Source of the DNA: an uncultured Verrucomicrobiae bacterium
Lineage (GTDB): Bacteria > Verrucomicrobiota > Verrucomicrobiia > Chthoniobacterales > UBA10450
DNA length: 64,000 nucleotides
NCBI GenBank assembly: GCA_963756875.1
Contig: CAVWPA010000001.1
Coordinates: 384,001-448,000, forward strand
Direction: 5' to 3'
Shown here: in pieces, positions 1-64,000 of the stretch
How the letters are laid out: each line of letters starts with the position of its first letter
How positions within the stretch are numbered: position 1 is the stretch's first letter
The notes under the pieces: generated by a model
The model's input: only the letters and a program-made list of their open reading frames with translations
Told to the model about the DNA's origin: nothing
The model's database searches: none
Position numbers and translations under genes: made by a program

Positions 1-600
1 GTAGTGCACAATACTTCCTGGCTGCCGGCGCATTTTCACCAAACGATCGCCGGCCCGGTGTTTCTTGCCTACATCGGCATGAGTCTGTTTCTGGTCGCGA
101 AACTCACAGGCAAAGAAATCAGGTTTAAAAAGTTCAACGTTTGGGTGCCGTACATTTGGACGCTCGGGATCATGATCTTTTCCACCGGCCTGTTTATCGG
201 AGGAGCGAGCGGCGAACCGCGTCGCACGAACATGGGGCTGACCTACACGAATCCGCAATCGCATCTCTATCACGCCGACTGGGGCACCGCCAGGGTGCTT
301 GGTAGCCTTGGCGGAATCATTATGACCATCGCCGCGCTCGTTTATTTTGTCGTTTTCTTCGCGACACTTTTCCGTAAGCCGGCCAGGCGGGGCGCGCTGG
401 AGCTGATCGTGTCCGAGCCTTATCACGACGAACGAGTTCCAGCGGTGCAAAGTTTCACTCCGTGGCTGGTTGGCGCCTTTCTTTTGCTGGCGATTGCGTA
501 CGCGCCGCCGATCACACAAACAATTCGAAGTCATTTTCCCGGCGCACCCGCGTATTCGCCGGACAGTCCATTGCCGATCAAGATCTCGCCAGGCCCATGA
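1..600 (+). CDS. Heme-copper oxidase subunit I, B-family (ba3-like), C-terminal part (runs off window start)
   Basis: HNTxWxxAHFH heme-ligand motif, GxPRR loop, several TM helices; followed by an SCO gene. Confidence 0.85.
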   Translation, partial: VVHNTSWLPAHFHQTIAGPVFLAYIGMSLFLVAKLTGKEIRFKKFNVWVPYIWTLGIMIFSTGLFIGGASGEPRRTNMGLTYTNPQSHLYHADWGTARVLGSLGGIIMTIAALVYFVVFFATLFRKPARRGALELIVSEPYHDERVPAVQSFTPWLVGAFLLLAIAYAPPITQTIRSHFPGAPAYSPDSPLPIKISPGP

Positions 601-1331
601 CGCTGCGTGTGAGAGCACTATTCCTGGTTCTGACCCTGGCCATGGGGGTGCCGGCCGGTCTCTTCGGAGGCGTCGTCGAAACTGTTGCGCCGCAACGCGG
701 GCAACCGGTTGCGTCGATCAAGTGGACCGACGAAACCGGCCGCGTTCGCCCGTTGTCGGATTTTGCGGGTTATCCCGTGATCCTGCTGCCGATTTATACA
801 CGCTGCCGCAGCGCCTGTATCGCGAATGTAGATCAACTGAAAAAGGCGATGGCAGATTCTTCGGCGGATCCGAAGGAATTTCGCGTGCTGCTGTTTTCGT
901 TCGACGCAACGGACACTCCATCGATTCTGGCCGATTATCGCGTGCGCGAGAGCATTCCGCTTGGGTGGTCCGTGGGGACTGCTTCTCAGGCGGACATCGA
1001 CGCGCTTCTCGAATCGATCGGCTTTCAATACGGCAAGGCAGGAATGGAGTTCATGCACCCGAACGTTCTCGTCGTTCTCGATTCGAACCTGCGAATCGCG
1101 AAATGGATTTATGGGAGCAGTTATTCCACGCGCGATATCGATGCGGCGTTGAAGGTCGCCGCGGGCGAGAGCGACTGGATCGGCCGGCACTCGGATTTGC
1201 TATATGCGCTGTTGCTCTTTGCGGCGTCCATTCTTTGCGTCGCGCTTTGCTACCACGTGCTTCAACTCAATTTGATGCGGCGAGCAAGCCGTGCCGGCGC
1301 CGCAGATCAATCTGTCGCGGTTCGTCCGTAA
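597..1331 (+). CDS. SCO1/SenC family copper chaperone
   Basis: YTRCRSAC (CxxxC) plus conserved His (FMHPN); ATG at 597 overlaps the upstream stop. Confidence 0.85.
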   Translation: MTLRVRALFLVLTLAMGVPAGLFGGVVETVAPQRGQPVASIKWTDETGRVRPLSDFAGYPVILLPIYTRCRSACIANVDQLKKAMADSSADPKEFRVLLFSFDATDTPSILADYRVRESIPLGWSVGTASQADIDALLESIGFQYGKAGMEFMHPNVLVVLDSNLRIAKWIYGSSYSTRDIDAALKVAAGESDWIGRHSDLLYALLLFAASILCVALCYHVLQLNLMRRASRAGAADQSVAVRP

Positions 1332-1390
1332 GGAAACAACGTCTCCAGCTCGAATCGCTTTTCGGGCGCTTCCAATCTAGTTTCGTTTTC

Positions 1391-2353
1391 GTGTCATCCC
1401 ATCTTCCATCCGAGCAAACTGCGGGCGGCGAATTTCGACGACAGGAAGACGCGTTTCGCGAGTGGGTAACCAACGACGGATCGACGCGTTATCCGGCGGC
1501 TGCCAATCGTTATCACCTTTACGTCTCGCTTGCCTGCCCGTGGGCGAGCCGCACGGTTATTTTTCGAAAGTTAAAAGGGCTCGAAGACGCGATCGGCATG
1601 ACGATTGTCGATCCAATCCGTGACAACAAAGGATGGGCCTTTCGTGATCCCACCGGAAAGACGCCGCTCGACGCACCGTTTCAGTCAACCGATCCCATCA
1701 ATGGTTTCTATTTTTTGAGCGAAGCATATCGGGCAACTGATCCAGGGTACAAAGCGCGCGTGACCGTGCCTGTGCTTTGGGACAAGAAAACCCAAAAGAT
1801 TGTGAACAATTGTGAGGACGACATTTGCCGCATGTTCAACGATGCATTCGGCGGCCTCGCCAAAAACCAGGATGTTAATCTTTTCCCGAAAGCGATCGAA
1901 GCGGAGCACAACAAGCTGAACGCTTTCCTTCACGACAACATTAACAACGGCGTTTACGAGGCGGGCTTCGCAACGCGCCAGCGGGCCTACGAAATTTCCT
2001 GTCAAAGACTTTTCGATGCGCTCGATGAAATGGAAAAGCGACTGGTGAAAAGCCGTTATCTTTCTGGCAACCGTATCGTCGAGGCCGACTGGCGCCTTTT
2101 CTGCACGCTAATCCGGTTCGATGTCGTTTATTACATCCACTTTAAATGCAGCGTCCGGCGTGTCGTCGATTACCCGAACCTGCAGGGTTACCTGATGGAT
2201 CTATATCAGCAGCCCGGCATCGCCGAGACAGTCAACTTCGACCACATCAAACGTCATTACTACATGACGCACGAAGAAATTAATCCCACGCGCATCGTCC
2301 CGCTCGGACCGGTGCTCGATCTCATGCGGCCGCACGGGCGCGAAAAATTGTAA
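1391..2353 (+). CDS. Glutathionyl-hydroquinone reductase (YqjG/ECM4-like GST)
   Basis: RYHLYVSLACPWA, VTVPVLWD, INNGVY, HIKRHYY motifs; GTG start at 1391 inferred. Confidence 0.9.
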   Translation: MSSHLPSEQTAGGEFRRQEDAFREWVTNDGSTRYPAAANRYHLYVSLACPWASRTVIFRKLKGLEDAIGMTIVDPIRDNKGWAFRDPTGKTPLDAPFQSTDPINGFYFLSEAYRATDPGYKARVTVPVLWDKKTQKIVNNCEDDICRMFNDAFGGLAKNQDVNLFPKAIEAEHNKLNAFLHDNINNGVYEAGFATRQRAYEISCQRLFDALDEMEKRLVKSRYLSGNRIVEADWRLFCTLIRFDVVYYIHFKCSVRRVVDYPNLQGYLMDLYQQPGIAETVNFDHIKRHYYMTHEEINPTRIVPLGPVLDLMRPHGREKL

Positions 2354-2491
2354 GGCGTTTCTACCGAAGCCGGCGGAACACAAATAAGAACAACGACTGG
2401 CCCTCGTTATGCTGCAAAATCGACAGTAGACGGAAACCGGATTCGGGTAGAACTTCTCTCCGCGCACGCGGGGCGAATTCCGGATTTTCAA

Positions 2492-2887
2492 ATGAGTGAC
2501 GATCAAACAGAGGCTTTTCCGCGGCGTAGCAAGAGCTTGCGTATTCTGGTTGTCGAAGATCATGCCGATACATTGCGAGTATTGGCCAGGTTGCTCGATC
2601 ACTTCGGTCACAAGATTTCGACCGCCGATTCTAAGCAGAGCGCGTTTCAGTTTTTGGAATTAAAAGATTTCGACGTTGTCTTGAGCGATATCGGCTTGCC
2701 GGATGGCAGCGGCTACGACGTTGTTTCGCAGGCGAAACGAAAGCAAGCGGTCAAAGCTGTTGCTCTGAGCGGATTTGATCGCGAGGAAGACATTCAGCGT
2801 GGCAAAGAGGCCGGATTCGATTTCCATCTCTCCAAACCGATCGATTTCCAGGAACTGCGGACCGTTTTGGATCAAGTCGGCGCATAA
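2492..2887 (+). CDS. Single-domain response regulator (CheY-like)
   Basis: ILVVED, LSDIGLPDGSG and KP receiver motifs. Confidence 0.9.
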   Translation: MSDDQTEAFPRRSKSLRILVVEDHADTLRVLARLLDHFGHKISTADSKQSAFQFLELKDFDVVLSDIGLPDGSGYDVVSQAKRKQAVKAVALSGFDREEDIQRGKEAGFDFHLSKPIDFQELRTVLDQVGA

Positions 2888-2989
2888 TCCCCCCAGTTTT
2901 ACGAAGGCGGATCTGTCACGCCGTAGCCTTGGCGAAGGCGGATCGATTTCCAGGAACTGCGGACCGTTTTAGATCAAGTCGGCGCGTGA
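2839..2989 (+). repeat. 49-bp direct repeat of the response regulator 3' end (2839-2887 and 2941-2989)
   Basis: gatcgatttccaggaactgcggaccgtttt(g/a)gatcaagtcggcgc... occurs twice with 3 mismatches. Confidence 0.95.
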
Positions 2990-3018
2990 TGGATCGCGGG
3001 CGTCGCCCGTCTTTCTTT

Positions 3019-3081
3019 TGTGGAGGCACGCGTGTCGCGTGCGGACCCGGTAACGTCGCAGCCGACACGGCTGCCTCTACA
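3019..3081. repeat. GTAG-type REP/REPIN-like palindromic element
   Basis: tgtggaggca...tgcctctaca terminal inverted repeats with internal hairpins. Confidence 0.8.
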
Positions 3082-4162
3082 GGCGAGCTAATTCGTCGAG
3101 AGCCCGGCCTAGATTTTCGATTCCGATCGCAAACATCTTCGGCTCGCAACAGATGCCGATGCGAATGTGGCTTGGCGATTCAAAAAATCGCCCCGGCACA
3201 ACGGCTGTTTCATATTTCTCAAGCAGTAAGTCGCAAAGTTTCTCAGCTGTAGCAGTCTGCACACGCGGAAAGCACGTGGTGCCGGAATCGGTGCGCACCG
3301 CCTCAAGATCGTCGCGCGCGTCGAGAAACTGATCGAGAACCGAGCGATTGCTTTCCAAAATCTTTTTTGCGCGCGCTGCAATTTTCGGCAACTCTGCCAA
3401 AGCGACGACGCTGAGCCGTTCGATTGGATGCGGGCCGACTGCGCCGAAGATATCGTCGAGGCGACGCATTCGCTCAGCAAGATCGGGCTCGGCCAGGATC
3501 CAGCCGCAGCGCACTCCGCTTAGTCCGTAGCCTTTCGTAAGACTGCTGGTAGCGACAAACTCCGGTCCGAGAAGTGCCGATGAACGCAGCGCATTTTCGA
3601 ACATCGCTTCGAGATAAACTTCATCCACCATGACTCGCGCTCCCACGTCCCGCGCCAGATCGCCAATCTTTCGCAGCGTCCCCTCGTCGACCGGCACACT
3701 GCTTGGATTGTGCAGGTTTGTTAGCACAATCAGGCGCGTGCGGGGCGTGATCTGTTTCGCGAGGTCGTCGATTTCGATCTTGTAGCTATTCTCAAAGTTT
3801 CTCGGGTACCGTTTGATTTCTGTGCCGAGATATTCGGCAACGGCGAGAATTGGCTCATAGGTCGGCTGTTCGATTAGAACTTCGTCGCCGTGTTCCAACA
3901 GTGCCGCCATGGCGAGGTGGTTGGCCATTGAAGCGCCCCCCGAGATTGTTACCACGGATTGGGAAGAGATGTGGCAATGTTTGGCCAGTGCATCGACCAG
4001 CGGTCTGTAGCCATAGGCGTTGTCGCCATGCAGCTCCAAATCGGCCAGTTTTACGTCAAGCTCCGCGAACGGCAGATTGAGAATGCCGCTCAAGGCCAGA
4101 TCGTATTTCACCTTCGGGCGCGTCTTCGCCCAATGCATGAAGATCGATTCCTTATTCGACAT
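3077..4162 (-). CDS. PLP-dependent aminotransferase class I/II
   Basis: NLHNPS, VDEVY, SSLTKGYGLSGVRCGW PLP-lysine motif. Confidence 0.9.
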   Translation of the reverse strand: MSNKESIFMHWAKTRPKVKYDLALSGILNLPFAELDVKLADLELHGDNAYGYRPLVDALAKHCHISSQSVVTISGGASMANHLAMAALLEHGDEVLIEQPTYEPILAVAEYLGTEIKRYPRNFENSYKIEIDDLAKQITPRTRLIVLTNLHNPSSVPVDEGTLRKIGDLARDVGARVMVDEVYLEAMFENALRSSALLGPEFVATSSLTKGYGLSGVRCGWILAEPDLAERMRRLDDIFGAVGPHPIERLSVVALAELPKIAARAKKILESNRSVLDQFLDARDDLEAVRTDSGTTCFPRVQTATAEKLCDLLLEKYETAVVPGRFFESPSHIRIGICCEPKMFAIGIENLGRALDELARL

Positions 4163-4186
4163 CAGGTCTATTGAAGGATCACTGCC

Positions 4187-4280
4187 TGTCATGTCGAGCG
4201 AAGTCGAGACATCTCTTACTGCTCATCTGCGCTTGTAGAAGACAACAACGAGAGATTCCTCGACTTCGCTCGGAATGACA
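4187..4280. repeat. Palindromic interspersed repeat (tgtcat...atgaca type)
   Basis: tgtcatgtcgagcgaagtcgag ... ctcgacttcgctcggaatgaca inverted arms. Confidence 0.8.
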
Positions 4281-4378
4281 TAGCCGCCAACCGGCGCTTC
4301 GCCATTGAAAACTCATCAGCGGGAATTTTGATGCGACGATCTCACTGTCGGACAATTGGGTCAGAAGTGTTGACTGCT

Positions 4379-6196
4379 TCACCGTAACGGAAGCTGGATC
4401 ACGCTGGCGTGGGCTCTTTCGTGATAAATGTTCACATGAGCGGTGCGCGCGTTCTTCGCAGTTTCGTCGGCAACAACGCCGCCGGAGTTATAATTTTTTT
4501 CCCAGAAAATCGAGTTCGTGCATGAAATAACCAGGCGCAGACGGCTGCCTTTCATCAGGCGGCGCGCGATAAATAATCCCGGACCAAATTCGCAACGCAC
4601 GATTTCGCCGGGTTTGACCAGGCTGCTTTGCCGCAGCGACTCGCGATAACGCAGCCGACGTATGTCGCTCCATAACGCGATGCTCGTCCCGTCAGGCTGA
4701 ATTTCGTACAGATCGGCCTCGAGATCGGTATCGGGCGTGTCGATCGAAACCCAGAGCGTGAGTTTCGGGCAGCCGATCAACGGCGTTTCGCTCGGCAACG
4801 CAGCGGTGTGATAAACGAGCCCGTCCTTGCCAATGCTGAGCGCGTAGCTCTGGTCGACATTTGCCGTCTTCTCGTTCGATTCGACACCTTCGACGTTCTC
4901 GCCCCGGCTGATATCGAGCGGGTCGTAAACAAACTGGTCGGCGCCTTGCTCCGGCTGTTTTTCTGTCAGTGCACCGGAGCGGAACACGCCGTTCGCATCG
5001 CCATTCTTTGAATCAAGATAGAAGTTTGTGGTATTGGCCGTGAGATTTTCAAAACTGTTCGCGTATTTCCATTCGCCATTGGCTCCACTGTTTCCCGGTG
5101 CGAGCAAATAATAGGCAACCTGATTTTTCAGAAACGTCGGCTTGGGGCCGTTCTTCATCGTCCAGTCGTACCATTGCCGATGCAGATCGTTTAGATCGAC
5201 AATCGCAGCCGGCCCAAATTTCACGCCGGCGACGTCGTCCGTCGGCGTGCGGGTGCCGGCATGGTCCCACGGGCCGATGATGAGGAAATGTTTTGCGCGA
5301 GCCTCCGGCGAAGCGTTCCTCATGTGATCGCGATAGTAAGCCATAGCACCGATCTCATCGCCGTCGTACTGGCCGGTAATGGTGAGGATCGGCAGCGAAA
5401 TTTTGGCGAACTGCTCGCGCGTCGGCGCCATCGCGTCGTAATAAGCGTCAGCCGTTGGATGCTTCAGGATCCGTTGAAAATTCGGCGACGGATTTCCGAC
5501 GAACGAGTCGAGCGATTTAAACGGGACATGCTTTTTGTAAGCGTCCAGAAATTTCGTGCGCCAGAATTTTTGATCGCTGAAAAGATGTCCCTGGCCGGTA
5601 TGGCCGCTGGTGAAGGTGAACCATTGCACGTCGTACGTTTCGCCGACGTTATCGAGTGAAGGATAATCGAGCGGTGGATGCGCCGCCGCAGCCGGCACGA
5701 TGGTAGCGAGATGTGGCGGGAGCTCTTTCGCCGTCGCCCATTGATCGAATCCGGCGTAAGACCCGCCCCACATCGCGACCTTTCCGTTGCAAAACGGCTG
5801 TCGCGCGAGCCACTCCACCACATCGTGCCCGTCGCGCGGTTCCTGCGCGAACGGCTCGAACTCGCCGCTGGAATTTCCGCGGCCGCGAACGTCGACCAGC
5901 GCAAACACGTAGCCATGCGACGCGAAATAAGCCGCGCGATCGTGATATGAATCCGAAATATATGGCGTCAGCGTGAAGACCACCGGCGTCTTGGGCTGCG
6001 AGCCATCCGGCATCTTTGGCAAATAGAGTGTTGCATTGATTTCAACCTTGTCTCGCAAGGGAATCTTTACACCCCAGCGCAAATTGTAATTCGCGGAAGG
6101 TTTGGCCGGCGATGGGGAGGGGACCGGTGCAGGAGTTTGCGCAGAAAGAAAGCTGGCTGCGAATGGGAAAATGATGAGAAACGTGGCGCGATTCAT
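4379..6196 (-). CDS. CocE/NonD family hydrolase, secreted
   Basis: DVRGRGNS, WGGSYAG nucleophile elbow, GPWDH; signal peptide. Confidence 0.9.
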   Translation of the reverse strand: MNRATFLIIFPFAASFLSAQTPAPVPSPSPAKPSANYNLRWGVKIPLRDKVEINATLYLPKMPDGSQPKTPVVFTLTPYISDSYHDRAAYFASHGYVFALVDVRGRGNSSGEFEPFAQEPRDGHDVVEWLARQPFCNGKVAMWGGSYAGFDQWATAKELPPHLATIVPAAAAHPPLDYPSLDNVGETYDVQWFTFTSGHTGQGHLFSDQKFWRTKFLDAYKKHVPFKSLDSFVGNPSPNFQRILKHPTADAYYDAMAPTREQFAKISLPILTITGQYDGDEIGAMAYYRDHMRNASPEARAKHFLIIGPWDHAGTRTPTDDVAGVKFGPAAIVDLNDLHRQWYDWTMKNGPKPTFLKNQVAYYLLAPGNSGANGEWKYANSFENLTANTTNFYLDSKNGDANGVFRSGALTEKQPEQGADQFVYDPLDISRGENVEGVESNEKTANVDQSYALSIGKDGLVYHTAALPSETPLIGCPKLTLWVSIDTPDTDLEADLYEIQPDGTSIALWSDIRRLRYRESLRQSSLVKPGEIVRCEFGPGLFIARRLMKGSRLRLVISCTNSIFWEKNYNSGGVVADETAKNARTAHVNIYHERAHASVIQLPLR

Positions 6197-6252
6197 ATAT
6201 GGATTGAAGCGACGAACCGGCCTTGCCACAAGACATTGCGTCTGCCTGACTT

Positions 6253-6330
6253 TGTAGCGGCGGTCTATGACCGTCGGTCGAATTCGCTTTTATTGGAGAA
6301 TATTTGCGGCGGTCGTAGACCGCCGCTACA
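6253..6330. repeat. GTAG-type REP-like element
   Basis: tgtagcggcggtcta...tagaccgccgctaca inverted arms. Confidence 0.85.
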
Positions 6331-6512
6331 GAATGCAGGCGGGCTTTTCGGGTGTAGACAACGCGTTCCATCCAGGTAACACGATTCGCTCCCACTTGGT
6401 GCGTCGTTACAACTTGACTGCTTTAAGCAGTCAAGTTGTCGGGAGGAAATCCGCGATTTAAGAGGTTGGTTTCGGCCTTGCTTGAGACGCTTGGAATTTG
6501 CTATGGGCGGGC

Positions 6513-7889
6513 ATGAAATTCATTCGTTCGACCTGTATTTTGTTCATCGCGGTGTTTGGAATCGGATCCGCTGTTGCGGCCGATCAAACAATTGTCCTGA
6601 AAGCGGCTCATCTGTTCGATGGCAAGTCGAAATCTCTCACCAGCAACGGCGTTGTAGTGGTGCAGGGCGACAAGATTGTCGATGTCGGCAGTAATTTAAC
6701 GGTGCCGCAGGGCGCAAGGGTGATCGATCTCGGCGACGCCACGCTTTCGCCCGGGTTCATGGATGCGCATACCCATCTCACTCTCGATTTTTCGGGCGAC
6801 TACAATAAGCGACGTTTGCAGGAGCTCGACCTCAACGTCTCCGAGCAGGCGATCAAAGCGACCGACTATGCGCGGGCCACGGTTGAAGCCGGTTTCACGA
6901 CAGTGCGAGATCTCGGCAGCCGCTTCGTTGGCAGTCGCGAGTTCGTCGACGTGGCGCTGCGCAATTCAATCAACAAGGGTGTTATCGTCGGTCCACGCAT
7001 GCTGGTTGCCACCAAAGGAATCGGGGCGACCGGCGGCCATTTCGATCCTACCGGCGGCTTCCGCGATTTTCTTTTCGGTCGCGAGCCGGATTACACGGAC
7101 GGCATCGTGGACAGCCCGGACGAAATTCGCAAAGCCGTGCGTTTCGAGGTGAAAAACGGTGCCGACGTCATCAAGGCGGCCGTTTCCGGGGGTGTGCTTT
7201 CGTTGGCGGATGAAGTGGACACGCCGCAGTTTACTCCGGCCGAAATGGTGGCTTTGGTCGATGAATCGCATCGGCTGCGCAAAAAGGTTGCGGTCCATTG
7301 CCACGGAGACCAAGCCGCGCGAGAGGCGGTCCAGGCAGGCGTCGATTCCATTGAGCACGGATCATTTGTGAAACCGGACACGCTCCGGTTGATGAAAAGC
7401 AAGGGAACATATCTCACGCCGACGTTGATGGCGGCGGAATATATCATGCAAAAAATTGGCCAGTATCCGCCGGTACTTCAGGCGAAAGCGAAAGCAGCTT
7501 ACAACGCGCGCTCGGATATGTTTCGTAACGCGGTCAAGATGGGTGTGAAGATTTCTTTCGGGACGGACGCCGCGGTCTTTCCCCACGGCCAAAACGCAAA
7601 GGAATTCAAGTTAATGGTCGATCTCGGCATGTCGCCGATCGAGGCATTGAAATCGGCGACGGGGAATGACGCCGAACTTCTGGGCATCGCTCAGAAGACC
7701 GGTACGCTCGAGAAAGGAAAACTTGCCGACATCATCGCAATGCCTGGCGACCCGACTGCCGATATCACCGCGACCGAGCGGGTGTTATTCGTAATGAAGG
7801 AGGGCAAAATCATTCGGAACGGTCCGCAAATGCCGACCGCGGCCGCAGCTGCAACCGATCTTGCGGATGAAGAGATCCCTGCTGATTAA
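6513..7889 (+). CDS. Amidohydrolase family protein (Xaa-Pro dipeptidase-like), secreted
   Basis: PGFMDAHTH, GFTTVRD, SIEHG, FGTDA motifs; signal peptide. Confidence 0.9.
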   Translation: MKFIRSTCILFIAVFGIGSAVAADQTIVLKAAHLFDGKSKSLTSNGVVVVQGDKIVDVGSNLTVPQGARVIDLGDATLSPGFMDAHTHLTLDFSGDYNKRRLQELDLNVSEQAIKATDYARATVEAGFTTVRDLGSRFVGSREFVDVALRNSINKGVIVGPRMLVATKGIGATGGHFDPTGGFRDFLFGREPDYTDGIVDSPDEIRKAVRFEVKNGADVIKAAVSGGVLSLADEVDTPQFTPAEMVALVDESHRLRKKVAVHCHGDQAAREAVQAGVDSIEHGSFVKPDTLRLMKSKGTYLTPTLMAAEYIMQKIGQYPPVLQAKAKAAYNARSDMFRNAVKMGVKISFGTDAAVFPHGQNAKEFKLMVDLGMSPIEALKSATGNDAELLGIAQKTGTLEKGKLADIIAMPGDPTADITATERVLFVMKEGKIIRNGPQMPTAAAAATDLADEEIPAD

Positions 7890-7947
7890 AAGACCGCGCA
7901 ATTCTGCCCGACTGGCATTGGCTCTGTGAGCTTGAAGAGCAACGGCT

Positions 7948-10842
7948 CTATGGATTCATGCAGCGGACTTGGTAAAACCTCGGCCCGGCGCCAGCCCCGG
8001 AATCAGCGGTGCTCTGCGTAAGAATACCCGGGCCGGCCGTCATACCTGACTGCAGCGTTTGCCATGCACCGTTGAGCGTATCCATGAATTCAACCTGGTA
8101 GGTTTTTCCCGGCACGGATGGCCAACTGATGGAAACAACTCCGGTTGCGGGATCGCGGCTGATCTTTGCGCGAAATGCAACGTTCGGATTCAACCAATCG
8201 TAGGTGCCGGTCGCAAACTGATCGGTGATGGGAGAGGTCCAGAGAGTCATGAATTCCCCGGGATCAACATTCCCATCGCCGTTGCCTGTCGGTCCTTGTG
8301 AAGCGAGTGCGCCCCCGTCGGCTGTCTGATAGGCGACGGCCGCCACGTAGATGGTTTGGGGCATCACGCCAAACGCCTCGACCATGTCGATGACGCCTTC
8401 GAGCTGGCCGGAGTTTGTCGGCGCTTTGGCGAGCTGCGAATCGCCAGGGGCATTGAACCAGCCGGCGTAGCCACTTTGGCTTTCGCCGGCGAGGAACGGC
8501 ATGTTTGCCGGAATAGCAATCGTTCCCGCTTTCGTCCACGGAGCGGAGGTCGTCGCACTGTTCAGGAGCTGATTCGAAACAAAAATGAAATGGTCGTTAG
8601 GCCCACCGCTGTTGCCGGGCGACCAGGTGGCTACGTAAAGCTTCGTTCCGCGCACCGCCGCGTAAATCGTCATGCCGTCGGCATTTTGCAGGTAGCTGCT
8701 CGAGTCCGCGGCCCCATTCATGGTGAACGGAATGGGGGTTGCGCCGGGTGTTGGCGTTGGCGTCGGAGTCGGAGTCGGAGTGGGCGTCGGTGTTGGAGTT
8801 GGAGTGGGAGTCGGTGTTGCTTCCGGCGAGACGTAAACGTGCTGGATAGGAGAATTGGCGATATTTCCTTTCGTGTCAGCCGCGGTCACGTAGTAATCGA
8901 CATAGGTGCCGGATAACCCAGTCACCTTCGCGTAATAATAATCAGCGTAGTACTGCGGTGTTGGATCACTGATTCCGCTCGGCACGGCACGGCGCGTCAT
9001 TGCAATGGATTGCCATGAGCCCGTGTCCGCGCCGCCCGCGTAAGTCTTGAATTCGTCGCGGTTCGGAGCGCCACCGTTGCCGTTTGAGCGATATTTCAAG
9101 GTCACGCTGCCAATCCCTGAGGCGTCATAAGCATAGGTCCAGATCCAAAAATCTGTATTCGGAGGCGTGTAGCCCTGATAGCCATACTGGACTCCGAAAT
9201 TCTGGCCTCCGGGGTTCCATGGATGCCGCTGCGGAAGAAAAACGGTCGGCGAAGTCGTGTCCTGCGAAAGGTTGTTGTTCACAACGCTGTCGATTTCGCG
9301 GACGACATTGTTCTGCGCTACGGCGCACCGTTTGATCTGATCGGCCTTTCCGTAGTAAAGAAACCCGCTGTCGAGCCCTCCGAGATAATAATGCCACGCC
9401 AATTCGACGTTGTTGGGTGTGTTGGAATAGCTGCCGGGATCGCGGACCTGATCGATGAGCGGCGTGATACCCGTGATCTGTTGTGCGGTGCGCACACGAT
9501 TCTCCGTGGCGATGGTCGTTCGCCAGAAATCGCCTTTCACGGTGGTGCCGGTGCTGGGATCGACAACGATCTCGCCATTGGCGTCGTTATAGCTTGGCGG
9601 CCAGTTCCAGTTGATGAAGCTAGGCGATCCGAAATCGCTATTGGCAAAGACCCAGCCGCCGTCCTCGACGTGAACGATATCGTTCGGATCGGCTGGGAAA
9701 TCGTGCAGGAATTGCTCGACCGTAGTTGGGTCGTAACCGTCATTTGCCGCCGTTGATGCGAACTGCGGGACCCACTCATTATAATAAGAGTACCCGCCGC
9801 TCCAGGCGTTATCTCCGTCGTGCGCCAAAAGCACCAGGGCCGGCTTGTTCGTGTTATTTCGCGAGGCGATGGGGCCGATAAGGCCCAGGTCCCAGCTGCT
9901 ATAACTGTCCTTCCAACTCAGCGCCTGATCTGCGGGCACGATCGTGATGGTTGACGCCATACCGGTTGCGGGGTCCACGTAGCGTGCGATGTGCACCTGG
10001 TAGCTGAACGGCATCGCCGCCGTGGGCGCACAGCCGCGGTCGATGGTAAGTGTTTGATAATTACCGGCGCCCTGCGCTGGATCGAGCTGGTCGGCCTTAT
10101 TCGGGATGTCGCACATTATTCCGCCCGAACCGAGCATGATCGGCATGTCCGGGCAGCTGCGCGCGAGGTGATTGTTCGCGACGACCGTCCACGTGATGCT
10201 CAATTGATTCAGAATCGGAATCATCCGCTCGGAGAAGCAGCTCTCGGTCGGAAAATATCCGCGCGACACAGGAGGGTTGGTTCCCCAAAAAATCTCCATC
10301 TGGCGCCGATGGATTTTCAATTCCATCAGGAGCGTTGCGTCGCTCAGAAGGGGCGCCATCGCGTGATGATAGGTGAAATTGACCAGATCCATTCGCGGTT
10401 TTCCGCCAGTGGTCGTCCAACCGCGCGCCTCCTGGTTCCACTGATACCATGTGCTGCTGTAATTAAATTGGCCCGCCGCCGCGAGGCTCTGGACGTTCTC
10501 CATCAATGCGCCCGACATGTTGACCTGCGCTCCAGAGTTCGTGAAAGAACCGATCGAGTAGAGAGCATCTCTGGGCTCTCTTTGATAGGCATTCACTCGA
10601 TCGGGCAGGGAAAAGATGGAAGAAAGGTCATCGTCAGGCTCGAAACGGTTGGCATTCTTGGCCTGGATTGTGTCCCAGGCGTTTTCGTAATGATCGCCAT
10701 AGGGACGTTTGTCTGGCCAGTAAATCGGCTGGTGCAGATGCCAGAGCCACGAGGTGTGGATGTTGTGGTTGGTTTGACTCGATGCGATTGCGATCGTTGA
10801 GAAAACGATCAGCACACAAAGAATCTGCGAGCGCAGCGGCAT
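7948..10842 (-). CDS. Secreted GH57/GH119-like glycoside hydrolase with Pro-Thr linker and C-terminal domains
   Basis: WHLHQPIYWP, YHHAMAPL, GYFPTExxFSER and HDGDN resemble GH57/GH119 conserved regions; (PT)n linker. Confidence 0.75.
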   Translation of the reverse strand: MPLRSQILCVLIVFSTIAIASSQTNHNIHTSWLWHLHQPIYWPDKRPYGDHYENAWDTIQAKNANRFEPDDDLSSIFSLPDRVNAYQREPRDALYSIGSFTNSGAQVNMSGALMENVQSLAAAGQFNYSSTWYQWNQEARGWTTTGGKPRMDLVNFTYHHAMAPLLSDATLLMELKIHRRQMEIFWGTNPPVSRGYFPTESCFSERMIPILNQLSITWTVVANNHLARSCPDMPIMLGSGGIMCDIPNKADQLDPAQGAGNYQTLTIDRGCAPTAAMPFSYQVHIARYVDPATGMASTITIVPADQALSWKDSYSSWDLGLIGPIASRNNTNKPALVLLAHDGDNAWSGGYSYYNEWVPQFASTAANDGYDPTTVEQFLHDFPADPNDIVHVEDGGWVFANSDFGSPSFINWNWPPSYNDANGEIVVDPSTGTTVKGDFWRTTIATENRVRTAQQITGITPLIDQVRDPGSYSNTPNNVELAWHYYLGGLDSGFLYYGKADQIKRCAVAQNNVVREIDSVVNNNLSQDTTSPTVFLPQRHPWNPGGQNFGVQYGYQGYTPPNTDFWIWTYAYDASGIGSVTLKYRSNGNGGAPNRDEFKTYAGGADTGSWQSIAMTRRAVPSGISDPTPQYYADYYYAKVTGLSGTYVDYYVTAADTKGNIANSPIQHVYVSPEATPTPTPTPTPTPTPTPTPTPTPTPGATPIPFTMNGAADSSSYLQNADGMTIYAAVRGTKLYVATWSPGNSGGPNDHFIFVSNQLLNSATTSAPWTKAGTIAIPANMPFLAGESQSGYAGWFNAPGDSQLAKAPTNSGQLEGVIDMVEAFGVMPQTIYVAAVAYQTADGGALASQGPTGNGDGNVDPGEFMTLWTSPITDQFATGTYDWLNPNVAFRAKISRDPATGVVSISWPSVPGKTYQVEFMDTLNGAWQTLQSGMTAGPGILTQSTADSGAGAGPRFYQVRCMNP

Positions 10843-10893
10843 CGCGCGGGAGACTAGCCGAGTTATTCTACCTTATGCAACTAATTGGTATGA

Positions 10894-10952
10894 TGTAGCC
10901 CCGCCTCTGTGAGGAGTCGCATGCTTAGACGGCGCACAGCGCCGTGGCTACA
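10894..10952. repeat. GTAG-type REP-like element
   Basis: tgtagcc...ggctaca arms. Confidence 0.75.
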
Positions 10953-10956
10953 GTTC

Positions 10957-11815
10957 TTACTGTCCATGCATCCGCACAGCAAGGGTGACGGAATCGCCCG
11001 AGCTGCAGATGTAGTACCAGCGAAACGTCGCCGGCGCCATACACCGGATAAAAGGTATACGGCTCACCATCGAAAAAGACCGGGTTATTCCAGTCGATCA
11101 TGATGGCCCGGGAAGACGAGTAAGAACTCACGGCGACGGAATCGCTGAAATTAAACGAACGCGAATCGCGAAAGTCGCCCCGGCCATTGTACAACGTGCC
11201 TCCGCTTCCATTGTACGGTGTGTATCGCCAGTTCCGGACGCCATTTGTCGGGTACCAGTCTGCCGTGAAAACCTCCCCTTCGCTTTCAAGAGGAATCGTT
11301 CTGCTCACCACGGTTCTGGTGCCGACATTGTCGATGAAAGCAGGCTGAATGTGATCTTCGCCAGCGAAGCGGTACGAATAGAAGGCGATTTCGTAATCCA
11401 GGCCGCCCCACTGGCTCAAATTAATCGGGTGACCGTACGTGACATCAAAAACACGAACATGGGAATGCCGCCGCGCGATTGTCGGAGCCTCCGTTGAACG
11501 CGTTTTCGCTTCGCGCGCGTTCGCCGCCTCAATTGCGGCGGCTTCTTGCTTTGAAACAGCCAGATTGGAATTGCGGAGCCACTGAATCAACGAGTCGCTG
11601 GCTCCCTGGGATTTCAATATCTTTTCTTGCGGCTGGCTCAAAGTATGGAGAAGCTTGCGTTGTTCGACATCAGTCTTAATTGAGGCTTCGCTTTCGTTTG
11701 CACGAACCAGAAGGGAGATTTCGCTGAAGCCGATCGGGCGTGCTGAAACCAGGGCAACGCCTGCGAACAAGATCGCAGCGGTAATGGATAAACTATAAAC
11801 AGTGGGGAGCTTCAT
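10957..11815 (-). CDS. Hypothetical secreted protein, apparent frameshift near 11020
   Basis: Signal peptide from ATG 11815; removing one G gives a C-terminus VSLYYICSSGDSVTLAVRMHGQ* ending just before the REP. Confidence 0.65.
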
Positions 11816-11917
11816 AATCACCGGTTTTACCATGGTCCTCGTGACTTTTGCAATCCTAAAAGGAGGCTTCTCCGGAGGTTTGGAACTTCGGATTTTGGGG
11901 TTCCCCACTGAACCAGG

Positions 11918-11945
11918 TTGACAGCACGCAAGAGTGCCCTATTGT
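11918..11945 (+). promoter_or_regulatory. sigma70-type promoter for the rplA operon
   Basis: TTGACA-16 nt-TATTGT about 55 nt upstream of the rplA ATG. Confidence 0.65.
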
Positions 11946-11961
11946 GCGCGTCCCGATTACA

Positions 11962-11990
11962 GCAGGAGAGCGAAGGCTCATTTGGACTGC
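11962..11990 (+). promoter_or_regulatory. Putative ribosomal protein L1 mRNA-binding (autoregulatory) site
   Basis: GCAG-GA-GAGC(GAAG)GCTC-ATTTGGA-CTGC: two stems with an asymmetric GA loop just before the rplA start, like known L1 operators. Confidence 0.6.
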
Positions 11991-11998
11991 ATAAAATT

Positions 11999-12700
11999 AT
12001 GGCTCAACATCGCAGCAAACGTTATCGCGCCGCCGTGGAGCAGGTGGACCGATCGAAGACTTACGGCCTGGCCGACGCGGTCACGACATTGAAGAAGTTT
12101 CCGCCGACCAAGTTCGATCAAACCGTGACGATTTCATTTCGGCTTGGCGTCGATCCGAAGCAGTCCGACCAAATGGTGCGCGGGACTTGCGCGCTGCCGC
12201 ACGGAAGCGGCAAACAAGTACGAGTGCTGGTTTTCGCCGAAGGCAAGGCGGCCCAGGAGGCCAAAGATGCCGGAGCGGAATTCGTCGGCTTCAAAGACAT
12301 GATTCAGAAGTGCCAGGAAGGTTTTCAGGATTTTGACGTGGCGGTTGCGACCCCTGCGGCGATGGCTGAAGTCCGCAAACTTGGGAAAGTGCTCGGGCCG
12401 CGCGGATTAATGCCGAACCCGAAAGCGGGAACGGTGACCGACGATACAGCCAAAGCCGTCCGGGAAGTGAAAGCCGGCCGTGTAGAATTCAAGCTGGATA
12501 AAAACGGCAACGTGGCGGTGCCGGTTGGAAAATTTTCGTTCGAAGAAAACGCGCTGGTGGAGAATGGGAACGCGGTGATCGATGCGGTGGTCCGTGCACG
12601 GCCCGCTACCGCGAAGGGACGTTTCCTTGACGCCATGACGTTAAGCGCGACAATGTCGCCCGGTTTGCATCTGGATCCGGCGCCGTATTTGAGTGTCTGA
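11999..12700 (+). CDS. rplA: 50S ribosomal protein L1
   Basis: [28 protein letters not shown]. Confidence 0.98.
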
Positions 12701-12731
12701 GAAGTACCGAGAAGAATTAGAGACCGACAAC

Positions 12732-13265
12732 ATGAGACCTGAAAAAGCCAGCATCGTTTCCGATCTTGCCGCGCAATTGAACGGCTCGCCGTTCGTGCTG
12801 GTGGCCGATTATCAGCACATGAAGGTGGGCGATTTTAGCGAGCTGCGGAACCGGCTTGCCGCGGCGGGGGCCGAAGTTCACGTGATCAAAAACAGCTACC
12901 TGAAACGGGCAATGACGGAGGCCGGTTTTCCGGCGGTCGATGAAAAGCTGGGCGGCCAGACGGCGATTGTGACGGGGCAGAATGATGTCGCGCCGATTGC
13001 AAAGATCTTGAAAACGTTCGCGACGGAATTCAAAAAGACGGCGTTAAAGGTGGGGCTGATTGAACGAGCGATTGTTTCCACCGCACAGTTGGAAGTGCTG
13101 GCCGATTTACCGTCACGCGAAATTTTGCAGGCACAGTTGCTTGGTTTGCTGCTCTCACCGGCGACAAAGCTTGTGCGCTTATTGAACGAGCCGGCTTCGG
13201 CACTGGTGAGGTTGTTGAGCGCGAAAGCCGGAAAAGAAGGAAAAACAGCGGAGGCAGCTGGATAA
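12732..13265 (+). CDS. rplJ: 50S ribosomal protein L10
   Basis: VIKNSYL and LADLPSREIL motifs; operon position. Confidence 0.95.
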   Translation: MRPEKASIVSDLAAQLNGSPFVLVADYQHMKVGDFSELRNRLAAAGAEVHVIKNSYLKRAMTEAGFPAVDEKLGGQTAIVTGQNDVAPIAKILKTFATEFKKTALKVGLIERAIVSTAQLEVLADLPSREILQAQLLGLLLSPATKLVRLLNEPASALVRLLSAKAGKEGKTAEAAG

Positions 13266-13268
13266 CTT

Positions 13269-13304
13269 TGCAGGGCCACCCGAAAGATTCGCGGTTGCCC
13301 TACA
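13269..13304. repeat. Short REP-like palindrome between rplJ and rplL
   Basis: tgcagggc...gccctaca. Confidence 0.6.
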
Positions 13305-13391
13305 GTAAACAAAACAAAAACTGTCCGGGCTGATGGCTATCGGTCTTAATTGCGCGAAGGCTTTCGCGCGCGGCAATTGGAGGAAATAAAA

Positions 13392-13778
13392 ATGGCAGAT
13401 ACAGGAAAAATAGTGGAGCAACTCAGCAGTTTGTCCGTGCTGGAGATTGCGGGTTTGGTTAAGGAACTCGAGGAAAAATGGGGCGTCAGCGCGGCCGCGC
13501 CGGTCGCAGTGGCGGCAGCACCCGCCGGCGGAGCAGGCGCAGCGGCGCCCGCGGCTGAAGAGAAAGCTACTTTCGATGTGATCCTGAAGGAAATGGGCGC
13601 AAACAAAATCGGCGTGATCAAAGAGATCCGGGCCGCGGTTCAAGGGCTGGGATTGGCGGAAGCCAAGGCGCTGGTCGAAGGCGCGCCAAAGCCGATCAAG
13701 GAAGGCATCCCCAAGCAGGAAGCCGAGGAGATCAAGAAAAAGGTCGAGTCGGCCGGCGCGAAAGTCGAGATCAAGTAA
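13392..13778 (+). CDS. rplL: 50S ribosomal protein L7/L12
   Basis: [33 protein letters not shown]. Confidence 0.98.
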
Positions 13779-14163
13779 GCTCGTCGGTTCTTCGGTTTTC
13801 GGCTGGGAGCCAGTTTCGAGAAGAATATTGGCGCTCCTATCGTCTTCCGGTGGCCGCCGCCAGGGTCTCGCCCCACCAGTAAGGGGCCCAGCAAAAACGC
13901 TTCGAAAAAGCTTGCGCGGCTGGCGTTTTGGTTTTAGCCTCGATTTCTGTTAGAAGTAAGAGAGACTTATTTTTAACCTGCGGGTAATTGTTAAAGTTAA
14001 AGAAAAAGAATTGGCAACAGAACAGTGGGTGGTCGATTTGACAAGCTGCTGTTTTGATGTGATTTTTGCGTCCCTCGCTTCCCGGTTTTTGCCGTAAACC
14101 CTGTACACAATCGGCCGCAATTCGTTGTGGACCGGTGCGAGATCAACCCTTGGTCTAGTGACT

Positions 14164-17100
14164 ATGTCAGAAGGAAATTCGCAGCGCATTCAGTTCGGTT
14201 CCATCAAGGAAGCTATTGAGCCGCCGAACCTCATCGAAGTCCAAATCAATTCCTATGTAGATTTTCTACAGAAGGACGTGCCGTTTGCCAAACGCAAGAA
14301 CCACGGATTGCAGGCGGTCTTCAAGGAAGTTTTCCCGATCGAGAGCTACGACGAAAAGGCGGTGCTCGATTTCAGCCATTACGACATTGGCGAGCCGAAA
14401 CTGAGCGCGCTGGAGGCGCAACGAGAGAGCCAGACTTACAGCGCGCCGCTGCACGTCACTTTCCAATTGAGGGAAGAAAAAGGGACGAAGGAAGAGAAAG
14501 TTTACATGGGCGAGATCCCGCTCATGACGGCGCAGGGGACTTTCGTCATTAACGGCGCGGAGCGCGTAGTGGTTTCCCAGTTGCATCGCTCGCCCGGCAT
14601 CGCGTTTGAATCGAGCGTGCACCTGAACGGCAAGGTGCTCTACAGTTTTCGCATCATCCCAGACCGCGGTTCGTGGATTGAGGTGCAATTCGATACCGCC
14701 GATCTGCTTTATATTTACCTCGATCGCCGGAAACGGCGCCGGAAATTCCTCGCGACCACTTTCCTGCGTGCGCTCGGTTACGGTTCCGACGAGGAAGTCA
14801 TCAAGCTTTTTTACAACATCGAGAACCTCAAGTTGAGCGAAAGGCTCGACGAGGAAAAACTCGCGACCAAGGTGTTGACGGCAGAAGTGCTCGACGGGGA
14901 AGTGACTGTCGCCCGTGCATTCGAGCCGCTCACCCTGGCCACCGTGCGCCAGATCATGGGACTGGGCATTAAGGAAGTGAAAGTCATCGATATTTCGAGT
15001 GATGACACCGTGGTGAAGGCCTTGAGAAAAGACCCGGCGCACGATCAGGAAGAGGCGCTCAAGGACATTTATCGCCGGCTCCGCCCTGGCGATCCGCCGA
15101 CGGTTGCCAATGCCCGCGCTTTGCTTAAGCGGCTCTTTTTCGATCCGAAGAAATACGATCTTGGCCGGGTTGGCCGATACAAGATCAACCAAAAACTCGG
15201 AATCGATGTCGATCTTGGCGAGCGAATTTTGACGGACAAGGATTTCATCGCCGCGATCAAGTATTTGATCAATTTGCGTCGAGGCGAGGGAACGCTGGAC
15301 GACATCGATCACTTGGGCAGCCGCCGGGTGCGCACGGTCGGCGAACTGCTGGCCAATCAGTGCCGGGTCGGCCTGGCGCGGACGGAACGTCTGGTCAAGG
15401 AGCGCATGACGTTGTTTGACATCAACGTCGATGGGATGACGCCGCAGAAGCTGATTAACCCAAAGGCGCTCAGTGCCGTCATTCGCGATTTCTTCGGGCG
15501 TTCGCAACTTTCCCAGTTCATGGATCAAACCAATCCGCTTGCCGAATTGACGCACAAGCGGCGCTTATCGGCGCTCGGGCCAGGCGGCTTAAGCCGCGAT
15601 CGCGCTGGTTTCGAAGTGCGCGACGTGCATCCGTCCCATTACGGACGCATTTGTCCGATCGAAACGCCGGAAGGCCCAAACATCGGACTCATCAGCTCGA
15701 TGTCCACGTTCGCGCGCATTAACGAATTCGGCTTTATCGAGACGCCGTATCGAAAGGTCCACAACGGTCGCGTGACCGATGAGATCGAATATCTCACCGC
15801 CGATCGCGAAGAAAATTATCTTGTCGCGCAGGCGAACGCAACGGTTGACGGTCGCGGTCATTTCACCGGCGAGAAAGTGTCGGTTCGATATCGCGGCGAT
15901 TTTCTCGAAGTGGAGCCGGGGAAGGTCCACTACATGGATGTCTCGCCGAAGCAGCTCGTTTCGGTCGCGGCGGGATTGATTCCATTTCTCGAACATGACG
16001 ATGCGAATCGCGCGCTGATGGGTTCGAACATGCAGCGCCAGGGTGTGCCGTTGATCGTTTCGGAAGCGCCACTGGTGGGGACTGGGCTCGAGGGGAAAGT
16101 GGCCCGCGATTCCCACGCTGTATTGATTGCCGCGGAAAGCGGCAAGGTGGCATCGGTTACGGCGGACCAGATTATTATTACCAAGGACGGGCGGATGCCG
16201 GAAAGCCGGCGGAAATTGAAAAGCGACCCTGAAGCCGGAGTGCACGTTCACGAGCTGCGCAAATTCATGCGCTCGAACGCCGGCACCTGTGTGAATCAAA
16301 AGCCGATTGTAAAGAAGGGTCAGCATGTCAAGCGCGGCCAGGTAATCGCAGACGGACCGAATACCGAGCATGGCGAACTTGCCCTCGGTCGCAACGTGCT
16401 CGTCGCGTTCATGCCTTGGAACGGTTACAACTTTGAAGACGCCATCATGATTTCGGAGAAAGTCGTGAAGGAGGACATCTACACTTCCATTCACATCGAC
16501 GAATTCGAAATCGGCGCGCGCGATACCAAACTCGGTCCGGAAGAAATCACACGCGACATTCCGAACGTCAGCGAAGAAGCCCTGCGCAATCTGGGGCCGG
16601 ACGGGGTGGTGCGCGTGGGAGCGGAGGTGAAGCCGGGTGACATTCTAGTCGGTAAAATTACTCCGAAGAGCGAGACTGAGCTGGCGCCGGAAGAACGGTT
16701 GCTGCGGGCGATCTTCGGCGAAAAAGCCGCCGACGTGAAAGACACGTCGCTGACGGTCCCCTCAGGGACTTACGGAATCGTCATGGATGTGAAGGTTTCG
16801 TCGCGCAAGGAAGTGTCGCGCGAGAAACTCACGCCTGCGGAAACGAAAAAGCAGATCAAGGCAATTACGGAAGAGCACCGGCGCAAGAGGGAAGAGCTGA
16901 CGGAGCAACTGACCGATGCCCTGTCAAATATTTTGCTTGGGGAAAAGATTCCGCTCGATGTGGTGAATGCCGAGACGGGCGAAATTATCATTCCGGCCAA
17001 TCGCAAGATCACCAAGACGCTTTTGCGCAAGCTGGCGAACGTTTACGATCATATCGAGATCGATCCGAGTCCGATTCGCAACAAGATCCGCGAGATCATT

Positions 17101-17973
17101 GCGCATTACGAACACAAGTTCGCGGAGCTCGAGCTTGAGCGTGAGCGCTCCATGGACCGTGTTGAGAGCGGCGATGACATCGATCCGGGCATCATCAAAC
17201 AGGTCAAGGTTTACATTGCCTCGAAGCGGAAACTTTCCGTCGGCGACAAAATGGCGGGCCGCCACGGCAACAAGGGTGTCGTCGCGCGCATCGTGCCGGA
17301 AGAAGACATGCCGTTCCTGGCAGACGGGACGCCGGTTGAAATTGTTCTTAATCCGTTAGGCGTTCCCAGCCGAATGAACGTGGGTCAGGTGCTTGAAACT
17401 CACCTTGGCGTCGCGGCAAAAGCGCTCGGCTTCAAGGTCGCCACACCGGTTTTCGACGGCATCGCGGAGTCAAAGATCCGTGAATACCTAAAAGAGGCGC
17501 GCAAGAAGGAGGGCTTCAGCTGGGTGCAGGAAAATGGAAAGGCACATTTGTTCGACGGCCGCACGGGCGATCAGTTCGACCAGGAAGTTGTGGTCGGCCA
17601 CATCTACATGATGAAGCTCGGCCATTTGGTCGCGGACAAGATCCACGCGCGCGCGGTCGGCCCGTATTCGTTGGTCACGCAGCAGCCGCTGGGTGGAAAG
17701 GCGCAGTACGGCGGACAGCGCTTCGGGGAGATGGAAGTGTGGGCTCTGGAAGCTTACGGCGCCGCGTACACCTTGCAGGAATTGCTCACCGTAAAATCGG
17801 ACGACGTGCAAGGCCGCACCCGTATCTACGAATCGATCGTCAAAGGCGACAATTCGCTCGAGGCGGGAACACCTGAGTCTTTCAACGTGTTGATCAAGGA
17901 AATGCAGAGCCTTGGCCTCGACATCAAGGTCGGCGGCCAGGCGCCCAGCAGCGTCTTTGACACCGTAGCTTAA
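14164..17973 (+). CDS. rpoB: RNA polymerase beta subunit
   Basis: [35 protein letters not shown]. Confidence 0.99.
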
Positions 17974-18004
17974 TTTTAACAACGACAGTCACATTGGAGA
18001 TTAA

Positions 18005-21000
18005 ATGAACGAACATTCCTGGCGTGAGTTAGTGGGCGAAGAACGGCCCGTAGGTTTTGATCAGGTCGCAATCGGAATCGCTTCCAGCGACACGATGCGG
18101 TCGTGGAGCAAAGGCGAGGTTAAAAATCCGGAGACGATCAATTATCGTACGTTCAAGCCGGAAAAGGGCGGTCTCTTTTGCGAGCGTATTTTCGGGCCGA
18201 CGCGCGATTGGGAATGCTCGTGCGGAAAGTACAAGCGAATCAAGCATAAGGGCGTTATTTGCGACCGTTGCGGCGTGGAAGTGACGCTGGCGCGCGTGCG
18301 ACGCGAGCGCATGGGCCACATCGAGCTGGCCGTGCCGGTCTCCCACATCTGGTTTTATAAGTGCATGCCTTCGCGGCTGGGACTGATGCTCGACATGAGC
18401 GCACGCCAGCTCGAGCGCGTGATTTATTATGAGGACTACATTGTCATCGACCCGGGCAAAACGCCGCTGCAAAGGACGCAGCTTCTGAATGAAGTCGAGT
18501 ATCGCGAAGCGCAGGAGCAGTACGGCGAAGATTTCGTTGCCGGGATGGGCGCGGAAGCGATCAAACAGCTTCTCTCCGAGATCGAGCTCAACAAGCTCAA
18601 CAAGGAGCTGGAAAAAGCGATGGGGGCGACGAAGAGCAAGCAGATCCGCAAGAAGCTCGCTAAACGTCTCAAGCTGGTTCAGGGATTTCAAAATTCGCAC
18701 GCCCGACCGGAGTGGATGATTCTCGATGTGCTGCCGGTGATTCCGCCGGATTTGCGGCCATTAGTTCCTTTGGAAGGCGGACGATTCGCAACCAGCGATT
18801 TAAACGACCTTTATCGGCGCGTCATCAACCGCAACAATCGTCTCAAAAACCTCCTCCAGCTCAAAACGCCGGACGTTATCATTCGAAACGAAAAGCGAAT
18901 GTTGCAGGAAGCTGTGGACGCCTTGTTCGACAACGGCCGACACGGGCGCGCGGTCACCGGCGCTGGAAATCGCCCGCTGAAATCCTTAAGCGACATGCTC
19001 AAGGGCAAGGGCGGCCGGTTCCGGCAGAATTTGCTTGGGAAACGGGTCGATTACTCTGGCCGTTCCGTCATCGTGATTGGGCCGGAGTTGAAACTGCATC
19101 AGTGTGGTCTGCCGAAAAAGATGGCGCTCGTTTTGTTCGAGCCGTTCATTATTCGCCGGCTCAAGGACCTGGGCTACGTGCATACGGTACGCAGCGCCAA
19201 GAAAATGATCGAGCGCCAGACGCCGGAAGTCTGGGACATTCTGGACGAAGTCACGCGTGGCCATCCGGTCCTGCTAAACCGCGCACCAACGCTGCATCGA
19301 TTGTCGATCCAGGCATTCGAGCCGCAATTGATCGAAGGCGAAGCCATTCGAATTCACCCGCTGGTCTGCACGGCTTACAACGCAGACTTCGACGGCGACC
19401 AGATGGCGGTGCACGTGCCGCTCTCGGTGGAAGCGCAGATGGAAGCGCGCATGCTGATGCTGGCGCCGAACAACATTTTCTCGCCGTCCAACGGCAAACC
19501 GATCACCACGCCGACACAGGACATTACGCTCGGCTGCTATTACATGACGCAAAATCCGCGCTCTATCAAAAAGGAAGGCCAGCATATGCCGCTGTTCGGC
19601 GAAGCCACCGAGGTGGAATTTGCCATGGCTGAAGGCGCGGTGAAGACGCACGATCGCATTCGGTTCAAGAACCCGGATCTCGGTAAGCAGACGCCCTTTG
19701 GGAATGCGGAAGCGAAGGTGATTGAGACGACCGCCGGGCGCGTCATTTTTAATCGGATCTGGCCGAAGGAGCTTGGTTTCTTTAACAAGGCCGCCGGCAA
19801 GAAGCAGCTCAGCGATATTATCTGGCGCTGCTATCAGGTCGCGGGTCCTTCGATCGCAGTGCAGACTCTCGACAAGCTTAAGGAACTCGGATTCAACGAG
19901 GCGACCCGGGCCGGAATCTCAATCGGAATCTCTGACATGATCATCCCGAAAGAGAAGCACACCGAGCTCGAGAATGCCTACAGACAGATCCGTCAGGTCG
20001 AACAGCAGTATCGCAAGGGAATTATCACCGACGGTGAGCGTTACAATAAGATCATCGATATTTGGACGCACGCCGGTGACGAGATTTCCAGTGTCATGTT
20101 CCGCACTTTGGAACACAACGAAGGGCGCAAGGAATTGAACCCGGTTTACCTGATGGTCGATTCCGGCGCGCGCGGAAATCGTCAGCAGGTGCGGCAGCTG
20201 GCCGGCATGCGCGGTTTGATGGCGAAGCCGAGCGGCGAAATCATTGAGCGCCCGATCACGTCTAATTTCCGGGAAGGATTGAGCGTGCTCGAGTATTTCA
20301 TTTCGACTCACGGCGCGCGCAAAGGTCTCGCCGATACAGCTCTCAAGACGGCGGACTCCGGTTATCTCACGCGGAAACTGGTGGACGCGGCCCAGGACGT
20401 AATCATCAACGCGCACGACTGTGGCACGGTCAACGGAATCGTTGTGCGCTCGATTTACGAAGGCGACGAGGAAGTGGTCGATCTGGCTCAGCGCATTATC
20501 GGTCGCGTGAGTTGCGAGACAATCGCGGACCCGGTGGAGAAGAAAAAGAAGGTCGTCAAAGCGAACCAACTCATCGACGAAAAGGTCGCGGCAGAGCTTC
20601 AACGGATCGGCGTGGAGCAGCTAAAAATTCGTTCCGTGCTCACCTGCGAATGCGGGCGCGGTGTTTGCGGCATGTGTTACGGCCGGAACCTGGCGACGGG
20701 CCAATTTGTCAAACTCGGCGAAGCGGTCGGCATTATTGCGGCGCAATCCATCGGCGAACCGGGGACGCAGTTGACCATGCGGACGTTCCACATCGGAGGT
20801 ACCGCGAGCCAGACTTTTAAACAGCCGATCATCAAGGCCAAAAACGACGGCACGGTCCGGTTCAACGATCTACGAACTGTGCAAGCGCTCGATGGCAGCT
20901 GGATTGTGCTGAGCAAGAACGGCTCGGTGGGCGTGCATAATTCGGAAGGCCGGGAACTGGAGCGCTACAATGTGGTCATCGGTTCGATGATTTCCAAGGA

Positions 21001-22123
21001 CGACGGCGCCTCCGTAAAAAAGGGCGAAACCTTTGTCCAATGGGACCCTTACAACGTTCCGATTCTTACCGACAAGAGCGGCAAGGTAGAATTCCGCGAC
21101 ATGATCTCCGGGGTGACGATCAAGCGCGATGTGGATGAAGCAACCGGCTTGATGGGCACTGTCATCATCGAGCACAAGGAAGATTTGCACCCGCAGATTG
21201 TTATCATGGGTGACAAGAAGGAAGTGCTCGCCAACTATTCCATTCCGGCCGGCGCGCACGTGATCGTCGAAGAGGGGCAAAAAATCCGCGCGGGCGCGTT
21301 GCTTGCGAAGACGCCGCGCAAGGTGGCAAAGACCAAGGACATCACCGGCGGCCTACCACGCGTGGCGGAGTTGTTCGAGGCGCGTCGTCCAAAGGACGCG
21401 GCCGAGATCGCCAAGATCGACGGCAACGTCGAAATCGGCGGCACCGTCCGCGGCAAGCGGCGGCTCATGTTGAAGGATCCGGAAACGGGTGTGGAGGAAG
21501 AACATCTCATTCCGCTCACGAAACACATTATTGTCTTCAAAGGCGACTTCGTGAAGAAGGGTCAGCAGTTGACCGAAGGTCCGATCGTGCCGCATGAAAT
21601 TCTGGAGGTTTGCGGTCCGCAGGAGTTGCAGGAACACCTCGTGAACGAAGTACAGGAGGTGTATCGCCTTCAGGGTGTCGAAATTAACGACAAGCACATC
21701 GAAATCATTGTGCGTCAGATGCTGCGCAAGGTGAAAATCACCGACCCGGGCGACACGTCATTGCTTTGGGGCGATCAGGTGGACAAGCTCGATTTCGAAG
21801 CCGAAAACAGGAATGTTGTCGAGCAGGGGGGCAAACCGGCAGAGGCCGTGCCTGTGCTGCTTGGTATCACCAAGGCTTCGCTCGAAACCGACAGCTTCAT
21901 CTCCGCGGCATCGTTCCAGGATACGACGCGCGTTCTCACGGAGGCCGCTACGCTGGGTAAAGTCGACAGGCTGCGCGGTTTCAAAGAAAACGTGATCATG
22001 GGTCACTTGATTCCTGCTGGAACCGGGTTCCCGGCACATCGTGAGATCAAACTTGTCGAGAAGGGCGAACCGATTGGTGCTGCCGTGGTGGAGGAACCTG
22101 AAGTACAACCGGCCATCGGGTAG
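18005..22123 (+). CDS. rpoC: RNA polymerase beta' subunit
   Basis: [12 protein letters not shown] catalytic motif, zinc finger. Confidence 0.99.
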
Positions 22124-22129
22124 CGGAAT

Positions 22130-22187
22130 TGTAGGGCGTCCGTGTCAGACGCCGTCCAGGGTTGGCGTTTCACAGAAACGCCATACA
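22130..22187. repeat. GTAG-type REP-like element after rpoC
   Basis: tgtagggcgt...acgccataca. Confidence 0.75.
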
Positions 22188-22198
22188 ATGTTCGCCTA

Positions 22199-22744
22199 AT
22201 GTCGATCGTAACCAGGACCGGCGACCAGGGCGAAACTTCGCTCATGTACGGCCGGCGCGTGCCGAAAAGCGATCCGCGGGTCGATGCCTACGGCTGCGTT
22301 GATGAGTTGAATGCAGCGCTCGGGATGGCGCGCACGTTTTCAGACAATCCGTTCGCTTCCGACCAGATCCTGGCGGTGCAAAAAGACTTGATTGTTGTCA
22401 TGGGAGAACTTGCGACAGCAGCAGACGATCTCGATCGATATGTGAAGGACGGTTTCAAATTGACCAGCGGGGAAATGGTCGATCGGCTCGATGAAGTGAT
22501 CGTCCATCTTGAAAAGGACAAATCGTTGTATCCGAAAGATTGGGTCATTCCCGGCGAAAGCCGGGCTTCCGCGGCATTGGACCTTGCACGAACCACCTGC
22601 CGGCGCGCCGAACGTCGTGCGGCAGCACTGGAGGATTTGAACCCCGAAATCCTCCGTTATCTCAACCGGCTTTCGGATCTTTGCTGGATTTTAGCGCGCT
22701 ATTGCGAGAAGACCGCGGTGAAATCGGCGACTCCGGATCGCTAA
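22199..22744 (+). CDS. Cob(I)alamin adenosyltransferase, PduO type
   Basis: IVTRTGDQGET, AYGCVDELN, RRAER, YLNRLSD. Confidence 0.92.
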   Translation: MSIVTRTGDQGETSLMYGRRVPKSDPRVDAYGCVDELNAALGMARTFSDNPFASDQILAVQKDLIVVMGELATAADDLDRYVKDGFKLTSGEMVDRLDEVIVHLEKDKSLYPKDWVIPGESRASAALDLARTTCRRAERRAAALEDLNPEILRYLNRLSDLCWILARYCEKTAVKSATPDR

Positions 22745-22822
22745 TATTCTGTTTGCCTTTGTGTTCCCAATGTAGCATCTTCCACATCCGCCGTTTCCCC
22801 CCTCCGCCCGGCGGTTTTTTAT

Positions 22823-23554
22823 ATGGCGACCACAATAGAATTAGTGCCTGAACTGCTCGAAGCTGGTGTCCATTTCGGTCATCAGACCAAGCGCTGGAAC
22901 CCGAAGATGAAGCCGTTCATTTTTGAGCAGCGCAACCAGATCTATATCATCAACCTGGACGAAACGGTGAAGCAACTTCACCGCGCGACCGATTTTCTTC
23001 AGGAAGTGGCGCGGCGAGGCGGCAAGATCCTTTTCGTCGGTTGCAAAAAACAGGCGCAGGAAGCAATCAAGGAAGCCGCCCTGGCTTGCGGACAATTTTA
23101 CGTAAACCAACGCTGGCTCGGCGGCACGTTGACCAATCTCTCCACTATCCGGAAGAGCATCGGTCGCCTTAAGTATATCGAGGAGATCGAACAATCGCCC
23201 GATTACAAAAAAATGGGCAAACAGGAAATCGCGGCGCTCAATCGAGAGGCTGCCAAGCTCCGGCGGAATCTTGAAGGAATTCTGGAAATGGCGCAGTTAC
23301 CGAACGCTCTCGTTATCATTGATACGACGCGCGAACAAAACGCGGTTAACGAGGCGCGCCGCCTTGGAATCCCGGTCGTCGCAATTGTCGATACCAATGC
23401 CGACCCCGATCTGATCGACTACCCGATTCCCGGGAATGACGATGCGATCCGCGCTATTCGCGTGGTGTTGCAAAAACTCGTGGATGCGATCGTCGCGGCC
23501 GGGGGAGAAGCGCGGGTTCGCGAACAGATAGAAATGGCCGGCGTATCAGCCTAG
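22823..23554 (+). CDS. rpsB: 30S ribosomal protein S2
   Basis: AGVHFGHQTKRWNPKM, RWLGGTLTN, PGNDDAIRA. Confidence 0.99.
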   Translation: MATTIELVPELLEAGVHFGHQTKRWNPKMKPFIFEQRNQIYIINLDETVKQLHRATDFLQEVARRGGKILFVGCKKQAQEAIKEAALACGQFYVNQRWLGGTLTNLSTIRKSIGRLKYIEEIEQSPDYKKMGKQEIAALNREAAKLRRNLEGILEMAQLPNALVIIDTTREQNAVNEARRLGIPVVAIVDTNADPDLIDYPIPGNDDAIRAIRVVLQKLVDAIVAAGGEARVREQIEMAGVSA

Positions 23555-23646
23555 CCGAGCTAAAGCGTTAATAGGTTACATTGTTACAATGTAGCTGGAT
23601 GAAGCTCACGATTTAACGTTGGGAGATTGTAACATTTTAACTGTTC

Positions 23647-24252
23647 ATGGAAATTAATCCACAGCTCGTTAAACAGCTTCGCGAGAAAACCAATGCCGGC
23701 ATGATGGATTGCAAGCGCGCGTTGACCGAAGCTAATGGGGATCTGGTCAAGGCCGAAACGATCTTGCGCACCAAGGGAATTGCGACGGCGAGCAAGAAAT
23801 CGTCTCGCGTAACCAAGGAAGGGATTGTCGCGTCCTACATTCATCTGCAGGGCAAGGTCGGCGTTCTCGTCGAGGTGAATTGCGAAACCGATTTTGTGGC
23901 GAAGAACGAAATTTTTCGTTCGTTTGTCAAAGACATCACCCTGCATATCGCCGCCGCACATCCACTTTATGTGAGCCGGGCCGATGTGCCGGCAGGAACC
24001 GTCGAGGCAGAGCGCGCGATTTATGAAGCGCAGGTTAAGGACAAGCCGGCCAACGTGATGAATAAGATTGTGGAGGGAAAACTCGACAAGTACTACAGCA
24101 CGGTTTGTTTGCTGGAGCAGGGCTTTATCAAGAACCCCGACCAGACGATCAAGGATTTGCTGACCGCAAAGATTGCCGAACTGGGCGAAAATATCGTGAT
24201 CCGGCGCTTTACCCGGTATCTGGTAGGCGAGCCGCTTCCAGACGAAGGCTAA
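23647..24252 (+). CDS. tsf: Elongation factor Ts (short form)
   Basis: LREKTNAGMMDCK, EVNCETDFVAK. Confidence 0.98.
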   Translation: MEINPQLVKQLREKTNAGMMDCKRALTEANGDLVKAETILRTKGIATASKKSSRVTKEGIVASYIHLQGKVGVLVEVNCETDFVAKNEIFRSFVKDITLHIAAAHPLYVSRADVPAGTVEAERAIYEAQVKDKPANVMNKIVEGKLDKYYSTVCLLEQGFIKNPDQTIKDLLTAKIAELGENIVIRRFTRYLVGEPLPDEG

Positions 24253-24374
24253 GACATCCTTTTGGTTGCCGTTCTCCTGATAGCCTCTAAACTGGTTTTT
24301 CACCCGAACGCGCCGGGGTGTAACTCAACGGCGCAAACGAAGTTCTGACTGACTTCATAAGAGGAGGAGAACCC

Positions 24375-24654
24375 ATGAAAGTTATGGTTGTTTGGGAAGA
24401 CCGCCCCCGGCAAATACAAAGCTACAGTCGAGGAATTTCTCCGTAAAGGCGGTCCAGTCCCGTCCGGAGCCAAAACCGTAGGGCGCTGGCACACCCCGGG
24501 CTCCGGCCTCGGCTGGCATCTTATAGAATCGGACGATCTGGCGCTTGTTGCACAGCACGTGGCCGAGTGGGCCGACCTTATAGAGTGCCAGGTCTATCCG
24601 GTTATTGAGGATGCCGAAGCCGCCACCGCCGCCAAGAGGGCGTTTGATAAGTAG
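24375..24654 (+). CDS. DUF3303-like small protein, apparent frameshift at 24394-24396
   Basis: GAGGAG RBS then ATG 24375 (MKVMVVW); with one G removed it continues KTAPGKYK...VGRWH...EWADL. Confidence 0.7.
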
Positions 24655-24687
24655 TAATCTCCCTGCCAACAGTCCGGTATCAGTTTG

Positions 24688-24769
24688 GGTAGGGGCGACA
24701 GCCTTGATCGACCGCACCCTCAGCTGGATTCCGCCCGGGGCTTCCGTCTCCGTGGAGGTGGTTCCCTGC
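24688..24769. repeat. GTAG-type REP-like element
   Basis: ggtagggg...ccctgc arms, intergenic. Confidence 0.5.
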
Positions 24770-24815
24770 ACGCAGTCCGTGAAATCCGTGTAATCCGGGG
24801 CTAGCTTTGGTAGAA

Positions 24816-26615
24816 ATGGCCCTGAAGGATTATAAGCGGAAGCGCGACTTCTCGAAGACGGCCGAGCCGAAAGGAGGGAAGCCGCTTCCAAAGCAGGTTC
24901 GCGGCGCATCGCGGTTTACCATTCAAAAACACGATGCCAGCCGGTTGCATTACGATTTCAGGCTCGAAATGGGAGGCGTTTTGAAATCGTGGGCTTTGCC
25001 TAAAGGCTTGCCATGGGCCCGAGGCGAGAAGCATTTAGCGGTAGAAGTTGAAGATCATCCGGTCGAGTACGCGAATTTCGAGGGCGTTATACCGGAAGGT
25101 CAATATGGCGGCGGCAGCGTGATGCTGTGGGATCGCGGGAAGTATTATGTCTATGGCGAACAACCGGAAAAATCGTGGCGTGAAGGAAAATTGCATCTTG
25201 TACTCGATGGCGAAAAAGCCAAGGGTGAATGGACGCTCGTGCGCATTCGCGGCCGTGATGGTGAGAAAAATCAGTGGCTGATCCTCAAAACCGGCTCGGA
25301 TACGCGGGCACCTTCTAAAAAACGTGAAGACGAATCGGTCAAGACGGGCCGCAGCATGAAGCAGATCGCGGAGGAACACGACGCCGAGTGGCAATCAAAT
25401 CGGGGAGAAACCGACACGAGTGCGAAATCGAGATTGAAATCGCGCATCAAAGCGGCCCTTAAAAAAAAAGAAAAAGCTGAAATTGTAGGGCAGGCAGTCG
25501 CCGCGGCGCCCCTGCCTAAATCGGCAGATGCCAACCGGGGCGGTCGCCCTGCAACGCGAAGGTCGGCATCTTCGGAGGGCGGAGTAAAGCGCATCATTGT
25601 GGGTTTACCAGCGGCCAAACCTCATTTCATCAGCCCGATGAAGCCGAAGCTAGTAGACGAGCCGCCGAAACGCGGCGACTGGCTTTACGAGCTGAAATTT
25701 GACGGGATTCGTGCCATCGCAATCAAGAACGGCGTGAAAGTCTCGTTACTCTCGCGAAACGAGAAGACGTTGGATGCACGTTTCCCCGAGATTGTCGATG
25801 CGGTGAAGACCTTGCCCGCGCGCGAATGCGTGATCGATGGTGAAGTCGTCGCCCTTGACGATAAAGGGCGCTCCTCGTTTCAATTATTGCAGGCGCGCGA
25901 AATGTTCGCCACGGGACGAATCCGTCCGACCGGCGGAGAGGAGCAAAAAGCGCCGCTCTGCTTTTACGTTTTCGATCTGCTGGAAATTGAGGGCAAAAGC
26001 CTGATCAAGCTTCCGCTTGGCGAGCGGAAGAAGCTGCTCGCGAAAATCTGTGAAGAAGCAGGCGACCCAGTCCGTTGCTCAGGCGAGATCGGCGGCGACG
26101 TGAAATCATTGCTTGCGGAGGTAAAACGGCGTGGCCTGGAGGGCCTGGTAGGCAAGCAGCGGAATTCCGTTTACGAGCCGGGACGGCGCAGTGGCGCGTG
26201 GATCAAGTTGAAATGTCTGAACGAACAGGAATTCGTTATCGGGGGCTTCACGCCGCCCGGTGGAGCACGCAAACACTTCGGGGCAATTCTCGTCGGCTAT
26301 TTCGAAGGCCACCGGCTGATTTTTGCCGGGAAAGTCGGAACCGGATTCACCGAGGAGACATTGTCGATGTTGCACAAACGGTTTCGGAAAGACGAGCGCG
26401 ACGACTGTCCCTTCACTAATCTGCCGTCAAAAAAGGGCGGACAGTGGACGCAGGGAATCACGCCGCGGATGATGCAGAAAATGCATTGGATCAATCCGGT
26501 CCTGATTGCACAAATTAAATTCGCTGAATGGACGCGCGACGGAAAGTTACGGGCGCCGGTTTTCTTAGGTTTGCGCGAGGACAAGAAAGCGCGCGAAGTG
26601 ACCCGCGAAGGATGA
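24816..26615 (+). CDS. ligD: NHEJ DNA ligase D (phosphoesterase + ligase domains, no polymerase domain)
   Basis: QKHDASRLHYDFRLE PE domain; ELKFDGIR adenylation motif; EGLVGK; GKVGTGF OB fold. Confidence 0.93.
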   Translation: MALKDYKRKRDFSKTAEPKGGKPLPKQVRGASRFTIQKHDASRLHYDFRLEMGGVLKSWALPKGLPWARGEKHLAVEVEDHPVEYANFEGVIPEGQYGGGSVMLWDRGKYYVYGEQPEKSWREGKLHLVLDGEKAKGEWTLVRIRGRDGEKNQWLILKTGSDTRAPSKKREDESVKTGRSMKQIAEEHDAEWQSNRGETDTSAKSRLKSRIKAALKKKEKAEIVGQAVAAAPLPKSADANRGGRPATRRSASSEGGVKRIIVGLPAAKPHFISPMKPKLVDEPPKRGDWLYELKFDGIRAIAIKNGVKVSLLSRNEKTLDARFPEIVDAVKTLPARECVIDGEVVALDDKGRSSFQLLQAREMFATGRIRPTGGEEQKAPLCFYVFDLLEIEGKSLIKLPLGERKKLLAKICEEAGDPVRCSGEIGGDVKSLLAEVKRRGLEGLVGKQRNSVYEPGRRSGAWIKLKCLNEQEFVIGGFTPPGGARKHFGAILVGYFEGHRLIFAGKVGTGFTEETLSMLHKRFRKDERDDCPFTNLPSKKGGQWTQGITPRMMQKMHWINPVLIAQIKFAEWTRDGKLRAPVFLGLREDKKAREVTREG

Positions 26616-26641
26616 TCCTGTTTCTCTCCGAATCCAACCTT

Positions 26642-26893
26642 TTAGTCCCAGTTCTGCACCAGCAGCCAGACAAGCGCAGAAAGCATCCCGGCAAACGTCG
26701 ACAACACCAGAGCGGCGCGCTTTGACTGACGCGTCTTGAATTCCGGTCTGGGGATATCCTCGTGGATGTGGCTGGCTTCGTAAGCCTTCATTAGAAAATA
26801 GGCCACTACGAAGCCAACCGCAGCCCACTTGAAACACCCAAGGACGGTTTCGAGCATCGCAGGAGAATTTAGCGCCGTTACCGTTGGATTCAA
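26642..26893 (-). CDS. Small hypothetical membrane protein
   Basis: Two hydrophobic segments; AAGGAG RBS before a TTG start. Confidence 0.55.
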   Translation of the reverse strand: MNPTVTALNSPAMLETVLGCFKWAAVGFVVAYFLMKAYEASHIHEDIPRPEFKTRQSKRAALVLSTFAGMLSALVWLLVQNWD

Positions 26894-27088
26894 CTCAGGC
26901 TCTCCTTTGCGCCGCCGTTGGACCCTCGCTTGGGCGGGGCGGTCGGAACGCTTTCTGCTGATTCCGCAGATTCGGCGCGAGAAGTTATTGACATTTATTC
27001 ACAATTGAGGGAAACGAGTCTCCCGCCTTCGGTCGCCGCGGCGACCTTCGGCGTGGCAGGCCCGCTTACTAAATAAAAGGAGGTCATT

Positions 27089-27946
27089 ATGCGTCCCATT
27101 TGGAAAGGTAGCATCAGTTTCGGATTGGTTTACATCCCAATCGCGGTCTATCCGGCGACCCGCGAAGAGAAGCTCAGCTTTCGCCAACTGCGCCGGACCG
27201 ACCTAAGCCCGATCAAGTACAAAAAAGTGGCTGAGGCTGACATGAAAGAGGTCCCTGCAGACCAGATCGTAAAGGGGTTCGAGTACGAACGCGGACGTTA
27301 CATTGTTCTAAACGAGGAAGATTTCGAGAAAGTGAAAATTGAATCGACCCATTCCATCGATATCACCGATTTCGTCGACCTCGACCAGGTCGACCCGAAG
27401 TTTTTCTACAAGCCATATTTTTTAGAGGCACAAAAGGGCGGCGAGAAGGCATATGCGCTTTTGCACAAGGCGTTGAGCGGCACCGGTAAGATCGGCATCG
27501 CCAAGGTGGTCATCAGTAATCGCGAATATCTGGCGGCCGTGAAGCCCGATGGATTATTTCTCATTCTCGAGCTGATGCATTTTGCCAGCGAAGTTCTCAG
27601 TCCGGAGGAATTGAATCGCCCTAGCACTGCGTTGAATGAGAAAGAACTGAAAATGGCGCACGCACTGATCGAGAGCATGTCATCCGATTGGGAACCGAAG
27701 AAATATCGGGACGAATACCGCAATGCAGTGATGGAGATGATCGAACAAAAGGCGAAAAACAAGCAGCTGCCTCCGGCGCCTGCTGCAGCGCCTCGCAGCA
27801 CAAACGTCGTCGATCTTGTGAAGGTTTTGCAGGAAAGCATCAATCGCTCGCAATCCGTGCGAGTTAAGCGCGGCGGGAACGGTGCGAGTGGGCGTCGAAG
27901 ATCGACATCCTCGCTGGTCAAGCAAAAGCGTCGCGCGGTGGCGTGA
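27089..27946 (+). CDS. ku: Ku protein (NHEJ)
   Basis: MRPIWKGSISFGLV, IVKGFEY; AGGAGG RBS; basic C-terminal tail. Confidence 0.96.
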   Translation: MRPIWKGSISFGLVYIPIAVYPATREEKLSFRQLRRTDLSPIKYKKVAEADMKEVPADQIVKGFEYERGRYIVLNEEDFEKVKIESTHSIDITDFVDLDQVDPKFFYKPYFLEAQKGGEKAYALLHKALSGTGKIGIAKVVISNREYLAAVKPDGLFLILELMHFASEVLSPEELNRPSTALNEKELKMAHALIESMSSDWEPKKYRDEYRNAVMEMIEQKAKNKQLPPAPAAAPRSTNVVDLVKVLQESINRSQSVRVKRGGNGASGRRRSTSSLVKQKRRAVA

Positions 27947-27950
27947 TGTT

Positions 27951-28010
27951 TGTAACGGCGCTTTATAAGCGTTGGAAGAATTAAGGCAACGGTCACAGAC
28001 CGTCGCTACA
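27951..28010. repeat. GTAG-type REP-like element between convergent genes
   Basis: tgtaacggcg...cgtcgctaca. Confidence 0.7.
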
Positions 28011-29225
28011 ATCCCGCGTTTGGATGTGTTCCGGCCGCGGGCCAAGCCCTATCAAGCGCGCGGGAAATTGCCGCAAGAATGGGAAATTCAGGAAGAGGCG
28101 GGGGAGAACTGGCAGCGCTGACTTCGTGCCTTTCTCGCGACCGGTCACGACACGCCTGTGAATGAAAGCCTGGATTTGCTGGATCACCGCAGTCGGCCAT
28201 TCGCGGCGGCGTTGCACCTCGTGCAGGTCTCGCAGTGAAACGGGACCGCGTCGCAGTTTTTCCGCGAGCAGATTCGCCGTCGCGACCGCGTCTTGAATTG
28301 CCAGATTGATTCCCACACCGCCGGTCGGCGACATGGCATGCGCAGCGTCCCCGATACAAAGAAGACCTTCGCGATACCACCTTCGCAGGCGATTGATCTG
28401 CACTGTCAGCAACTTGATCTTCGACCAATCGTCGAGTTCGGCCATGCGATCGCGCAGAAAATTCGCCATGCTCGCCAGGTTATCGTGGAATACCGGCAAT
28501 CCCTGGGTCTTGATTTGATCGAACCCGCCCTTGGGGATCACGTAACCGCATTGCCAGTAATCGCCGCGATCGAGCAGCACAAGCAGTTTGCCGTGCCGGA
28601 AAAAACCGAGCGTTTGTTGCGGGTCTCCATCGCGTTTCGAGACCCGCATCCAAAGCACATCGATCGGTACGCCAAACTCGCGTACTTCGAAGTCTGCGCG
28701 GTCGCGCACCGTCGAGCCGCGGCCGTCGGCGCCAAAAACCAGATCGGACCGCACTTCGACGTCGCCGCTCGGCGTTTTTGCGCGCACGCCGACGACGCGC
28801 ACGCCCTCGACGATCAGATCGGTTACTTCGTGCTCCATTTGGAGGTTAAAACTCGGAAAGCGTTTCGCGTGGGCGGAAAGAAAATTCAGGAAATCCCATT
28901 GCGGCATGAATGCGATGAACTTGCAGTGTGTCGGCAAATGCGTGAAATCCGCGATCGGAACGGTATGCCCATTAATCACGCCGCCGAGCATCGAGACTCT
29001 TTGATGAGGCTGCTGCAGAAATTCGTCGAGCAAACCGAGCTCGTACATCAGCTCGAGCGTGGATGGATGAATGGTGTCGCCGCGAAAGTCGCGAAAGAAG
29101 TCCTTGTGCTTTTCCAGCACTGCCACCTCGATGCCGGCGCGCGCGAGCAGAAAGCCGAGCATCATGCCGGCTGGGCCGCCCCCGACTACAACGCATCGCA
29201 TGTCAGAACTTTCCGGGGAGCCCAT
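27993..29225 (-). CDS. FAD-dependent oxidoreductase/monooxygenase
   Basis: VGGGPAG, ADGRGS, IGDAAHAMSPTGGVGINLAIQD. Confidence 0.92.
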   Translation of the reverse strand: MGSPESSDMRCVVVGGGPAGMMLGFLLARAGIEVAVLEKHKDFFRDFRGDTIHPSTLELMYELGLLDEFLQQPHQRVSMLGGVINGHTVPIADFTHLPTHCKFIAFMPQWDFLNFLSAHAKRFPSFNLQMEHEVTDLIVEGVRVVGVRAKTPSGDVEVRSDLVFGADGRGSTVRDRADFEVREFGVPIDVLWMRVSKRDGDPQQTLGFFRHGKLLVLLDRGDYWQCGYVIPKGGFDQIKTQGLPVFHDNLASMANFLRDRMAELDDWSKIKLLTVQINRLRRWYREGLLCIGDAAHAMSPTGGVGINLAIQDAVATANLLAEKLRRGPVSLRDLHEVQRRREWPTAVIQQIQAFIHRRVVTGREKGTKSALPVLPRLFLNFPFLRQFPARLIGLGPRPEHIQTRDCSDGL

Positions 29226-29233
29226 TGTTGAAG

Positions 29234-30163
29234 TCAGCCACGGTCGGGAACGGCAGCAACGGCCTCGGCTTCCTGGCGATCTTTCGTGCGGCGAAAAATC
29301 ATCCAGATGCCGATGAGAACAAAGCCGGTGCCAAACAACGACCAAACGGGAAATTTCTCACCACCAACGAGCCAGCCGAGCATGATCGCACCGGGCGGAG
29401 TGATGAGCGCGATGGTTTGGAGATTTGTGACGGACATGCGCGGCAACAGCCAGTAAAGGAGAAGGAACGTGAGCGCGGAGCCGACGATTGCGAGGTAGAA
29501 CAGGCAAAAAATGGACATCCCGGTCCAGTGGAAGCGAACAGGACTTCCATCGACAAGCAATCCAAGAACCAGCAACGGAGCGATGCCGAAAATCATTTGC
29601 CAGGCGGCGAGCATCGCCGGGGCGAGTTGGATTCGCCGCGCCTTGATAAGCACGTTTGAGAAGGCGGCGCTTGCCGCGCCAAAAACAATTCCTAGGCCGC
29701 CCCAGAATGCGAGCGGTCCTCCAAAATTGAGCAAACGAGCACAAATAACGGCTACGCCGCCCAGCGCGACGAGTCCCCCCGCAAACTTTTGTAATCGCAA
29801 TGGCTCCTCGGGTAGCATCCAATGCGCGAAAAACATTCCAAACATCGGGATTGTTGCCTGTAACACTGCGGCCAAGCCGGAGGAAACGTGAAGCTCGGCC
29901 CAAAAAAGAAGCGGGTAGTTCAGCGCGAACATCAGCACGCCGGTCAAAGCCAGAACGGCATAATCCGAACGACGCAAGGGCAATAGCCGGACACGGCCGA
30001 TCGATACGCCAAGAAGCACCACGATCGCGATGACGAACCGCATCGCAACGAACGAGATCGGCGGCAGGTCACGCAGACCCACTTTGATGGCGAGCCACGT
30101 AGAGCTCCAGACCACGCAAAGCGTGATCCACGCGGTTGCGATGCGCCAGGTTGTTCTTCTCAT
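29234..30163 (-). CDS. EamA/DMT family transporter
   Basis: About 10 TM segments, WSSTWLAIK motif. Confidence 0.9.
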   Translation of the reverse strand: MRRTTWRIATAWITLCVVWSSTWLAIKVGLRDLPPISFVAMRFVIAIVVLLGVSIGRVRLLPLRRSDYAVLALTGVLMFALNYPLLFWAELHVSSGLAAVLQATIPMFGMFFAHWMLPEEPLRLQKFAGGLVALGGVAVICARLLNFGGPLAFWGGLGIVFGAASAAFSNVLIKARRIQLAPAMLAAWQMIFGIAPLLVLGLLVDGSPVRFHWTGMSIFCLFYLAIVGSALTFLLLYWLLPRMSVTNLQTIALITPPGAIMLGWLVGGEKFPVWSLFGTGFVLIGIWMIFRRTKDRQEAEAVAAVPDRG

Positions 30164-30271
30164 TTTATCGCGAAACTCGCCCGGGCGCACCCCTTCGTAA
30201 AGGTGCCACTGTTTTTTAGCGGAAAAGGAACGAGTTTGTTGTTTTCCCGAATCCGTCAATAATACTATGCC

Positions 30272-30559
30272 ATGAAAGTAAACGTGATCGTAAAGCCGAA
30301 AGAAGCGGTGCTCGATCCGCAGGGTAACGCAGTGCGCGATGCGATGCGGCACCTTGGCGTGCCGGAGGTGCGTAATGTACAAATTGGCAAATACATGGAG
30401 ATCGATGTCGATGGAGAAAGCGCCGATCTCGAAAAAAGGCTGCACGGCCTTTGCCGGGATCTGCTTTCGAATCCGGTAATTGAAGATTACGAATTGCAAA
30501 AGACGAGTGCCAGAGCTGCGACGGAAAAGGGAAAGGCGGGAATCAAAAAGAAGAAATGA
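30272..30559 (+). CDS. purS: FGAM synthase subunit PurS
   Basis: VLDPQG, LLSNPVIEDY. Confidence 0.96.
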   Translation: MKVNVIVKPKEAVLDPQGNAVRDAMRHLGVPEVRNVQIGKYMEIDVDGESADLEKRLHGLCRDLLSNPVIEDYELQKTSARAATEKGKAGIKKKK

Positions 30560-30750
30560 AAGCATTGCGATACTTTTTCTGCGTGGTGTTGCCGCCGGTC
30601 GCGGTGTTGCTGACCGGACGCGTTGGGAGTTTTTTTCTCAGTATCCTGTTAACCTTGCTTGGCTGGATACCGGGAGTCATTCATGCCTGCCTTGTAGTAA
30701 ACGACTATCATGAGGAGCAACGCGCGGCGCGCTATAAGGTGGCTCGTTAG
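30556..30750 (+). CDS. YqaE/Pmp3 family small membrane protein
   Basis: LPPVAV...LTLLGWIPGVIHA. Confidence 0.9.
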   Translation: MKALRYFFCVVLPPVAVLLTGRVGSFFLSILLTLLGWIPGVIHACLVVNDYHEEQRAARYKVAR

Positions 30751-30756
30751 ACCGGG

Positions 30757-31467
30757 ATGAAATTCGCCGTCATCCAGTTTCCTGGTTCGAATTGCGACCA
30801 GGATTGCATTGCCGGAATTAACAGTATGGAGGGACTTGAGGCCGAGTACGTCTGGCACAAGGAGACATCGCTGAATAATTACGATGCGATCGTTTTGCCA
30901 GGTGGCTTTTCTTACGGCGATTACTTGCGCTGTGGTGCGATCGCACGTTTCTCTCCGGTCATGCGTGCGCTGGTAAACGATGCGCACGACGGCAAGCTCG
31001 TCCTCGGCACGTGTAATGGGTTTCAGATACTCTGCGAGGCTGGGCTTCTGCCCGGCGCGCTCGTCCGCAACCGGTCGCTCCGGTTTGTCTGCGACATGGT
31101 GACAATGCGGGTAGAGGTGCCCGATTCTCTTTTCACCCACGGCTGTCCCGAGGGAACCCTGCTCCGAATGCCGGTCGCACACGGCGAAGGCTGCTATTTC
31201 GCCGATGAAAGGACGTTGCGCGAACTCAATGAACGTCGCCAAGTCATCCTGCATTATGCCGATCAACAGGGGCGTGTTGTTCCTGAAGCGAACCCGAACG
31301 GCTCGATTGAAAATATCGCGGGTATTTGCAATCGGGCAGGGAATGTCTTCGGTTTGATGCCGCATCCCGACCGCGCTTGTGATGCGCGGCTTGGAAGCGC
31401 CGATGGCGCAAGAATTTTCCGGTCGATGATACAAACGATCGAAGCCCAGCGCGCCGTGGCTGCATAG
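30757..31467 (+). CDS. purQ: FGAM synthase subunit PurQ
   Basis: [23 protein letters not shown]; note MPHPDR rather than the usual HPE. Confidence 0.96.
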
Positions 31468-31478
31468 TCGACAGCCAC

Positions 31479-32141
31479 GTGAGCTTATTCGTAACCGGCA
31501 CAGATACGGGCGTGGGCAAAACGCACACGGTCGTTCAACTGTTGCGTTTGTTGCGGGCCGCAGGGAGATCCTGCGCCGGGTTCAAGCCCATTTGCTGCGG
31601 TGACCGACACGACGCAGAGCTTCTACTGGCGGTGAGCACGGAAGGTCTGACGATTGACCAAATTAATCCGCTGTGGTTGAAGACGCCGGCGGCGCCATTG
31701 ACGGCATCGAGGGTCGAAGGAATCGAGATCGACATTGAACCGCTGCTATCCGCGTTTATGGCTCTGCAAAAAGAGGTCGAACATGTTTTTGTCGAAGGCG
31801 TAGGGGGCTGGATGGTGCCGATCCGTGCCAATTATTTCGTGAGCGACCTTGCCGCCGAGATGAAACTACCGGTCGTGGTGGTGGCTCAGAATCGCCTCGG
31901 TTGTCTCAATCACACCGCATTGACAGTGCGTAGTGTGGCGGCCCATGGATTGAAGTGCGGGGGCGTCGTTCTGAATTCGCTCCCAGGACCGGACGACGTT
32001 GCTGTCACAACGAATGCTGAGATTTTGCGGCAGATTCTCGATCCTCCGCTTTTAAATGGATTGACGGGAAATATGCCGGAATTGCCGAGGCAATGGCAGG
32101 AACTGCTCGGGTTGAGCAAGGGCCCATACGTGTCTACGTGA
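31479..32141 (+). CDS. bioD: Dethiobiotin synthase
   Basis: [24 protein letters not shown]. Confidence 0.95.
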
Positions 32142-32219
32142 TAGACACAGTGTAAATAAAAGTTACACGAAAGATGTCAGGACGGTGTCCCCAGGTCTTG
32201 CGTCGCGCTCTTTTTGTCC

Positions 32220-33386
32220 TTATTCGATGCGGACCGCGTGCGTTTTGTCCAATCTGAGGATTTGGCCGGGCCGCAGCGAAACGGTCACTTTTGGGTCGGC
32301 AATCTTTTTTCCGTCGAGTTGCACGCTTCCTTGCTTAATCAGCCGACTGGCCTCCGTCCGGGATTTCTTGGATCCAAACGCTGCCGAGTATGCGGCGACG
32401 ACAAGCGCGACCGCTTCGTCGGCGCGCGCCGCGAATTTCGGGAGCTCACTTTCGTCGAGGCGTTTCTCGCTGAATCTGGTGTTCCATTCGTCCAGCGTTT
32501 TGCGCGCGGCCTCGGTCGAGTGATAGGTCTGTACGACATCATACGCGAGTTGCTTTTTCGCTTCGAGTGGGTGCGCCTCTTTCGGCAACTCCCGGCCAAG
32601 GAGGAGCAGATAATATCGGGCCATTAGTTCATCCGAAATGCTCATTAACTTACCGAACATTTCAGTAGCCGGCTCGCTCACGCCGACAAAATTTCCGAGA
32701 CTTTTGCTCATTTTTTTTGACCCATCGAGGCCTTCGAGAATTGGAAGAAGGAAAACCACCTGCTGCGGCATTCCCTCTTCCTTCTGGAAATCGCGGCCGA
32801 CCAGAATATTGAAGAGTTGATCGGTCCCGCCCAGTTCCACATCGGCCTTTACCATGACCGAATCCCACCCCTGCATGATGGGATATTGAATTTCGTGCGC
32901 ACGAATCGCATGCTGCTTATCAATTCGGGCGCGAAAATCTTCGCGCTGGAGAAGTTGTTGCAACGTGACGCGGCTATTGAGGCGAATCACGTCCTCGAAA
33001 GACATGGTTCGAAACCAGTCGCCATTTAAAACCGTCTCAGTTCGCGTCGCATCGAGAACCTTGAACGCTTGCTCGCGGTAGCTTTCCGCGTTGGCCATGA
33101 CTTCTTTGTGGGTCAAGTGTGGCCGTGTCGCCGACCGCCCGCTCGGATCGCCAATCATCCCGGTAAAATCGCCGATAATAAGGACTGCATGGTGGCCGAG
33201 GTCCTGAAATTGGCGCAATTTTCGCAAAACAACCGTGTGACCAAGATGAATGTCGGGCGTCGTCGGATCGACGCCAAGTTTGACTCGCAACGGCCGGCCC
33301 AGCGCGAGCTTCTCACGCAGCTCGGCCTCGCTGATGATCTGCGCCGCCCCTCGCTTTAGAAGAGCCAGCGCTTCGTCTGGTTGCAT
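32220..33386 (-). CDS. tyrS: Tyrosine--tRNA ligase
   Basis: GVDPT..HLGH, GGTDQ, KMSKS, C-terminal S4 domain. Confidence 0.97.
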   Translation of the reverse strand: MQPDEALALLKRGAAQIISEAELREKLALGRPLRVKLGVDPTTPDIHLGHTVVLRKLRQFQDLGHHAVLIIGDFTGMIGDPSGRSATRPHLTHKEVMANAESYREQAFKVLDATRTETVLNGDWFRTMSFEDVIRLNSRVTLQQLLQREDFRARIDKQHAIRAHEIQYPIMQGWDSVMVKADVELGGTDQLFNILVGRDFQKEEGMPQQVVFLLPILEGLDGSKKMSKSLGNFVGVSEPATEMFGKLMSISDELMARYYLLLLGRELPKEAHPLEAKKQLAYDVVQTYHSTEAARKTLDEWNTRFSEKRLDESELPKFAARADEAVALVVAAYSAAFGSKKSRTEASRLIKQGSVQLDGKKIADPKVTVSLRPGQILRLDKTHAVRIE

Positions 33387-33617
33387 GGGGCCAATTGTAG
33401 TGGCCTCCATCCCCGGCGGCAAAGCTTTCCAAAGGTGATGATTGCAGTCTCAGCAGCAGGGGCATTTGAGGGCCTTTGATTCGCTTACCCCCAAAAACTC
33501 TCGCCATCACAGGCCCTCCCGTTTCATGTCGCTCGTGCCTGCGCGGCTCCATCCATACTGTGAACCCCGAAAGCTTTCGGGGCTGACACAGACGCTCTGC
33601 AATTGTTTTACGCGGCG

Positions 33618-34127
33618 TTACTTATTTTTGTTCAGTAACTCCCGCACCTGCTCGATCGTGAGCGGAGGATTCTTCCGGTTGAGCGATTTTTGGCTCTTAC
33701 CCTGGGCGAGAAACGGCCGTTGCCCGGCGAAATCGGAGCTGCTGGCCCTTTTTTGACTGCCGTGCGCGCTCCGCACGCCGGAAGCGGACGAAGTGGAAAA
33801 TGTTGCGGCAGAATCCGCTGAGCGCTCGCTCGAAGAAATATTCGTCCGATTCGCTTCGTGAAACGACCTGGAGCGGGCCTGCTTTGCCGAAAAATCCCGA
33901 GTCTCGGCGAAGCTGCTCTGTTTCGCCGTCTTCTCCACGTAAAATGTGGAGACGCTTGCGCGCTTATCGATGGATGCTCCGTCAGCGAGAAATTTCTTGT
34001 TTTGGGCGGTGTTCCGCAAGCTCATGTCTGGTCTGAGCAAACGATCGACGAGTGAGCGCTCCTGCGTCTGCGCATGTGCTGTCGCGAGCAGGCCAATCGC
34101 GAGGCAAACCGTTAAGAATCCACGCAC
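33618..34127 (-). CDS. Hypothetical secreted protein
   Basis: Signal peptide (AHA-Q); fits between tyrS and the SYLF gene. Confidence 0.7.
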   Translation of the reverse strand: MRGFLTVCLAIGLLATAHAQTQERSLVDRLLRPDMSLRNTAQNKKFLADGASIDKRASVSTFYVEKTAKQSSFAETRDFSAKQARSRSFHEANRTNISSSERSADSAATFSTSSASGVRSAHGSQKRASSSDFAGQRPFLAQGKSQKSLNRKNPPLTIEQVRELLNKNK

Positions 34128-34191
34128 GGCATGAGGCTGCCTGAGCGCCTCCTGCTTTGTAAAGTAAATTGTCTTTTGGAAACTAACCTGG

Positions 34192-34839
34192 CTAGCGACC
34201 GGCTACGGCCGCCCGAAGGCGAGCTGCGCCTCTGGGTGCCGCCACTCGTCCATGAAGGATATCAAAGGCTCTCACTGGTCGGCCATAATAGCGCGCGTTT
34301 GCTTCCTTGCGCGTCCCGATCACTGCTCCCTCAAGGGAGGCTCCGGCAAAGAGTCCTTTGCTTCTGCTATAAGTGTAGATGGCTGCTGTCGGGGTGATTC
34401 CAGCTTCCCCGGTTCGTCCCACCGGGCCGGCTGCCACGCTCAAATCGCCGCCGAGCGTGATGTTTCCACCGCGGGAGAAAGCGCGCACCGCAGCATCATT
34501 ATTGAGCACAATCACGAAATCAGTCACTTCAGCGCCGATCTGGAAGCCCCAACCGGCGCCGGCCGTGCCAATGAATGATGGGCCGGACCAGCCATGTCGC
34601 GTCCGTGCAATCATAACGCCTTGGCCACCCTTGCCGCTAAAGATAAAGCCAGCCTTCACTACGGTCAGAATAGCGAGGCCTTTGGCGTGCCGGATAATGG
34701 CGGGCGGGAGACGCTTTTCCGGCATGTGCCGGAACTCGCGGATGGTGGTTGTGCAGTGATTGACGATGCCCTGCTCGCTTGCGCCGGCTGCGGCTGTTCC
34801 CACAGCGAGAACAGCAAAGATTGAGAACAATTTTTTCAT
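34192..34839 (-). CDS. Lipid-binding SYLF/YSC84 domain protein
   Basis: KAGFIFSG, GWSGP, AAGPVGR, SKGLFAG. Confidence 0.92.
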   Translation of the reverse strand: MKKLFSIFAVLAVGTAAAGASEQGIVNHCTTTIREFRHMPEKRLPPAIIRHAKGLAILTVVKAGFIFSGKGGQGVMIARTRHGWSGPSFIGTAGAGWGFQIGAEVTDFVIVLNNDAAVRAFSRGGNITLGGDLSVAAGPVGRTGEAGITPTAAIYTYSRSKGLFAGASLEGAVIGTRKEANARYYGRPVRAFDILHGRVAAPRGAARLRAAVAGR

Positions 34840-34896
34840 TTTGGTTTATAAGTAATTCGCATCACCAGGCTGCGTGGATGTATTTGGTGACCAAAG

Positions 34897-35385
34897 ATGT
34901 CGATTTACGATCAATTAGTCGGGCAACATGACGAGTTATTCATGCGTGAAGCGCTGCGCCAGGCTCAAAAAGCTTATGCCGCGGGCGAGGTTCCAGTTGG
35001 TGCAGTTGTGGCTCGCGACGGGAAGGTGATCGCGCGCGCTTACAATCAGGTGGAGCTGCTCAAAGACGCGACGGCGCACGCGGAAATGCTGGCATTGACG
35101 CAAGCGGAAGAGGCGGTCGGCGACTGGCGTCTGGTGGATTGCGATTTGTATGTAACGAAGGAACCGTGCGCGATGTGTGCCGGTGCGCTGGTGCATGTGC
35201 GAATGCGCCGTGTCATTTTCGGCTGCGCGGATGTGCGTGCCGGGGCCGCCGGAAGCGTGTTGAATCTACTTCAATATCCCGCGTTCAACCACCGTTGCGA
35301 GATTACCTCCGGGGTCCTTCAGGACGAGTGCGCACCGATTCTCCAGGAATTCTTTCGGAAGCGGCGGGAAGACGGAACCGCGTAA
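34897..35385 (+). CDS. tadA: tRNA adenosine(34) deaminase
   Basis: EVPVGAV, TAHAE, EPCAMC. Confidence 0.93.
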   Translation: MSIYDQLVGQHDELFMREALRQAQKAYAAGEVPVGAVVARDGKVIARAYNQVELLKDATAHAEMLALTQAEEAVGDWRLVDCDLYVTKEPCAMCAGALVHVRMRRVIFGCADVRAGAAGSVLNLLQYPAFNHRCEITSGVLQDECAPILQEFFRKRREDGTA

Positions 35386-35452
35386 AAGGCTGCGCCTCAC
35401 GCGGTCAGTATCGGGAACAGCATCGCCACGTGAAGCCGGAAGGCTTTTTACG

Positions 35453-35474
35453 TGGCTGCCTCGCAGGACTCGAA
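35453..35474 (-). repeat. att-like displaced copy of the tRNA-Gln 3' end (left island boundary)
   Basis: tggctgcctcgc-aggactcgaa matches 43154-43176 tggctgcctcgctaggactcgaa with one gap, same orientation. Confidence 0.9.
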
Positions 35475-35572
35475 GGTGGCTCAAAAATCCCGATTTCCCT
35501 CGTATAATCGAGGCTTGGAAACTCAGTTACGCAAATACGCACACAACGATTGGTGGCAGATGACCAGGCAGC

Positions 35573-35764
35573 TTAAAAGGGAATTTCATCATCTTCTTCA
35601 ACCGTTTCCGGGGAAGCGCTTTTGGCGGATTCAGTGGATTCTTCGCAATGTTCGATGGCCGCTTTGTGAAGCTGTTCAAGCTTTGCCCGCTCAACTGACT
35701 CCCCAGCCACTTTGTAGCATCTGGAAATTTCAGAAGGATGTCTCCAGCAATTGTTAATAATCAA
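35573..35764 (-). pseudogene. Gene remnant ending in an SSB-type acidic tail (EEDDEIPF*)
   Basis: C-terminal DDEIPF; no convincing start. Confidence 0.45.
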
Positions 35765-35851
35765 TCCAGCAAAAGATCAGGGCAGTCTTAGGCTATCTTT
35801 GTAAATCTGCCTTGACATAAACGTGGCCCATTTGAAACACTGCTCTCGCGC

Positions 35852-35947
35852 CAAGTCCGTTAGGCGTCTCCAGACAAGGACCTGACCCTCTTTCCGCAGG
35901 GTAATCGCGAACGATAGGCTCGTTCGCCAAGAATCGAAATTAATATG
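35852..35947 (+). promoter_or_regulatory. Conserved upstream module, copy 1
   Basis: Ungapped match to 37556-37651, including 24 identical nt cctgaccctctttccgcagggtaa; ATG 40 nt after GGTAA. Confidence 0.85.
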
Positions 35948-36148
35948 AAAATGACCTCACTCAAAAACACCGCACTCGTTCTTCTCGCCATCGTGGGTGC
36001 ATCTATCGGAATCATTGCCTATACGTTTGCAGATGAACCGTATCCCTTGACTACCCCCTGCACCGTCGGGACAACGACTGTGTATCAAGGGCATACTTGG
36101 AAGTGCGATCAATGTGGCTCGGAAACTTGCTGGATCATGCAGCCCTAG
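35945..36148 (+). CDS. Small secreted 4-Cys peptide
   Basis: Signal-like N-terminus, mature part with C...CDQC...C; followed by a hairpin at 36149-36182. Confidence 0.7.
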   Translation: MKMTSLKNTALVLLAIVGASIGIIAYTFADEPYPLTTPCTVGTTTVYQGHTWKCDQCGSETCWIMQP

Positions 36149-36217
36149 TCAACGCCGGGTGACCTGAGGTCGCGTGCGTTGAGAAGGATTATCTAGCGAG
36201 TAGGAGCAAGGGTCTAG

Positions 36218-36388
36218 GTGAATGATTTGCTTTTCGAAATCGTTGCCCTCACGCTTGGCAGCTTAGCGGCCCGGATACGGCCTGATGAGGTCCCGAGCCA
36301 AGACCAGTCTCCTGCTAGTCAGAAGAGACGCGCATGGGGGTTTTTCCACCCGAAAATAATCTTGCAATCGCCTCTTTGTGCAGGGTAA
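36218..36388 (+). CDS. Possible 56-aa ORF or gene fragment (MNDLLFEIVALTLG...)
   Basis: AGGAG upstream of GTG 36218; its stop is the TAA inside module copy 2. Confidence 0.35.
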   Translation: MNDLLFEIVALTLGSLAARIRPDEVPSQDQSPASQKRRAWGFFHPKIILQSPLCAG

Positions 36389-36431
36389 CTCCGAACGAGT
36401 AGACTTGTTAACCAAGGATCAATTAATAATG
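36371..36431 (+). promoter_or_regulatory. Conserved upstream module, copy 2
   Basis: cctctttgtgcagggtaa + GAACGA..TTGTT..CAAG; ATG 40 nt after GGTAA. Confidence 0.8.
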
Positions 36432-36878
36432 AAAATAATGCCAACAGTATTCACTCTAACCGCTGCGACGAGTTTCTTTACGCTACTCGCACCCATGCAG
36501 GCCCAACAGAAAAAACGCGATTACCAAGACGGCATTGGATTTTTGAAAGGTCGATGGAATGCGAGGGAAATTGTCCATTATCCACTACTAATCTCAGGAG
36601 CCGGAACGTTTGATGGTTCAAATTTTCACGCTGTCATCACAATCAAAAACAAAGTAATCGTGATTAACGTTGTTCAGAACGAAGAGGCTTCGAACAAGAA
36701 TACGTTTTATGGGAAGATCAATGGAAATGATTTAGATTCGATTAAGTGGACATTTCCCGATGGGGCGGCGGCGGAGGTGTATATAACCCCGGATCATGAG
36801 CACGTTCATATTTACATGCCTTTAAGTTATGAAGGGCGCAGAGAACCTCACGCCCAAGAAATTATACTTTCACGGTAA
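36429..36878 (+). CDS. Hypothetical secreted beta-rich protein
   Basis: Signal peptide (MQA-Q), LKGRWN GxW motif. Confidence 0.75.
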   Translation: MKIMPTVFTLTAATSFFTLLAPMQAQQKKRDYQDGIGFLKGRWNAREIVHYPLLISGAGTFDGSNFHAVITIKNKVIVINVVQNEEASNKNTFYGKINGNDLDSIKWTFPDGAAAEVYITPDHEHVHIYMPLSYEGRREPHAQEIILSR

Positions 36879-36968
36879 CACGGCACTCCCCACTGCAAAT
36901 GATGTGAAGGCCGATAACAGTCAAACTCAAACCAGCGCAGGATGGTCTATAATGAGAATAGACCTAAA

Positions 36969-37531
36969 ATGAAACCTTTTGCTCGCGCAATGTCGAAAGG
37001 GCTGCTTTCAATTTTGTGTTTGGTCGCGCTTATTTTGCTGGGCGCATTCGAGGCGCTCGACGCTCAGTCGATTAAAAATTCTGATCATCTCATTGTTCCG
37101 GGCAAGCGCATTGGCTCTGTCACGCTAGGAATGTCTGACCAAGCTTTGTTCAAACTCGGCGTCCCTGACGCGACGGGCGTGGTGGAAGTGGTTAAAAAAA
37201 CCCTAATATATCGTTACGGCGACTTTCTGGTGGTCGATGTCGATCAAGGGACACATAAAGTTGTGAGTATCGTTTTGTACCGTGATAGGTCTTGTACCAT
37301 ACGGCGGAAGGGGTGCGGATTGGCTCCAGTGTGATTGATATTGAAAAGGCGATGGGTCCGCCCGAGCAAGTCATGGCCAATCCCTTCAGAGGTAACGAGA
37401 CGGTGGGCCTGATATATGACTCCGGAAATCTCAAGTGTAGCTTCTTACCTGCGCACGGTCGTTACTCAGATCCTGCGCGAGACACAGTCCAGAGTATAGA
37501 GATGAAGGTGCCGAGCAAGGAAATATTCTAA
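36969..37531 (+). CDS. Hypothetical secreted protein, frameshift near 37290
   Basis: Signal peptide; IVPGKRIGSVTLGMS and YHTAEGVRIGSS halves lie in two adjacent ORFs. Confidence 0.7.
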
Positions 37532-37555
37532 CGTCTTCTAACAAGCGACGCACGG

Positions 37556-37651
37556 CAAGTCCGCAAGGCACCTCCACGGAAGCACCTGACCCTCTTTCCG
37601 CAGGGTAACCGTGAATGAATGGTTTGTTCCAACAAGCGAAAGTTGGTTATG
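37556..37651 (+). promoter_or_regulatory. Conserved upstream module, copy 3
   Basis: Colinear with copy 1; ATG at 37649 is 40 nt after GGTAA. Confidence 0.85.
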
Positions 37652-37758
37652 AAAAATAAATTAAGAGATTGATTAGGGGAATGTTGTGCATCTTAATCTT
37701 GGGGATGTGTCAGACGAAAATCGAAGCCAAATTCGAACCAGATTTCCCAACGAGGTAA
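37649..37758 (+). pseudogene. Signal-peptide-only remnant (MKNKLRD* / MLCILILGMCQTKIEA...*)
   Basis: Starts at the module ATG, frameshifted and truncated. Confidence 0.45.
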
Positions 37759-37772
37759 GATGACAAACACTT

Positions 37773-38180
37773 ATGAAAACTGAAATTGACACGTTCTATC
37801 TGGTATTCCTTTTGCTTATCGGCGGCGTATTCCCCGTGGGAGAGCTTGAAGCGCAATCTCCAACAGACCTTGCCAACATGAAACGCTTGGTTGGAAATTG
37901 GAACACCCAAGCCGATCGACCTCACAATGGGAAAGCCCACACGCTCATCACAATGGATGGACATGATCTTGTGGCGTATTTGGTATGGGATGCAGACAAT
38001 GTCCCGGCCAATGGCTTGAAGGGCGACACGATTTTACTTTACCGCTTTAGATTGCAAGGGCGGCGCATAGTCGGTCGTCGGGTTACTGGCGAGCCTCTAA
38101 CCGGCATCGTCAGTGAGAGCTTTAGACAAATCGATTGGGAGGTATCCAGAGCCAGGCACAACGCCTCAGAGTTATTTTGA
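37773..38180 (+). CDS. Hypothetical secreted protein
   Basis: Signal peptide (LEA-Q), LVGNWN GxW motif. Confidence 0.75.
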   Translation: MKTEIDTFYLVFLLLIGGVFPVGELEAQSPTDLANMKRLVGNWNTQADRPHNGKAHTLITMDGHDLVAYLVWDADNVPANGLKGDTILLYRFRLQGRRIVGRRVTGEPLTGIVSESFRQIDWEVSRARHNASELF

Positions 38181-38475
38181 CCAAACTCTACTCCGAGAAT
38201 AGACGCACCTCCGCCCCGAATTGTCTGAACAGGTAATCATAACCCTCACCTAAACTTCACTCGACGCTTTGCTCGCCCTCTGATGTCCAGTAAAAATTCG
38301 CGAATTTGGCGATTTGCCCAGGTAAATTGCATCGGATGTGAACGATTTTGATACGTAAAAAAATCGCTAAAATCCCAATTTTAAGTCTGTTGCGTCTCAA
38401 ATCACATAGAATGGCGAAAGCAATTGTCATTACGCTAAATATGATCGCTGTCGGTTGTTTTGCAGCTGAGCCGGG

Positions 38476-39189
38476 ATGAACTTCGTGATGAAACTCGGCA
38501 AACTCCATTGGTGGCCCACTTTTCTCTTTGTGGCTTTTCCGGTGATTATCTCCGCCGCGGCTGGGCCAGGCTCGTACCCACCGCCAGGTTTCGAAAAATC
38601 GGAGCAGGATGGCACCGTCGGGTCGCCCGACGGAACTTTGCTGGTTGAACAGTGGTGGAAGCAGGGTGGCGGTGACATGGGACAAAGCCTCTATCAAACG
38701 TGGATCGTCCCAAGAAATGGTAACCCTGTTCGTCTGCCCGAAGTAAAGTTAGGAAAAATAAAACAGATGCAAGCGATCGGCCTTGAAAACCAGGATGATT
38801 CAGGCTCGGTTGGATTTTCCTCTGACTTTCGTTTCTCGCCGGACGCACGATACCTCTTTCGAGAGCAAAAAATCGTGCACGGAGTTAACGGGGCGTACCT
38901 CTATCGACATCAAAGCGGTGCAATGTACGAAGTTCTCGTGGCAGATCTCTTCATTAAGGCGAGTAAGTTTTTTGCGCAGCAAACGCGGCTTAAGTGGGAC
39001 GACGGCACTGGAATCGTTGAATTCTCATCTTGGGAACCCAACGGCGGGTTGGCATTGCAACTTCGGGGCTACACCGCGGACCGGAAGTTCGGTGTCCAAG
39101 GCTGGCGGTGCATTTTTTACCCTACGACAGGCAAATTTGTCATCCCTCAAGCTTGGGCCGCTCAAAACAAAAACGCGATTAATCGGTAA
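38476..39189 (+). CDS. Hypothetical secreted protein with SPDG/FSPD propeller-like motifs
   Basis: Signal peptide; C-terminus paralogous to 41115-41270. Confidence 0.8.
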   Translation: MNFVMKLGKLHWWPTFLFVAFPVIISAAAGPGSYPPPGFEKSEQDGTVGSPDGTLLVEQWWKQGGGDMGQSLYQTWIVPRNGNPVRLPEVKLGKIKQMQAIGLENQDDSGSVGFSSDFRFSPDARYLFREQKIVHGVNGAYLYRHQSGAMYEVLVADLFIKASKFFAQQTRLKWDDGTGIVEFSSWEPNGGLALQLRGYTADRKFGVQGWRCIFYPTTGKFVIPQAWAAQNKNAINR

Positions 39190-39545
39190 GCTCGTTAAGC
39201 GTCACCATGGCACAAGAATGTTTGTGGACGAACGGGTAACAATCGCGAAAAAAGTGCTGCTATGTGGGATTACTGTCCTCCTTCGGTAATCGGTTCCTTG
39301 AAGAGCAATCTGCCGATTACGCGGCCATTTCTCTAGCGCATTCTCTTCACCTCGATCTCAAATGTTCGCCCAATTGCAGTCGGGGCAGCCAATCTGAAGC
39401 AAACGCGCGGTCAACGGGAAGCAGGGTTGCCGGATGAGAACGGATTTGATAGTCTCGGGCCCGGCATCAGGAACGACTCTGAAAGGAGTCTGGCAACCCC
39501 GCGGATAAATTATCGGACTGTTTTTTAACGAAACACTATTGATCT

Positions 39546-39989
39546 ATGAAAAAACTCTTTCTCGACTTCATCTTGGCTCTGATTGTCATTTCCTCCCTTT
39601 TCGCACTTCCGCTAACGGCGTTGATTTTTCAACAAAGCGCAAAACTAGCGGACGAGGTAGCGGCTTGGAATAAGCAATGTGGGGAGAAGCCCTCTTATGA
39701 CGAGGCCTGCATGAAAAGACGTTACAAAATTAGTGGGGAGTTGGGCCAATTTGTTGCGCTCATTAATGACGAGCTAGATGGTCTTCGAGGTATAAGCCCT
39801 GATGCTACTGCTGATTTCGTTAAAGAAGTAGAAGGCCGGCGCAAGATTATGGAACTCGAAGTTCGTAATGCACTCTATGTTATCAAATGCGTCGGCGGTG
39901 TCCCTTCGAGTGGACCTGCCATGTCGGCAAAGCGCAGTTTTAACCGTCAGAGAGTAATACCTGTGCCGACTCCAAGGATAGACGGCTGA
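39546..39989 (+). CDS. Hypothetical membrane-anchored or secreted helical protein (C-terminus possibly frameshifted)
   Basis: N-terminal hydrophobic segment, Cys residues. Confidence 0.65.
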   Translation: MKKLFLDFILALIVISSLFALPLTALIFQQSAKLADEVAAWNKQCGEKPSYDEACMKRRYKISGELGQFVALINDELDGLRGISPDATADFVKEVEGRRKIMELEVRNALYVIKCVGGVPSSGPAMSAKRSFNRQRVIPVPTPRIDG

Positions 39990-40220
39990 AACCTCCGAAT
40001 TCAACAGACATAACTACCGATATTTAAACCGTCGAAGCTGTTACTGGGACCGAACGTAGCGTCGAAGATCTTCGTTCTGTGCACGAGCGTGCGAAAGTTA
40101 CTTCGGAAAATTGTTACAACGTGTGGCGACGTTCGGAATATCCTAAATCTTCATTAGCACTGCTCATTGGCGCCTCGCAGCTCTGGTGTTAGTTTTCTAA
40201 GCCAGCGAGCTAGCTGTGCG

Positions 40221-40679
40221 TTACTGTGCCAGAAATTTCGTCGCTTCCCTCAGCTTTTCTTCAAACCTTGGAAAATCCTTCTTAGCCAGCGGGAAAACGA
40301 CCATTTTCTCTCCCACTATTTGCAACGCCAGATCACCGTCCCGGCCGCTCCAGATTTCGACGAACCCCCCGAGGGTCCCTTTCAATTCACATATTTTGTG
40401 ATCCGGAGCCACCCTCTTGGCCTTTTTCCAACAATCAACGAACTTGGTCCAGTCGTCGCGCAACAAGACCACTTGTTGGAGTTCCTCGCCGGTAACGTCG
40501 ATCTGGATGACAACGAATTTCCGTTGCCCACTTCTCCCAACTGCCAGCGTTAGATAGCGATCCCCGTTTCTAATATCGTACAGCATTCTGGAGCTGTCTT
40601 GGTCAGCTGCCACGGCTGGCTTAGAGAATAACAGGACAAGCGCGCAAACTGGCAGAGACCAACTTAACCTGAACCTCAT
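40221..40679 (-). CDS. Hypothetical secreted protein
   Basis: Signal peptide (AVA-A). Confidence 0.75.
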   Translation of the reverse strand: MRFRLSWSLPVCALVLLFSKPAVAADQDSSRMLYDIRNGDRYLTLAVGRSGQRKFVVIQIDVTGEELQQVVLLRDDWTKFVDCWKKAKRVAPDHKICELKGTLGGFVEIWSGRDGDLALQIVGEKMVVFPLAKKDFPRFEEKLREATKFLAQ

Positions 40680-40688
40680 TGGACGTGC

Positions 40689-40718
40689 AGGTTAGTGCCC
40701 TGCGGGAAGAGAGTCAAG
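40689..40718 (-). promoter_or_regulatory. Partial copy 4 of the module core, also readable as a sigma70 promoter
   Basis: Minus strand cTTGACTctcttcccgcagggcacTAACCT: 17/19 match to tgaccctctttccgcaggg; TTGACT-17-TAACCT. Confidence 0.6.
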
Positions 40719-40733
40719 ATGCTTACGATTAGG

Positions 40734-40760
40734 GTAGTGTCCTAAAAATTAGGACACTAC
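40734..40760. repeat. Perfect 12-bp inverted repeat
   Basis: gtagtgtcctaa-aaa-ttaggacactac. Confidence 0.9.
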
Positions 40761-40800
40761 TACAATTAGAGAATTCCGACGAAGTTAGATCTTTTGCGGC

Positions 40801-41097
40801 TCATGGTTGTGGCTCACTTCGTAACCTTTCATCGTATGCCGCAAGCAGATTTTTCAGATACTTCCGCACCTGCGCGTCACCGACCCTAGCCACCGGCCCC
40901 AGATTCGTTGAAGGCGCCGCCAGCTCCGCGCGGATCTCGCTCATCACGCGTCTGCAGAGTTCGTTACTGTCCGGTTCGGTAGCCAAACGCGCTCCAGCTG
41001 CCCGCGGATCCGCTTCATAGCGGAACCGGCACAGATAGAAAATAGTTCTGATTCGGTCTATTGCTCCTTTGGCATTGCTGACCGATGTCCAATCCAT
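40801..41097 (-). CDS. Hypothetical protein
   Basis: 98-aa ORF, no recognisable motif. Confidence 0.5.
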   Translation of the reverse strand: MDWTSVSNAKGAIDRIRTIFYLCRFRYEADPRAAGARLATEPDSNELCRRVMSEIRAELAAPSTNLGPVARVGDAQVRKYLKNLLAAYDERLRSEPQP

Positions 41098-41114
41098 GGT
41101 GAGAACTAGCGAGC

Positions 41115-41270
41115 TTACCCGGGAATCGCGCGTTCGTTTTGATTAACCCAGTCTGGCGGAATGGCGAATTTGCCGGTAGCAGGATAAAAGACGCACCGCC
41201 AACTTTCGAGCCCGAATTTCCTATTCGCGGTGTAGCCGCAAAGTTTCACTGCCAATCCTCCATCAGCATT
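41115..41270 (-). pseudogene. 3' fragment paralogous to CDS 38476-39189
   Basis: DGGLAVKLCGYTANRKFGLESWRCVFYPATGKFAIPPDWVNQNERAIPG* vs NGGLALQLRGYTADRKFGVQGWRCIFYPTTGKFVIPQAWAAQNKNAINR*. Confidence 0.85.
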
Positions 41271-41447
41271 GCACGAGCGCCACCTTTGATCCGCGGTTCA
41301 GCCGAGCCGGAAAGTACGGTGCGCAAACTGAGGCTTGTCGTTGCGAGTGCACTGTTGATCTGCTCGACGGCTTAATTAAACACTTTCCCGTATTCGGCTG
41401 GTTTGATAAGCGCGCCCACGGACTGTCGGTACAGCGCGAATCACCCT

Positions 41448-42398
41448 TCAATACCGCACTGGCAAAGGATGAATGGGTGTATCCGGATGGATTTCCGCAA
41501 TAATTCGATCCACCACGCCCAAGCCCTTATCGGGATCAAGCCAATCCCATTCGCCGTTGGTATTGACCTCCAGATAATAGTAAGTTTTGCCATCGTATAG
41601 AAAATCGAGACGTCCGTAATGCAGCTTTAGTTCCTCCATGTATTGACAGATGGCCGCTTCCGTTCCTTCGGGAAGAGGATGCGGTTTCCAAAGCGGTATT
41701 GTCGCAGCCCTTGCTTCTCTCCAATCGATGATTTTGCCCCCAAGGATGTTTCGGTCCAAGGCGAATCCGAATGATTTGCCGCAAATGAATACCACGGTAA
41801 CATCATGGGTTGCATCTACTTTTTCCTGCTTGAACCATGGCAACGTTGAGTCCAGCTTGTTCGCATCAACGGCGGATGTCCAGAAGTAGTGCCCCGGCTT
41901 AACCCGTTCCTCGGATAGACTCTTAACCACGATTGAACCGGAACTTAGTCCCCCTGCCTGCGGCGGGTAGGCAAACTCGTAGCGCGGCACACTGAAGTAT
42001 TTGCAGGCCAGCTCCATTTGAACAAGCTTGCCCAGCCATTCGCCTGAGGCCGGTTCGATGAGGACAAGTTTATTGTCGCGCCGCAGTAGATTCCGAATCT
42101 CTCGGATGGCCTTTTCGACCTCCCGTTCAATATAGATGGTTTCCTGAAGAATGCCAGGTTCCCAATAAAGTTGGGACTTTATAATCGGCTTGCGCCAAAG
42201 ACATTTAGCTACCTCTTCGCGCCGGATGACGCGCCCTCCTAGGTTAGCAATTTCGAAATCTCCCGCTGTGATGAAAATCTGATATTCTTCCCAAATATCG
42301 AGATTAAACCTAAAGATGCGATCCGGGCCGATCCGGTGGATCAAGCGATCTACAGTCAGATCACGCGAATTCGTGATGATGAGTGTCTGCCTATCCAC
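41448..42398 (-). CDS. ATP-grasp peptide maturase (MvdC/MvdD-like)
   Basis: N-terminal LIITNSRDLTVD..RFN..WRKP pre-grasp domain; VVKSL, QEKV, IDWR, YGRLDF, YLEVNTNGEWDWL. Confidence 0.85.
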   Translation of the reverse strand: MDRQTLIITNSRDLTVDRLIHRIGPDRIFRFNLDIWEEYQIFITAGDFEIANLGGRVIRREEVAKCLWRKPIIKSQLYWEPGILQETIYIEREVEKAIREIRNLLRRDNKLVLIEPASGEWLGKLVQMELACKYFSVPRYEFAYPPQAGGLSSGSIVVKSLSEERVKPGHYFWTSAVDANKLDSTLPWFKQEKVDATHDVTVVFICGKSFGFALDRNILGGKIIDWREARAATIPLWKPHPLPEGTEAAICQYMEELKLHYGRLDFLYDGKTYYYLEVNTNGEWDWLDPDKGLGVVDRIIAEIHPDTPIHPLPVRY

Positions 42399-42491
42399 CC
42401 TATCGACGCGGGCAAAACCTTAGCACAAAAACAGCCGGCCGCGCAGTTACGCACGCACATCCCACCAGCGTAGATTGAGGCCGAAAACGGA

Positions 42492-42678
42492 TTACGTTCT
42501 CTCGCCGTCGTCACTGTGTGTCGGAAACCGGCGGGACAATCCCGTGCTTAACCACTTGCGGATTGCCGTTGGCGTCTACGAGCTGTTGCAAGGTATGATC
42601 GTAATTTCCTTCCAGGGAAATGGAATCTCTCTGTCGGGCAATCTGGTTGAGGCCTATGGTGCTTTGATTTTGAGACAT
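42492..42678 (-). CDS. Putative graspetide (ATP-grasp RiPP) precursor peptide
   Basis: AAAGGA RBS + ATG 42678; MSQNQSTIGLNQIARQRDSISLEGNYDHTLQQLVDANGNPQVVKHG then IVPPVSDTQ* (stop 42511) or, with one G removed, LSRRFPTHSDDGERT* (stop 42492); directly upstream of the ATP-grasp gene. Confidence 0.75.
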
Positions 42679-42722
42679 ATTTTTCCTTTAACATCCTAAA
42701 ATCCACATCAAAGCCAAAAGTG

Positions 42723-42977
42723 TCAAGTGAATTTCAAAAAAGGTGAGACCAAACACTGGATAGCCGAGCCATAGTGCGTATCGTCGCTGTATGCGTCGTG
42801 TTTCAAATACATCACACCATATTGCCCATCCGGTGATATCGTGTCCGAACCGACCATATATTGGCTGTATTCTGCAGGCAGTGTGGGAAGAGTAGCCTGT
42901 GGTGCATCGGCGTCGGCCCGTACCAAGAGTGAGCCGACGATCCAACCGGCAATTAGAATGATAAGCGCCCGCGACAT
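42723..42977 (-). CDS. Secreted protein, probably truncated
   Basis: Signal peptide (VRA-D), ISPDGQYG motif, abrupt end. Confidence 0.55.
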   Translation of the reverse strand: MSRALIILIAGWIVGSLLVRADADAPQATLPTLPAEYSQYMVGSDTISPDGQYGVMYLKHDAYSDDTHYGSAIQCLVSPFLKFT

Positions 42978-43153
42978 GTTTACGTAGTATTAGGTAATCG
43001 TTTCAAGTTCAATCTCAAAATCCGGCTTTGATACCGAAAAAGCAATCTCTTTTAAGTTTGGGAAAGGATGCCGCCAGCAGTCGCAGGAGAAGCAGTGATA
43101 AACTAATCGGGACATTATCTAGAGCCAGTCCCATTGTGGCACGAGCTGGCAAA

Positions 43154-43227
43154 TGGCTGCCTCGCTAGGACTCGAACCTAGACAAAGAGATCCAGAATCT
43201 CTGGTGCTACCATTACACTACGAGGCA
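43154..43227 (-). tRNA. tRNA-Gln(CTG)
   Basis: Reverse complement folds as a cloverleaf: tgcctcg acceptor arm, AGAGA-TTCTGGA-TCTCT anticodon arm, GGTTCGAGTCC T arm, encoded CCA. Confidence 0.97.
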
Positions 43228-43319
43228 AATGAAGGTCGAAAATCTAAAACCGGATTCGGTGTGAGCGCAAGCCGGCCGACGAACGATAAATTCACCGTCT
43301 AGTTGCTCCCTCGAACCCT

Positions 43320-44240
43320 TCAGGCTGCCAGCGTCAACTCCGCTCCTTCACAGGCGGCCTCTACTTCGAGCGACTTGCCGCTTTTTGCAACCAGCGCCTT
43401 GGCCTTTGCCAGCATCGTGTCCACCACGGCATCATCGTGGTTGGGGTCGTGATGAAAGAGGACGAGTTTGCGCGCCTCGGCATCGAGGGCAAGGGAAACG
43501 ACACCGCTGAGCGAACCATGCCCCCATCCCAGATGTTCCTTGTATTCCTCATCCGTGTATTGCGCGTCGAGAATCAGAATGTCGGAGCCGCGCAGGAATT
43601 CGACAAGTTCGGCCCGCTCTTTCTCCGCCCGTTTGCGAGTCTGTTCCGGACTCAAGAGATCGGATTTTGCGGAATGTAATATAAATGAGTCGTAAGGCTC
43701 GTTGTCCGGCAGATAGGCGATCGACCCGTTGCTCGTAAAAAGGCGGTACCCCATGCAAACGCCGGGGTGGTTCATTAATTTCGCGCAGACTCGCACTTTT
43801 CCGATTTGGAAGTCCATTTCGTCAAGCCTGCTGATATCGATCTTGCCCGGCAAATCGTATAATCTTACTGGGAAAAACGGCGTGGCCATCTGACCCTTGA
43901 GAATCTCACGCAAGCCCGAGTCTGCACCATCGTATCCAAGAATATGGATTTCGTTCTTGTCGTTGTATGCAGGAAGAAAGAATGGAAATCCTTGAATGTG
44001 ATCCCAGTGAACGTGCGTGATCAGCAAGGTCAGATTAATGGGGCGCGATCCGAACTCCTGCTCCAAGGCCATGCCGAGTAGCCGAATTCCGGATCCGGCG
44101 TCCAGGACAATGATTTCTCCGTCGGCACGGACTTCGACGCAACTTGTGTTGCCGCCATAGCGCGCTGTGGTGAGCCCGGGCACTGGAATGGAGCCGCGCA
44201 CTCCCCAGAGCTTGAGCCGAGTGGCGGGTGCCTTTGACAT
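43320..44240 (-). CDS. MBL-fold metallo-hydrolase
   Basis: WGVRGSIP, YGGNTSC, THVHWDH, FHHDP. Confidence 0.92.
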   Translation of the reverse strand: MSKAPATRLKLWGVRGSIPVPGLTTARYGGNTSCVEVRADGEIIVLDAGSGIRLLGMALEQEFGSRPINLTLLITHVHWDHIQGFPFFLPAYNDKNEIHILGYDGADSGLREILKGQMATPFFPVRLYDLPGKIDISRLDEMDFQIGKVRVCAKLMNHPGVCMGYRLFTSNGSIAYLPDNEPYDSFILHSAKSDLLSPEQTRKRAEKERAELVEFLRGSDILILDAQYTDEEYKEHLGWGHGSLSGVVSLALDAEARKLVLFHHDPNHDDAVVDTMLAKAKALVAKSGKSLEVEAACEGAELTLAA

Positions 44241-44368
44241 ACAGGAGCGGGGATTCTGTCATCTAACTGCGACAAATCCAAGAGTTTTTGCAACGAATTC
44301 CGGCCCTGGGATTGATAGGGCCTTTGCAATCAACCAACCCGACAGACAAATAAAAACCGGTGGCTGAC

Positions 44369-44399
44369 AAAAAAGCCGCCGCGGAATCCGCGGCGGCTT
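44369..44399 (-). terminator. Rho-independent terminator after the PEP-CTERM-like gene
   Basis: aagccgccgcgga-a-tccgcggcggctt hairpin followed by a T6 run on the minus strand. Confidence 0.85.
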
Positions 44400-44425
44400 C
44401 TTAGGGAAACAGCAATACTAAATAT

Positions 44426-44998
44426 TTAACTGGCGTGGCGTCTTCGCAGGAACGATGGCACCAGGGAAAGCAGGCCGGCGCCGCAAATGCTCAGGATGGG
44501 GAGCAACGCAGACATTTCCGGCACCGGGACCGAAACGCTGCCGACATTGTCGACCTTTGTTCCCGCGGTCGAACCGGTGCTGCGGGTCGCTTCCGCGGCG
44601 AAGTCCGAGGTGGTGAGTTGGTTCGTATTGGCCACAACCGAGAAGATACCGAGGGCGGCCGACCCATTGATCGCCCCCTGGCCGGTGTAAGTCCAGGTCA
44701 GATTCAGAAGCGACGCGTTATCGGTCGGAATCACGAACGATGGGTTGGTGCCTATCAGGGACGAGGAAAACGCCCAATCCACTGGCTGGATATTGGACCC
44801 GGCAAGGAAATTGCCGAAATCATAGATCGTGAAAAAATCGCCGGGCTGGATCATTTGATCGACGGTGACGTTCGCGGAGTAATTCCAAGTGAAATCAGCG
44901 CCGGCTGGGGCGACGGATGACAGTGTGGGAATCACGTCGGCGCGTACCGTCAGGACCGTTACGCCGAGTGCCAGGGCTATTAAGAATGCTTTCCTCAT
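44426..44998 (-). CDS. PEP-CTERM-like sorted surface protein (VPEMS variant)
   Basis: Signal peptide; C-terminal VPEMSALLP + TM helix + RRR. Confidence 0.85.
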   Translation of the reverse strand: MRKAFLIALALGVTVLTVRADVIPTLSSVAPAGADFTWNYSANVTVDQMIQPGDFFTIYDFGNFLAGSNIQPVDWAFSSSLIGTNPSFVIPTDNASLLNLTWTYTGQGAINGSAALGIFSVVANTNQLTTSDFAAEATRSTGSTAGTKVDNVGSVSVPVPEMSALLPILSICGAGLLSLVPSFLRRRHAS

Positions 44999-45120
44999 AT
45001 GTTTTCTAAGTTCGATATCGATCATGGTATATTTCGATCATGGGCGTCAATATAATTTTTTTGTGCCGGTTTAATGGTTTTTAGAGGGCGTCCAAGGGTG
45101 GTTTGTCCTATGTTTCCCCG

Positions 45121-46734
45121 ATGAATTTGGTGCCCGCAGACGGTCCGGCCCTACGGGACCGTGCTTTCCCCTGGCCGGCCTTTCTGCTGGTGGGACTCTG
45201 GACCTGGGCGGTTTGGAGCTGCGCCGAACACTGGCGGGGGAACCCGAATTATTCCTACGGCTGGGCCGTCCCGCTCTTGGCGATTGGGTTCGCTTTGCGT
45301 CGGTATTTGATCCTGCCGTCCGGCGGTAGAGCGGGCCGCGCCGAGGTGGCTCCAGGGAACCGGGTGCCGGCCTGGGTGCAAATGGTACTGGCGCTAGCTT
45401 CACTGGCCGTGGTGTTTCTGCTCGAATACTCCCGCGATCAAATGTGGCATCCTGAGATCGTCCTTTGGCTCATTTGCCTGCTGACTGTGGTGGCCACAAT
45501 CGCTGTTTTCTGGGATTACGGCGGTAGCCCGCTCGCGCGAACCGAGCTCTTTCCCGTCCTTTTTTTTCTTAGCGCGGTGCCGTGGCCGCCCCGTTTTGAG
45601 CAACCGGTTGTCAGCACGTTGATGCGCTGGGTGGCTGCAGCTACAACCGAATTGCTTCACTGGTTTGGAATCGAGGCACAAACCTCCGGCGCTGCGATCG
45701 CTTTGCGCTCCGGGTTGGTGGGAATCAGTGAGGCTTGCAGCGGAGTTCGCTCATTGCAGGCCGGTATTATGTTTGGCCTGGCGATGGGCGAATGGTTTCT
45801 GCTTCGACCGGCCCGCCGCGTCCTCCTGCTTGTGCTCGCGATCGCTTTGGCACTCGCTACTAATCTGAGCAGGACCCTGGTACTTTCGCTTCAAGCGGAA
45901 TGGCACGGAATCGATTCAGTCGATCGCGTGCACGATCTCATTGGCAACATCACGATTACCGCGCTCATCGCGGCAATCTGGATAGCAGGGAAACTTCTCG
46001 CGCCCCGTGCTCCGGCCCACTCCATGTTGTCACTTGGGCAAATCAGGGACGGATTTCGGCGAATCCTTGGACAAGTAACCATTCCCGTTGCGCCATTGCT
46101 TCGCGCGCTGGCTGTGGGTTGTCTGCTCGGGATGATTTGCGCACGTGCCGGTTACGCATGGGTCGAAAGGCAGGACCAAACCCAAACCGCGCCGCTTTTT
46201 GCGGCAAAGATCAACAGTGCGAACAAATTGATTCGTTTGCCCCGGGAAATCTGGGATGAACTTCGTCCGACGACCGCGGAATACATTCGGCGTCAAAGTG
46301 CAGAATTGCCCGGTGGTACCGCAGATTGTTTTCATTTCTTCTGGAAACCCTCCGCCTGGAATCGATTTGCCCTGGTGCATCGTCCGGATATCTGCATGCC
46401 GGGCGTCGGATGGACACAAACCGAGGCTGCCACGCCGTCCGATGTCGAGCTCGATGGCCGACCGGTTCGATGTCATTTTTTTCGGTTCCGCCGCGGGAAT
46501 ACCTACGCGGTGGAGCTGTGGGGTGTGTGGCGGAACGGCGAGCCGGTTCCGCTCGATTACAACCCTGCCCAGGCCCTGGGTGCCGTTCCGGCGCCGCCTT
46601 CCTTGCAATTGGAAGGGAAACGGCGGTCGGCCACGGAAATCCTAGCTTGCAGCGTAATCGCCAAGGGAAATCCGCCGAGCGACAAGATAGCGATGGCGCT
46701 TTTGCGATCCGTCTTCGAATATAAGAGGCAATGA
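45121..46734 (+). CDS. Exosortase fused to an EpsI-like domain
   Basis: YSYGWAVP, EACSGVRS catalytic Cys, NLSR, VHD; C-terminal HRPDICMPGVGW. Confidence 0.88.
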   Translation: MNLVPADGPALRDRAFPWPAFLLVGLWTWAVWSCAEHWRGNPNYSYGWAVPLLAIGFALRRYLILPSGGRAGRAEVAPGNRVPAWVQMVLALASLAVVFLLEYSRDQMWHPEIVLWLICLLTVVATIAVFWDYGGSPLARTELFPVLFFLSAVPWPPRFEQPVVSTLMRWVAAATTELLHWFGIEAQTSGAAIALRSGLVGISEACSGVRSLQAGIMFGLAMGEWFLLRPARRVLLLVLAIALALATNLSRTLVLSLQAEWHGIDSVDRVHDLIGNITITALIAAIWIAGKLLAPRAPAHSMLSLGQIRDGFRRILGQVTIPVAPLLRALAVGCLLGMICARAGYAWVERQDQTQTAPLFAAKINSANKLIRLPREIWDELRPTTAEYIRRQSAELPGGTADCFHFFWKPSAWNRFALVHRPDICMPGVGWTQTEAATPSDVELDGRPVRCHFFRFRRGNTYAVELWGVWRNGEPVPLDYNPAQALGAVPAPPSLQLEGKRRSATEILACSVIAKGNPPSDKIAMALLRSVFEYKRQ

Positions 46735-48467
46735 GTGAGGAAGCATCGAACGGGTTCAGGTGGCGGAGCGACCACGGGAAGCGACGTTCGTCCAAAAGGC
46801 GGCGGATCATCCTCTGGAGTTCCATCCTCGCTCTTATCGTGCTTGGCGGATTTGGAGTCAGACCTGTCTATCACTGGCTGAAAGCGAAGAGGGCCGAACA
46901 ATTTGCCACGGCTGCTGACGCGTTCGCCAAGGCGGGTAAATGGAATGATGCCGCGAAGGAGTACCGCGCGGCGCTGCAGATGGATCCATTAGGCTATCAT
47001 GGATTGGAAGGGGCGGCGCGGCTCGGTTCCCGTTTGGATCGCCCCGAAGCCGTCGGTCTTTGGGAACAGGTCGCAAAACTTCCGCAATGCACCGTTCAAG
47101 ATCGTCAGGAGTACGCTACCCTTCTTTTAAAGCTGGGCCGACTAAACGATGCTGAAAAGGTAATCGACGGCCTCTTGAAGGGCACACCGGACGCGAAGAC
47201 ACTTGGGCTGGCGTCTGGGTATGAAAAACAGGCCGGCGACAAGGCGAAGGCGATCGAGTTCGCCCGGCTTGCCATTCAGCATGCGCCAAATGAAGAGCAG
47301 CCGCGTTTTCAACTTGCCGAGTTGCTTGCCCAATCGAAGCACCAGCAAGAGCGGGCTGAGGCATGCGAGGTCCTTTGGAAACTTGCCAAGGAAGAAGGGG
47401 CTTACAAGCGGCCGGCCATCGAAGCACTCGCCCGAGCCCCGGAATTGTCTAACGAGGAGAAGGGCCGCGTGTTGGAAACCCTGGAAGGGTTGGGCTCAAA
47501 GGATGTCACAGACGCGCTGCTGGCGGCCGATTTAAAGATTCAGCTTCATCCGGATGGAGCGGCGCGCATTTACGACGAAATAGTGGATCGCTGGCGAAGC
47601 GGCAAGACCGAGCAATTGGTCGAGGTCGCGCGCTGGCTCAATGCAAATCAACAACCGGAACGGGTGTTCAATTTGTGTTCGATCGATCAGGCGCTGGAAA
47701 ACAATACGCTGCTTCTCTGCTGGCTTGACGCGCTCGCCGGTTTGCAGCGCTGGAATAGCATTGACGATGTGCTGGCGCGGCCTGAGTTGACGCTCGATCC
47801 CTCAGTCGTCGAGAGTTTTAGTGCGCGCACGGCGCAGGAGCGTAATGCGCTTCTCGATGCGGATGTGCATTGGAATCACGCTATTTCGCTCGCCGGCAAC
47901 GATCCGTTTAAACTGCGTTTCGTCGCTAATTTCGCCGAGCTAAGTCATGCTCATGCCGCCGCCGTGAAGGCCTACGAGCAGCTGGCGCGGTTTCCGGAGC
48001 ATGCGCGCCTGGCTTATCGCGGCGTCGAACGAGTGAGCCAAAAGAGTGGCAACGCCCCGACGGAGCGATCCGCTGCCGAAAAAATCGCCAAGTTCGCTCC
48101 GGACGATCCCAATGCCAGGGACCAGCTTGCATATATGAATCTGCTTCTGAGCGAAGACGTGGAAAAGAATCTTACGATTGCAAAGGAGCTGGCTAAAAAA
48201 TATCCGGAACGGCTTTCATTCCGTGTTACCGCGGCCCTCGGTTATCTCCGGCAACACGACCCCGGTTCGGCGCTCGCTCAATTCAAGGCGCCTGTCCCGA
48301 TCGATTGGAAGCGGACGCAACCGTCCTGGCGCGCCGTCTACGCGGCGGTTCTTCTGGCCAACGACCGAAACGACGAAGCCCGTGACCTGATCGAGACCAT
48401 TCCGCTGGATCAGTTAATTCCCCAGGAACGGGCACTGATCGAGCCGCCTCAAGAAGAGGGGCAATAA
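46731..48467 (+). CDS. Membrane-anchored TPR protein of the exosortase operon
   Basis: N-terminal TM, helical TPR-like repeats, overlaps the exosortase stop. Confidence 0.8.
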   Translation: MSEEASNGFRWRSDHGKRRSSKRRRIILWSSILALIVLGGFGVRPVYHWLKAKRAEQFATAADAFAKAGKWNDAAKEYRAALQMDPLGYHGLEGAARLGSRLDRPEAVGLWEQVAKLPQCTVQDRQEYATLLLKLGRLNDAEKVIDGLLKGTPDAKTLGLASGYEKQAGDKAKAIEFARLAIQHAPNEEQPRFQLAELLAQSKHQQERAEACEVLWKLAKEEGAYKRPAIEALARAPELSNEEKGRVLETLEGLGSKDVTDALLAADLKIQLHPDGAARIYDEIVDRWRSGKTEQLVEVARWLNANQQPERVFNLCSIDQALENNTLLLCWLDALAGLQRWNSIDDVLARPELTLDPSVVESFSARTAQERNALLDADVHWNHAISLAGNDPFKLRFVANFAELSHAHAAAVKAYEQLARFPEHARLAYRGVERVSQKSGNAPTERSAAEKIAKFAPDDPNARDQLAYMNLLLSEDVEKNLTIAKELAKKYPERLSFRVTAALGYLRQHDPGSALAQFKAPVPIDWKRTQPSWRAVYAAVLLANDRNDEARDLIETIPLDQLIPQERALIEPPQEEGQ

Positions 48468-48483
48468 GCTGTTGGCTCCGCGC

Positions 48484-48546
48484 TGTCGCGGCAGCCGTGT
48501 CGGCTGCATGACTAGAGTGTTCGCGGGCGACACGCCTGCCGCTACA
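48484..48546. repeat. GTAG-type REP-like element
   Basis: tgtcgcggcag...ctgccgctaca; shares gcagccgtgtcggctgc with the reverse strand of 3019-3081. Confidence 0.8.
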
Positions 48547-48551
48547 GTTTT

Positions 48552-48944
48552 CTACAACAGGCTCGCCCCAAACGGCGCCGGCCCTTTTTTCCAGCGCAAT
48601 TCCGGATGCAGATTGATCTCGTCTGATCGCACATCGAAACCGACCGAGCGCAACAGGTAGGAAACACCTTCGCGGCTGTCCATGGTTTCCTTCAAGCTGC
48701 GCGCAAACAGCTCGATATATTCCTTGTAGGAATCGAGCGACAATTTTCCATCCGCGAAATGTTCGGCCAGCGCCTCGTCGTGGTAGTCGATCAAATCGAC
48801 CAGAGCGCGTTTCAGCGCCAGGCGCACTTTCGGATCGATCACCACCTTGAAGGGCGTGGCGGTCGGATCGGGCTTTGCGAGACTCTGCCGGCCCGCTCCG
48901 CTCTGGTCCGTCGCGACAATCCGAAAATCTTGATCTTGTTCCAT
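48552..48944 (-). CDS. Hypothetical protein
   Basis: Protein-like ORF from ATG 48944. Confidence 0.65.
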   Translation of the reverse strand: MEQDQDFRIVATDQSGAGRQSLAKPDPTATPFKVVIDPKVRLALKRALVDLIDYHDEALAEHFADGKLSLDSYKEYIELFARSLKETMDSREGVSYLLRSVGFDVRSDEINLHPELRWKKGPAPFGASLL

Positions 48945-49147
48945 ACCGATCCTTCCGGCTTCGACCTTAGCAGCGGGTGGGATCGGCTTCCAGCCGATCT
49001 TCTGTGACCCATCTGATTCAACGTGCGCTCTGCTGTAGTAACGGCGCTGCGCCGGTTCGTGAATAGCGATGAAAACGCCCCACGGGAGCCTGGCTAAAAC
49101 ATCTTTGGGACCTGCGTGGCTTGCAAGGTCCCGGCCGGAGGCATGCT

Positions 49148-51232
49148 CTAGAAGAAAATCGGAATAATCAGGATCGCGACGATGTTCACGACCTTGATCA
49201 TCGGATTGATCGCCGGTCCTGCCGTGTCCTTGTAAGGATCGCCCACGGTGTCCCCGGTTACGGCTGCCTGATGCGCGAACGAACCTTTCCCGCCGAGATT
49301 TCCTTCTTCGATAAATTTTTTCGCATTGTCCCACGCACCGCCGCCGCTTGTCATGGCAATGGCGACGAATAAACCGGTGACAATTGTGCCAACGAGAAGT
49401 CCGCCGAGCACGACTGGACCCAGCGGTTTGATCACAGCAACGCCGACCACAAAAACCAGCGGCAATAACGCTGGAATAATCATCTCTCGCAGCGCGGCTT
49501 TAGTAACGATGTCCACGCATGTGCCATACTCCGGCATATCCTGGCCCGTCAGGATTCCCGGCTTGGCTTGTATTTGCCGGCGCACCTCACGTACGACCGC
49601 TCCGGCCGCCTTGCCCACCGCGTCCATGCTGAACGCCGTGAACATGAACGGCAACAATCCGCCGATAAAGAGTCCAATGATCACTTTCGGATCCTGGAGC
49701 GAGAATTGGAAGAATTGGTCGGCGGGGATTTTTCCGGAAGCCACCAGATGTGCGCGCAGTTCCTCGACGTACGATCCGAACAAGACCAGCGCCGCCAATC
49801 CTGCCGAAGCGATCGCATAACCCTTGGTCACGGCTTTCATTGTGTTGCCCACGGCATCGAGCTCATCGGTGACGCGGCGGACTTCCTTGGGCAAATTGCT
49901 CATGACCGCGATGCCACCCGCGTTGTCGGTAATCGGGCCGAACGAATCGAGCGAGATAATGATGCCTGCCATGGACAACATCGCCATCACGGCAATTGCG
50001 ATTCCATAGAGACCGGCAAAATGGAAGCTGAGCAGGATGGCGATACCGATAAAGCCCACTGGCAATGCCGTGGCATGTAGCCCGACAGCCAGCCCGGCAA
50101 TGATGTTGGTCGCGTGGCCCGTCTCGGACGCGCGCGCAATCTTCTGCACCGGCCGATAATGCATCGACGTGTAGTAGTTCGTGATCACCACGATTACCGC
50201 GGTCATGAGCAGGCCGATGATTGAAGCGAGATAAAGTTGAGTAGGCGAACGCAGGGCCCCCCCGATTGTGATGCCTTTTGGAAAGAGAAGGTGAGTTGCC
50301 GGCCAGAAGAGAATCGCCGAGATAAGGCCGCTCGTTCCTACCGCGCCCATGAGCACCGTCACGGGTTTGCCGCCCGCCACACTGACGAATAAGACTCCAC
50401 AGATCGCGCCGAGCACGGAAATGCCGCCTAGCACGAATGGATAAACAATTGCAGCCGGCTCCGTCGCAAGCGTCAGCGCGCCGACCAGAATCGCGCCGAT
50501 CAAGCTGACCGCGTACGTTTCAAACACGTCCGCCGCCATGCCCGCGCAGTCACCGACGTTGTCGCCCACGTTATCGGCAATCGTCGCGGGATTACGGGGA
50601 TCGTCTTCTTCGAGACCCTTCTCAATCTTGCCTACCAGGTCGGCCCCGACGTCGGCCGCCTTGGTATAAATGCCACCGCCGAGTCGGGCGAAGACGCTGA
50701 TCAAGCTCGCGCCCAGCGCGAGGCCAACCAAACTGCGGACGGCCATGTCATGCCCGACCACGCTTGATGCGACCGTGTAGAAAATCGATACCGCGAGCAA
50801 AGCAAGCCCTACCACAAGCAAGCCGGTAACCGCGCCGCCGTTAAACGCGATGCGTAACGCCTCTGTGCGCGCATGGCTTGCGGCCTGTGTGGTGCGTACA
50901 TTCGCGATCACCGCGATGCGCATGCCGATGTAGCCCGCCGAAAGCGAGCAAAACGCGCCGATCAGGAAACCAATGGCCGTGGGATGGTCTTTGAAAAAGA
51001 AAAGCAAAAGAAAAATGATTATGGCGATTGCGCTGATCGTCATCACCTGCCGGTTCAAATAAGCTTTCGCCCCTTCCTGCACCGCGGCGGAAATCTGTTG
51101 CATTCGCTCGTTGCCTGGCGATTTCCGGATCACGGCCCTGATCAGAAAGAGCGCAAACAGCAGACCGATGACGGCGCATACCATCGACAGTGGCACGCCG
51201 GAATTGAGGATCGTTAGGGCAAACAGGGTCAT
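49148..51232 (-). CDS. hppA: Membrane-bound pyrophosphatase, probably K+-independent H+-PPase
   Basis: [43 protein letters not shown]. Confidence 0.96.
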
Positions 51233-51332
51233 CCGATGAAGCGCTCGACTTTATGAAGAATTGTGCCGCTGGCAAAGGCTAACTTTACTTGCGCCCGGCA
51301 AAAAATCGCGCAGACGGCGTCTGCCGGGCATT

Positions 51333-51815
51333 TCACTCTTCGCCATCGTAGTAATCGAGCGATTCGGAACGGATGAGCTTTCGTTCCGGCGAGCGCACCA
51401 GCCACTTTTTACTATCCGGGAAGTAACCTGACTCCCCGACCGGATTATCCGCGACCACGTAGATGATAAGATCCTGCGATCCGTCGTTGATCAGCTGATG
51501 GGCTTCACCCGGTCCAAATACAAAGGCATCTCCCGGTTCGATGGGTGTCCTGCCTTCCTCGTGCCGAACGAAGCCTTTGCCTGATATCACATGGTAAAAT
51601 TCCCATTGCGCGCTGTGAGAATGATACGGATAGGGCGTTTTTTCGGGCGAAATACGAAGAATCTCGACATCGAACGGACACTGCCGCCCTTTGGGATCGG
51701 CCAGCGTCCTCTGCTCTTCCAGGGCGATTAGCAATTCTTTCCCGGCGCCGGCGAATTTTCCTTTCGGCGACGACCACGATTCCTCGGCAAGACTGTTGGT
51801 GTTAATTTTTCGCAT
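51333..51815 (-). CDS. Cupin domain protein
   Basis: PYHSH..WEFYHVISG, GEAHQL. Confidence 0.88.
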   Translation of the reverse strand: MRKINTNSLAEESWSSPKGKFAGAGKELLIALEEQRTLADPKGRQCPFDVEILRISPEKTPYPYHSHSAQWEFYHVISGKGFVRHEEGRTPIEPGDAFVFGPGEAHQLINDGSQDLIIYVVADNPVGESGYFPDSKKWLVRSPERKLIRSESLDYYDGEE

Positions 51816-51833
51816 GATTATCCCGCCTGCGAT

Positions 51834-53339
51834 TCACAATTCGAAAAATGTTTTCAGCCGTCGCAAAAATGTGGCGCGATACTCTTTTTCCGTGGCGGCT
51901 TGATTGGCGGTTGGGCTCGCTTCTTCGATTATGCCTTCGGTTTCCATCCTGCGCTTGGCGAGAATTTCACTCAGTTGATTGAGGCAATCGGGCGATTCGC
52001 GAATGATTTCCGCCATCACCGACTTGCCGATTTCCATCACATAGCAATCGGCTTCCGCCCGCACGGTTGCGCTTCGACGCTCGCCGGTAAGCAGCGACAT
52101 TTCGCCGAAGCAATCGCCCGACTGCAATGTGGCCACCTGAATGGGAGTGCCGTTTTTTGAAACGGACACCCGGGCTGCGCCGCGCAACAGGACGAACATC
52201 GACTCGCCTGCGGCGCCCTCTTCTATCACGCGCTCGCCGCGGCCAAAGTGATTCAGATGCGACCGCTTGACCAGACTGTCGATCTGCTCGTCGGATAGGC
52301 AGCTAAAGAGCGATTCGCCGCGCAGAATTTCGCGCGCCTCGGCGTGCTCCTCGGCCAGTTGCGGGCCACCGGGGCGGCGAATGTGCAAAGTGCGAATCGG
52401 GAACGGAATGGTGATCCGTTGCCGTTTCAGTTCGTACCAAACGTTCGTGCGCACGGCGTCTTTGATTTCGTTGATCCGCGCATGGTTGAGCATGTAGAAC
52501 TTGATTTCGTAGATCACTGCGAAGTCGGCGAAATCGACCAGGAAGATTCTGACCGGCGGGTCCTGGATCACGCCTTGTGCGCTGCTGGCCGCGCGAAACA
52601 GAGCATCTTTAACCCGGTTGGGCGGCGCGCCGTATTCGACGCCAACCCGGATGCGCATGGCATGCAGATTGGTCGGGTAATGGAGATTAACGATCGTCTG
52701 GCGGACGATCTCGTTGTTCGGGATGTCGAGATAGATGTTGTCGTTGGTGCGCAGGCGTGTGGAGCGCCAGTTGATTTCCATGACCTCCGCAAAGCGCTCG
52801 CCCACCTGTAACCAGTCGCCCACTCTGTAAGGGCGATTGATCTGGATCGACATGCCGGCAATGATCCCGCCGAGCAGATTTTGTCCGGCCAATCCAAGGA
52901 TAATTGCAGCGACTCCGGAGGTGGCAAGCAGGCCCGTTAACCAGCGTCCGGCATGATAACCGTACCAAAGCACGCTCAATAGAGCGATCAGGAAAATGAG
53001 AAGCGCGACGATTTCGCGAAGAAACTGCGGAATTGGCGTTTGTTTGCGGCGTTCGAAGTAAAGATCCCAGACGTAGCGGTTGGTCAGCGCGACTGCCAGC
53101 GCGGTGCCGAGAAGAATTGCGAGCGCTCCGACATGATTCCGCCATCCGGAGTGAATGCCGTAAGCGGCCAGGGCTGAGTAAAAAGCGAGAGCGAGACAGA
53201 AAAGTTGATATAAGAGTCCAAGGCGCACGCCGGCGCTGCGCTTAAGGAAGCGGCCGATAGCGAGCGCGACGAAAAACGTCGCTAGAAAAACGACGATCGT
53301 AACGGCCGCTTTCTGCGTTTCAAGCAAGGTATGGAACAT
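51834..53339 (-). CDS. MscS channel with C-terminal cNMP-binding domain
   Basis: PYRVGDW, INWRST, FGEMSLLTGERRSATV. Confidence 0.92.
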   Translation of the reverse strand: MFHTLLETQKAAVTIVVFLATFFVALAIGRFLKRSAGVRLGLLYQLFCLALAFYSALAAYGIHSGWRNHVGALAILLGTALAVALTNRYVWDLYFERRKQTPIPQFLREIVALLIFLIALLSVLWYGYHAGRWLTGLLATSGVAAIILGLAGQNLLGGIIAGMSIQINRPYRVGDWLQVGERFAEVMEINWRSTRLRTNDNIYLDIPNNEIVRQTIVNLHYPTNLHAMRIRVGVEYGAPPNRVKDALFRAASSAQGVIQDPPVRIFLVDFADFAVIYEIKFYMLNHARINEIKDAVRTNVWYELKRQRITIPFPIRTLHIRRPGGPQLAEEHAEAREILRGESLFSCLSDEQIDSLVKRSHLNHFGRGERVIEEGAAGESMFVLLRGAARVSVSKNGTPIQVATLQSGDCFGEMSLLTGERRSATVRAEADCYVMEIGKSVMAEIIRESPDCLNQLSEILAKRRMETEGIIEEASPTANQAATEKEYRATFLRRLKTFFEL

Positions 53340-53389
53340 CGCCGTAAGTTTTGGACCATACCAAGGCAGAGCCACTGCGACAAGCAGCC

Positions 53390-53486
53390 TGTAGAGGCCG
53401 CCGTCCCAGGCGGCAGCGTCCGGTCTGCCTTCGCCTGGCTTTGTTTGCCAAGGCGGGGTCTGCCGCCGATGACGGCGGCTTCTACA
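53390..53486. repeat. GTAG-type REP-like element
   Basis: tgtagaggccgccgtc...gacggcggcttctaca. Confidence 0.85.
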
Positions 53487-53527
53487 GACGAAGATTCGGC
53501 GAAAGGGACAGCCCGGCCGACCGCAAA

Positions 53528-54328
53528 CTACTCGCGCTTCTTTTTTGCCAGTTCGTCCAGACGGTGAATGATGTCGCTCAAAAGAAGTTCGTTCTTGAGA
53601 TTAAGTTGATAATCCAAATTCGCGCGCAGCCGATCTTTCTGCGCCTGGCGGTTCTGCGACATCATGATGATAGGTGCCTGCAACGCAGTAATCATGTTAA
53701 GCACAAGATTCAGCAGAATGTAGGGAAACGGATCGAACCCCTTGTTTAGCAACACCCAGGTGTTCAAGATCACCCAAAAATTGAGGAAAACGATCGAGGC
53801 GATGATGAACTTCCAGCTGCCCCCAAACTCGGCGATCAAGTCCGCGGCGCGATCCGCAAAAGTCATTTGCGCGGCTTCTTCCTCGTTGGCATTGCGCGCG
53901 ATTCGGTGCCGCAAAAGATCGTCTGTTCGTCGCAACCGGCGCGTCAAAGCGGTCAACATTTCGACTGTAATGCGCGGATCGCTCTCGATGAAGTGGAGGA
54001 AATCTTCGCGTGTGAGCCTGGCAATACGTGCACTTTCAACAACCGTCGCGTCGGCGGAGCGGCCGCGGCCGTCGAGAATGGCCATTTCACCGAAAAAATC
54101 CCCGGGGCCGAGCTCGGCGAGCGTGACCATGTGACCGTCGGCGTCGGTGATGCTGATTCGCACCTTACCCAGGTCGACGAGGTACATCGCGTCACCAGGA
54201 TCGCCGTTGCGGAAAATGACAGCCGCACCGGGGTAGTCTTGTACCGACAAAAGCTTGCCGAGCTTCATCGCGGCCTCCTGATCGAGCGAGGCGAAAAGCG
54301 GCACTGAGCGGAGCGTGTCAACGTCCAT
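53528..54328 (-). CDS. cNMP-binding + DUF1003 membrane protein
   Basis: FFGEMAILDG..RSA; FGGSW, FDPFPYILLNL, IMMSQNRQ. Confidence 0.9.
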   Translation of the reverse strand: MDVDTLRSVPLFASLDQEAAMKLGKLLSVQDYPGAAVIFRNGDPGDAMYLVDLGKVRISITDADGHMVTLAELGPGDFFGEMAILDGRGRSADATVVESARIARLTREDFLHFIESDPRITVEMLTALTRRLRRTDDLLRHRIARNANEEEAAQMTFADRAADLIAEFGGSWKFIIASIVFLNFWVILNTWVLLNKGFDPFPYILLNLVLNMITALQAPIIMMSQNRQAQKDRLRANLDYQLNLKNELLLSDIIHRLDELAKKKRE

Positions 54329-54427
54329 AGGAATGATCGGCCTGAAGAAAGCGCATTATAAGCAGCAATCAGCCAGCTATGGAAGCAGTGGTTGTAAGGC
54401 GCCGACCTGGCCGCAGCTCCCGGCGGC

Positions 54428-54775
54428 TTATTTGCCGGGCGCGAAAACGAGCCACGCCCAGCCCGCCAGAAAGCAAAGGCCGCCTAACGGCGTGATGGCG
54501 CCAAGCCAGCGCAGGTTTGTCAGGCCCATTACGTACAAGCTTCCGCTGAACAGGATGATTCCGGCAAAGAGCAGCCACCATGGGCCGCGATTGGCCGTTC
54601 CGTAAAGAGCGAGCACCAGCAGCGCGATGGCATGGATGAAATGATAGAGCACGGCTTTGTTCCAAACATCGATCATGCCGTGGCTTTCCAGCATCGGTTT
54701 TAACCAATGCGCGCCGAACGCGCCCAACGCCACCGCCAGAAAGCAAAGTGCAGCTGCGATTCGAACCATGATCAT
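54428..54775 (-). CDS. DUF423 (YgdD/TMEM256) membrane protein
   Basis: GAFGAH, FSGSLY, ITPLGG. Confidence 0.9.
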   Translation of the reverse strand: MIMVRIAAALCFLAVALGAFGAHWLKPMLESHGMIDVWNKAVLYHFIHAIALLVLALYGTANRGPWWLLFAGIILFSGSLYVMGLTNLRWLGAITPLGGLCFLAGWAWLVFAPGK

Positions 54776-56019
54776 TTCAAGCGGAATCTGGAGGTCTTTA
54801 GCTCCTTTTTCAATTCGTCCAGGGACGCTTGCCGGTTCTGACGAGTCACTCTTATATAAAAGATCGTGCCCGCAATTCCGAAGGCCGTTGCGCCGAGAAA
54901 GTTCAGCTCCGGTCCAAGTTGCCAGAGGTAGGCGCCGACGATCGCCCCCAGGCTGACGATCAAATCCCGCACCAGATAATAGGTGCCGACCATTTGACCG
55001 CGCCGATCGACGTCGGAATATCCGACGATCAGGGCCTTGCGCGATGTATCCCCGAACTCTTTAAAGCCCCGAATCATGAATGCAACGACGAGCGCCGCAA
55101 AGCTGCGCGACATCAGCAAGCTGATGGGAAACAGAGTGAACATGATGAATGTGACAATGACGAACGGCTCTCGCCCATATTTATCCGCGAAATGGGATGC
55201 TGGAATAATGCACAAGATGGCCGCGAGCATCTCCACGGCGATAAGAATGCCTACGCGCTCACCGCTCATGCCGATGTAATCCATCGCGAAAATGACGACC
55301 CAGGCGTATGGAATTCGTTCGCAAAATCGGACCAGAATATCGCTGAGAAGCAGCCGCCGCATCGGCGAATCGAACTCGCGCAAGGTCCGCCAAAGATTCC
55401 ACCGCTCGATTTTGTCGCCCTTTTCTTTCGGTTCTTCTTCCAATTTTCGCTGCACGAAAATTGTGGCCGCCGAAAGCAGGATCGAAATGATGAGAGCGAT
55501 CCGCACACCGGGAACGACTCCGAAGCGATCGATCAGTATCCCGCCGAAAATCGGTGCGATCATGATCGGCAGCCGCTTGATCACCGACTGAGTGCCGATG
55601 CCCATGGCATGGCGATCGGTTGCCAGTGTGGCGGCGACCAGCGACAGCGTGGCGGGCAGTGAAAAACTGCTCCAGGAAAGAAACAGGAACATTCCGACGA
55701 TGACCGCGCCCCAATGTGGAATGAGAAGAACCACGGCGTAGCCCGCGATCGATAGCAGATTGAACGCGAGAAACGCGCGGCGATGTCCCCAGAGATCGAC
55801 CAGTACGCCGCCGGGATAAGCGTAAACGGCTCCGAGCAGGGTGCGCAGTCCGTCATAAAGACCAATCACGAAAACGCTCGCGCCGAGTACCTGCAGATAT
55901 TTCGGCACGAAACGCATCCAGAGTTCTTCACCGGCGCCAATTACGAAAATGGCGACGAGCAAAACGACCAGATTGCGCCGGAGCGCAAAGAACTCCGCGA
56001 GTCGTCGAACGCGGTTCAC
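54772..56019 (-). CDS. MFS transporter
   Basis: About 12 TM; GxLxDxxGxR and ADKYGR motifs. Confidence 0.9.
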   Translation of the reverse strand: MNRVRRLAEFFALRRNLVVLLVAIFVIGAGEELWMRFVPKYLQVLGASVFVIGLYDGLRTLLGAVYAYPGGVLVDLWGHRRAFLAFNLLSIAGYAVVLLIPHWGAVIVGMFLFLSWSSFSLPATLSLVAATLATDRHAMGIGTQSVIKRLPIMIAPIFGGILIDRFGVVPGVRIALIISILLSAATIFVQRKLEEEPKEKGDKIERWNLWRTLREFDSPMRRLLLSDILVRFCERIPYAWVVIFAMDYIGMSGERVGILIAVEMLAAILCIIPASHFADKYGREPFVIVTFIMFTLFPISLLMSRSFAALVVAFMIRGFKEFGDTSRKALIVGYSDVDRRGQMVGTYYLVRDLIVSLGAIVGAYLWQLGPELNFLGATAFGIAGTIFYIRVTRQNRQASLDELKKELKTSRFRLK

Positions 56020-56228
56020 ACAAGAGTTTTGCCGGAATCGGCTGGATTATTCAAGCGCAGCCGGATATTGATCTCTGCAAAACGGAATTTGCACAGAAGA
56101 TAACGAAGGAAACAAAGGAGGCGGTTACAAGGCCTCTGCAAAAAGCAGTTCGGCCGGATTCTTTGAGGGCGGGCTGCCGCGGAGAGGGTGGCATCTTACA
56201 GGACGCGCGCGACCCCTGGGCACAAGAA

Positions 56229-56612
56229 TCAGGCCGAGGAATGCAGCGCGATGCGGTTGCCTTCTGAATCGACAACGATCGCCCGAAAACCATGCGGCCC
56301 AATTTGTTGCCTGGCCTGCAGAACTTTCCCGCCGTTGGATTCCGCCGCTCTGACCGCGGTATCCAGCCGGCCTTCGACGGAAAGATAAATGAGCGGCCCG
56401 CTCTGCGACGGCTTGTTGTCTATTCCAGCGCTGTCTCCCCGAACACAAAGGCAACCCGACGAGTTCCGTTCTTCATGCGGCAAAAGCCCGTACTCGACAC
56501 CGTTCTCGGACATTTTGCTTACTTCCGTTCCGAGAACGGCAGAATAAAACGTGATCGCTCGATCCAGATTGATGACGGGAATATCTGTCCAACACAGGGT
56601 ATCCGCACTCAC
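56229..56612 (-). CDS. VOC/glyoxalase family protein
   Basis: RAITFYSAVLG, GGKV, DSEGNRIAL. Confidence 0.9.
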   Translation of the reverse strand: MSADTLCWTDIPVINLDRAITFYSAVLGTEVSKMSENGVEYGLLPHEERNSSGCLCVRGDSAGIDNKPSQSGPLIYLSVEGRLDTAVRAAESNGGKVLQARQQIGPHGFRAIVVDSEGNRIALHSSA

Positions 56613-56647
56613 TTCTTATTCCTGATCCCGATCTTTGCTCGTCGATC

Positions 56648-56836
56648 TCAAATTTCGCGGCGGTGGCCCTCTGAATCGTATTCGTAGGTCTTGCCCGCTT
56701 GTTCGTCTCGCGTGGTTTTATGCGAGCCGTCGCAGAAGGGCTGATTTTTAGAGAGACCGCACATGCAGATCCAGACGGATTTTTCCTGTGGTTTAATTTC
56801 GAACGGTTGCTGATCCGACTTTAAGACTTTGCGCAT
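56648..56836 (-). CDS. CDGSH iron-sulfur domain protein
   Basis: CMCGLSKNQPFCDGSH. Confidence 0.93.
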   Translation of the reverse strand: MRKVLKSDQQPFEIKPQEKSVWICMCGLSKNQPFCDGSHKTTRDEQAGKTYEYDSEGHRREI

Positions 56837-56886
56837 GCACAGACGATAGTGCCGCGGGCCTGCGCCGCAAATTGTGCCGGGATGCT

Positions 56887-56938
56887 GGTGGGGACGCCGC
56901 GCTGCGGCGTCCGGACATCGCAGCGCGATGTCCCTACC
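56887..56938. repeat. REP-like element supplying the stop codon of the peptidase gene
   Basis: ggtggggac...gtccctacc. Confidence 0.75.
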
Positions 56939-59068
56939 ATTTCGCGTTCTTCATCCCGAGCTCTTTGACCAGAAAGGCCCAGCGGTCGGCGGCTTCCTGA
57001 ATGATTTTTGTCGTTGGTTTGCCCGCGCCGTGGCCGGCTTTGGTTTCGATCCGGATCATCACCGGTTTGTCGCAACCCTGCGCGGCTTGCAATGTCGCCG
57101 CGAACTTAAAACTATGCGCCGGCACAACCCGATCGTCATGATCCGCGGTGGTGATCAGCGTTGCCGGATAACAGCAGCCCTTGGCAATATGATGCAGCGG
57201 CGAGTAGGCGTAGAGAAATGGAAAATCTGCGCGGTTATCGGAGCTGCCGTAGTCGGAGGTCCACGCCCAGCCAATGGTAAATCTTTGGAAGCGCAACATG
57301 TCCATCACACCCACCGCGGGCAGCGCCGCGCCGTAAAGATCGGGGCGTTGCGTCAGGCACGCGCCAACGAGCAAGCCGCCGTTACTCCCGCCGCCGATCG
57401 CCAGTTTCGGCGTCGACGTGTACTTGTTGTCGATCAGGTATTGGGCGGCGGCGATGAAATCGTCGAAGACGTTTTGCTTCACATACAGCATCCCGGCTTC
57501 GTGCCATTTCTCTCCGTACTCGCCTCCCCCGCGAGATGTTCGGCACTGCATAGATCCCGCCCATTTCCATCCAGACGAGATTGGCTGGATTAAACGACGG
57601 CGTGATGGAGATATCGAACCCGCCGTATCCATAAAGGTAAGTCGGATTCCGGCTGTCGCGTTTCATTCCCTTTTTATAGGAAATGAACATCGGGACACGG
57701 GTACCATCGGCGCTTTTGTAAAAGATCTGCTCGGTGGTGTAATCGTCCGGGTTGAATTTCATCTTCGGCTGAAAAAGCGGTTCGCTTTTGCCAGTGTCGA
57801 AGCTGTAACGGAAGATCGATGTTGGCGTGGTGAAGCTGGTGAACGAATAAAACGTCTCGCGATCGGTGCGTTTGCCGGTGAATCCGTCGCGGCTGACCCA
57901 ATTCCAGGCAGCGCAATTTCGCCATCGGCCGAACCGTCCAGCTTGAATAGCTTCACCATGCTGTGCGCATCCTTTAGATAAAGCGCAACGAACCGGTCGC
58001 CCACCACGCTGACAGCCTGAAGTTTGTCGCTCGATTCGGAAACGAGCTCTTTGATTTGTGGCGGCAATCCTTTGTCCGTGTCGATCGAAATGATGCGGCC
58101 TAGCGGCGCGTTCAAGTCCGTCCTGAACCAGAATATCGGTCCGTCGTTATCGAGAAAGTTGTACTCGGCATCCGCCTTATCGAGCAGTTCGATTACCTTC
58201 GAGTTTGGATCGGCCAGCTCCTCATAAAACACGCGGTTTTTGGGATCGGTGCCGCGCTGGATCGTAATGATGAGATAGCGGCCGTCGTCCGTCACGTTGC
58301 CGCTGAAGAGCCAGTCTTTGTGGTCGGGTCGCTGGTAAATCAATTTGTCCTGCGATTGCGGCGTGCCGAGCTTGTGGAAATACAACTTCTGGTTGTAAAC
58401 CTGCGTGCGCAGTTTGTTTTTCTCATCCGATTTGTCGTAACGGCTGTAAAAGAAACCGCTGTCGTCTTTTTTCCACGATGCGCCCGAGAATTTGATCCAA
58501 TCGAGTCTGTCGCTTCGATCCTTGCCGGTGGCGACATCGCGAACCTTCCACTGTTCCCAGTCGGAACCGGCGGTGCTGAGCCCATAGGCCATCAATCTTG
58601 CGTCGTCGGTCACATCGAGGCCGTTCAAGGCAACCGTGCCGTCCTTGGACAGGGTGTTTGGATCGAGAAGCCTTTTGGGTGGCTTGGACAGGTTCGTCGA
58701 CGTGTAAAGAGCGCTTTGGTTTTGCAGGCCCGAGTTCACGGAAAAAAAATAGCGGTCTTTTTCCTTAAAAGGCACGCCGAACCGCTTATAATTCCAGACC
58801 TCGGTGAGGCGTTTCTTGATGGCGGCGCGTTGAGGAATGGTGTTCAGGAAATCGAACGTCACGTTGTTCTCGGCTTCGATCCATTGACGCGACGCCGCCG
58901 AATCGGGGTTTTCGAGTGGCCGGTAAGGATCGGGAACTTTTGTGCCGAAATAATCGTCAACCTGGTTGCTGGTTGGTGCGGAGGGATACTTGAATTTGTT
59001 TGTGAGTCCGCGGCGAAAAGAATCGTCAGCGGCGAAATGATAAGAAGCGCAAAAAATTGGCGGTTCAT
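56934..59068 (-). pseudogene. Prolyl oligopeptidase (S9A), broken by about 3 frameshifts (~59000, ~57890, ~57533)
   Basis: DPYRPLE, YGYGGF, GGSNGG, DDRV and AGHG motifs spread over different frames; signal peptide from ATG 59068. Confidence 0.88.
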
Positions 59069-59120
59069 GGAAATGCTGTCGAATATTGCCGAGAGGAAAG
59101 AGAAGAGCATCTTTTATTTT

Positions 59121-59192
59121 TGCAGCCACGGCGCTCTGCCGCTGTGAATTGCCACTCGCCGCGGAGCGCCCCGGCAGAGCGGTGCGGCTACA
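59121..59192. repeat. REP-like element
   Basis: tgcagcc...ggctaca. Confidence 0.75.
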
Positions 59193-59320
59193 AATGCTGG
59201 AGGCTTGGCATTCCGGCTGCTTTTTAAGAGTATCGCAAGCTAGGAAGTCACCTAAACGAAATTAAAAGTTCCTCAGCTTCTGCAGCGCGGCTATTACTGG
59301 CCGCGCTTTTTTTTCTTTTC

Positions 59321-59413
59321 TGTAGAGGCCGCTGTCCCAGCGACAAGGACGATTTGTAGGCCGTCTGTGTCAGAGGGCAGGTGAATCGGACGCCTCGGAG
59401 AGACGTCCCTACC
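59321..59413. repeat. Composite REP-like element
   Basis: tgtagaggcc, tgtaggccgtc and ...gacgtccctacc units. Confidence 0.6.
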
Positions 59414-62400
59414 TTAAGCTTGCTTCCAGCCGTTACCGTCGCGCGCGACTGCCATCTCCGGCGTAAGATCGGCCTCTTCGGCCTCTTCATCTTCTGCGCC
59501 GATGTCCATCAACGACTTTTCGTGATGTTCCTTGGCGATGAGCATGTAGAGGGAAGGAACGATGAAGAGCGTGAAAATGGTTCCAATCGTCATGCCGCCG
59601 ACCAACACAAGACCGATGGAATTTCGCGCGGCCGCGCCCGCCCCGGTCACCAGCGTCAGCGGAAAGTGACCGGCAACCGTGGCCACACTTGTCATCATGA
59701 TCGGACGCAGACGGATGCGTCCCGCCTGCGCGACTGCCGCAAGTTTCGTCAAACCCTGCCGCTGCAACTGGTTTGCGAACTGAACAATGAGGATGGCGTT
59801 TCGCGAAACCAGCCCGACGAGTGTCACCAGGCCAACCTTCGAATAGATGTTGAGCGTCGTCGTCCAGCCGTCTGTAAAGAAGTGCCCGAACGGCATTTTT
59901 AAGAACGTAAAAAGAAGCGCTCCGAACATCGCCAGCGGGACCGAGCCAAGCAGAATAATGAGCGGGTCGCGGAAGCTGTTGAATTGAGCGGCGAGGACGA
60001 GAAAGATCAGGACTATGGCGAACAAAAAGACGGGCAGAAATTTATTCCCTTCCGTTCGCAGCTGGCGTGACTCGCCGGTGTAATCGAGGACGTAACCTTT
60101 TGGCAGAATCTTCTGCGCTTCGTCGTCGAGAAATTTGAGGGAAGCGTCGAGGGAGCGGGCGGGGACGCCGCTGATGGTGACGGCGTTGAGCTGTTGCATT
60201 CGGTTGAGCGAACGGGCCACCGTCTTGTGCTTGATCGTTGCTACGGTGCTGAGAGGTATCAACTGCCCGTTTGGTCCGCTGACGTAAATATTTTCCAGCT
60301 GCTGCGGATTCAAACGATCGATCCGCTTGATCTGCGGAATGACCTTGTAACTGCGGCCGGCAATGTTAAAACGATTGACATAGTTTCCGCCGATGCTCGC
60401 GGAAAGGTCCGCGCCGACTCTCTGCATGTCGAGCCCAAGCGAGGCCACCTTGTCATGATCGAAAACGATTTGCGCTTGCGGCTGATCGATTTTGGTGTCG
60501 ATGTCCGCGAACATGAAAACGTGCGCTTGCATCGCTTTCAGATAGAGCTGCTTCGCAAATTCGAGAATGCGTTCCGGGTCGGCAGTCGACGTGATGACAA
60601 AACTCACAGGGAAACTGTCGCTGCCCGGGAGCGCGGAGGGCATGACCGGAAACATTTGGATGCCAGGAATCTCCGCGAGCTCTTTCTGGACTATCGGCAG
60701 ATAGGCTGAGGTCGGCGTTTTTCGAATGCCCCACGGTTTTAAGACCATGCCGCCAAAGCCGCCGTCAGGATTCGTGATCTGAAAAGTGAACCGTGTGTCC
60801 GGAATACCCATGAAAATCTTGTTGGCCGCATCGGCATAACGAATCGTATCGTCGATTGTCGCATTCGCCGGCGCGGTCATTATGCCAAAGATGACGCCCT
60901 GATCCTCAGTCGGCGCCAATTCCTTTGGTGACATCGTATAAAAGACCACTGCCAAAATGGACAATCCAATCCAGATGACATAGATCGCGGGGCGAGCCTG
61001 AAGGGTTCGGTCCAGATGCTCGCCGTACCAGTTGCGAAACCTGTCGAACGTGCGATTGACCCAGCCGCTGAATCCTGTATCGACATGCTCCGGGCGCAAC
61101 AAATGCGCTGACATCATCGGGGAAAGCGTGAGCGCGACGATGCCGGAAATGAAAACCGCGCCTGCGAGCGTGAGTGCAAATTCACGAAAGAGCGCCCCGG
61201 TCAGTCCGCCTTGAAGGGCAATTGGCGTATAGACAGCTGCCAATGTGATCGTCATGGCGATGATCGGGCCAATCAGTTCGCGCGCTCCCTTCAGAGCGGC
61301 ATTCATACGCGACATGCCTTCGCGCATGTGACGCTCGACGTTTTCCACGACAACGATCGCGTCGTCCACGACCAATCCAACCGAAAGCACGATGGCCAGC
61401 AGGGTCAGCAGGTTGAGCGTGAAGCCGAACGCCTGCATGAGAAACAACGCGCCGATGAGCGAAATCGGAATGGCCACCACCGGCACGACTACGGACCGGA
61501 AAGAACCAAGGAACAAAAAGATCACGACCATCACGATGAGCAACGTATCGATCAAGGTTTTTACGACCTCGTGAATCGCGTCGTTGATGTAAGCCGTCGA
61601 GTCGTAGGCGACCCGAGCGGTCATGCCCGTCGGCAATTCTTTTTGGATTTGCCCCATCTCGGCGCGAACGCGTTTGATCACGTCGACGGAATTCGCGTTT
61701 GGCAAAACCCAAATGCCCATGAACACAGCCTTCTGACCGGAGAAACGTCCTTCGGTGTTGTAATCCTCCGCGCCGAGCTCGACATCGGCGATATCTTGCA
61801 AGCGTATCAGATTTCCCTTCTCTTCACGCACGACCAGATTCTTAAAATCGTCCACTGTGTGCAAATCGGTGTTGGCAGTGAGATTCACCTGTAGCAGCGA
61901 ACCTTTTGTGCTTCCGACGGCCGACAAATAATTGTTGCGTGCGAGTGCGTCCCGCACCTGGGACGGGCTGATGTTCAGCGCCGCCATGCGATCCGGTTTC
62001 ATCCAAACGCGCATCGCAAAGGTGCGGCCGCCGAGAATGTCTGCTTTTTGCACGCCACTGATGGCGGTCAGGCGCGGTTGCACGAGCCGCACCAGGTAAT
62101 CCGTTATTTCGTTAGGCTGAAGAATGTCCGAGGTGAAGCTCAAGTCACGCCGCGGCGAAGCGCGAATCCGCCGACTCGATGCTGATCACTGGGATCTCTG
62201 CTTCTGGTGGCAGGTCGCGCCGGATGGCGTCCACTTTCGAAGTGATTTCCGACAGGGCCTTGTTTGCGTCGTAGTTGAGCTTCAGGCGCGCAGTGATCAG
62301 TGATTGGCCCTGTTTGCTTTGCGATTGGATGTAATCGATGCCGTCCGCGGCCGCGATCGCGCGCTCGAGCGGAGTGGTAATAAATCCGCGGACCAGTTCC

Positions 62401-62603
62401 GCATCCGCGCCAATGTAAACGGTCGAGACCGTGATCGCAGCGATATCGCTGCGGGGATATTGGCGCACGTTTAGTCCGCCGAGTCCCTGTAATGACGGAA
62501 AGAGAATCGGCAAGAGTGCCTTGGATCCGGCGATGAGGATCACAAAGCTGACCACCATCGCCAGCACCGGGCGCTTGATGAAAAGATCGGTGAAGGATTT
62601 CAT
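59414..62603 (-). CDS. RND efflux permease (AcrB family), one-base frameshift at ~62146
   Basis: FIKRPV, GLVVDDAIVVVENV, RLRPIMMT; removing one base restores AAAYLSFTS. Confidence 0.92.
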
Positions 62604-62611
62604 GCGGATTG

Positions 62612-62733
62612 CGGAACGCACGCGTCCTCGCGCGCACATTTAGGCGCTCTCGCCGAAACGCGGTCTGTGGAGTAGCTGCATTCCCGTCGTCGGCGGGGCG
62701 CCGACTCCAGCACGCGAGGCGCGTGCGCTCCCC
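62612..62733. repeat. Palindromic intergenic repeat
   Basis: ggaacgcacgcgtcctcgcg ... cgcgaggcgcgtgcgctcc inverted arms. Confidence 0.7.
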
Positions 62734-62768
62734 GGAATTGAACGTGCGATTTCGTATTTGTCATCACG

Positions 62769-63941
62769 TTACGAGTCGGCCGGTGTCGGATTAACCTGTG
62801 GTTTTGGCGCGAGATCGTTGTCGATGGTCACAGCCATGCCGTTGCGCAGCTTGAAAACACCCGTGCCAACGATAGTTTCTCCCGCTTTCAAGCCTTTGGT
62901 GACGGAAACAAAGTCGCCCCGGGTCTCGCCAATTCGCACAAATTGCTGCCGGATGGTCTGTGTTTCCTTTTTCGTTTTCGGGTCCTTTTTTTTCTCGATG
63001 ACGAAAACGGAATCGCCATAAGGGGCGTAGGAAACAGCTGTTCCCGGAATCACCAGCGTTTTCTCTTTTTGCGGCAGCAGAACGTCGACCTTCGCGAACA
63101 TGCCCGGATGCAGGGTGTGGTTCGGGTTCTGTAATGTCGCCTGCAGCGAGACGTTGCGCGTTACCGTGTTCACCATCGAATCCATCGCGGTGAGTTTTCC
63201 TTTGAACTCACGCCCGGGAACGGCGTCAACGCGGACCTGCACATCCAAACCCTGACTCAGTTTCTCCAGGAATTGCTCCGGCAACGCAAAATCGACATAC
63301 ACCGGATCGAGCGATGTCAGTTGAACCACCTGCTGACCGGCGGGAATCGTTTGTCCAACGTTCACCAGGCGAATGCCGAGCCAGCCGTCAAACGGCGCGC
63401 GCACCTCTTTTTTCGCGATCATGGAGCGCATGTTGTCCACCGTGCCTTGCTTTTGCTGAAATTTCGATTCGGCCGCATCAAGATCCGCCTTCGAGAGGAC
63501 TTTGCGTCTCGCCAGATCGCGTGTCCGCTCCAGGTCGGACCGCGCCAGTTCCAGGTCCGCTTCCGCCGTGTGCAATTGGGCATCTTCGGAAGAAGTATCG
63601 AGCTTGACCAGCACGTCGCCTTTCTTTGCCTCACCGCCGTTTTGGAACAGCACTTGGCTAACCGTGCCGCCGAGCTCTGCGGAGACTACCGCGCCTTGGA
63701 CGGCGCTGACGGTAGCGACCGCCGAGAGTTTTGGCGCCCAATTTTCCTCCTTCACCGGCGCACTGGTGACGGTTACGGTCGGCATAACTTTCGGGGTGCT
63801 CATCATTTTGCCGATTTGCAACGCCTTGATGCCGACTACGAAGATCAGGATCGTTACCAAGAGTCCGATGGCGATGCCGAGCGCTCCAAATTTTGATCTC
63901 ATTTTAGACTTCGTCGGGGCAGTTTTCGCCACGTCATGCAT
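62769..63941 (-). CDS. RND efflux periplasmic adaptor (MFP)
   Basis: N-terminal TM, VRAPFDG, LHPGMFA, GLKAGETIV. Confidence 0.92.
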   Translation of the reverse strand: MHDVAKTAPTKSKMRSKFGALGIAIGLLVTILIFVVGIKALQIGKMMSTPKVMPTVTVTSAPVKEENWAPKLSAVATVSAVQGAVVSAELGGTVSQVLFQNGGEAKKGDVLVKLDTSSEDAQLHTAEADLELARSDLERTRDLARRKVLSKADLDAAESKFQQKQGTVDNMRSMIAKKEVRAPFDGWLGIRLVNVGQTIPAGQQVVQLTSLDPVYVDFALPEQFLEKLSQGLDVQVRVDAVPGREFKGKLTAMDSMVNTVTRNVSLQATLQNPNHTLHPGMFAKVDVLLPQKEKTLVIPGTAVSYAPYGDSVFVIEKKKDPKTKKETQTIRQQFVRIGETRGDFVSVTKGLKAGETIVGTGVFKLRNGMAVTIDNDLAPKPQVNPTPADS

Positions 63942-64000
63942 AAGTTGCTACGGGCTCCGATTTGAACAACAAGCGCCAAAGCCGCCCCGTTACCTCCTGT

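Follow-up and report, generated by a model that had tools for sequence, protein, structure and literature searches.

The window, a 64,000-nt stretch of an uncultured Verrucomicrobiae genome, probably holds two full copies, a half copy and a fragment of a structured 5′ leader that is conserved in one verrucomicrobial family. The leader is ~95 nt long and sits between an ordinary promoter and the gene start, ahead of many unrelated genes of this soil Verrucomicrobia family. The Rfam scan proposed in the first-pass annotation matched no family in Rfam 15, and the leader is a new RNA family. Sequence data support its conservation, its distribution, its fixed promoter-to-start-codon position and the covariation of stems P2 and P4, suggesting a portable structured 5′-UTR module that would act post-transcriptionally.

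Copies of the leader in the window

The + strand has exact matches to the core CCTCTTTSYGCAGGGTAA at 35887, 36371 and 37591, as claimed in the first-pass annotation; the start codons at 35945, 36429 and 37649 each lie 40 nt after GGTAA, again as described. With up to three mismatches allowed, the core has 4 matches versus 0.12 expected, a number reached in 0/100 shuffles. The reported gapless 96-nt alignment of copies 1 and 3 was reproduced (66/96 identical; longest identical run, 25 nt). The three copies are not equals, however: copies 1 and 3 span the full element, while copy 2 is a 3′ half only. Genome-wide (2.69 Mb), no copies were found beyond the three on the + strand. A non-circular HMM built from 104 family members, all from outside the window, retrieved copy 1 (E = 2.6e-13) and copy 3 (E = 9.3e-11) in a genome-wide scan, with copy 4 at E = 0.11 (rank 3) and copy 2 at E = 0.23 (rank 5). 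What makes copies 2 and 4 convincing is solely their location next to full copies and, in the case of copy 2, its direct similarity to copy 1.

Copy 1 is the only intact unit in the window. Its leader (35842–35934, + strand) scores 97.3 and 94.8 bits with covariance models R1 and R2, respectively (E 1e-17 to 1e-20), and 20/20 model pairs are standard in the model alignment. P1 joins GCG..AAG (35848–35855) to CTT..CGC (35890–35897), P2 joins GTTAGG (35859–35864) to CCTGAC (35881–35886), and the P4 hairpin GCGAACGA/TCGTTCGC occupies 35907–35927. Upstream lies a promoter-like site (35812–35841, + strand) composed of TTGACA (35812–35817), an 18-nt spacer and AACACT (35836–35841), which ends 6 nt ahead of the first conserved GCG; it was missed by a generic scan because its −10 matches at only 3/6 positions. 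ORF A (35945–36148, + strand; 67 aa), with a hydrophobic N-terminus and a Cys-rich C-terminus, starts 10 nt past the model end; it has no family in Pfam or NCBIfam, and a homologue search was also empty.

Copy 2 (36371–36428, + strand) comprises the core (36371–36388), a P4-like hairpin (~36394–36409) and the linker to the ATG, but has neither the family promoter nor the 5′ P1 and P2 strands. From the core to ATG+5 it is identical to copy 1 at 56/66 positions, with the post-core part scoring better than 500/500 shuffles; the 36 nt upstream are unrelated (7/36 identical), and the full model yields just 8.4 bits (E 0.31 in 7 kb). Such a 3′ half would serve an operon-internal gene. The upstream ORF noted as ending here (36218–36388) does so, but is a mechanical ORF. 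ORF B, behind copy 2 (36429–36878, + strand; 149 aa, signal-like N-terminus), has no Pfam family. A word-indexed search returned ORF B alone; exhaustive HMMER gave 17 proteins at E ≤ 0.001, one of them the query itself (P0001, 100% identical), with the best non-self match 51% identical over residues 26–149.

Copy 3 (37546–37638, + strand) is full-length but degraded, scoring 75.3 bits with R1 and 65.1 bits with R2, with 5/20 model pairs flagged as non-standard. A TTGACA-like −35 is absent upstream, only TAACAA occupies the −10 position, and the best promoter-like pair lies off the family position. The ATG claimed behind this copy is in place at the family-typical position but opens only a 7-codon ORF (37649–37672, + strand), probably the remnant of a lost payload. 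The first real ORF, and the next of at least 40 aa, is ORF E (37773–38180, + strand; 135 aa, signal-like N-terminus), starting 134 nt past the model end; every Atlas score for it is below 0.9, DUF2147 at 0.83 being a lead only.

The reported fourth copy (40696–40718, − strand; CTCTTCCCGCAGGG) matches a family consensus variant at 14/14 core positions, but is a mere 14-nt relic that scores 4.8 bits with the full model. It lies between the promoter-like hexamers TTGACT and TAACCT, within their 17-nt spacer, and TAACCT ends 9 nt ahead of the ATG at 40679; ORF H follows (40221–40679, − strand; 152 aa, signal-like N-terminus). Copies 3 and 4 are decaying relics in a low-GC island of ORFan genes. 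The ORFs were rightly described as dissimilar, since BLASTP comparison of 12 island ORFs gave a best E of 0.05. The island adjoins tRNA-Gln and also contains a frameshifted gene and a fragment of ORF F.

Distribution, promoter geometry and downstream genes

A strict 27-nt pattern found six true homologues elsewhere, in one uncultured Verrucomicrobiae bacterium genome and 5/7 metagenome loci, which share ~90 nt of similarity. The covariance-model scan of related genomes suggested earlier extended this picture considerably: R1 matched 67/151 family genomes from 26/36 genera, with 1–8 matches per genome, and most genomes with the leader carry 1–3 dispersed copies. In other families of the order (15 families), R1 matched 0/135 genomes and R2 1/135, weakly; the remaining phylum sample gave 0/150. 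Retention across 26 genera indicates selection on the element itself.

In 83/106 copies, compared with 89/2000 random 60-mers, a sigma-70-like promoter, TTGACA-N16-18-nAnAAT, ends 5–9 nt before the first conserved bases (GCG); in 87/103, the start of an ORF falls between −10 and +20 nt relative to the model end. With a promoter upstream and an ORF start close downstream, the conserved block is probably a transcribed 5′ leader and not a promoter or recombination site; judging by this geometry, the transcript would start at or near the GCG.

Among 101 downstream ORFs, Pfam identified 11 epoxide hydrolases, 8 DJ-1/PfpI proteins, 3 glyoxalases, 4 TIR proteins, 2 sulfatases, 2 other alpha/beta hydrolases and many others. 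NmrA-like/NAD_binding_10 genes also occur, and about half of the ORFs have no Pfam family, with secreted ORFans among the payloads. The suggested secreted-protein set did not hold up: by a crude test, 40/77 products have a signal-like N-terminus, and many are cytoplasmic enzymes. The leader is portable: it precedes more than 20 unrelated gene types and its promoters differ in their upstream operator-like sequences. For one DJ-1 gene, the leader lies directly upstream at 11 of 21 orthologue loci and is absent from 10; two operon-internal DJ-1 loci retain just the 3′ tail ACAACUGGAG, the same pattern as copy 2.

Secondary structure and proposed role

Covariation was tested on a MAFFT alignment built without structure. 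P2 was paired in 88.0% with double-sided changes at 5/6 pairs, and P4 in 83.4% with double-sided changes at 7/8. The covariation score was 0.177 versus 0.136 in shuffles (0/500 as high; the family sequences are kin, and shuffle tests therefore overstate significance) and at most 0.103 with slid partners. A model-fitted alignment agreed, and RNAalifold on 10 sequences independently recovered P1, P2 and P4. G-U cells outnumber A-C cells (172 vs 64), favouring the sense strand. P1 is complementary in 95% of cells with zero double-sided changes, and is therefore a candidate stem. The apical region of two members contains an inserted 30-nt hairpin. Single-sequence folding recovered few of the consensus pairs, namely 48/269 (P1a), 58/268 (P1b), 171/528 (P2) and 342/675 (P4), and folding of the window copies did not beat shuffles (copy 1, z = −0.95; copy 3, z = +0.82).

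The complete unit would begin with a sigma-70-type promoter and a transcript 5′ end at or beside the conserved GCG, followed by a long 5′ hairpin with imperfect pairing, made up of P1, P2 and an apical stem that varies. Next would come the conserved single-stranded AGGGUAAC, the short covarying hairpin P4, and an A/C-rich linker (ACAAC) leading to the ribosome-binding region and start codon. The unit would act in cis on its mRNA, with the hairpin at the extreme 5′ end and P4 beside the ribosome-binding site jointly setting mRNA stability and/or translation. We propose this role, which the architecture suggests, by analogy with the E. coli ompA 5′ UTR and its two protective elements. Over 30 positions never vary, irrespective of pairing, which suggests that they dock a family-specific factor (protein, sRNA or ligand). 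A stabiliser role by itself is an insufficient explanation of such strict sequence conservation.

Alternative explanations

A riboswitch-like sensor is a less probable reading, in which the 5′ domain (P1/P2 and conserved pyrimidine-rich internal loops) would sense a small molecule or ion by binding it and switch between two folds, P1+P2 or a 5′ hairpin plus CCCU/AGGG, controlling translation of a set of stress, defence and secretion genes. Covarying stems do flank conserved unpaired positions, detoxification enzymes (DJ-1, glyoxalase, epoxide hydrolase) are among the payloads, and two folds compete, the minimum-energy structure being the consensus in L030 and L048 and the alternative in copy 1 and L024. 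The candidate local CCCU/AGGG hairpin, which excludes P1, finds some support in its partial exchange of U-A (40) for G-C (16–17), with 42 cells unpaired. The L024 structure pairs the P2 3′ strand with the Shine-Dalgarno sequence; across the family, however, the duplex energy between that strand and its own ribosome-binding region equals that of permuted sequences (mean −3.22 in both; 149/300 permutations as low), and the Shine-Dalgarno window is half unpaired on average. The window has 0 terminator-like sites, the alignments show no U-run after P4, P1 lacks covariation, Rfam offers no match, and the gene set is heterogeneous (>20 Pfam architectures, half unknown). The first-pass annotation had offered a promoter/operator or a cis-RNA; the cis-RNA reading is sustained by the location of the block between promoter and start codon and by P2/P4 covariation, whereas the block itself is not a promoter. 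Control at the DNA level, with the block as operator or alternative-sigma promoter and only the last hairpin acting as RNA, is improbable. It would account for CCTGACCCTCTTYCCGCAGGGTAAC, where conservation is strongest and at the sequence level, for the invariance of P1 and for cores lying within promoter-like spacers in copy 2 (TTGCAA-N18-TAACTC) and copy 4 (TTGACT-N17-TAACCT). Yet the sigma-70-like promoter precedes the entire block at a fixed distance in most copies, CTGACC and TAAYCG in full copies are separated by just 14 nt, less than −35/−10 elements need, the two halves of the block lie anywhere from 11 to 46 nt apart, and P2 covaries, G-U cells outnumbering A-C cells by 100 to 18.

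Mobility at the core, by an integron-like cassette system or a MITE/REP-type repeat that captures or shuffles payloads, is very improbable. The element and short unrelated ORFs do form same-strand arrays in this and other genomes (L073 has four copies within 14 kb), GTTAGGC in the element fits the attC word GTTRRRY, and the window copies lie in a low-GC island beside tRNA-Gln. The expected recombinase was not found on the window's contig; the four PF00589 matches in this genome (87.6% complete) all lie on another contig, C3. Homology between differing related loci stops after the last hairpin or within the leader, not at the core as anticipated, and payload GC does not differ from that of the flanks family-wide (mean +0.005; negative in 33/77). 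Over the element, copies sharing a genome show only ~69% identity and resemble one another no more than they do copies from other genera, which argues against recent mobility; most genomes carry few, dispersed copies, and most copies follow a promoter of their own. By inspection, the GTTRRRY-like and RYYYAAC-like words stand in the reverse of attC order, and no terminal inverted repeats were seen. Local-duplication leftovers without function in a decaying island would explain the non-standard pairs, poor −35 and 7-codon ORF of copy 3, the fragmentary copies 2 and 4, the frameshifted gene and the ORF F fragment, but this is unlikely given that copy 1 fits the family perfectly and has both a promoter and an ORF, that the family is conserved across genera and that 3′ partial copies recur elsewhere at operon-internal genes. 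The payloads did not prove to be diverged paralogues, nor the motif a genome-wide promoter class, the two outcomes named beforehand as counterevidence. We favour the structured 5′ leader.

Comparison with known systems

The E. coli ompA leader is portable and has a stem-loop at its very 5′ end plus another element next to the ribosome-binding site. The verrucomicrobial leader resembles it in these three respects and keeps only its 3′ part at operon-internal positions, as a 5′ hairpin with a role only at transcript ends would predict. The likeness is one of architecture only: there is no sequence relation, the ompA stabiliser serves one gene whereas this leader precedes many, and stabilisation alone leaves the invariant nucleotides unexplained. 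Integron cassettes, whose attC consensus word is GTTRRRY, likewise place a repeated imperfect-palindromic element of ~60–100 nt between short unrelated same-strand ORFs, and the leader holds a GTTRRRY-like word. Unlike attC, it is conserved in sequence and not merely in structure across genera, has its words in reverse order, is mostly solitary, usually follows its own promoter (83/106) and has no integrase on the window's contig. Orphan riboswitch candidates and cis-regulatory leader motifs in Rfam share its length (~95 nt), covarying stems, conserved junction nucleotides, place directly before the start codon and narrow taxonomic range. The leader differs from them in its functionally incoherent gene set, in having no detected expression platform and in P1 without covariation, and it matches none in Rfam 15.

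Putative mobile promoters are homologous non-coding upstream sequences before non-homologous genes in one genome, shared between genera; the authors note that some are actually RNA elements (Nijveen, Matus-Garcia & van Passel 2012, PMC3575422). The leader likewise precedes non-homologous genes within a genome and is shared between genera, and the best 50-nt window of copies 1 and 3 (42/50 identical) lies above the 80% similarity over 50 nt used there (PMC3575422). Its copies are 69% identical overall, however, compared with ~92% for typical mobile-promoter pairs, its best window lies closer to the start codon than the −150 to −50 frame (PMC3575422), and its most conserved part lies 3′ of the promoter, where it would be transcribed, and has covarying stems. 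Cluster #630,527, in a bioRxiv preprint that describes 'a common 5′ leader' before glyoxalase, flavin monooxygenase or NmrA-like genes (10.64898/2026.10.21.760802), can be compared by that description of downstream genes only; there too, one leader motif precedes different detoxification-type enzymes, and the payloads here also include glyoxalase and NmrA-like/NAD_binding_10 genes.

Results

The inverted-repeat core TGACCCT..AGGGTAA (CCTCTTTSYGCAGGGTAA) occurs exactly at 35887, 36371 and 37591, three times in the window and always on the + strand; with up to three mismatches the window holds four matches versus 0.12 expected, a count reached by 0/100 shuffles. These cores belong to copies of a structured repeat of about 95 nt, hereafter the leader. 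An ATG follows GGTAA by 40 nt in each of the three, as the first-pass annotation had reported, and its gapless alignment of copy 1 (35842–35934, +) with copy 3 (37546–37638, +) was reproduced, with 66/96 positions identical and an identical run of 25 nt. The other two copies it named stood in part. Copy 2 (36371–36428, +) resembles copy 1 from the core to the first codons (56/66 identical), a likeness that beats 500/500 shuffles over the stretch after the core, whereas its upstream 36 nt are unrelated (7/36). Copy 4 (40696–40718, −) does precede ORF H (40221–40679, −) but is a 14-nt relic only. Scored with an HMM of 104 family members, none of them from the window, copy 1 ranked first in the genome (E 2.6e-13), copy 3 second (9.3e-11), copy 4 third (0.11) and copy 2 fifth (0.23), and no further copy was found in the whole 2.69-Mb genome (3 contigs, 56.8% GC). 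Given their E values, the fragments are credible only by their position beside full copies, copy 2 also by its direct likeness to copy 1.

The full copies differ in state. Copy 1 forms an intact unit, comprising the promoter-like pair TTGACA-N18-AACACT, a leader with 20/20 model pairs standard, and ORF A (35945–36148, +; 67 aa). Copy 3 is full length but degraded, with 5/20 model pairs non-standard and only TAACAA at the −10 position; its ATG opens seven codons only, ahead of ORF E (37773–38180, +). Across the element the two share 69% identity, and copies from other genera are just as close to either of them; they are therefore old paralogues and not the product of recent tandem duplication. 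Copy 1 has its closest relative, at 78%, in a metagenome. Copy 2 is, on alignment, a duplicate of the 3′ half of copy 1 set before ORF B (36429–36878, +), which is probably transcribed by readthrough from the promoter of copy 1, because 0 terminator-like sites were found in 35500–41000.

All copies lie within a low-GC island (47–52% vs 57%) at about 35.5–43.5 kb, which ends near tRNA-Gln (43154–43227, −); its ORFs lack a Pfam family, and no integrase was found in the island or on its contig. The window leaders have 58% GC versus 43–52% for the downstream genes (payloads), a local contrast only, as payload and flank GC do not differ across the family. The downstream ORFs had been called dissimilar, and so they proved: the best E among 12 island ORFs was 0.05, and none has a paralogue in the genome except for a 51-aa fragment of ORF F (38476–39189). 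This fragment, at 41124–41276 (−), matches part of ORF F with 61% identity; it looks like the remnant of a second copy, which would point to local rearrangement within the island. No homologue of ORF A was found; ORF B matched itself alone in a first homologue search and then a few distant domain relatives, and ORF E gave weak homology leads only. At 36969–37531 (+), the overlapping ORFs 36969–37334 and 37292–37531 read like one secreted-protein gene with a frameshift near 37290–37330. Farther along, a 316-aa ORF (41448–42398, −) resembles ATP-grasp ribosomal-peptide maturases, with matches to GRASP_SAV_5884 (E 1.8e-21) and MvdC (2.6e-19) that both fall under the curated cut-offs; together with a 55-aa ORF just upstream on the same strand (42511–42678, −), it may form a graspetide-type RiPP pair.

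Beyond the window, the leader is a family-wide element. A loose 17-mer core scan of 60 relatives was uninformative, with matches at the reversed-control rate (36/61 genomes); clustered matches in one genome (G040) and a single one in another (G002) had no common flanks. G002 is unpublished, and none of the conclusions here depends on it. A strict 27-nt pattern (core plus hairpin start) retrieved one uncultured Verrucomicrobiae genome record and seven metagenome loci, and 6/8 of these resemble copies 1 and 3 over about 90 nt, a stretch that takes in a 5′ block, GCGCYAAGTCCGTTAGGC, not singled out in the first-pass annotation. A covariance model from nine sequences (R1) then matched 67/151 genomes and 26/36 genera of the same family, with 1–8 copies per genome, but 0/135 genomes from the 15 other families of the order and 0/150 from the rest of the phylum sample. 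A second model from 106 members (R2) matched 8/15 genomes of the same family within the order sample and 1/135 from the 15 other families (E 7.8e-4), which by eye looks like a diverged true member. An Rfam 15 scan, as had been proposed, assigned the element to no family: the only gathering-level match in the 64 kb was a tRNA, and in E-value mode over 35750–37750 the copies were again unmatched, the two weak matches (E 2.2 and 8.9) lying elsewhere. One 14-kb locus (L073; G157:C114:1-14000) carries four leader copies on one strand, three of them before large TIR-domain proteins (TIR+WD40, TIR+TPR), and resembles a cluster of defence genes in which each gene has its own leader.

Position was examined, after 60 further loci had been retrieved, in an alignment of 106 matches from 100 sources given to the model. 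The DNA upstream of the first conserved GCG carries a sigma-70-like promoter preceded by an A/T-rich stretch: the best TTGACA/TATAAT-like pair (spacer 16–18) ends 5–9 nt before GCG in 83/106 copies, compared with 89/2000 random 60-mers from the same loci, which places the predicted start site at or just before GCG. At the other end, 87/103 copies have an ORF start between −10 and +20 nt relative to the model end; among 77 judged, the start codon is ATG in 60, GTG in 12 and TTG in 5, and 39 of the same 77 have a Shine-Dalgarno-like word. With a promoter upstream and an ORF start near the model end, the whole conserved block is predicted, from promoter geometry, to be a 5′ UTR, and the core sits in its middle. 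The suggestion that the core is itself a promoter did not hold, since full copies have CTGACC and TAAYCG 14 nt apart versus the required 16–18. Hexamers 17–18 nt apart around the core are confined to the two fragments: that of copy 2 (36362–36394, +) lies in the spacer of the promoter-like TTGCAA-N18-TAACTC, and that of copy 4 (40685–40724, −) in the spacer of TTGACT-N17-TAACCT before ORF H. Small indels may have turned these leader remnants into promoters. Leader subgroups track promoter subgroups, and detoxification genes have TTTACT-N16-GAGAAT after a GTNAC-N6-GTNAC palindrome, suggesting that one leader serves promoters with different inputs. This palindrome abuts the TTTACT/TTGAC −35 element in seven loci of that subgroup (L042, L045, L048, L055, L058, L060 and L131) and is probably a subgroup-specific transcription-factor site.

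RNAalifold on ten sequences proposed three helices: P1 (GCG..AAG with CUU..CGC), P2 (GUUAGG with CCUGAC) and P4, a 3′ hairpin (GYGAACGA/UCGUUCRC). With P2 nested inside P1 and a variable apical stem nested inside P2, the 5′ two-thirds would fold into a single long, imperfect hairpin whose internal loops are all pyrimidine. In a MAFFT alignment made without structure, 95.1% of P1 cells are paired, with double-sided change at 0/6 pairs; the corresponding values are 88.0% and 5/6 for P2 and 83.4% and 7/8 for P4, where one pair is A-U in 48 versus G-C in 24 and another C-G in 69 versus U-A in 15. The covariation score was 0.177, compared with 0.136 in shuffles (0/500 reach it) and at most 0.103 with partners slid, although the sequences are related and shuffle tests thus overstate the significance of the structure. 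A model-fitted alignment gave the same covariation picture, and G-U cells (172) outnumber A-C cells (64), which points to the sense strand. Single-sequence thermodynamic folding recovers only 18–51% of consensus pairs per helix; the window's own copies fold no better than shuffles. The copy at one locus (L030) does fold better than shuffles (z −2.85), and its minimum-energy fold equals the consensus. The variable apical stem folds with at least three pairs in 65/104, with a mean z of only −0.47. The same 30-nt extra hairpin (GCC..GCGAAGGC) was seen in this apical region, right after the P2 5′ strand, at L061:1501-1615 (−) and L092:1301-1424 (+). A local hairpin, CCCU/AGGG, excludes P1 and is a possible alternative fold: it is 73–78% paired (U-A 40, G-C 16–17, 42 cells unpaired), and its covariation score was reached by shuffles 15–29 times in 500.

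Pfam was run on 101 ORFs downstream of the leader. Epoxide hydrolases (EHN plus alpha/beta hydrolase) account for 11, DJ-1/PfpI proteins for 8 (3 fused to glyoxalase), TIR-domain proteins for 4, glyoxalases for 3, and sulfatases and other alpha/beta hydrolases for 2 each; others include Kelch/other beta-propeller, astacin, GDSL lipase, SDR, NmrA-like and adhesin-like proteins, and about half lack a Pfam family. By a crude test, 40/77 payloads have a signal-like N-terminus compared with 0/60 internal control segments, so that the proposed secreted-protein set gives way to one that is neither paralogous nor confined to secreted proteins. Among orthologues of one DJ-1 gene at 21 loci, the leader lies directly upstream in 11 and is absent in 10; two operon-internal cases retain only the 3′ tail (P4 end, ACAAC and Shine-Dalgarno), the same state as copy 2 behind ORF A.

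Discussion

Sequence comparison establishes the leader as a conserved, promoter-proximal, partly covarying predicted 5′ UTR before unrelated genes. Its action, we infer, is at the level of the mRNA. The long hairpin would begin at the predicted 5′ end and be dropped where the gene sits inside an operon, whereas P4 and the ACAAC linker would stay with the ribosome-binding site. The ompA leader is a 5′-terminal stabiliser, and by likeness of architecture the present leader may follow the same logic.

The strict sequence conservation calls for a specific partner, be it a protein, sRNA or ligand. In this genome (87.6% complete), PF02357 gave one copy only and hence no specialised NusG paralogue, and PF02599 (CsrA) gave 0 matches. 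Searching the genome with the core and its complement for a trans-acting partner returned chance-level matches only, among them the start of a coding region at C1:632654, on the window's contig. An anti-Shine-Dalgarno model was set aside: the strongest pairing partner of the ribosome-binding window has no fixed place within the leader, and a copy's own pairs equal permuted pairs. The Shine-Dalgarno window is about 0.5 unpaired, and there is a weak trend in which GAGGU/GGAGG occurs in 7/24 copies with C at the fourth position of CCUSAC versus 7/50 with G. Elsewhere in the genome, C3:11600-12700 shows a REP/RAYT-like arrangement: an ORF on the minus strand has tandem repeats on either side, about 82 nt long and containing two palindromes able to form hairpins, and a match to a tyrosine recombinase lies 3 kb away (C3:8216-8734). 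The 13/14-nt likeness of these repeats to the leader core is probably chance.

A riboswitch-like, two-state leader is a possible model. P2 and P4 covary and P1 does not, and promoter geometry would put the element in a 5′ UTR. The downstream genes form no coherent set, and no expression platform was detected: 35500–41000 holds no terminator-like site, and a leader pairs with its own ribosome-binding region no better than with permuted ones. Broader, and in our view unlikely, is the idea that the leader is an RNA of a new class that senses a signal or binds a factor. A conserved 5′ domain of about 60 nt switching between two folds would then put accessory genes scattered through the genomes of this abundant, mostly uncultured family of soil Verrucomicrobia (detoxification enzymes, TIR-domain defence proteins, adhesins and secreted ORFans) under a single post-transcriptional signal, and could be recruited before newly acquired genes, as in the low-GC island.

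If the reading as a conserved 5′ leader holds, this is an uncatalogued RNA family with at least 106 aligned examples and two of three modelled stems covarying, in a host family known almost only from metagenomes. It would be a clear example from nature of a single promoter-plus-leader module put to use ahead of many unrelated genes, and would open a way into post-transcriptional control in these Verrucomicrobia. The RNA would also be a candidate for an orphan sensor or a protein-binding element, and the module a part ready for use in verrucomicrobial expression. It also illustrates how a repeat that looks "integron-like" at one locus can be the most visible part of a leader found across a family.

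The integron-like capture site put forward in the first-pass annotation fails on all three of the defining features tested. An integron needs an adjacent IntI-type tyrosine recombinase, whereas the four PF00589 matches in this genome (87.6% complete) all lie on contig C3, so that the suggested recombinase co-occurrence is absent from the window's contig, C1. Integron cassettes are without promoters and are read from a common Pc; the leader family has its own promoter-like pair at a fixed distance in 83/106 copies, as in copy 1. The attC layout runs RYYYAAC ... GTTRRRY, with paired R and L boxes, 3′ of each ORF. In the leader, by contrast, the GTTAGGC word comes first and CCTGAC/TCTAAC second, a variable hairpin lies between the paired segments, and the element keeps its place relative to the start codon that follows it. 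A MITE/REP-type repeat would show terminal inverted repeats and many copies that are nearly identical; it was rejected given two full copies in the genome that are 69% alike, 1–8 per genome in the family, and no terminal repeats seen in the alignments.

The nearest concept is that of putative mobile promoters (Nijveen et al., PMC3575422), for which the sequences upstream of non-paralogous genes within a genome must agree at 80% or more of positions across 50 nt or more. The best window of copies 1 and 3 has 42/50 positions identical, with unrelated downstream proteins, and lies nearer the ATG than the −150 to −50 frame of that study. A preprint (bioRxiv 10.64898/2026.10.21.760802) mentions, in the passages available, a cluster (#630,527) in which genes for glyoxalase, flavin monooxygenase or NmrA-like proteins share a 5′ leader; that family may overlap the present one. 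No description of the element was found in the passages of the literature searched, including those of PMC5737381, PMC11109978 and the 2026 preprint. We file the present leader as a new family among known kinds, namely structured cis-acting leaders and reused promoter–leader modules.
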